This document shows positions 1 to 25,676 of a stretch of 25,676 bases of DNA, piece after piece. The number at the start of each line of letters is the position of its first letter. The stretch's first letter is position 1. The stretch is from Myxococcota bacterium (GTDB lineage Bacteria; Myxococcota_A; Polyangia; Polyangiales; Sandaracinaceae), in assembly GCA_036149055.1 (NCBI GenBank), contig JAYZQJ010000075.1, positions 1 through 25,676 of the forward strand, given 5' to 3'. Below the pieces are notes generated by a model. The model saw only the letters and a list, made by a program, of their open reading frames with translations, had not been told where the DNA came from and searched no databases. A program made the position numbers and the translations under genes.

Positions 1-133
1 TGGACGGCGGGGTCGGACACGCCGCCACCCGTTTCACCGCCCGTGCCGGACCCCGCTCATGTGATTCCGCGTACTTACGCGGCCGATCTGGCGGAGGTGG
101 CGGGCCCGGGGGTGGCGGCCGCCGGTCGCGCGC

Positions 134-1042
134 CTACTCCAGGTCGTCGAGGAGCGTCGCCGGAACCGCCATCGCGTGGTAGCCGTGGTCGACGTGCAGC
201 ACGGTCCCGGTGATCGCCTGGGCCAGCGGGCTGCAGAGGAACGCCGCCGCGTTCCCCACCTCCTCCGCCTCCAGCGGCCGGGGACGCGCCGCATTGACCT
301 CGTAGTGGGCGATCATCTTCTGGATGAGGCCGATCGCGCTCGCCGCGCGAGAGGCGTAGGGGCCGGCGCTGATCGCGTTGACCCGGTGGCCCCACTTGCG
401 CCCCGCCTCGTAGGCGAGCACGCGGGTGTCCGACTCGAGCGCGGCCTTGGCCGAGCTCATGCCGCCGCCGTAGCCGGGCACGACGCGCTGGGCCGCGAGG
501 TAGCTGAGGCTCAGGAAGCTGCCGCCCTCGCGCACCAGCGGGCCGAAGTGCTTCACGGTGGAGATGAACGAGTAGGCGCTCGCGCTCATCGCCGCGAGGT
601 AGCCGCCCCGGCTCGTCTCGAGCAGCGGGTTCTTCACCTCCGGGCCGTTCGCCAGGCTGTGCACGACGACGTCCACACAAGGCTCGCCGAACGCCTCCTT
701 CATGGCGGCCGCCGCGCCCGCGATCGTGAAGTCGCCGCGATCCTTGTAGCGGCGGCTCTCCTTCACCTCCGCGGGGACCGCGTCGAGGCTGTCGTACTCC
801 GCGTCGAGCGGCAGGATCTTCTCGAACGTCATCTTCTCGCCGCTCGAGAGCGTGAGAGACGCGTCCATCTTCCCGCGCCGGATGAGCGTCTCGAAGATGT
901 TCATCGCCGGCGGCCAGGTCCCGACGCACACGCTCGCGCCGGCCTCGGCCAGCGCCTTGGCGATCGCGAACCCGAACCCGCCGTCGTCGGCCACGCCGGC
1001 CACGAACGCGCGCTTACCCTGAAGATCGATTCCGAGAGACAT
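134..1042 (-). CDS. fabI: Enoyl-ACP reductase (NADH), chlamydial/plant-type FabI
   Basis: Motifs AFVAGVADDGGFGFAIAK, VGTWPP, VHSLANGPEV and PGYGGGMSSAKAALESDTRVLAYEAGRK (catalytic Y-x7-K spacing typical of the plant/Chlamydia clade). Confidence 0.93.
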   Translation of the reverse strand: MSLGIDLQGKRAFVAGVADDGGFGFAIAKALAEAGASVCVGTWPPAMNIFETLIRRGKMDASLTLSSGEKMTFEKILPLDAEYDSLDAVPAEVKESRRYKDRGDFTIAGAAAAMKEAFGEPCVDVVVHSLANGPEVKNPLLETSRGGYLAAMSASAYSFISTVKHFGPLVREGGSFLSLSYLAAQRVVPGYGGGMSSAKAALESDTRVLAYEAGRKWGHRVNAISAGPYASRAASAIGLIQKMIAHYEVNAARPRPLEAEEVGNAAAFLCSPLAQAITGTVLHVDHGYHAMAVPATLLDDLE

Positions 1043-1088
1043 GGGCGCGAAGGCTCATCCAGGCGCCGCTCCGGGTCAAGTCGGGGGC

Positions 1089-1116
1089 TGGACAAGCCTC
1101 CGGCAGGTGTTAGTTT
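1089..1116 (+). promoter_or_regulatory. Putative sigma70 promoter for the RRM protein gene
   Basis: TGGACA (1089-1094), 16-nt spacer ending in TGT (extended -10), TAGTTT (1111-1116). It lies ~150 nt upstream of the ATG at 1268. Confidence 0.4.
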
Positions 1117-1267
1117 CCCGCCACGGCTCCCCAGCCATCGACACGTCGCTGACCGTTCCGGCCCCGTGTTCATCGAGAGTGGGTCGCGAGACAGGACGTT
1201 CGAAAACCAAGAGTTCCCGTTGCCATCCGGGCAGCGGCAATCGAGAGAAAGTACGAGATAGATCGAC

Positions 1268-1576
1268 ATGAGCAACAAGCTTTTCGTGGGCGGCCTCAGC
1301 TGGGACACCGGCGACCAGTCCCTTCACCAGGCCTTCGAGGCCTTCGGCCCCGTCACCGAGGCCAAGGTCATCACCGACCGGGACACCGGCCGCTCGCGCG
1401 GGTTCGGCTTCGTGACGTTCCAGCAGAGCGCTGACGCGGCGACCGCCCGTCAGGAGATGGACGGCAGCGAGCTCGACGGCCGCACCATCCGTGTGGACGA
1501 GGCCAACGACCGCGGTCGCGGTGGCGGTGGCGGTGGCGGCGGTGGCCGTCGCGGCGGCGGCGGCGGACGCTGGTAA
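1268..1576 (+). CDS. RRM-domain RNA-binding protein with Gly/Arg-rich tail
   Basis: RNP2 KLFVGGL, RNP1 RGFGFVTF, C-terminal poly-Gly RGG tail. Confidence 0.95.
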   Translation: MSNKLFVGGLSWDTGDQSLHQAFEAFGPVTEAKVITDRDTGRSRGFGFVTFQQSADAATARQEMDGSELDGRTIRVDEANDRGRGGGGGGGGGRRGGGGGRW

Positions 1577-1598
1577 GCCTCCCCCACGCATTTGCTCG

Positions 1599-1636
1599 AG
1601 AGCCCCGGCGGTCACGTCGGGGCTCTTCGCGTTTCT
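1599..1636 (+). terminator. Intrinsic terminator after the RRM gene
   Basis: Stem AGAGCCCCGGCG / CGTCGGGGCTCT (one G-U pair), loop GTCA, followed by TCGCGTTTCT. Confidence 0.65.
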
Positions 1637-1687
1637 GGTACAACCCGGCTTGAAGACGCCCGCGCCTACCTACGTCCCAGAGTGCAC

Positions 1688-2302
1688 ATGGATCGCAAAG
1701 CCTGGCTGCTGCTCGCACCCGCCGTCGCCCTGATCGGCGTGGGCGCCTACGTCTGGTGGGCCGACGAGCCGCCCACCTCCACACCTCCCACGGAGGGCGC
1801 GTCGGCGGGGTTCGAGGAGCCCGAGGTCCTCGACAACCCGGGCGTGCCGCCCGTCCTCGGCGCGCCGGTGGACGCGGGCCCGACCGCCGCCGCCCGCCCG
1901 GTCGCGTCCGCGCAGGAGCCGGTCGGCGATCCGATCGCGCCGCCCGGAGAGGCGCCGGACGAGCCGCGCAGCCCAGCGGTGCCCGACGTGGGCACGCACG
2001 GCTTCCAGGTCGGCGTGGCGCGACGTCGGGTGGAGCTCCTCGAGTCCCGGATCGCGCGCATGCGGGAGCGCGTCGAGGCCCTGGAAGAAGAGAACCCGGC
2101 GCTCGCGGCCCGGCAGCGCGCGGTGCTCGAGCGGATCGAGGGCCGGCTGGGAGAGGTGCGTGAAGAGCAGAGCCGGCTGACCGAGGCGGCCCGCGCCGAC
2201 GGAACCCTCGGGGACGAGCAGCAGGGATACGACGCCGAGGACACGCGGGGCCCGGGCGACGAGGGGCCGGCGCAGGCGCGCTTGCCCTCCGGGTCGCCCT
2301 GA
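1688..2302 (+). CDS. Hypothetical membrane-anchored protein (N-terminal TM helix, Pro/Ala linker, coiled coil)
   Basis: ATG at 1688 lies after the terminator. MDRKAWLLLAPAVALIGVGAYVWW is a hydrophobic anchor, the C-terminal half is helical and E/R-rich, and third codon positions are GC-rich. Confidence 0.7.
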   Translation: MDRKAWLLLAPAVALIGVGAYVWWADEPPTSTPPTEGASAGFEEPEVLDNPGVPPVLGAPVDAGPTAAARPVASAQEPVGDPIAPPGEAPDEPRSPAVPDVGTHGFQVGVARRRVELLESRIARMRERVEALEEENPALAARQRAVLERIEGRLGEVREEQSRLTEAARADGTLGDEQQGYDAEDTRGPGDEGPAQARLPSGSP

Positions 2303-2319
2303 GGAGTACCATCCGCCGC

Positions 2320-4803
2320 GTGTCGACCGAGCGCGACGATCCCACCGATCCGGACGGGCCTCATGGCGAGCCGATCATCCCCGGCACCTTCCTCCCGCAC
2401 GATCCCATCCGCAGCCGCTATCGAGACCTCGGGCCGATCGGCCACGGCGGCATGGGCGAGGTGCGGCGTGTCCTCGACCAGCACCTCGACCGCGTCCTGG
2501 CGATGAAGATCCTGAGCGCGACCCTGCTCCACGACGAGAGCTCGGTGCGTCGCTTCCAGAACGAGGCGCGCATCACCGCCGGCCTCCAGCACCCCGCGAT
2601 CGTGGCCGTGCACGACCACGGCGACCTGATGGACGGACGCCTCTGGATGACCATGCGGGAGGTCCGCGGGCGCACGCTCAGCGACGTCATCCACGAGCTC
2701 CACAACAGCGTGCGCGGCGAGGCCTGGCCCGAGGCGGACGGCGGCCCGACGCTCTTCCGCGTGGTCGACACCTTCCGTCGCCTCTGCGACGGCGTCGCCT
2801 ACGCCCACAGCCGCGGCGTGGTGCACCGCGACCTCAAGCCCGCCAACCTGATGGTCGGCGAGTTCGGCGAGGTCCAGGTGATGGACTGGGGCCTGGCCAA
2901 GCGCTTCGACGAGCGCTCGGACGAGGGGGAGAGCGAAGGCGAGAGCCTGCCACCGCTCGATCCCACGATGACTCAGGCGGGCGACGTGATCGGCACGCCC
3001 GCCTACATGTCGCCGGAGCAGGCGCGCGGGGATCTCGACCTGGTCGGCCCGGCGAGCGACGTCTGGTCGCTCGGCGCGGTCCTCCGCAAGATCCTCACGA
3101 ACAAGCCGCCGGTCGAGGGCCCGAGCCCGGCGGTGATCGCGCAGATCATCCTCGGACAGGTGAAGTCGATCGCGGAGACGAAGGAGCCCTGGACGCCGGA
3201 GCTGCCGCCCGACCTCGTCGCGATCGCCGAGCGGGCCATGGCGACGAAGATCGAAGACCGATACGCGGACGCCGGCGCGCTCGGTGACGACCTCGGCGCC
3301 TGGCTCGAGGGCGCCCGCCGGCACAAGACCGCGCTGGCCATCGTCGACGCCGCGGGGCAGCGAGAGCCCGAGATCGTGCGCCTTCGTGAAGCCGCCGTCA
3401 CGCTCCGAAACCAGGCCACGGCCTCCCTCCGCGCGCTGCCGGCGACCGCCCCCGCCGAGGCGAAGTACGAGGGTTGGGATCTCGAGGACCGCGCCGCCGA
3501 GAAGGAGCGGGAGGCGTCGCTGCTCGAGGTCGAGTGGCTCCAGCAGCTCCGCGGCGCCCTCGAGGTGGTGCCGGAGCTGCCCGAGGCTCATCGCCGCCTC
3601 GCCGATCACTACAAGGAGAGGCTGCTCGACGCCGAGGCGCGCCGCGACGCCGACGACGCCGCGCGCGCCGAGGCGCTGCTCCGGTCTCACGATCGAGGAT
3701 GGCACACCAAGTTCCTGGCCGGGAACGGCGCGGTGACGCTGATCACCGATCCGCCCGGCGCGAAGGTCACCGCCTACCGCTACGTCGAGGAGCGCCGGCG
3801 CCTCGTCCCGAAGAAGCACGCCGAGCTCGGCCTCACTCCGATCCGAGAGGCTCCCCTCCCCCACGGGAGCTACCTCCTCGTCGCCGAGCTCGAGGGGCGC
3901 CCGCCGGTACGCTACCCGGTGCTCATCGAGCGCGCCGAGCACTGGGATGGGGTCCCGCCCGGCGAGAGCGAGCCCGAGCCCATTCGCATCCTCACCGCCG
4001 ACGAGATCGGCGATGACTTCGTCTACGTTCCGGCAGGCTGGTTCCTCAGCGGCGGCGACCCACAGGGCGCCGACAGCCTGCCGAGGCGCCGTATCTGGGC
4101 GGGGGCGGCGCTGGCCCAGCGGCACCCGGTCACCAACGGCGAGTACCTCCGGTTCCTGACGGCGCTCGCCCGGGAGGACGAGGACGTCGCGCTGGTCCCC
4201 CGCAAGACGAGCGAGCAGCAGCTCCTCGACCGCGAGCAGTGGGAGGTCATCTGGCGCCGCCAGGGCCCCGGCTTCGCGCCCCCCGACGAGGAGAGCTGGT
4301 CCAGGGACCGGCCGGTCGCCTCGATCGACTGGTACGCGGCCGTCCGCTACTGCGACTGGCGGAGCCGGCGGGAGGGCGCCGTCTACCGGCTGCCGAACGA
4401 GCTCCTCTGGGAGAAGCTGGCCCGCGGGGTCGACGGTCGCATCTGCGCCTGGGGGCAGCTCATCGAGCCCTCCTGGGCGGCCATCCTCGGCTCGTCCAAG
4501 AAGATCCTCGTCCGGGCTCCGATCAGCAGTTTCCCCGAGGACGAGAGCGTCTACGGCGTCCGACACACGGTCGGCAACGTGCGCGAGTGGTGCGCGAACG
4601 TCTGGCGGCGGGACGGACCGCCGGTCGAGGACGGCCGCCTGGTCTTCGACGACGACGCGAGCGCCGAGGGGCTACGCGCGGCTCGCGGGGGCGCGGCGCA
4701 CTCGATGCCGGAGCTGGCGCGGGCCGCGGCGCGCTTCGCCGCGGACCCGCGCCGCACTCACCCGACCCTGGGGTTCCGGCTGGTGCGATCGCTCGAGCCC
4801 TGA
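2320..4803 (+). CDS. Hanks-type Ser/Thr protein kinase fused to a PEGA-like segment and an FGE-sulfatase (C-type lectin fold) domain
   Basis: Kinase motifs IGHGGMGEV, LAMK, HRDLKPAN, DWGLAK, GTPAYMSPEQ, SDVWSLG. PEGA-like LITDPPGAKV. FGE motifs PVTNGEY, RLPNELLWEKLARG, GNVREW, RGG, LGFRLVR. Confidence 0.92.
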   Translation: MSTERDDPTDPDGPHGEPIIPGTFLPHDPIRSRYRDLGPIGHGGMGEVRRVLDQHLDRVLAMKILSATLLHDESSVRRFQNEARITAGLQHPAIVAVHDHGDLMDGRLWMTMREVRGRTLSDVIHELHNSVRGEAWPEADGGPTLFRVVDTFRRLCDGVAYAHSRGVVHRDLKPANLMVGEFGEVQVMDWGLAKRFDERSDEGESEGESLPPLDPTMTQAGDVIGTPAYMSPEQARGDLDLVGPASDVWSLGAVLRKILTNKPPVEGPSPAVIAQIILGQVKSIAETKEPWTPELPPDLVAIAERAMATKIEDRYADAGALGDDLGAWLEGARRHKTALAIVDAAGQREPEIVRLREAAVTLRNQATASLRALPATAPAEAKYEGWDLEDRAAEKEREASLLEVEWLQQLRGALEVVPELPEAHRRLADHYKERLLDAEARRDADDAARAEALLRSHDRGWHTKFLAGNGAVTLITDPPGAKVTAYRYVEERRRLVPKKHAELGLTPIREAPLPHGSYLLVAELEGRPPVRYPVLIERAEHWDGVPPGESEPEPIRILTADEIGDDFVYVPAGWFLSGGDPQGADSLPRRRIWAGAALAQRHPVTNGEYLRFLTALAREDEDVALVPRKTSEQQLLDREQWEVIWRRQGPGFAPPDEESWSRDRPVASIDWYAAVRYCDWRSRREGAVYRLPNELLWEKLARGVDGRICAWGQLIEPSWAAILGSSKKILVRAPISSFPEDESVYGVRHTVGNVREWCANVWRRDGPPVEDGRLVFDDDASAEGLRAARGGAAHSMPELARAAARFAADPRRTHPTLGFRLVRSLEP

Positions 4804-4804
4804 G

Positions 4805-5410
4805 TCACGACGGATCGCGGCCGTACCAGTACCAGTCTTCGTTCGGGAAGCCGGGCTTGCCGTCGTCGGTCTCGGTGAAGAAGACCTCGATGCCCACCTC
4901 GGCCGGGTTGTTCCCGAGGATGCTCGTGAGGCTGCTGTCGCTCGTGTAGAAGGTCGGCAGCACCGGCACGCCGTTGACGAGCGGCAGGACGAGCGAGACC
5001 TTGTTGTAGAGCGACCCGTAGCTCCCGCTGCCGTTCTCCACGTCGGTCATCGTGAAGACCTTCGGAGAGCTCGGAAGCGGCGCACCCTGCTCCCACGACG
5101 GGATCACGTTCAGGACGCCGAAGTCGGTCTCGTTCTCACGGACCTCGCCGACGGCGGCGATCAGCTCTTCGTCCGTCCCCTGCGCCATCATGAGCAGCTT
5201 CAGCGTGAACTGTGGCGTCTGGTTCGAGGCGGAGGTCGGGGTGGCGTAGTACCAGGTCTCCGTGCCCTTCTCGTAGCCCCACTCCCCGATGGCCCCGGCG
5301 CCGCCGCCCCGCAGGACGATGTGCCCCTGCACGGTCTTGTCCGACAGCCTCAGGGTCCAGGAGTAGAGCGCGCCCATGGACCAGTCGACCGGAACTTCGA
5401 AAACGTTCAT
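4805..5410 (-). CDS. Hypothetical protein (201 aa)
   Basis: GGAGG Shine-Dalgarno 5 nt before the ATG at 5410 and protein-like composition (MNVFEVPVDW...). No recognised family. Confidence 0.75.
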   Translation of the reverse strand: MNVFEVPVDWSMGALYSWTLRLSDKTVQGHIVLRGGGAGAIGEWGYEKGTETWYYATPTSASNQTPQFTLKLLMMAQGTDEELIAAVGEVRENETDFGVLNVIPSWEQGAPLPSSPKVFTMTDVENGSGSYGSLYNKVSLVLPLVNGVPVLPTFYTSDSSLTSILGNNPAEVGIEVFFTETDDGKPGFPNEDWYWYGRDPS

Positions 5411-5469
5411 CTGTTCCTCCCTTCGGGCCGGGAGGGTCGCACGGGAGAACCCCCATTTGCACGCGCGCG

Positions 5470-5504
5470 TCACCTCTTCGGCGGCGCGACGCTGTCGTTC
5501 TTGG
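5470..5504. repeat. 35-bp direct repeat, copy 1 (duplicate of the cysE 3' end)
   Basis: tcacCtcttcggcggcgcgacgctgtcgttcttgg, 34/35 identical to 6122..6156. Confidence 0.95.
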
Positions 5505-5720
5505 CTCGCCACTGGTACCGATACCGGCTCGTCGCGGTCACCGGATCGAAGTACGCCGTCGTTCCCTCGTCGACGGGAACGGACTGCGAGCTTCCCCCGA
5601 AGATGCTGTAGAGCGAGTGGCTCGACGAGAACCACGTGGGCACCTCGCCGTCGGGGTCGACGAACTGGAAGGCGACCTGCTCGTAGAGGCTCGTGTACGA
5701 ACCGGGCCCGCTCTCACGCG
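5470..5720 (-). pseudogene. Truncated paralog of the C-terminus of 4805..5410, fused to a copy of the cysE C-terminal codons
   Basis: ESGPGSYTSLYEQV...G..PTWFSSSHSLYSIFG aligns with ENGSGSYGSLYNKV...G..PTFYTSDSSLTSILG. It ends KNDSVAPPKR versus KNDSVAPPKK in cysE. No credible start outside the upstream gene. Confidence 0.6.
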
Positions 5721-6125
5721 TCAAGCACGGAACCGGTCTCCCGACCATGTCTCGTGCAAGTGAACCCACTCCACACCGCACGGGGCGCGTTCCGAGCGGC
5801 GAAAGAGCGCGGTGCTGAGGCGCGCGGTCCGATCGTCGCCTTCCGACTGGTGCTCTTCGTAGGTCACCAGGCAGGCGCCCTCGCCCTCCCAGCGGACCGC
5901 GAAGCGCTCGACCGAGATCCGGAAAGACGCGCTGCGCCCGCCTCGGGCCGACGCGATGGCCGCGAGGGTCGAGGCGCGGTCATCTCGGGTGCCGCGCGGG
6001 CCGACCAGCTGGAAGTCGGGCGCGAGCGCGCGCTCGGCACGCTCGAGGGCGCCGCCCTCGCCCCGGAACCAGCGCTCGAAGAACGCGTGGAGGCCGCGGA
6101 CCTCGCGCTCGACGTCGTCGATCAC
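5721..6125 (-). CDS. NTF2-like / DUF4440-type protein
   Basis: LHAFFERWFRG...LAPDFQLVGPRG...YEEHQ...RLSTALF...WVHLHETW pattern. The GTG start overlaps the cysE stop (GTGA). Confidence 0.75.
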   Translation of the reverse strand: MIDDVEREVRGLHAFFERWFRGEGGALERAERALAPDFQLVGPRGTRDDRASTLAAIASARGGRSASFRISVERFAVRWEGEGACLVTYEEHQSEGDDRTARLSTALFRRSERAPCGVEWVHLHETWSGDRFRA

Positions 6126-6156
6126 TTCTTCGGCGGCGCGACGCTGTCGTTCTTGG
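6122..6156. repeat. 35-bp direct repeat, copy 2 (cysE 3' end including the stop)
   Basis: tcacTtcttcggcggcgcgacgctgtcgttcttgg. Confidence 0.95.
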
Positions 6157-7030
6157 GGCGGCCGAAGATCTTCGAGCCCGGGGGCACGCTCTTGGTCAGC
6201 CAGACGTTGCCGCCGACCACCGAGCCCTCGCCGATCACCGTGTCGCCGCCGAGGATGGTGGCGCCGCTGTAGATGGTGACGCGGTCCTCGAGCGTGGGGT
6301 GGCGCTTCTTCACCTCGCCCTCGCGGTGCGGGACGCTGAGCGCGCCGAGGGTCACGCCCTGGTAGAGCTTCACGTGGTCGCCGATCACGCTCGTCTCGCC
6401 GACGACCACGCCGGTGCCGTGATCGACGAAGAAGCTCTCGCCGATGCGCGCGCTCGGGTGGATGTCGATCCCGGTCTTGCTGTGCGCGTGCTCGGTGATG
6501 ATGCGCGGGATCATCGGCACGCCCGCCTGGCAGAGCTCGTGCGCGACCCGGTAGGCGGTGACCGCGGTGATCGAGGGGTAGCTGAAGACGATCTCCTCGA
6601 TGTTGTGCGCGGCCGGGTCTCCGTCGTAGGCGGAGACCACGTCGAGGTTCAGCTTGCGGCGGAGCTCCGGGATGGCCTGGAAGAGCTTCAGCACCACCTC
6701 CTCGCCGCTCCCCGCCGGGAGGATGCGATCGGTGCGCCCCATCCAGTGGTCGTAGGTCAGCGCGCGCTCGATCTGCTCGACGAGGATCGAGTGGGCCCGG
6801 TACATGTGCTCGGCGACGCCGTGGCGCAGGTTCGTCTCGTTCAGCGCGCGGGTGGCGTAGAAGCCCATGAACAGCACGTGCTCGAGGCAGTGGAACGCCT
6901 CGATGACCGCGCGCTTGTTCGGGAGCGCCGCGCTCTCGAGGTTGTCGATCTCGCGGCCGTGGCCGTAGCTCTCGACGACGCCGTCGATGGCGGCCTCGAG
7001 ATCCTCGTAGCGCTTGGGCTCTCTTCGCAT
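6122..7030 (-). CDS. cysE: Serine O-acetyltransferase (long EpsC/CysE type)
   Basis: YDGDPAA, HSKTGIDIHPSARIG, FFVDHGTGVVVGET, LYQGVTLGA, KRHPT, hexapeptide repeats. Start placed at ATG 7030 because the longer ORF overlaps cysM. Confidence 0.92.
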   Translation of the reverse strand: MRREPKRYEDLEAAIDGVVESYGHGREIDNLESAALPNKRAVIEAFHCLEHVLFMGFYATRALNETNLRHGVAEHMYRAHSILVEQIERALTYDHWMGRTDRILPAGSGEEVVLKLFQAIPELRRKLNLDVVSAYDGDPAAHNIEEIVFSYPSITAVTAYRVAHELCQAGVPMIPRIITEHAHSKTGIDIHPSARIGESFFVDHGTGVVVGETSVIGDHVKLYQGVTLGALSVPHREGEVKKRHPTLEDRVTIYSGATILGGDTVIGEGSVVGGNVWLTKSVPPGSKIFGRPKNDSVAPPKK

Positions 7031-7115
7031 GGGTGTGGCGCCGGCGGGCCGCGCCGGCCGGGCCAGGCTAAGGTAGCGGGCCTTCCCCGCGCGAGAAACT
7101 GATTCGGACGAAGAC

Positions 7116-8003
7116 ATGCAGCTGACCGATCTGATCGGAGACACCCCGCTCCTAGAGCTGAACACGGGGACCGAAAAGCCCCTCGTCCGCCTTTTCGGCA
7201 AAGTCGAGGGCAACAACCCCGGGGGCTCCGTGAAGGACCGCCCGGCCCGATCGATGATCGAGCGCGCCGAGGAGCGCGGAGATCTACGTCCGGGCGTCCG
7301 CCTCGTCGAGCCGACGAGCGGCAACACCGGGATCGCGCTCGCCATGATCGCCGCCGCCAAGGGCTACGAGATCGAGCTCGTCATGCCCGAGACCGCGACC
7401 GCCGAGCGCGTCCGCAGCATGCGGGCCTACGGCGCCATCGTGACGCTGACCCCCGGCGACGCCGGCATGGAGGGCGCCATCGACTACGCGCGCGAGAAGG
7501 TGGCCGGCGGCGGCTACCTGATGCTCGACCAGTTCAGCAACCCCGACAACTGGCGCGCCCACTACGAGAGCACCGGCCCCGAGATCTGGGCCGAGACCGA
7601 GCACTCGATCACCCACTTCGTCAGCGCGATGGGCACCACCGGCACCATCATGGGCGTCTCCCGCTACCTCAAGGAGCAGAACCCGCGCGTCCAGATCGTC
7701 GGCTGCCAGCCCACCGATGGCTCGTCCATCCCGGGCATCCGCCGCTGGCCGAAGGAGTACCTCCCGAAGATCTTCGAGCCCGATCGGGTCGACCGGATCG
7801 TCGACGTCGACCAGGAGGTCGCCGAGCGCATGGCCCGGAGCCTCGCCGCCGAGGAGGGCGTCTTCGTCGGCGTCAGCGCGGCCGGCGCGGTCTGGGCGGC
7901 GCGGCGCATCTGCGAGGAGATCGACGAGGGCGTGGTGGTCTGCGTGCTCTGCGACCGGGGCGACCGATACCTCTCGTCGCCGCTCTTCGGGGGCGAGTCG
8001 TGA
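7116..8003 (+). CDS. cysM: Cysteine synthase B (O-acetylserine sulfhydrylase)
   Basis: KVEGNNPGGSVKDR (PLP-binding Lys), EPTSGNTGIALA, SAMGTTGT, IPGIRRWPKEYLPKIF, CDRGDRYLS; CysM-type signatures. Confidence 0.93.
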   Translation: MQLTDLIGDTPLLELNTGTEKPLVRLFGKVEGNNPGGSVKDRPARSMIERAEERGDLRPGVRLVEPTSGNTGIALAMIAAAKGYEIELVMPETATAERVRSMRAYGAIVTLTPGDAGMEGAIDYAREKVAGGGYLMLDQFSNPDNWRAHYESTGPEIWAETEHSITHFVSAMGTTGTIMGVSRYLKEQNPRVQIVGCQPTDGSSIPGIRRWPKEYLPKIFEPDRVDRIVDVDQEVAERMARSLAAEEGVFVGVSAAGAVWAARRICEEIDEGVVVCVLCDRGDRYLSSPLFGGES

Positions 8004-8422
8004 AGGTCACCCTGAGCCGGGTCGGCCCGGCCGCGTTCGACGCCGAGGCGGAGTCCGGCGGCACGCTCACCCTCGACGGCGCGCCGTCGATCGGCGGCGA
8101 GGGCCGCGGCATGCGGCCGATGGAGCTGCTGCTCACCGCGCTGGCGGGCTGCGCGTCGATGGACGTGGTCCACATCCTCCGCAAGCAGAAGGAGCCGCTC
8201 GAGGACCTCCGGATCGAGGCGGAGGGCGAGCGAGAGGACGCCACGCCCGCCCCCTTCACCCGGATCCACCTGCGCTTCGTCGCCACCGGAGACGTGCACC
8301 GCGGCAAGCTGGAGCGGGCGGTGAAGCTCGCGGTCGAGAAGTACTGCAGCGTGGGCGAGAGCCTCGACCCGGCCATCGAGGTGACCCACGAGGCCGTGCT
8401 GGAGCCGATCGAGGGTCAGTGA
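8000..8422 (+). CDS. OsmC/YhfA family protein
   Basis: GMRPMELLLTALAGCASMDV and EKYCSV two-Cys motifs. GTGA overlap with the cysM stop. Confidence 0.9.
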   Translation: MKVTLSRVGPAAFDAEAESGGTLTLDGAPSIGGEGRGMRPMELLLTALAGCASMDVVHILRKQKEPLEDLRIEAEGEREDATPAPFTRIHLRFVATGDVHRGKLERAVKLAVEKYCSVGESLDPAIEVTHEAVLEPIEGQ

Positions 8423-8473
8423 AACGCTGACACCTCAAGAGGTCGCCAGGGTGGCCGTTCGTCCCCTCGTCCG

Positions 8474-10177
8474 ATGGTGACCTCCGCCACGCCTCCGACC
8501 GATCGCGCCCAGAAGCTGGAGCAGATCCGCGCCAAGCTCCTGCCGACGTTCCGGCGGGGCGTCAGCGCCAAGCGGCGGGTGCTCGGGCGCGCCCTCGCGG
8601 AGATGCGAAGGGGCGACGCGGCGGCCGAGGAGACGATCCGTCGGCTGGCCCATCAGCTCCGGGGCACTGGATCGAGCTACGGCGCCCCCGAGGTGAGCGT
8701 CGCCGCGGCCGCGGTCGAGGAGGCGCCGGAGGGCCACCTGGAGCGCCCGCTCCTGACCCTCCTCGAGGTGCTCCGCGGCGTGGCCGAGGGCACCGACCGC
8801 ACGCCCACCCGGGTGCTCTTCGTCGACGACGACCTCGCGATGCGGCAGCTCGCGGCGGAGGCGCTCGGCAGCGCGGGGCTGATCGTTCTCCCGGCGAAGG
8901 ACGCCGACGAGGCCCGCGCGCACCTCTCGGTGCTCGACTTCGACTGCGTGGTGCTCGATCTCTGCCTCGGCGAGGTCGACGGGCGGGAGATCCTCACGGA
9001 GCTGCGCGAGCAGTCGCCCACGCTGCCGGTGATCGTGGTCACCGCGCGCACCGAGACCACCGCCCGGGCGGAGTGCCTGGCCCTCGGCGCGACCCAGGTG
9101 TTCGTGAAGCCGCTCGACCTCGAGCTCCTCGGAGTCGCGGTGGACACGTCGGTGGAGCGGACCCGTCGCCTCTCGGAGGAGGCCCGGGTCGACGCGCTCA
9201 CCGGGCTGCCGAACCGGCGCGCGTTCGAGGTCTTCTTCGACGAGCAGCAGGCGCGGCGCGGCCGGACCGAGGCGCCGATGTGCCTGGCGGTGATCGACCT
9301 CGACCGCTTCAAGGACGTCAACGACACCTACGGACACACGATGGGTGACGAGGTGCTCCGGACGACCGCCGACGTGCTGGTGAAGACCTTCCGCGAGGGC
9401 GACATGGTCGCGCGGTGGGGCGGCGAGGAGATGACCGTGCTCTTCGTCGACACCACGCTCGAGAACGCCAATCGGGCGCTCGACCGAGCGCGCGGGGCGC
9501 TGTCTTCGACCTCCTTCGAGAGCGCGCCCGAGCTGCGCGTCACCTTCTCCGCCGGCCTCACCGAGGTCGCCATGGACGAGCAGCTCACCCACGCCTTCGC
9601 CGGCGCCGACGCCCGGCTCTATCACGCGAAGGCGGCCGGTCGCGATCGGGTGACGTCCGAGATCCCCGCCACCGCGCCCCGCCCCCGCATCCTGATCGCC
9701 GACGACGACGCGCTGATGATCCGATCGGTGCGCGGGCTGCTCGTGCGCGCGGGCTACGAGGTGGTGGCCTGCGAGGACGGCGACGACGCCCTCGAGCGCG
9801 CGAAGCGGGAGTCGTTCGCGCTCGTGATCCTCGACGGTCAGATGCCGCGCATGGACGGCTTCACCACCCTGGCCGCGCTCCGGCAGCTGCCGGGCTACCG
9901 CCGCGTCCCGATGATGATGCTCACCTCGCTGGGCGAGGACGAGCACGTCGAGCACGCCTTCGAGTGCGGGGCCGACGACTACCTGGAGAAGCCCTTCAAC
10001 CCGCGTCAGCTGCGAGCCCGGCTCCGGCGCATGCTCGTCCGCAGCGGCGTCCGGCAGGCGGCGATCACGCTCGCGAGCGAGCCGCCCGAGGACATGGGCT
10101 CGGAGGAGCGGAGCGCCGTTCGGATGCGCGTGGAGGTCGAAGGCGAGCCGTCGAAGCGCCGCGCGTCCGGGGGCTGA
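8474..10177 (+). CDS. Diguanylate cyclase response regulator (Hpt-REC-GGDEF-REC)
   Basis: Hpt LAHQLRGTGSSYG. REC1 VLFVDDD..VLD..KP. GGDEF DALTGLPNRR, DLDRFKDVNDTYGH, REGD (I-site) and GGEEM. REC2 ILIADDD..ILDGQMP..KPF. Confidence 0.9.
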   Translation: MVTSATPPTDRAQKLEQIRAKLLPTFRRGVSAKRRVLGRALAEMRRGDAAAEETIRRLAHQLRGTGSSYGAPEVSVAAAAVEEAPEGHLERPLLTLLEVLRGVAEGTDRTPTRVLFVDDDLAMRQLAAEALGSAGLIVLPAKDADEARAHLSVLDFDCVVLDLCLGEVDGREILTELREQSPTLPVIVVTARTETTARAECLALGATQVFVKPLDLELLGVAVDTSVERTRRLSEEARVDALTGLPNRRAFEVFFDEQQARRGRTEAPMCLAVIDLDRFKDVNDTYGHTMGDEVLRTTADVLVKTFREGDMVARWGGEEMTVLFVDTTLENANRALDRARGALSSTSFESAPELRVTFSAGLTEVAMDEQLTHAFAGADARLYHAKAAGRDRVTSEIPATAPRPRILIADDDALMIRSVRGLLVRAGYEVVACEDGDDALERAKRESFALVILDGQMPRMDGFTTLAALRQLPGYRRVPMMMLTSLGEDEHVEHAFECGADDYLEKPFNPRQLRARLRRMLVRSGVRQAAITLASEPPEDMGSEERSAVRMRVEVEGEPSKRRASGG

Positions 10178-10225
10178 ACGCCAGGGCAGGCGGATCGGCG
10201 GAACTGGCGCTAGGGTTGCCGCCGG

Positions 10226-13200
10226 ATGAGTCTGCCCCAGAGCATGCAGGAGCTGGAGAGCCGGCTGTTCTCGCTGGCCGGCGAGCGCATGGTGCACGAG
10301 CCGTTGGTCTCGGTGCTCATGCACGCCGATCACTCGGCGAGCCGCGTGCTGCACGACCACGGCCGGGCGCTCCGCGATCCGGTGGAGGACTTCTTCACCC
10401 GCCGCGGCAACTCGGAGCTGCGCGACTTCCTGAGCCAGAACGAGTGGGAGGCGGTGGTCAGCGCGTTCCTGTCCTGGGCCGGCGGGGAGGACGAGAGCGC
10501 CTACGTGCGCGCGCTCGACGCGGTCGACGAGCCGCCCCCGGAGCGCGGCGCGGAGCTGCGCGCGTGGCTCGAGGAGCACGGGGTCGAGGACGCGATGGCC
10601 GATCCGCTCGCCCGGGTCGCGCCGCTCGCGCCGACCTTCCGCGCCCGCGACAAGGCGCTGCGCTCGCCCAGCTCCACCATCGCGGACGGCCTCGGCGGCA
10701 TCCTGCCGGGGCGGCTGGGGAGCGATCTCGCGGCCGCCTCGCGCGCGTACCTCGCCTGGGTCGCCGGCCGCCGCCGCCTCGACGCCCGCCGCGAGCAGCT
10801 CTGGCAGCGCATGCCGGAGAGCCGCAGGCTCGAGGCCGCGATCGAGCGGGTGCGCGGAGTGCTCGACGCCCTGCGCGACCGGGACGTGGCGCCGCTGCCG
10901 CTCCCGGCCGCCGAGACCGAGGTCGAGGTCGATCCCAAGGCGCTGCTGGTGCGCATGACCTTCTCCCACCCGCACGGCTACGGGGGGCACGGGCAGGCGT
11001 GGATCTCGCTGGTCGAGCGGGTGGACGAGCGGGCGCGCTGCTCGCTCGACAGCGCCAAGGCGCAGGACCGGCGCCACCCCGAGCGGCTCGGCGTGCTCGC
11101 CGAGCGGGTGCTCGACGCCCTCCACGATCCGCAGGACGGCCTGCACGACGAGCTGCGGGTGCTGCTCGAGAAGCCGCGCTGGGATCGCCTGCTCGCGGAG
11201 CTCGAGGAGGAGGTCCGACCGGACGCGGGGCCGCCCCGGCCGTTCGAAGACGGCGAGCGGCTCGTCTGGCGTGTCGCCGGGCAGACCATCGAGCCGGCCA
11301 TCCAGAAGCGGCGCAAGAGCGGCGGCTGGACCAAGGGCCGGGTGACCGAGGCGCGCGAGATCCCCTACCAGGCGGGGCTCGACCCGCGGGACCGGCGGGT
11401 GGCCGAGGCCCTCGTCTCCCCGGGCCGCTTCAGCCCCGGCCAGGGCGGCGTCGGCACCGCGTTCGAGGCGCTGATCGGCCACCCCCGCGTGATCTTCACC
11501 GACGCCCCGACGCGCCCGGTCCGGGTGAAGCGCGGGCAGGTCTCGGTGAGCCTCGTCGAGCGCGAGGAGGGCACCTGGATCCGCTTCCGGCTCCAGGACG
11601 AGGTGTTCGAGCCGCACGAGATGGCGGCGGCGCGGGTGGAGCCGCGGCACGCGATCTTCCTCGACCCCGACGCGTCGCAGATCACCGTCGTGGACCTCCC
11701 GGGCTCGGTGCTCGCCATGGCCGAGGCGTGCGCGCGCTGGGAGACCGCGTTGCCCGCCGAGGCGGACGACACCCTGCTGAAGCTCCTCTACCGCCTGCCG
11801 CCGAGCGTGGGCGTCGAGCTGCCCCCGCGGCTCCGCGGCGAGCCCCGCGAGCCCGACATGCGGCCGGTGCTGCGGCTCGAGCCGCTCCCGGGCGGCGGCC
11901 TCCGGGTCACGGTGGCGGTGCGACCGCTGGCGACCGGCGCGGTGCAGCCTCCGGGCGAGGGCCCCACGCAGCTGGTCGGGCTCGACGGCGGAGAGCGGGT
12001 GCACACGGTGCGCGATCTGGCCGCCGAGCGACGCGCGTCGGAGCAGGTCGGGGCCGCGCTCGGCCTCGACGCGGGGGAGAGCGACGGACCGCACACGGTC
12101 CGCCTCGACGAGCCCGAGGACGCGCTGGAGCTGCTGCATCGCCTGCGCGAGCAGCCGGAGCTCGCCACGGTCGAGTGGCCCGAGGATCAGACGCCCTGGC
12201 GGGTGGTCGGCAGCGCGGGCTTCGGCAACCTCAAGGTCCGGTCCAAGAAGCTGACCGACTGGTTCGCGCTCGAGGGCGAGGCCGAGCTCGACGAGGGCAA
12301 GGTGCGGCTCGCGCAGATCATGGCCGCGCTCCGCGAGGGGCGCCGCTACGTGAAGCTCGGCAAGGGTCGCTTCGCGCGGATCGAGGACGATCTGCGCAAC
12401 AAGCTGGGCGCCGCGCAGGACGTGGTGTTCGAGGACGACGGCGAGCTCGGCGTGGCCGGCGCGGCGATCGGCGACCTCGAGGCGCTGCTGCCCGAGGATC
12501 GCTTCGAGGCCGACGCGGAGTGGCTGGAGACCAAGGCGCGCCTCCGGGCCGCCGCCGATCTCGAGCCCGAGGTGCCCGAGGGGCTCCAGGCGGATCTGCG
12601 CAGCTACCAGCGCGAGGGCATCACCTGGCTCGAGCGCGTGGCGAGCTGGTCGAGCGGCGCCTGCCTCGCCGACGACATGGGCCTCGGCAAGACGCTGCAG
12701 GCGCTCGCCCTGGCCCTCGAGCGCGAGGAGGAGGGCCCGACCCTCGTGGTCTGCCCCACCTCGCTGAGCGACAACTGGCGCAAGGAGTGCGAGCGCTTCA
12801 CCCCGGCGCTCCGCCCGAGGATCTACCGCGGCCCGGATCGGGCGGCGATGGTGAAGACCTTCGCGCCCGGCGACCTCGTGATCACGAGCTACGACATCCT
12901 GCTCCGGGACGTCGAGGCGCTGAGCCAGCTGCGGTTCGCGCTCGTGATCTTCGACGAGGCGCACGCGCTCAAGAACCCGGAGGCGGCGCGCACGAAGGCG
13001 GCGCGTCAGCTCGACGCGGGCTTCACCCTCGCGCTCACCGGCACCCCGCTCGAGAACCACCTCGGCGAGCTCTGGAGCCTCTACTCGATCCTGGTCCCCG
13101 GGCTCCTCGGGCCCTGGAAGCACTTCCGCGCGCGCTTCGCGATCCCGATCGAGCGCGACAACGACGCGGCCCGCCGCGAGCGGCTGCGCGAGATGCTCCG

Positions 13201-13960
13201 GCCGTTCCTGCTCCGGCGCACCAAGTCGCAGGTCGCGCCCGAGCTCCCGCCCCGCACCGAGGTGGTCCGCAGCATCGAGCTGTCCGACGACGAGCGCGCC
13301 CTCTACGAGGCCGAGCGGCGCCAGGCCCTCGAGCAGCTCGCGGCCCGGGCCGAGGACAACAAGAAGCGCTTCGCGGTGCTGGGAGCGCTCACCCGCCTCC
13401 GCCGGCTCGCCTGCCACCCCACCCTGGTGCACCCGGACTCGCGCGTCTCGAGCTCGAAGCTCGCCGAGCTGATGGAGCTGGCCGCCGATCTGCGCCGCGA
13501 GGGGCACCGCTCGCTCGTCTTCAGCCAGTTCACCTCGCACCTCGCCATCGTGCGCCGCGCGCTGGAGGCGAAGGGCTGGGAGATCCTCTACCTCGACGGC
13601 GCGACGCCGGCGGCGAAGCGGAGCGAGCTGGTGGAGCGCTGGCAGAAGGGCGACGCCCCGTTCTTCCTCATCTCGCTCAAGGCGGGCGGCACCGGCCTCA
13701 ACCTCACCGCCGCCGACACCGTCATCCACCTCGATCCGTGGTGGAACCCGGCGGTCGAGGACCAGGCGAGCGACCGCACCCACCGCATCGGTCAGGACAA
13801 GCCGGTCACCGTGGTTCGTCTCGTCTCGCAGGGCACGATCGAGGAGTCGGTCATGCAGCTGCACGAGGAGAAGCGCGACCTCGCGCGCGGCATCCTCGAG
13901 GGCGCGGAGTCGAACGCGAAGCTCTCGGTCGACGACCTCGTGTCGCTGCTCGAGGGCTGA
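10226..13960 (+). CDS. SNF2-family helicase/ATPase
   Basis: LRSYQREG, LADDMGLGKT, FDEAHALKN, LTGTPLEN, FSQF, ISLKAGGTGLNLTAAD, DPWWNP, QASDRTHRIGQ. Confidence 0.93.
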   Translation: MSLPQSMQELESRLFSLAGERMVHEPLVSVLMHADHSASRVLHDHGRALRDPVEDFFTRRGNSELRDFLSQNEWEAVVSAFLSWAGGEDESAYVRALDAVDEPPPERGAELRAWLEEHGVEDAMADPLARVAPLAPTFRARDKALRSPSSTIADGLGGILPGRLGSDLAAASRAYLAWVAGRRRLDARREQLWQRMPESRRLEAAIERVRGVLDALRDRDVAPLPLPAAETEVEVDPKALLVRMTFSHPHGYGGHGQAWISLVERVDERARCSLDSAKAQDRRHPERLGVLAERVLDALHDPQDGLHDELRVLLEKPRWDRLLAELEEEVRPDAGPPRPFEDGERLVWRVAGQTIEPAIQKRRKSGGWTKGRVTEAREIPYQAGLDPRDRRVAEALVSPGRFSPGQGGVGTAFEALIGHPRVIFTDAPTRPVRVKRGQVSVSLVEREEGTWIRFRLQDEVFEPHEMAAARVEPRHAIFLDPDASQITVVDLPGSVLAMAEACARWETALPAEADDTLLKLLYRLPPSVGVELPPRLRGEPREPDMRPVLRLEPLPGGGLRVTVAVRPLATGAVQPPGEGPTQLVGLDGGERVHTVRDLAAERRASEQVGAALGLDAGESDGPHTVRLDEPEDALELLHRLREQPELATVEWPEDQTPWRVVGSAGFGNLKVRSKKLTDWFALEGEAELDEGKVRLAQIMAALREGRRYVKLGKGRFARIEDDLRNKLGAAQDVVFEDDGELGVAGAAIGDLEALLPEDRFEADAEWLETKARLRAAADLEPEVPEGLQADLRSYQREGITWLERVASWSSGACLADDMGLGKTLQALALALEREEEGPTLVVCPTSLSDNWRKECERFTPALRPRIYRGPDRAAMVKTFAPGDLVITSYDILLRDVEALSQLRFALVIFDEAHALKNPEAARTKAARQLDAGFTLALTGTPLENHLGELWSLYSILVPGLLGPWKHFRARFAIPIERDNDAARRERLREMLRPFLLRRTKSQVAPELPPRTEVVRSIELSDDERALYEAERRQALEQLAARAEDNKKRFAVLGALTRLRRLACHPTLVHPDSRVSSSKLAELMELAADLRREGHRSLVFSQFTSHLAIVRRALEAKGWEILYLDGATPAAKRSELVERWQKGDAPFFLISLKAGGTGLNLTAADTVIHLDPWWNPAVEDQASDRTHRIGQDKPVTVVRLVSQGTIEESVMQLHEEKRDLARGILEGAESNAKLSVDDLVSLLEG

Positions 13961-13963
13961 CGC

Positions 13964-14737
13964 TCACATGGTGCGCGCGGACTCGAACTGAACCGACAGC
14001 TCGCCGTTCTCGGGGAAGTCGACCAGCACGCAGCTCGAGGTGAGGGTGCCGCTCATCCCGGCGCTGATCGTCATCTCGAGATCGCTGAAGCGGTCGCTGT
14101 CCATCGTCGGCGTGGTGTCGTTCCACATGACGAAGCGAGGGTGCGAGAACGAGATCGCGCTGCTGGCGGCCACGACCCGCACGTCGTTGAGCATCATGCC
14201 GCTCGCCACCCGGTTGGCGGTGAAGACCAGCTCCGCGCCCGGCAGCCCGACCTCCGCGAGGGGGATGCGGTTCTCGACGCCGTCGTCCACCGGGTAGGGC
14301 GAGGTCTGCCGGGTCATCGGACCGGGCCCCGGCTCCATCGGGTCCTCGGCGGGGCGCTCCGCCTCCGCCTCGATCCAGCGGCGCACCACGCTCGCCTCGG
14401 ACGCCTCCCACGCGGGGCCGCGGTGCGCGCCCTTGGTCACCAGGGTGCTCGCGTTCGGCTCGCCGGGCACGACGAGATCCGGGTAGGCGAGGACCGACCC
14501 GTAGTAGTCGCTGGGCTCGAGGAAGACCGGCGCGGTCGCGATGTCCTCGTGGCAGTTGCGGCAGCGCGCCTCGAGCAGCGGCTGGACCTCGGCGAGGAAC
14601 ATGGCCTCCGGATCGTCGCCGGGCCCGGGCCCCGGTCCCGTCCCCGGGCCGGTGGGCGCGGTGATGATCGCGGCCTCACACGCGACGAGGCCGAGCGCGA
14701 CCAGCGGCGCGAGCACGTGCGTGAAAGAGATGCGCAT
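13964..14737 (-). CDS. Putative monoheme c-type cytochrome lipoprotein
   Basis: Signal peptide with lipobox LVAC. FLAEVQPLLEARCRNCH resembles planctomycete-type cytochrome c domains (LVVPGEPNAS.L, later W-I). Beta-rich C-terminal domain. Confidence 0.72.
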   Translation of the reverse strand: MRISFTHVLAPLVALGLVACEAAIITAPTGPGTGPGPGPGDDPEAMFLAEVQPLLEARCRNCHEDIATAPVFLEPSDYYGSVLAYPDLVVPGEPNASTLVTKGAHRGPAWEASEASVVRRWIEAEAERPAEDPMEPGPGPMTRQTSPYPVDDGVENRIPLAEVGLPGAELVFTANRVASGMMLNDVRVVAASSAISFSHPRFVMWNDTTPTMDSDRFSDLEMTISAGMSGTLTSSCVLVDFPENGELSVQFESARTM

Positions 14738-14740
14738 CGA

Positions 14741-14756
14741 CGTGATATCGATCACG
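14741..14756. promoter_or_regulatory. CRP/FNR-like palindrome
   Basis: CGTGAT-ATCG-ATCACG (GTGA-N6-TCAC), 3 nt upstream of the 14737 start, in the divergent intergenic region. Confidence 0.4.
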
Positions 14757-14951
14757 GGGCATGCCAAGCTACCGCACGTGGAGAATTGGGCCAAGTCCCC
14801 GCCTTCGTGGAGCAAACTGGGGTGGAGGAGCAGGGGACGAGGGAACCCAGAGCGCTCCGTACTCCCCACCTCGAGGCCCGTGAGACCCAGCTCCACCGCC
14901 GATCTCGCGCCGCGCGTCGTTCGGCGCGGTCCCTGCAGAGCCACCGGGCTC

Positions 14952-15419
14952 ATGCGTCGCGCCGTGCGGATCCCGTGGCTCGCGCTCGCGCTCGCCGGCT
15001 GTGGCTTCGAGACTCCACCGGCCGACCCACCGGCGCCGAGCGCGATCGTGTTCGAGAACGAGGTCTATCCGATCCTGCTCCGGGACTGCGGCTTCCCCGA
15101 CTGCCACGGCTCGAGCGAGCGCTTCTTCCGGGTGTTCGGACCGAACCGGGCGCGGCTCGACGACGCGGTGACCGCGCTCGACGACCCGGCCACGCCCGAG
15201 GAGATCGCCGCCTCCTACGAGCGCGCCCGCTCGATGCTGAGCGGGGTCACCCGGCCCGAGGAGACCCTCCTGCTGCGCAAGCCGCTCGAGGTCGACGTCG
15301 GCGGCGCGCCGCACATGGGCATCGATCAGCACGGCCAGGACGTCTACCCGAGCCCCGACCACCCGAGCTTCCGCATCATGCAGGAGTGGGTCGCGCTCGG
15401 GTTCCCGGGGGCGCCATGA
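14952..15419 (+). CDS. Putative c-type cytochrome lipoprotein with a CX4CH motif
   Basis: Lipobox LAGC; FENEVYPILLRDCGFPDCH, LLLRKP, PHMG, IMQEW. Same pattern as 13964..14737. Confidence 0.72.
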   Translation: MRRAVRIPWLALALAGCGFETPPADPPAPSAIVFENEVYPILLRDCGFPDCHGSSERFFRVFGPNRARLDDAVTALDDPATPEEIAASYERARSMLSGVTRPEETLLLRKPLEVDVGGAPHMGIDQHGQDVYPSPDHPSFRIMQEWVALGFPGAP

Positions 15420-16132
15420 GGCGCGCGCTCCTGGCGGCGCTGATCGCGCTCGCCCCGGCCGAGGCCGCGGCGTTCTCGGAGTACGAGGAGTTCGAGCGCT
15501 CCGCCTTCGAGGGCGGCGGCGGCGGCCGCTACTTCACGGGCAGCTTCAACGACGGCTTCAGCTGCAACGTCTGCCACCGCGACGCCCCGCCGCCGACCGA
15601 CGGCGAGCTCACCGGCCTGCCGCTCGACGGCTACGTGGCCGGCGAGACCTACGCGCTGGAGCTCGAGCTGCCCGACGGCGCCTCCGGGGCCGCGCTCGAG
15701 GTGACCGACGAGCTCGGCAACGGCATGGGCACCCTGGAGCTCGTCGGCGGCCCTCAGCCCGCGGATCTCTGCCTCCCGGTCGACGGCGCGCCCGCCGAGC
15801 CGGCGGCTCACCTCAACGACCTCCCCCAGAGCCGGCGCGTGGCCACGGTCGACGGCTGCGGCGCCAGCCGCCTCCGGGTCACCTGGACGGCGCCGGCGAG
15901 CCCGGCCGGCCCGATGTGGCTCCACGCCGGGGTGGTCGCGAGCGACGGCAGCGGCGACCCGACCGGCGACGGCGTGCTGACCTACTCCCAGGTCATCGCC
16001 CCCCTCGGTGACCGCGCCGAGCGAACCCGCGTGGGCACCGGCTGCGCCACCTCGCCTCCCTCGTCTACCGGCCTCCTCGCTTCGTTCTTCTTCTTCGGGC
16101 TGCTGCTCGTTCGAGCGCGATCACTTCGGTGA
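15416..16132 (+). CDS. Exported CxxCH protein with a Reeler-like domain and MYXO-CTERM-like sorting tail
   Basis: ATGA overlap with the upstream stop, signal peptide ending AAA, FSCNVCH, GYVAGETYALEL, WTAP, SDGSGDPTGD. Tail GTGC - Ser/Pro linker - hydrophobic helix - basic RARSLR. Confidence 0.7.
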   Translation: MRRALLAALIALAPAEAAAFSEYEEFERSAFEGGGGGRYFTGSFNDGFSCNVCHRDAPPPTDGELTGLPLDGYVAGETYALELELPDGASGAALEVTDELGNGMGTLELVGGPQPADLCLPVDGAPAEPAAHLNDLPQSRRVATVDGCGASRLRVTWTAPASPAGPMWLHAGVVASDGSGDPTGDGVLTYSQVIAPLGDRAERTRVGTGCATSPPSSTGLLASFFFFGLLLVRARSLR

Positions 16133-16366
16133 CCCCCTTCGGACGCGATGCTTCGGCGACCACTAGTTTTTCTCGCTTCGTCTTCGAACGCGGTGCTTCG
16201 GTGACCACTATTTTTTCTAGCAGAGGCGCGGAGACGCAGAGGTCGGGTGGGCAGCGCCATCCCTCTCGCCGTGCTTCGCCTTCGAACGCGGTGCTTCGGT
16301 GACCACTATTTTTTCTCGCAGAGGCGCAGAGACGCAGAGGTCGGGTGGGCAGCGCCATCCCTCTCG
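16110..16366 (+). repeat. Tandem REP-like repeat: two 94-bp copies (16175..16268, 16273..16366; period 98) plus degenerate partial copies at 16110 and 16138
   Basis: The two copies differ at 3 positions. Motif TTCGAACGCGGTGCTTCGGTGACC occurs four times, two of them degenerate. Contains CGCAGAGGCGCAGAGACGCAGAG. Confidence 0.9.
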
Positions 16367-16510
16367 ATCGGCTCGACGCGGCTGAGCACCGAGACGGCGA
16401 GCTCCTGAGCACGGTGCGGGACGACTGCGCCGCTCGAGCCTGGTCGTCATCGGTCCGCCTCCCGGTCGTTCTCGGTCCGCCTCGTCCGAGGCCGACTCCG
16501 GCACCGTGAC

Positions 16511-16686
<176 letters not shown>

Positions 16687-16764
16687 ATTTCGAGTCCCGC
16701 TCCACGTTGGCGCGGAGCGCGTTCTCGCCCGTGCCTGCGAGTGGATCGGCTGACCTGGGGACGC

Positions 16765-16995
16765 GGCGGCGGGGCCGGGCAGCGGGACCGGCCGCGGGCC
16801 CGGCAGCGGCGGCGGGGCCGGCAGCGGGACCGGCAGCGGCAGCGGGACCGGCAGCGGCAGCGGGACCGGCAGCGGCGGCGGGACCGGCAGCGGCGGCGGG
16901 ACCGGCAGCGGCGGCGGGACCGGCAGCGGCGGCGGGGCCGGCAGCGGGACCGGCAGCGGCAGCGGGGCCGGCAGCGGTGGCGGGACCGGCAGCGG
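16765..16995 (+). repeat. 12/18-bp minisatellite (GGGACCGGCAGCGGCGGC)n
   Basis: Directly visible tandem units with 12-bp variants. Confidence 0.93.
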
Positions 16996-16998
16996 AAG

Positions 16999-17200
16999 CG
17001 GACTCGGAAGCGGACTCGGACTCGGACTCGGATTCGGATTCGGAGCCGGACTCGGATTCGGAGCCGGACTCGGACTCGGACTCGGACTCGGACTCGGACT
17101 CGGACTCGGACTCGGACTCGGACTCGGACTCGGATTCGGAGCCGGACTCGGATTCGGAGCCGGACTCGGACTCGGACTCGGATTCGGATTCGGACTCGGA
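16999..17200 (+). repeat. Hexamer microsatellite (CGGACT/CGGATT)n
   Basis: Directly visible tandem hexamers. The reverse complement (CCGAGT)n mirrors the 16511 array. Confidence 0.95.
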
Positions 17201-17290
17201 AGCGGCTTCGGCCTCGGACGAGCCCCGGTGACGAGCGCCCCGCCCGCCCCCCTCTGCGCCGCTGCGCCTCTGCGCGAAATTAACTGCAGC

Positions 17291-17515
17291 CCGGAACCCG
17301 GCGGCCAGCCCCCATCCCGCCGCCACCCTGCCCTCTTGGCGGCTTGGCGCCTTTGCGAGAGATAAATTGCTATCCGGAACCCGGCGGCCAGCCCCCATCC
17401 CGCCGCCACCCTGCCCTCTTGGCGGCTTGGCGTCTTTGCGAGAGATAAATCGCTACCCGGAACCCGGCGGCCAGCCTCCATCCCGCCGCCACCCTGCCCT
17501 CTTCGCGGCTTGGCG
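17291..17515 (+). repeat. 83-bp tandem repeat, ~2.7 copies (starts 17291, 17374, 17457)
   Basis: CCGGAACCCGGCGGCCAGCCCCCATCCCGCCGCCACCCTGCCCTCTTGGCGGCTTGGCG... repeated with few mismatches. Confidence 0.93.
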
Positions 17516-17544
17516 CGAGAGCGGAAGGCCCAGCGGAGGAGGCG

Positions 17545-19056
17545 TCAGCTGAGCGGGAAGAGGGCGCGGATGCGGGTGCCGCGGCCGGGCTCGGACTCGA
17601 TCTCGAGCACGCCGGCGCGCGCCTCCACGATCGAGCGGACGACCGAGAGGCCGAGGCCGGTGCCTCGGCGGCCCTTGGTCGTGAAGAACGGATCCAGCGC
17701 GCGGGCGCGGGTCTCGGGGTCCATGCCGTGCCCCGTGTCGGCGACCTCGACCCCGGCGAGGCCGCGCTCGGGATCGCGGACCGCGGCGACCCGGATGCGG
17801 CCGCCCTCGGGCATCGCGTCGCGGGCGTTCACCACGAAGTTGAGGACCACCTGCTCGAGCTGGGAGCGCTCGACCTCGATCGTCGCGCCGCTCGCCGCCT
17901 CGAGGTCGATCTGGAAGTGCGCCGAGTCGAGGACCCGGGTCAGCAGGGGCTCGAGATCGTGCAGGAGCGCGTCGACGTCGACCCGCTCGAGGCGGCGCAC
18001 CGAAGGCCGCGAGAGGTGGAGGAGCTGCCGGGCGAGGGTCCCCGCCTTCTGCACGCCGTCGGCCACGAGCTCGAGGTTGGCGCGCAGGCGCTCCGGCTCG
18101 CTCGCCTCGATCTGGGCGAGGTGGGCCGCCGAGCCGATGGCGGTCAGCATGTTGTTGAAGTCGTGGGCGATGCCCCCGACGAGCTGGCCGACCGCTTCCA
18201 TCTTCTGGGCCTGGACCAGCTGCGCCTGCGTCTCCTCGAGCCGCCCGACGTGCTCCTGGAGCTCCCGCATCATGCGGCCGCGCTCGTGGGCCGCCGTCAG
18301 CAGCTGGGCGAAGAAGGCGACCGCCCGCACGTCCTGCGCGCGGAGCTCGTCCGAGAAGAGCATGAAGACGTGGGCGACCCGGCCCGAGACCACGAGCGGC
18401 GCCATCGCCACGTCACGGCCGCCGAAGATGTTGGCGAGCAGGCTCGCGGTCCAGCGCAGGCGCTCCGGGAGGATGCCCTCGACGAAGACGACCATGTCGT
18501 CGGAGAAGACCGTCTCGCGTTCCTCGATCACGCGCCGGAAGAGCTCGACCTCGCGGTAGCGGAGCGCGAAGTCCTGGGCGCCGATGCCGGTGAGCTGCTC
18601 GGCCGCCTTGAGGAGCACCGGGCTCACGAAGTAGCGGCGGAAGGCGAGCGTGCCGCGCTCCGGATCGACGTCCGCGAGCACCGCCCGGAGGTCCCCCTCG
18701 AGCAGCGCCTCGCCGGCCGCGTCGAGCACCGCGCCCGGGTCGCCGGGGGCCCGCTGGAAGGCGAGCGCGGCCCGCCGGAGCGCCTCGTCGATGTGGGCGC
18801 GTCGCTCCGACTCGGCGGTCAGCTCCTCGAGGTGTCGCGTCGCCGCGCCGTCGTCCGCGCGCATGCGCAGGAGCCGCTCGAGCCGCGCCACCTGGCCCCG
18901 GAGCTTGCGGATCTCCCGCTGCTGGAGCTCGATCTCCGCGCCGAGCGCCGTGGTCCGCGCGGTGGACCGCTGCACGCCGCTCTGGTCGTCCCCGAAGGGC
19001 CGCGAACCTTCCGGTGACGTGCCCTCCTCGGCGTCGCTCTCGGCCCCTCGACTCAC
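17545..19056 (-). CDS. Cytoplasmic sensor histidine kinase (coiled coil, GAF-like, HisKA, HATPase)
   Basis: [23 protein letters not shown]-box, [11 protein letters not shown]-box, [19 protein letters not shown]. No TM segment and no receiver domain. Confidence 0.9.
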
Positions 19057-19109
19057 GCCCGGGAGCCTAGCACCGAACGACTCTGCCAGCCTGCATCAAT
19101 TCGCTCTCT

Positions 19110-20423
19110 CTAGAACTGGTACTCGGCGCGGAGGATGCCGTAGCGCTCGGCGTCGGTCATCTCGCCGCCGCCCTCGCGGGCGCTGCCGAGGAAGGCGTGG
19201 GCCTCGCGGTAGAGCAGGTGCACCGAGACCTCGTCGATGATGCGGAGCCGGACGTGCGCCTCGGCCCCCACCAGGAAGCCGTCCTGCACCTGCCCCGCCT
19301 GGGAGAGCTCGTCGCTGAGGCTCCCCACGTGGCCGATCTCCGGCACGATCCCCAGCGAGAGCGGGCTGTCCCCGATGTGGAACCAGAGGCCGATGCGCGC
19401 GTAGATGCCGCTGAGCGTGTAGTCCGGGATGGAGACCGGGATCTCGCTGTCGAGCATGCGGAAGCCCCAGCCGACCTCGAGCTGCAGGCGCGTCGGCCGC
19501 TCGCCGGGCGCGAGGGGGATGTCGTTGCGCAGCCCGATCGCGAGGTGGTGCGCGCGCATGTCGGTGGTGCGGGTGCTGCCGTCGGCGCGCTCGTCGCGGC
19601 CCTGGAGCCCGACCGAGGTGGTGTAGCGGAGGGCGAGCGCGAGGCGGTAGCGGCTGCCGGCGTCCGGCCGGACGTAGCCGAGGACCTGCGCCTGGATGGC
19701 GGGGAACGGGATGGTGCTGAGGCGGGCGTCGCCGCCCTCCATCGGGATGCTGCTCGAGCGCTGGGCGATGCCGGCGCCGGCGCTGACCGCGAAGCCCCAC
19801 TGGCGCCGCATCTCGAGGGGGACCTCGTCCTCCTCGCTCGCCTCGGGCGCGCTCTCCTCCTCGCTGGCCCCCTCGGCCGCGGCCGCCTCCTGCGCCTCCC
19901 AGTCGAGCGGCGGCGGAAGATCTCCGCCCTCGCCGCCCTCGGCCGCCGGCGCCGCGTCGGGGGCGCTCGCCTGGGCGGGCGGCGCGCCGCCGGTCACCGC
20001 GCGCAGGTCCCGGAGGATCGCGTGCTGGCTGGCCGGGCGGAGGTGCATGCCCCGCATCGAGTAGTTGCTGCTGGTGACCAGCTCGCCGCTCTGGCCGCTG
20101 TAGAAGCGGAGCCGGAGCGTGCGGTTGCGGTAGTGGCCGCCGTAGCTCGCGACCACGATGACGTCGGCGTTCTGCTGGGTCCCCACCCTGCGCACCGCGC
20201 GGGCGCTGCTCGGCCGGAGCCCCGCCTGCGCGCACGCCCGGACGTAGTCGTCGTAGCTGACGAGCACGCCGCCCGAGGACAGCAGGCGGGAGACGGTCCG
20301 GCGGAGCCGCGCGGGCACCGTGCCGCCCGGCGCGAAGAGCACCCGCGGCGTGTCGCTCGCCTGCGCCTCCACGCCCGCGGGCGCGGCGATCAGGACGGCG
20401 AGGAGGACGAGGACGGCGCGCAT
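19110..20423 (-). CDS. Exported protein, probable outer-membrane beta-barrel with an N-terminal alpha/beta domain
   Basis: Signal peptide, acidic Ala/Glu/Pro linker, then amphipathic strands (FAVSAGAGI, LQLEVGWGF, YARIGLWF) ending GILRAEYQF (C-terminal Phe beta-signal). Starts 4 nt after the TlpA stop. Confidence 0.65.
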   Translation of the reverse strand: MRAVLVLLAVLIAAPAGVEAQASDTPRVLFAPGGTVPARLRRTVSRLLSSGGVLVSYDDYVRACAQAGLRPSSARAVRRVGTQQNADVIVVASYGGHYRNRTLRLRFYSGQSGELVTSSNYSMRGMHLRPASQHAILRDLRAVTGGAPPAQASAPDAAPAAEGGEGGDLPPPLDWEAQEAAAAEGASEEESAPEASEEDEVPLEMRRQWGFAVSAGAGIAQRSSSIPMEGGDARLSTIPFPAIQAQVLGYVRPDAGSRYRLALALRYTTSVGLQGRDERADGSTRTTDMRAHHLAIGLRNDIPLAPGERPTRLQLEVGWGFRMLDSEIPVSIPDYTLSGIYARIGLWFHIGDSPLSLGIVPEIGHVGSLSDELSQAGQVQDGFLVGAEAHVRLRIIDEVSVHLLYREAHAFLGSAREGGGEMTDAERYGILRAEYQF

Positions 20424-20427
20424 GGGC

Positions 20428-20922
20428 TTACAGCAGCTCGCGGATCTGACGCTCCAGGGTGGCGGCGTCGCCGCCGCGGAACCCCGAGTGTACGTGCCGG
20501 ACGACCCCCTGACGATCGATGATGTAGGTCGACGGCATCGTCGGCGGGCGGAAGCGGTTGGCGACCGAGTGATCCGCGTCGTGCATCACCGGGAACGACA
20601 CGCGGGTCCGGCTCAGGAAGCCGCGCGCGTTGTCGGCGGTGCGGTCTTCGCTGACCCCGATGACCACCAGGCCCTGGCCGCGGTAGCGCTGATAGATGCG
20701 CTCGAGCGCCGGCATCGCCTCCGCGCAGGGCTCGCACCAGGACGCCCAGAAGTCGACCACCACCACCGAGCCCCGGTGCTGGGCGAGATCGATCCGCTCG
20801 GCGTTGGCGAGCGCCCGGCCATCGAACGCCGGCGCCCGCGCGCCCGGGTCGAGGGCGAAGGTCGCCGACGTCATGAGCAGCGCCGCGCCCGCGGCGAAGA
20901 ATCCAACCATCCAGCGATTCAT
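20428..20922 (-). CDS. Exported TlpA-family thiol:disulfide oxidoreductase
   Basis: GGAGG before ATG 20922, signal peptide, VVVVDFWASWCEPC, MPSTYIIDRQG. Confidence 0.9.
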   Translation of the reverse strand: MNRWMVGFFAAGAALLMTSATFALDPGARAPAFDGRALANAERIDLAQHRGSVVVVDFWASWCEPCAEAMPALERIYQRYRGQGLVVIGVSEDRTADNARGFLSRTRVSFPVMHDADHSVANRFRPPTMPSTYIIDRQGVVRHVHSGFRGGDAATLERQIRELL

Positions 20923-21115
20923 TCGGTACCTCCCGGTGGACACGTGGGGCTCGTCACGCAGGACTCGTGCCGGCAGCGGGGCGCGCGAAAGGCCGGGGAC
21001 CGGGGTCCTCGCTGGAGACTCGGCACCCCGGATTTCCGGAGCGCGGAGCGCGTTCTGAGGGAGCATCCGGGGTTCCTCGACCCCCGGATCCGAAGTCTCC
21101 ACCGGGGATTCCATC

Positions 21116-21131
21116 GGGCACGGATTCTGCG
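21116..21131 (+). promoter_or_regulatory. Putative sigma54 (-24/-12) promoter of the multiheme cytochrome operon
   Basis: GGGCACG-GATT-CTGCG with exact GG-N10-GC spacing (consensus TGGCACG-N4-TTGC), 53 nt before ATG 21185. Confidence 0.55.
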
Positions 21132-21184
21132 TGGCGGGCAGCGGGGCCTCTCGTCCGGCCCCTCACGGGAACGAAGGAAGAGCC

Positions 21185-24157
21185 ATGAACCGACGCCTCT
21201 CGCTGCTGACCGCGCTCGCCCTGAGCGCTTGCGCGCCCGACCCGTTCATCGCTGGCGACGGCGGCACGGGACCGGCGCCGGTGTGCGACGCCTACGAGTA
21301 CCGCGGCACGACCTACGACTGCGCGGCCCTCGACCGGTGCACCGAGACGGACATCACCTATCGGCTCGCCTGCTGCGAATGCGACCCGCGGCTCTGCAAC
21401 CCGGATCCGGACTGCGGCGACGCGGGCGGCCCGCCCATCCCGGACGGTCCGGCCGAGAGCTGCATGAGCTGCCACAACGGCTCGGACCGCAACGACTACG
21501 CGGGCGACGGCATGAGCAACCCCCACCCGTTCCCGGGGGAGCCCAACGTCCAGTGCACCACCTGCCACGGCGGCAACGGCCGCGGGACGGGCAAGCTCGG
21601 CAGCCACGTGCCGCCGCCCCCGGAGATCGGCGACGACGAGAACCTCGTCGACAACGAGGTCGCCTACTACAACCGCCGCACCCTCGCGGGCATCGACCGC
21701 TTCCCCGACTACACCGTCGACGGCGTCACCTACACCGCGCTCGAGTACCTGCAGTTCATCAACCCCGGCGACCTCCGGGTCGTCACGGCCGGCGAGGGCT
21801 GTGGGACCCCGGGCTGCCACGCGGGCGAGCACGCCGAGTGGGTCGAGAACGGCCCCATCGGCAACGCGGTCGGCATGTTCAGCGGCGCGGCCTACACCGC
21901 CGGCCTCGAGAACGAGATCCCGGAGCACCGCGGGCTCTGGGAGAACACCGCCGGCGACTACGGCTGGCGCGCGGACGAGGACACCGACTGGGAGGGCCCC
22001 GGCGACCTCGTCGGCTCCATCGGGCGCGTCGAGGCGCTGCCGGAGCGCGGCCAGTTCGGCACCGGCGAGATCTACGAGAACCCCGTCTACAACGCGGCCA
22101 ACTTCGGCGACTACGTCACCGCGGCCGGCGACCCGGACGGCGCCAACCGCATCATCCCGAACACGCCGCTCGAGCACACCTACTTCGAGGCCATCGGGAT
22201 CACCTGCGGGGACTGCCACCTCGGCAGCGCCGGTCAGAACGATCGCTACGGCGACTTCCGCTCCTCCGGCTGCACCGCCTGCCACATGGAGTACAGCGCC
22301 GACGGCCGCAGCCGGAGCAGCGACCCGAACGTCGACCACTTCGAGCCCGCCGACCCCGACGCGATCGCGGCGCCCGAGCGCGCGCACATCGACAGTCACC
22401 AGATCCGCAACGTCGCCAAGACCCTGCCGGGCGGCGCGTTCGTGCGCGGCATCAGCGACTACGCGTGCGCCGGCTGCCACCAGGGCAGCAACCGCACGGT
22501 GATGCAGTACTGGGGCCTGCGCCTCGACCAGAACCGCGACGTCGCGCAGGGCAACCAGTACCCGGAGAACCCCGCCAACTTCCAGAACAGCGCGAACGAC
22601 ACGCGGCTGTTCGACCCGGCGGTGGGCAACAACACCTTCAACGGCCGTGACGCCGACCAGTACCTGCTCGTCGAGGACTACGACGACGACGGCCGCGACG
22701 ACACGCCGGCCGACGTGCACCACGAGGCGGGCCTCGGCTGCATCGACTGCCACGGCAGCCGCGACCTGCACGGCGGCACCCGCGGCGACGACACCAGCGG
22801 CCGCATCATGAGCCGCATGAGCCAGGGCACCTTCATCGAGTGCCAGAGCTGCCACGGCGGCGTGAGCTCCTACGCGGCCACCGTGCCCTGCCGCACCTAC
22901 GGGGGCGACGAGGCCGAGTGCGCGATCGACCGGCTGGGCAACCCGCTCCGCCACGTCACCCGCGAGGGCGACGACTTCTACCTGACCAGTCGCCTGACCG
23001 GCCGCCGCCACTTCGTGGTGCAGACCCGCGACACGGTGGTCGACAACGGCAAGGTCAACCCCTTCACCCGCCAGCGCCTCTACACCCCGCTCGCCTCCTA
23101 CGCGATGGGCCGCGCGGACGGGAACCCGGCGACCGGCGTCGGCCCGCTCCAGGCGGACCCGACGACCTACACCGCGGGCTTCAGCCACACCGACCGCATG
23201 GACTGCGCGAGCTGCCACTCGAGCTGGACCAACAACTGCGTCGGCTGCCACCTCGCGAACGGCTACGACGCCAACCCGGCGAACTACTTCGTCAGCAACC
23301 TGACCGGCGAGCGCATCGTGCAGTTCCAGGCGGCGGCGGACTTCACCTACCAGACGCCGGTGCCCTTCTACCTGGGCGTGAACGCGCGCGGCCGGATCAC
23401 GCAGACCCAGCCGGGCATCCAGATGTTCTACCGCTACTTCGACCTCAACGGGACCGAGTCGCAGGTGTTCGCCTTCAGCGACCGCAACGGCAACGGCAAC
23501 AACCCGAACGTCGGCGGACGCGACGCCCACGGGGCGCTCAGCCACGACGCGATGATGCCGCACTCCATCCGCGGCCGCGTCAGCGGCTCGGACGAGGGGC
23601 CGCGCTACTGCGTCGCCTGCCACATGACCGAGAACTCGCTCGACACCTTCGGCGCGCAGTACGACGTCTTCCGCAACGCGATGGCGAACCGGAACTACAA
23701 CCGGCTCGACTTCAACCTGCTGCGGCAGCACATCGGCCAGAACACCGGAAACCAGCTGGACAGCCCGATCTGGGTGCACATGGTGGCGGGCCTCGGCTCC
23801 GGCATCTTCCTCTTCGACGAGACCGGCTGCCCGGAGAACCCGCTCGACGACAACGCCAACCGCGCGTACTGCCCGGACGGCGCGCCGGCGAACAACTTCG
23901 ACGCGAACGACGTCGTCTACAACCTCGACGGCCTGGTCGAAGCCAACGGCATCTCGAACGCCTCGAGCAGCCACCCGGCGCTCGACCGCGAGCGGGTCCG
24001 CGGGCTGCGCATCGGCGCGACGAACCCCTACACCAGCGGCCCGCTCGGCGCGGACCTGACGCAGCTCCTCGCCGACCCCGACGTGGGCGTGGTGCTCGAC
24101 AGCTGGATCGACGCCGACGGCGCCGCCCAGGGCAACGCCGCCGACTTCATCGACTGA
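21185..24157 (+). CDS. Large multiheme c-type cytochrome lipoprotein (10 CxxCH + 1 CX4CH)
   Basis: Lipobox LSAC. Motifs CMSCH, CTTCH, CGTPGCH, CGDCH, CTACH, CAGCH, CIDCH, CQSCH, CASCH, CVGCH, CVACH. Purine-rich RBS before ATG 21185; 990 aa. Confidence 0.9.
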   Translation: MNRRLSLLTALALSACAPDPFIAGDGGTGPAPVCDAYEYRGTTYDCAALDRCTETDITYRLACCECDPRLCNPDPDCGDAGGPPIPDGPAESCMSCHNGSDRNDYAGDGMSNPHPFPGEPNVQCTTCHGGNGRGTGKLGSHVPPPPEIGDDENLVDNEVAYYNRRTLAGIDRFPDYTVDGVTYTALEYLQFINPGDLRVVTAGEGCGTPGCHAGEHAEWVENGPIGNAVGMFSGAAYTAGLENEIPEHRGLWENTAGDYGWRADEDTDWEGPGDLVGSIGRVEALPERGQFGTGEIYENPVYNAANFGDYVTAAGDPDGANRIIPNTPLEHTYFEAIGITCGDCHLGSAGQNDRYGDFRSSGCTACHMEYSADGRSRSSDPNVDHFEPADPDAIAAPERAHIDSHQIRNVAKTLPGGAFVRGISDYACAGCHQGSNRTVMQYWGLRLDQNRDVAQGNQYPENPANFQNSANDTRLFDPAVGNNTFNGRDADQYLLVEDYDDDGRDDTPADVHHEAGLGCIDCHGSRDLHGGTRGDDTSGRIMSRMSQGTFIECQSCHGGVSSYAATVPCRTYGGDEAECAIDRLGNPLRHVTREGDDFYLTSRLTGRRHFVVQTRDTVVDNGKVNPFTRQRLYTPLASYAMGRADGNPATGVGPLQADPTTYTAGFSHTDRMDCASCHSSWTNNCVGCHLANGYDANPANYFVSNLTGERIVQFQAAADFTYQTPVPFYLGVNARGRITQTQPGIQMFYRYFDLNGTESQVFAFSDRNGNGNNPNVGGRDAHGALSHDAMMPHSIRGRVSGSDEGPRYCVACHMTENSLDTFGAQYDVFRNAMANRNYNRLDFNLLRQHIGQNTGNQLDSPIWVHMVAGLGSGIFLFDETGCPENPLDDNANRAYCPDGAPANNFDANDVVYNLDGLVEANGISNASSSHPALDRERVRGLRIGATNPYTSGPLGADLTQLLADPDVGVVLDSWIDADGAAQGNAADFID

Positions 24158-24226
24158 GGATGCGCGGGCGCTTGCCCGCGCGGCCGTCTCCGAAGTACCC
24201 AGTCCAACGTGAGCCTCCCCCACCCC

Positions 24227-25411
24227 ATGTCTCGTTCGAGTAGAGTTGTGAGGTGGGGGGCTGCGAGGTGGGGGCTGACGCTCGCGACGCTCCTCGTCGC
24301 CGCTCCGGCCTCGGCCAACGAGGGGACCGCCGGCATCTTCGTCCGCGGCGACAGCGACGCGACCATCGTCGTGTCCCCGCGGGCCGCGGTGCAGGTCGAC
24401 GTCGAGGAGAACACCGAGGTCACCGCGGCCTACATGGCCGACGTCTGGACCAGCGCGAGCATCGACATCCGGACCGCGGCCACCCGCCCGGTCGGCGCCC
24501 GCGCCGCCGAGGACTCCGAGTACCTCTGGATCACCGAGCAGCGCGACCAGCTCGACCTCTCGGTGAGCCACCAGCTCGGCGACGTGAGCCTCGGGGGCGC
24601 CTACTACTACTCGGGCGAGAACGACTACTGGTCCCACGGCTTCACGCTGAGGGCGACCGAGGAGCTCTTCGGCAAGAGCACCACGCTGACCCAGAGCCTG
24701 CGCTTCGTGCACGACATCGTCGGCCGGAGCGGCGACCCCAACTTCGAGCGCCCGCTGAACACCTTCGGCGCGCGCCTCGTCTGGTCTCAGATCCTCTCAC
24801 CCGACGCGATCGTGCAGGCGGTCTGGGAGGGCATGTACCGCAACGGGTTCCAGTCGAGCGTCTACCGATTCGTCGGCCTCGGCGGCAACGGCATGTGCGG
24901 CATCGATCCGGAGACCGGCGACCTCGGGACGGCGAGCCTCTGCGTGCCGGAGGCCCACCCGAGCACCCGCATCCGCAACGCCTTCGTCCTGCAGGGGCGC
25001 TACGCGTTCAGCGACGACACCAGCGCGGGCGTCGGCTACCGCTTCTACTTCGACGACTGGGGCATCTACTCGCACACCGCCATCGCGCAGATCGCGTGGG
25101 TGCCGGCCGAGAACCAGACCATCACGTTCCGCTACCGCTTCTACACGCAGACCGCGGCCGGCTTCTACCAGTCCCGCTACGACCCACCGCCGGGCGCCCA
25201 GATCCGCTTCGTCACCCGGGACCGCGAGCTGAGCCCGACCTTCTCGAACCGCCTCGCCTTCTCGTACCAGGGCCGCACGACCCTCACCGAAGGCGTCGGC
25301 CTGAAGGTCGCCTTCGCCCTCGGCGGGACCATCTTCGTCTACCCGGACTTCGTCGGCCTCGACGAGGTCTACGCCCTCGACGGCACCCTGTCGTTCACCC
25401 TGGAGCTCTGA
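24227..25411 (+). CDS. DUF3570-family outer-membrane beta-barrel protein
   Basis: Signal peptide ending PASA; DVWTSAS, SGENDYWS, YRFYFDDWGIYSHT, RYRFYTQTAAGFY and TRDRELS match the family as I recall it. Start uncertain (24209/24227/24248). Confidence 0.8.
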   Translation: MSRSSRVVRWGAARWGLTLATLLVAAPASANEGTAGIFVRGDSDATIVVSPRAAVQVDVEENTEVTAAYMADVWTSASIDIRTAATRPVGARAAEDSEYLWITEQRDQLDLSVSHQLGDVSLGGAYYYSGENDYWSHGFTLRATEELFGKSTTLTQSLRFVHDIVGRSGDPNFERPLNTFGARLVWSQILSPDAIVQAVWEGMYRNGFQSSVYRFVGLGGNGMCGIDPETGDLGTASLCVPEAHPSTRIRNAFVLQGRYAFSDDTSAGVGYRFYFDDWGIYSHTAIAQIAWVPAENQTITFRYRFYTQTAAGFYQSRYDPPPGAQIRFVTRDRELSPTFSNRLAFSYQGRTTLTEGVGLKVAFALGGTIFVYPDFVGLDEVYALDGTLSFTLEL

Positions 25412-25414
25412 CCC

Positions 25415-25621
25415 ATGCGCCTGCTCGCCATCGCCTTCTGCCTCACCTGCCTGAGCGGCTGCGTCACCATCCAGCCCTGGGAGCGCGAGCGCCTCGCCCG
25501 CACCGACATGCAGTTCGGCGGCGCCGAGGAGCTCGAGGCGGCCGAAGGCCACGCGACCGAGGTCCGCGAGGCCTCCGCCGGCGGCTTCGACGCGGCCGGC
25601 GGCGGCTGCGGATGTAATTGA
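25415..25621 (+). CDS. DUF4266-family small lipoprotein
   Basis: Lipobox LSGC, QPWERERLA, REASAGG, terminal GGGCGCN. Confidence 0.85.
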   Translation: MRLLAIAFCLTCLSGCVTIQPWERERLARTDMQFGGAEELEAAEGHATEVREASAGGFDAAGGGCGCN

Positions 25622-25676
25622 CTCGTTGGGCAGGGGCGGGTCCGCCCCCGCCCCCCCGCTGCGCCGGCACAACGGC

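Follow-up and report, generated by a model that had tools for sequence, protein, structure and literature searches.

A conserved 11-heme lipoprotein cytochrome linked to a DUF3570/DUF4266 module in a myxobacterial locus, a candidate surface redox system

The well-studied routes by which electrons cross the outer membrane of Gram-negative bacteria are heme wires inside porins, or shuttles. In the MtrA wires, hemes are packed at about 33 residues per heme (PMC5566968). The predicted PCC3 porin-cytochrome clusters (He et al. 2017, PMC5566968) combine an inner-membrane protein, a periplasmic cytochrome of about 21 hemes and a large many-strand porin, and the published extracellular cytochromes have a median of 34 hemes. 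The extHIJKLMNOPQS cluster of Geobacter encodes ExtM (GSU2935, family NF040943) and includes the porin ExtI, which has been linked to selenite uptake (PMC5877670); ExtM is not mentioned in the paper on MccSep sulfur respiration. Finally, Meheust et al. (2021; PMC8238504) described clusters of a TlpA-type thioredoxin, DUF4266 and DUF3570 together with DsbD and ApbE. Flavin modification is proven for that system, flavinylation having been demonstrated for a Chlorobium DUF3570 only, while in that account neither its acceptor nor its location is known; the main text leaves the function of DUF3570 open and contains neither ‘barrel’ nor ‘porin’ (PMC8238504). No published description was found of this cytochrome combined with DUF3570/DUF4266, or of the partner swap described below.

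The locus considered here lies on a contig of 25,676 nucleotides, which was analysed as a whole (the window) and ends 55 nt past the DUF4266 gene. The host had been guessed to be a myxobacterium in the initial annotation, and the closest named homologues do belong to Sandaracinaceae. All five open reading frames proposed at that stage are real and correctly placed (Table 1), the probable start of TlpA being ATG 20922 and that of DUF3570 either 24227 or 24248. The barrel gene, described as directly following the cytochrome gene, is indeed the next gene, but a gap of 69-90 nt lies between them. The extent assigned to the system was too small, since three further heme-motif genes at 13964-16132, 3-5 kb upstream, had been missed. 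Long opposite-strand reading frames (e.g., 20954-24712) were treated as shadows of GC-rich genes. A histidine kinase gene (17545-19056) lies within the cluster here and in a genome of the same genus, is absent from the other linked loci and is not counted as part of the system.

Table 1. Features of the locus, with positions in the window.
Feature	Position	Strand	Basis
Lipoprotein, one CxxCH domain and C-terminal domain predicted beta-rich from sequence (C1a)	13964..14737	-	
24-bp palindromic operator, C1a/C1b intergenic	14842..14865		same motif as half-site
155-aa lipoprotein, one Cx4CH site (C1b)	14952..15419	+	
Exported CxxCH protein, choice-of-anchor V-like (C6)	15416..16132	+	
Second predicted outer-membrane barrel	19110..20423	-	sequence pattern, Atlas look-alike
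Exported TlpA/ResA-type thiol-disulfide oxidoreductase (CEPC)	20428..20922	-	AhpC-TSA, NCBIfam
Second sigma-54-type box, facing tlpA and second barrel	20958..20971	-	less well conserved
Upstream operator half-site	21038..21054	+	78-80 bp ahead of -24 box in 10 loci
Sigma-54-type -24/-12 promoter box, cytochrome operon	21117..21130	+	assumed consensus; 10/11 DUF-linked loci
990-aa lipoprotein cytochrome c, 11 heme sites	21185..24157	+	lipobox Cys16, motif count, NF040943 match, model
DUF3570 outer-membrane protein, predicted 16-strand beta-barrel	24227..25411	+	PF12094, model, motif conservation
DUF4266 lipoprotein, 68 aa, C-terminal CxC	25415..25621	+	PF14086

The cytochrome had been credited with 11 heme motifs; ten are canonical CxxCH, and the count of 11 requires the inclusion of a non-canonical Cx4CH at residue 206. 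Both Cys residues and the His of this eleventh site are kept in 98/98 dereplicated homologues, where it reads CxxCH in 45 and Cx4CH in 53. The protein has no CxxCK motif, and nine near-invariant non-motif His residues and an invariant Met641 are present for the 11 hemes. The predicted structure (pLDDT 89.8, pTM 0.90) is globular, with 90 residues per heme. Sequence comparison with the PDB gave two weak rows only (E 0.016 and 0.054), and a Foldseek search with the whole 990-residue model, in which a single-domain match could be missed, gave nothing at E <=0.001. A VIA search with the same whole model, which was examined for kinship with octaheme tetrathionate reductase/NrfA-type enzymes, gave 1sp3 as the best match (Z 4.8, rmsd 5.0, 210 residues aligned), and neither sequence nor fold matched the solved MtrC/MtrA structures significantly. 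The locus points to a conserved 11-heme protein that spans phyla and has no solved relative. Its best named family match is ExtM (86.1 bits, E 1.7e-24; Atlas score 0.88), which has a similar heme count (12 against 11 here); however, the score is far under the family cut-off of 800, the 990 residues compare with a 599-position model, and none of the ExtH/I/KL/O/P partners was seen in the locus. Judged by its sequence, the cytochrome is a distant ExtM relative. Some homologues carry Ig-like and RTX repeats, suggesting an extracellular location, and the protein is likely a surface terminal redox protein.

The identities proposed for the two genes downstream are borne out by Pfam, DUF3570 scoring 118.5 bits against PF12094 (cut-off 25) and DUF4266, which ends in CGCN, 61.8 bits against PF14086 (cut-off 27). 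The DUF3570 model (pLDDT 93.3) agrees with the barrel expected from the initial annotation and has no plug domain, its nearest folds being solute or polymer channels. The divergent exported CxxC reductase proved to be a TlpA/ResA-type thioredoxin (AhpC-TSA, 86 bits) whose best NCBIfam match is ResA (93 bits, under the cut-off of 170). The second protein predicted as a barrel has no Pfam or NCBIfam match and belongs to an unnamed Myxococcota family; its N-terminal soluble domain and acidic linker accompany a barrel-like part of about 230 residues, and a look-alike in the Atlas with OMP_b-brl (score 0.94), together with the sequence pattern, suggests that the protein is a barrel.

As in MtrCAB and OmbB-OmaB-OmcB, a lipoprotein multiheme cytochrome with a probable surface redox role is thus encoded with an outer-membrane barrel, and this adjacency had been likened to the MtrAB/Pcc layout. 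A classical conduit, with the 11-heme protein running through either barrel like MtrA in MtrB, is nevertheless very improbable. The DUF3570 barrel is narrow, its 16 strands comparing with 26 in MtrB, which ranks only 36th in the fold search (rmsd 8.8); the second barrel would be formed by about 230 residues. The globular cytochrome has 90 residues per heme against about 33 in MtrA wires (PMC5566968), and neither a periplasmic heme wire nor an inner-membrane partner is encoded in the locus. What stands of the initial proposal is a surface redox system of a non-Mtr kind, which is also the reading that fits best.

Two D-x-x-T-[SA]-A-[ST] flavinylation-like motifs are found in DUF3570, in the loop joining strands 3 and 4 (loop 2), which is predicted to be extracellular and otherwise flexible. 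All 118 close homologues retain D, A and S/T of the motif, and a relaxed motif occurs twice in 114 of them. The strict Gly-type ApbE motif ([S/T]GA[S/T]) occurs in only 2/118 and is absent here, where Ser/Ala replaces Gly; the same degenerate motifs are found in ApbE-adjacent myxobacterial DUF3570s. A Gly-to-Ala change retains about 50% flavinylation in another substrate, in an account that does not cover Gly-to-Ser (PMC12052999). The single apbE of genome G000 lies on another contig, and the gene is absent from the linked loci, including one (L091) with a 100% identical cytochrome and about 8.5 kb covered past DUF4266. DsbD is also unlinked (G000 C19) and was found in 5/5 clade genomes. Since ApbE occurs in 30/30 genomes, its presence does not discriminate; nevertheless, with FMN_bind in 0/5 and DUF2271 in 1/5 clade genomes, DUF3570 is the likely ApbE substrate. 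The module resembles the clusters of Meheust et al. (PMC8238504) in its clustered TlpA-type thioredoxin, DUF4266 with a C-terminal CxC and DUF3570 with two flavinylation-like motifs, and in the presence of DsbD and ApbE in the genome. It differs in that the last two are unlinked, in the substitution of Gly within the motifs, and in being joined to the 11-heme cytochrome, to the small heme proteins C1a, C1b and C6 and to the second barrel.

The plugless barrel and its channel-like relatives would also suit a reductive uptake system, in which a metal or chalcogen compound, once reduced by hemes and flavins at the surface, enters via DUF3570 or the second barrel. The VIT1 iron transporter in 25 published DUF3570 clusters (PMC8238504) and the selenite-linked porin ExtI in the ExtM cluster (PMC5877670) point the same way. 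However, the conserved locus showed no gene for TonB, an inner-membrane transporter or a metal regulator, and the other putative regulon members (see below) are exported cytochromes, not transporters, so that we consider uptake improbable.

Among 98 dereplicated cytochrome loci, DUF3570/DUF4266 are linked to the cytochrome in 13, all within one Polyangia clade. In the tree, the DUF-linked cytochromes (15 rows) group on one branch with an SH-aLRT of 100 and, thus, the linkage represents one evolutionary event, not 13. Within this clade, the five-gene linkage is conserved and withstands rearrangement (L018, L021), the gene set remaining together although its order was shuffled twice, and in most loci a single promoter precedes the cytochrome and DUF3570 genes, which point the same way. 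The linkage expected across genomes is therefore kept in one clade, but it is lineage-specific rather than general, and 12/21 other Myxococcota genomes having the cytochrome show no DUF3570 match at all. Heme proteins (C1/C6-type or other) adjoin the barrel in 12/20 other myxobacterial DUF3570 regions, and in another family a distant 7-heme paralogue of the cytochrome is joined to ApbE and DUF3570 (L087).

The commonest partner of the cytochrome family, which had escaped the initial annotation, is a PCC3-like conduit: such porin-cytochrome genes lie beside the cytochrome in 40/98 loci, whereas both these and DUF3570/DUF4266 occur in 0/98. Homologues 53-60% identical to the cytochrome adjoin clusters that encode a porin and a 20-27-heme cytochrome along with an inner-membrane protein carrying WxxxH-x13-H. 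In contrast, the window contains no PCC3 part, and none was matched in G000: with 82 of 99 first-look candidates scored, neither the locus nor G000 gave a counterpart of the inner-membrane protein and its two WxxxH-x13-H motifs, no periplasmic PCC3 cytochrome was found, the highest heme count among the called genes of G000 being 13 (in a gene near a contig end), and no match to the K1/K7 porin profiles was obtained. The 11-heme protein is also of low heme density, unlike the published PCC3 extracellular cytochromes (median of 34 hemes). The PCC3-type inner-membrane protein was detected in 18/18 non-Polyangia carrier genomes versus 4/12 DUF-clade genomes, and it was not found in G000 (96% complete), G385 (100%) or the single-contig G245. 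In 6/9 ‘C1-only’ genomes examined, it adjoins a 30-heme cytochrome elsewhere in the genome; outside the clade, the cytochrome thus nearly always has such a wire available, while a PCC3-like cluster elsewhere in the genome was found in 4/12 clade genomes. The tree, which here depends on one long-branch outgroup, suggests that the PCC association came first and the DUF association later.

One cytochrome family with two alternative neighbourhoods gives DUF3570 a concrete candidate client. We hold with about even confidence that a DsbD-TlpA-DUF4266-flavin-barrel relay feeds the surface 11-heme cytochrome in place of a heme wire. Electrons would pass from cytoplasmic thioredoxin to the unlinked DsbD, a transfer of known chemistry, and from DsbD to periplasmic TlpA, which may reduce the C-terminal CxC of DUF4266, a lipoprotein that would sit inside or beneath the DUF3570 barrel. 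This CxC would in turn reduce two FMN, putatively attached to barrel loop 2 by the unlinked ApbE, as the computed motifs and loop position suggest, and these could pass electrons to the small heme lipoproteins C1b, C1a and C6 and from there to the 11-heme protein, most likely the terminal reductase of an extracellular acceptor, e.g., a metal oxide or a sulfur/selenium compound. Fed by DsbD, such a thiol relay would probably be too slow for respiration and, thus, the role would be low-flux. This reading builds on the genes themselves and their conserved linkage in one clade, on neighbourhoods that exclude each other, on the modelled barrel, on motif conservation and on the shared operator.

A more specific proposal, which we put forward tentatively and with less confidence than the relay, is that DUF3570/DUF4266 form a heme-free trans-outer-membrane conduit, in which a lipoprotein dithiol in the 16-strand barrel reduces covalent FMN at the outer face, and that in Polyangia it took the place of a PCC3-like heme wire to power the same 11-heme surface enzyme. 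If true, electrons would cross the outer membrane by a mechanism of a new class, two domains of unknown function would gain a function, and the flavin/cytochrome substitution pattern reported by Meheust et al. for periplasmic enzymes (PMC8238504) would be carried to the outer membrane.

Another heme route does exist in the clade, as an unlinked porin homologue is present in 5/5 clade genomes tested, with a 13-heme cytochrome as its neighbour in G000 (C263) and G385; in the latter, a TlpA paralogue lies 3.6 kb away. TlpA, DUF4266 and DUF3570 might then be maturation or maintenance helpers that keep the Cys residues of the apo-cytochrome or of surface proteins reduced, or that aid surface placement, the working electrons arriving via this unlinked pair. 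The ResA match of the thioredoxin, ResA being a cytochrome c maturation reductase, would fit such a role, as would the atypical Cx4CH sites and extra conserved Cys residues of the clients and the several unrelated heme clients accompanied by DUF3570 modules. However, Cx4CH is likewise found in loci without the module (9 PCC-linked and 21 C1-only), heme attachment is periplasmic while the flavin-like motifs are predicted to face outwards, and searches around the unlinked pair and in G000 revealed no inner-membrane partner of the PCC3 type. We regard the helper role as unlikely, yet the most serious competitor of the relay.

Regarding the upstream heme-motif genes, the C1b domain follows the cytochrome, in doubled form, in other Myxococcota, and C6 matches the choice-of-anchor V-like family at 39.8 bits, below the cut-off of 42, its C-terminus bearing a Cys-hydrophobic-Arg anchor that by eye resembles MYXO-CTERM. 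The box ahead of the cytochrome, presumably of the sigma-54 -24/-12 type, recurs in 10/11 DUF-linked loci versus a background of 0.043 per 800 bp. This promoter shares an operator motif with the C1a/C1b intergenic region, where a matrix trained on cytochrome promoters only scores at least 14 bits in 8/10 loci, the background being 5/505 divergent intergenic regions at this threshold. In other genomes, 42 regions around DUF3570, ApbE, DsbD or conduit genes, among them the rearranged copy of the locus in G245, gave no palindromic operator at a 15-bit cut-off. A sigma-70 promoter scan gave none, one terminator-like match was at chance level, and one FNR/CRP box with two mismatches (0.77 expected) is not conserved upstream of the DUF-clade cytochromes; the last two were rejected. 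Going by their arrangement and upstream motifs, the eight genes likely form one co-regulated system.

Co-regulation could also mean no more than neighbourhood, envelope heme proteins having been gathered under one operator in a Polyangia ancestor with no electron exchange between the cytochrome and the DUF3570 module. The single origin of the linkage, the genomes in which the cytochrome occurs without any DUF3570 and the three DUF3570/DUF4266 pairs in G000 would be compatible with this. Against it stand the retention of the set through two gene-order shuffles, the link of the second, distant paralogue to ApbE and DUF3570 and the co-orientation behind one promoter, and we judge it a little less probable still than the uptake system. 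The predicted operator is also located ahead of unrelated DUF1592/DUF1552 cytochrome operons, which would again suit mere neighbourhood and suggests that this abundant but little-studied group of myxobacteria has a small regulon of exported cytochromes.

The best reading of the locus, put at about even probability and with contacts that we infer throughout, is an outward thiol-to-flavin-to-heme relay, in which electrons would pass from DsbD through TlpA and DUF4266 to FMN on an outer loop of DUF3570, then to small heme lipoproteins and finally to the 11-heme reductase. Such a relay would draw on NAD(P)H, and the version resembling the predicted porin-cytochrome cluster type PCC3, with its flavo-iron-sulfur input, seems to do likewise. 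By analogy, the system may behave like the published DUF3570 module attached to a PCC3-like conduit at its outer end; formally it belongs to none of PCC3, Mtr and ExtM. The alternation of two feeds and the shared operator appear undescribed in the available portions of the literature on DUF3570, PCC3, ExtM and myxobacterial cytochromes, although the cluster supplement of PMC8238504 may include such loci.

The window is an entire contig (C75) of a 9.9 Mb genome (G000) that is 96% complete, and sequence searches place the closest named homologues in Sandaracinaceae. All five genes of the initial annotation exist, and the identities that it gave to DUF3570, DUF4266 and the TlpA/ResA-type thioredoxin lie above the Pfam cut-offs in profile searches. 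For the putative second barrel, the sequence pattern and an Atlas look-alike agree, but profile searches of Pfam and NCBIfam gave no family match. A low-complexity insert with tandem repeats of 6, 18, 83 and 98 bp, absent from a same-genus genome, lies between the small heme gene C6 and a histidine kinase.

Coordinates of features in the window and elsewhere in G000
Feature	Location	Remarks
C1a, C1b, C6	window 13964-16132	three heme-motif genes
Low-complexity insert	window 16133-17516	
Cytochrome	window 21185-24157	990 aa, lipobox, 10 CxxCH + one Cx4CH
DUF1592/DUF1552 operons; Cx4CH lipoprotein + barrel-like gene	C133:8138-11103, C227:79160-82135, C68:23077-25211	carry palindromic operator
Porin-like gene with 13-heme neighbour	C263:70-2678	
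Two further 11-heme proteins	C14:107997-110399, C74:6030-8045	
Two more DUF4266/DUF3570 pairs	C287:13005-15664, C58:50945-52284	
DsbD with diheme and PD40/C1-domain genes	C19:7669-15683	L196

The column holding the Cx4CH site of the cytochrome is CxxCH in 45 and Cx4CH in 53 of 98 dereplicated homologues, and its Cys, Cys and His are kept in all 98, so that the eleven hemes originally counted are correct. Judged by sequence, the protein is a distant relative of ExtM (86 bits against a cut-off of 800; Atlas 0.88), which has 12 hemes, is encoded in the Geobacter ext cluster and is assigned no reaction in the available text of two reports (PMC5877670, PMC11976967); two further 11-heme proteins of G000 are nearer to ExtM (197 and 189 bits), also below the cut-off. 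The cytochrome family is widespread and very conserved: of 8000 candidates scored, 778 match, the top 120 share 56-95% identity, and the names among them come from Myxococcota, Gammaproteobacteria and Planctomycetota. Of 401 genomes sampled from Myxococcota, 22 have a full-length copy. The structure model is confident and compact (pLDDT 89.8, pTM 0.90), and neither a sequence search nor a fold search with the whole model gave a significant PDB match, the best structural match being a weak one to octaheme tetrathionate reductase (Z 4.8). The protein spends 90 residues per heme, in contrast to about 33 in wire cytochromes (PMC5566968), and for its eleven hemes it has nine near-invariant non-motif His and one invariant Met, which would allow a heme to be open; we infer a terminal redox enzyme. 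Moreover, since some homologues bear Ig-like or RTX repeats, an extracellular location is suggested. These extended homologues (L099, L109, L130; L106, L110) are without either feed and point to secreted versions, the Ig-extended forms adjoining a two-component pair. Three copies lie on low-GC (32-34%) metagenome contigs (L138, L140, L162), and a gene near that of L138 resembles, by eye, a T4-type major capsid protein, which suggests carriage by a large phage. At L062, one in-frame TAA near the 3' end interrupts the cytochrome gene of genome G121.

Genes were called in 132 loci (the window and three homologue sets: 31 of 32, 20, and the best 80 of 219), with flanks that never exceeded 10 kb and were often cut short. 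A near-full cytochrome was present in 121; the other 11, truncated or weak, were set aside, and dereplication at 95% identity left 98. A locus was called PCC3-like if it had any one or more of three features: a conserved porin, a cytochrome with at least 13 hemes, or an inner-membrane protein with a WxxxH-x13-H motif (He et al. 2017). On this basis 40 loci were PCC3-like, 13 had DUF3570/DUF4266, 21 only the small heme lipoprotein type C1 and 24 none of these, and PCC and DUF genes occurred together in 0 of 98. The full PCC-like order comprises an FAD/4Fe-4S oxidoreductase with a membrane protein, a 20-27-heme cytochrome, a porin, a 7-10-heme cytochrome and then the 11-heme cytochrome. The DUF-linked cytochromes form one branch of 15 rows (SH-aLRT 100), two of them, both on short contigs, without DUF genes, and the gene set was kept together across two rearrangements (L018, L021). 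The linkage proposed initially is conserved within this clade but not general: any DUF3570 occurs in only 9 of 21 other carrier genomes, so the cytochrome can do without it.

The PCC3-type membrane protein occurs in 18/18 non-Polyangia carriers versus 4/12 DUF-clade genomes, and a genome search did not find it in G000, G385 or the single-contig G245. In six of nine C1-only genomes examined, it is encoded away from the 11-heme gene, next to a 30-heme cytochrome. Two findings count against a clean swap: three of the four DUF-clade hits were inspected and all lie in PCC-like clusters, and another porin has a homologue in 5/5 clade genomes tested, with a 13-heme neighbour in G000 and G385. Because the genomes are kin, none of these counts is independent. 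A helper role in maturation or maintenance, in which electrons would arrive via this unlinked porin pair, is rather unlikely. The porin-like gene is conserved, and in relatives (L202-L205) a Cx4CH lipoprotein, a TlpA paralogue and a DsbA-like gene are found a few genes away from it. In six loci of family f41 Myxococcota (L180-L182, L185, L186, L189), an operon combines a flavo-iron-sulfur/membrane fusion gene with genes for a 30-heme cytochrome and a porin-sized protein, with no linkage to the gene for the 11-heme protein.

The preferred outward relay would run through flavin on DUF3570, which is modelled as a plug-free 16-strand barrel (pLDDT 93.3) and is closest to PelB (Z 19.6), BcsC (Z 19.0) and PgaA (Z 18.8), with rmsd 3.1-3.9. 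MtrB ranks 36 and the cytochrome is far from wire-like in heme spacing; the earlier porin-cytochrome conduit wording is not supported and a classical threaded conduit is hardly credible. Reductive uptake is improbable. In the model, two flavinylation-like motifs are located where strand 3 ends and in the flexible loop that leads to strand 4. Outer-membrane barrels usually have short turns inside and long loops outside, so that both motifs are predicted to face the cell exterior. The motif Asp, Ala and Ser/Thr are kept in 118/118 close homologues and two motifs in 114; the canonical Gly is found in only two. A Gly-to-Ala change in another ApbE substrate kept about half of flavinylation (PMC12052999), and the same degenerate form occurs in ApbE-adjacent myxobacterial DUF3570s. 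Two motifs of a DUF3570 protein from Chlorobium carry flavin, and a path from DsbD through a thioredoxin and DUF4266 to DUF3570 has been put forward but assigned no function (PMC8238504). G000 encodes both ApbE and DsbD, unlinked to the locus, and profile searches found FMN_bind in 0/5 and DUF2271 in 1/5 clade genomes. Surface-sorted proteins have been reported to have the DUF4266/DUF3570/TlpA trio as a partner (10.1101/2023.06.07.544157, section 14). Of 20 myxobacterial DUF3570 regions elsewhere, 12 have a neighbouring heme protein, and at L087 a 7-heme paralogue of the cytochrome is linked to ApbE and DUF3570. At four loci of family f41 genomes (L085, L087, L088, L089), DUF3570 clusters with alpha and beta/gamma genes of hydrazine-synthase-like type, ApbE and TlpA being variably present. 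Upstream of the C287 DUF4266/DUF3570 pair are genes for a small barrel-like protein and for a lipoprotein whose Cys...Cys-His motif is widely spaced.

C1a, C1b and C6 recur in 8 of 13 DUF-linked loci, and in the C1-only lineage a doubled C1b domain lies 3' of the cytochrome. Of 11 DUF-linked loci whose flank is long enough, 10 have a sigma-54-type box upstream of the cytochrome (C1 4/19, PCC 1/40, others 1/21; 0.043 expected), an enrichment that is partly circular because the pattern was picked by eye from the same loci. A second motif lies 78-80 bp upstream of this box in 10 loci, and the operator matrix, trained solely on such cytochrome-promoter sites, reaches at least 14 bits between C1a and C1b in 8/10 loci and in 5/505 divergent intergenic regions, the window's two included. 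Among nine genome-wide palindrome hits, the five best are all intergenic, and of the four among these five that were not used in training, three precede exported heme-motif genes; such a motif is carried by 144 of the 8110 genes called. A search of 42 regions from other genomes, among them the copy of the locus in G245, did not find the palindrome. These sites make C1a, C1b and C6, with the cytochrome locus, a candidate for a larger co-regulated system; co-regulated clustering as the whole explanation is still less probable than uptake. The palindrome-bearing gene sets on C133, C227 and C68 form a candidate regulon of exported cytochromes. In G000, G245, G385 and G409 (the latter three at L190-L192), DsbD adjoins a diheme gene resembling hydrazine synthase alpha and a gene for a 1012-aa lipoprotein with PD40 and C1 domains; upstream of the latter, G000 has a weak operator half-site (14.0 bits).
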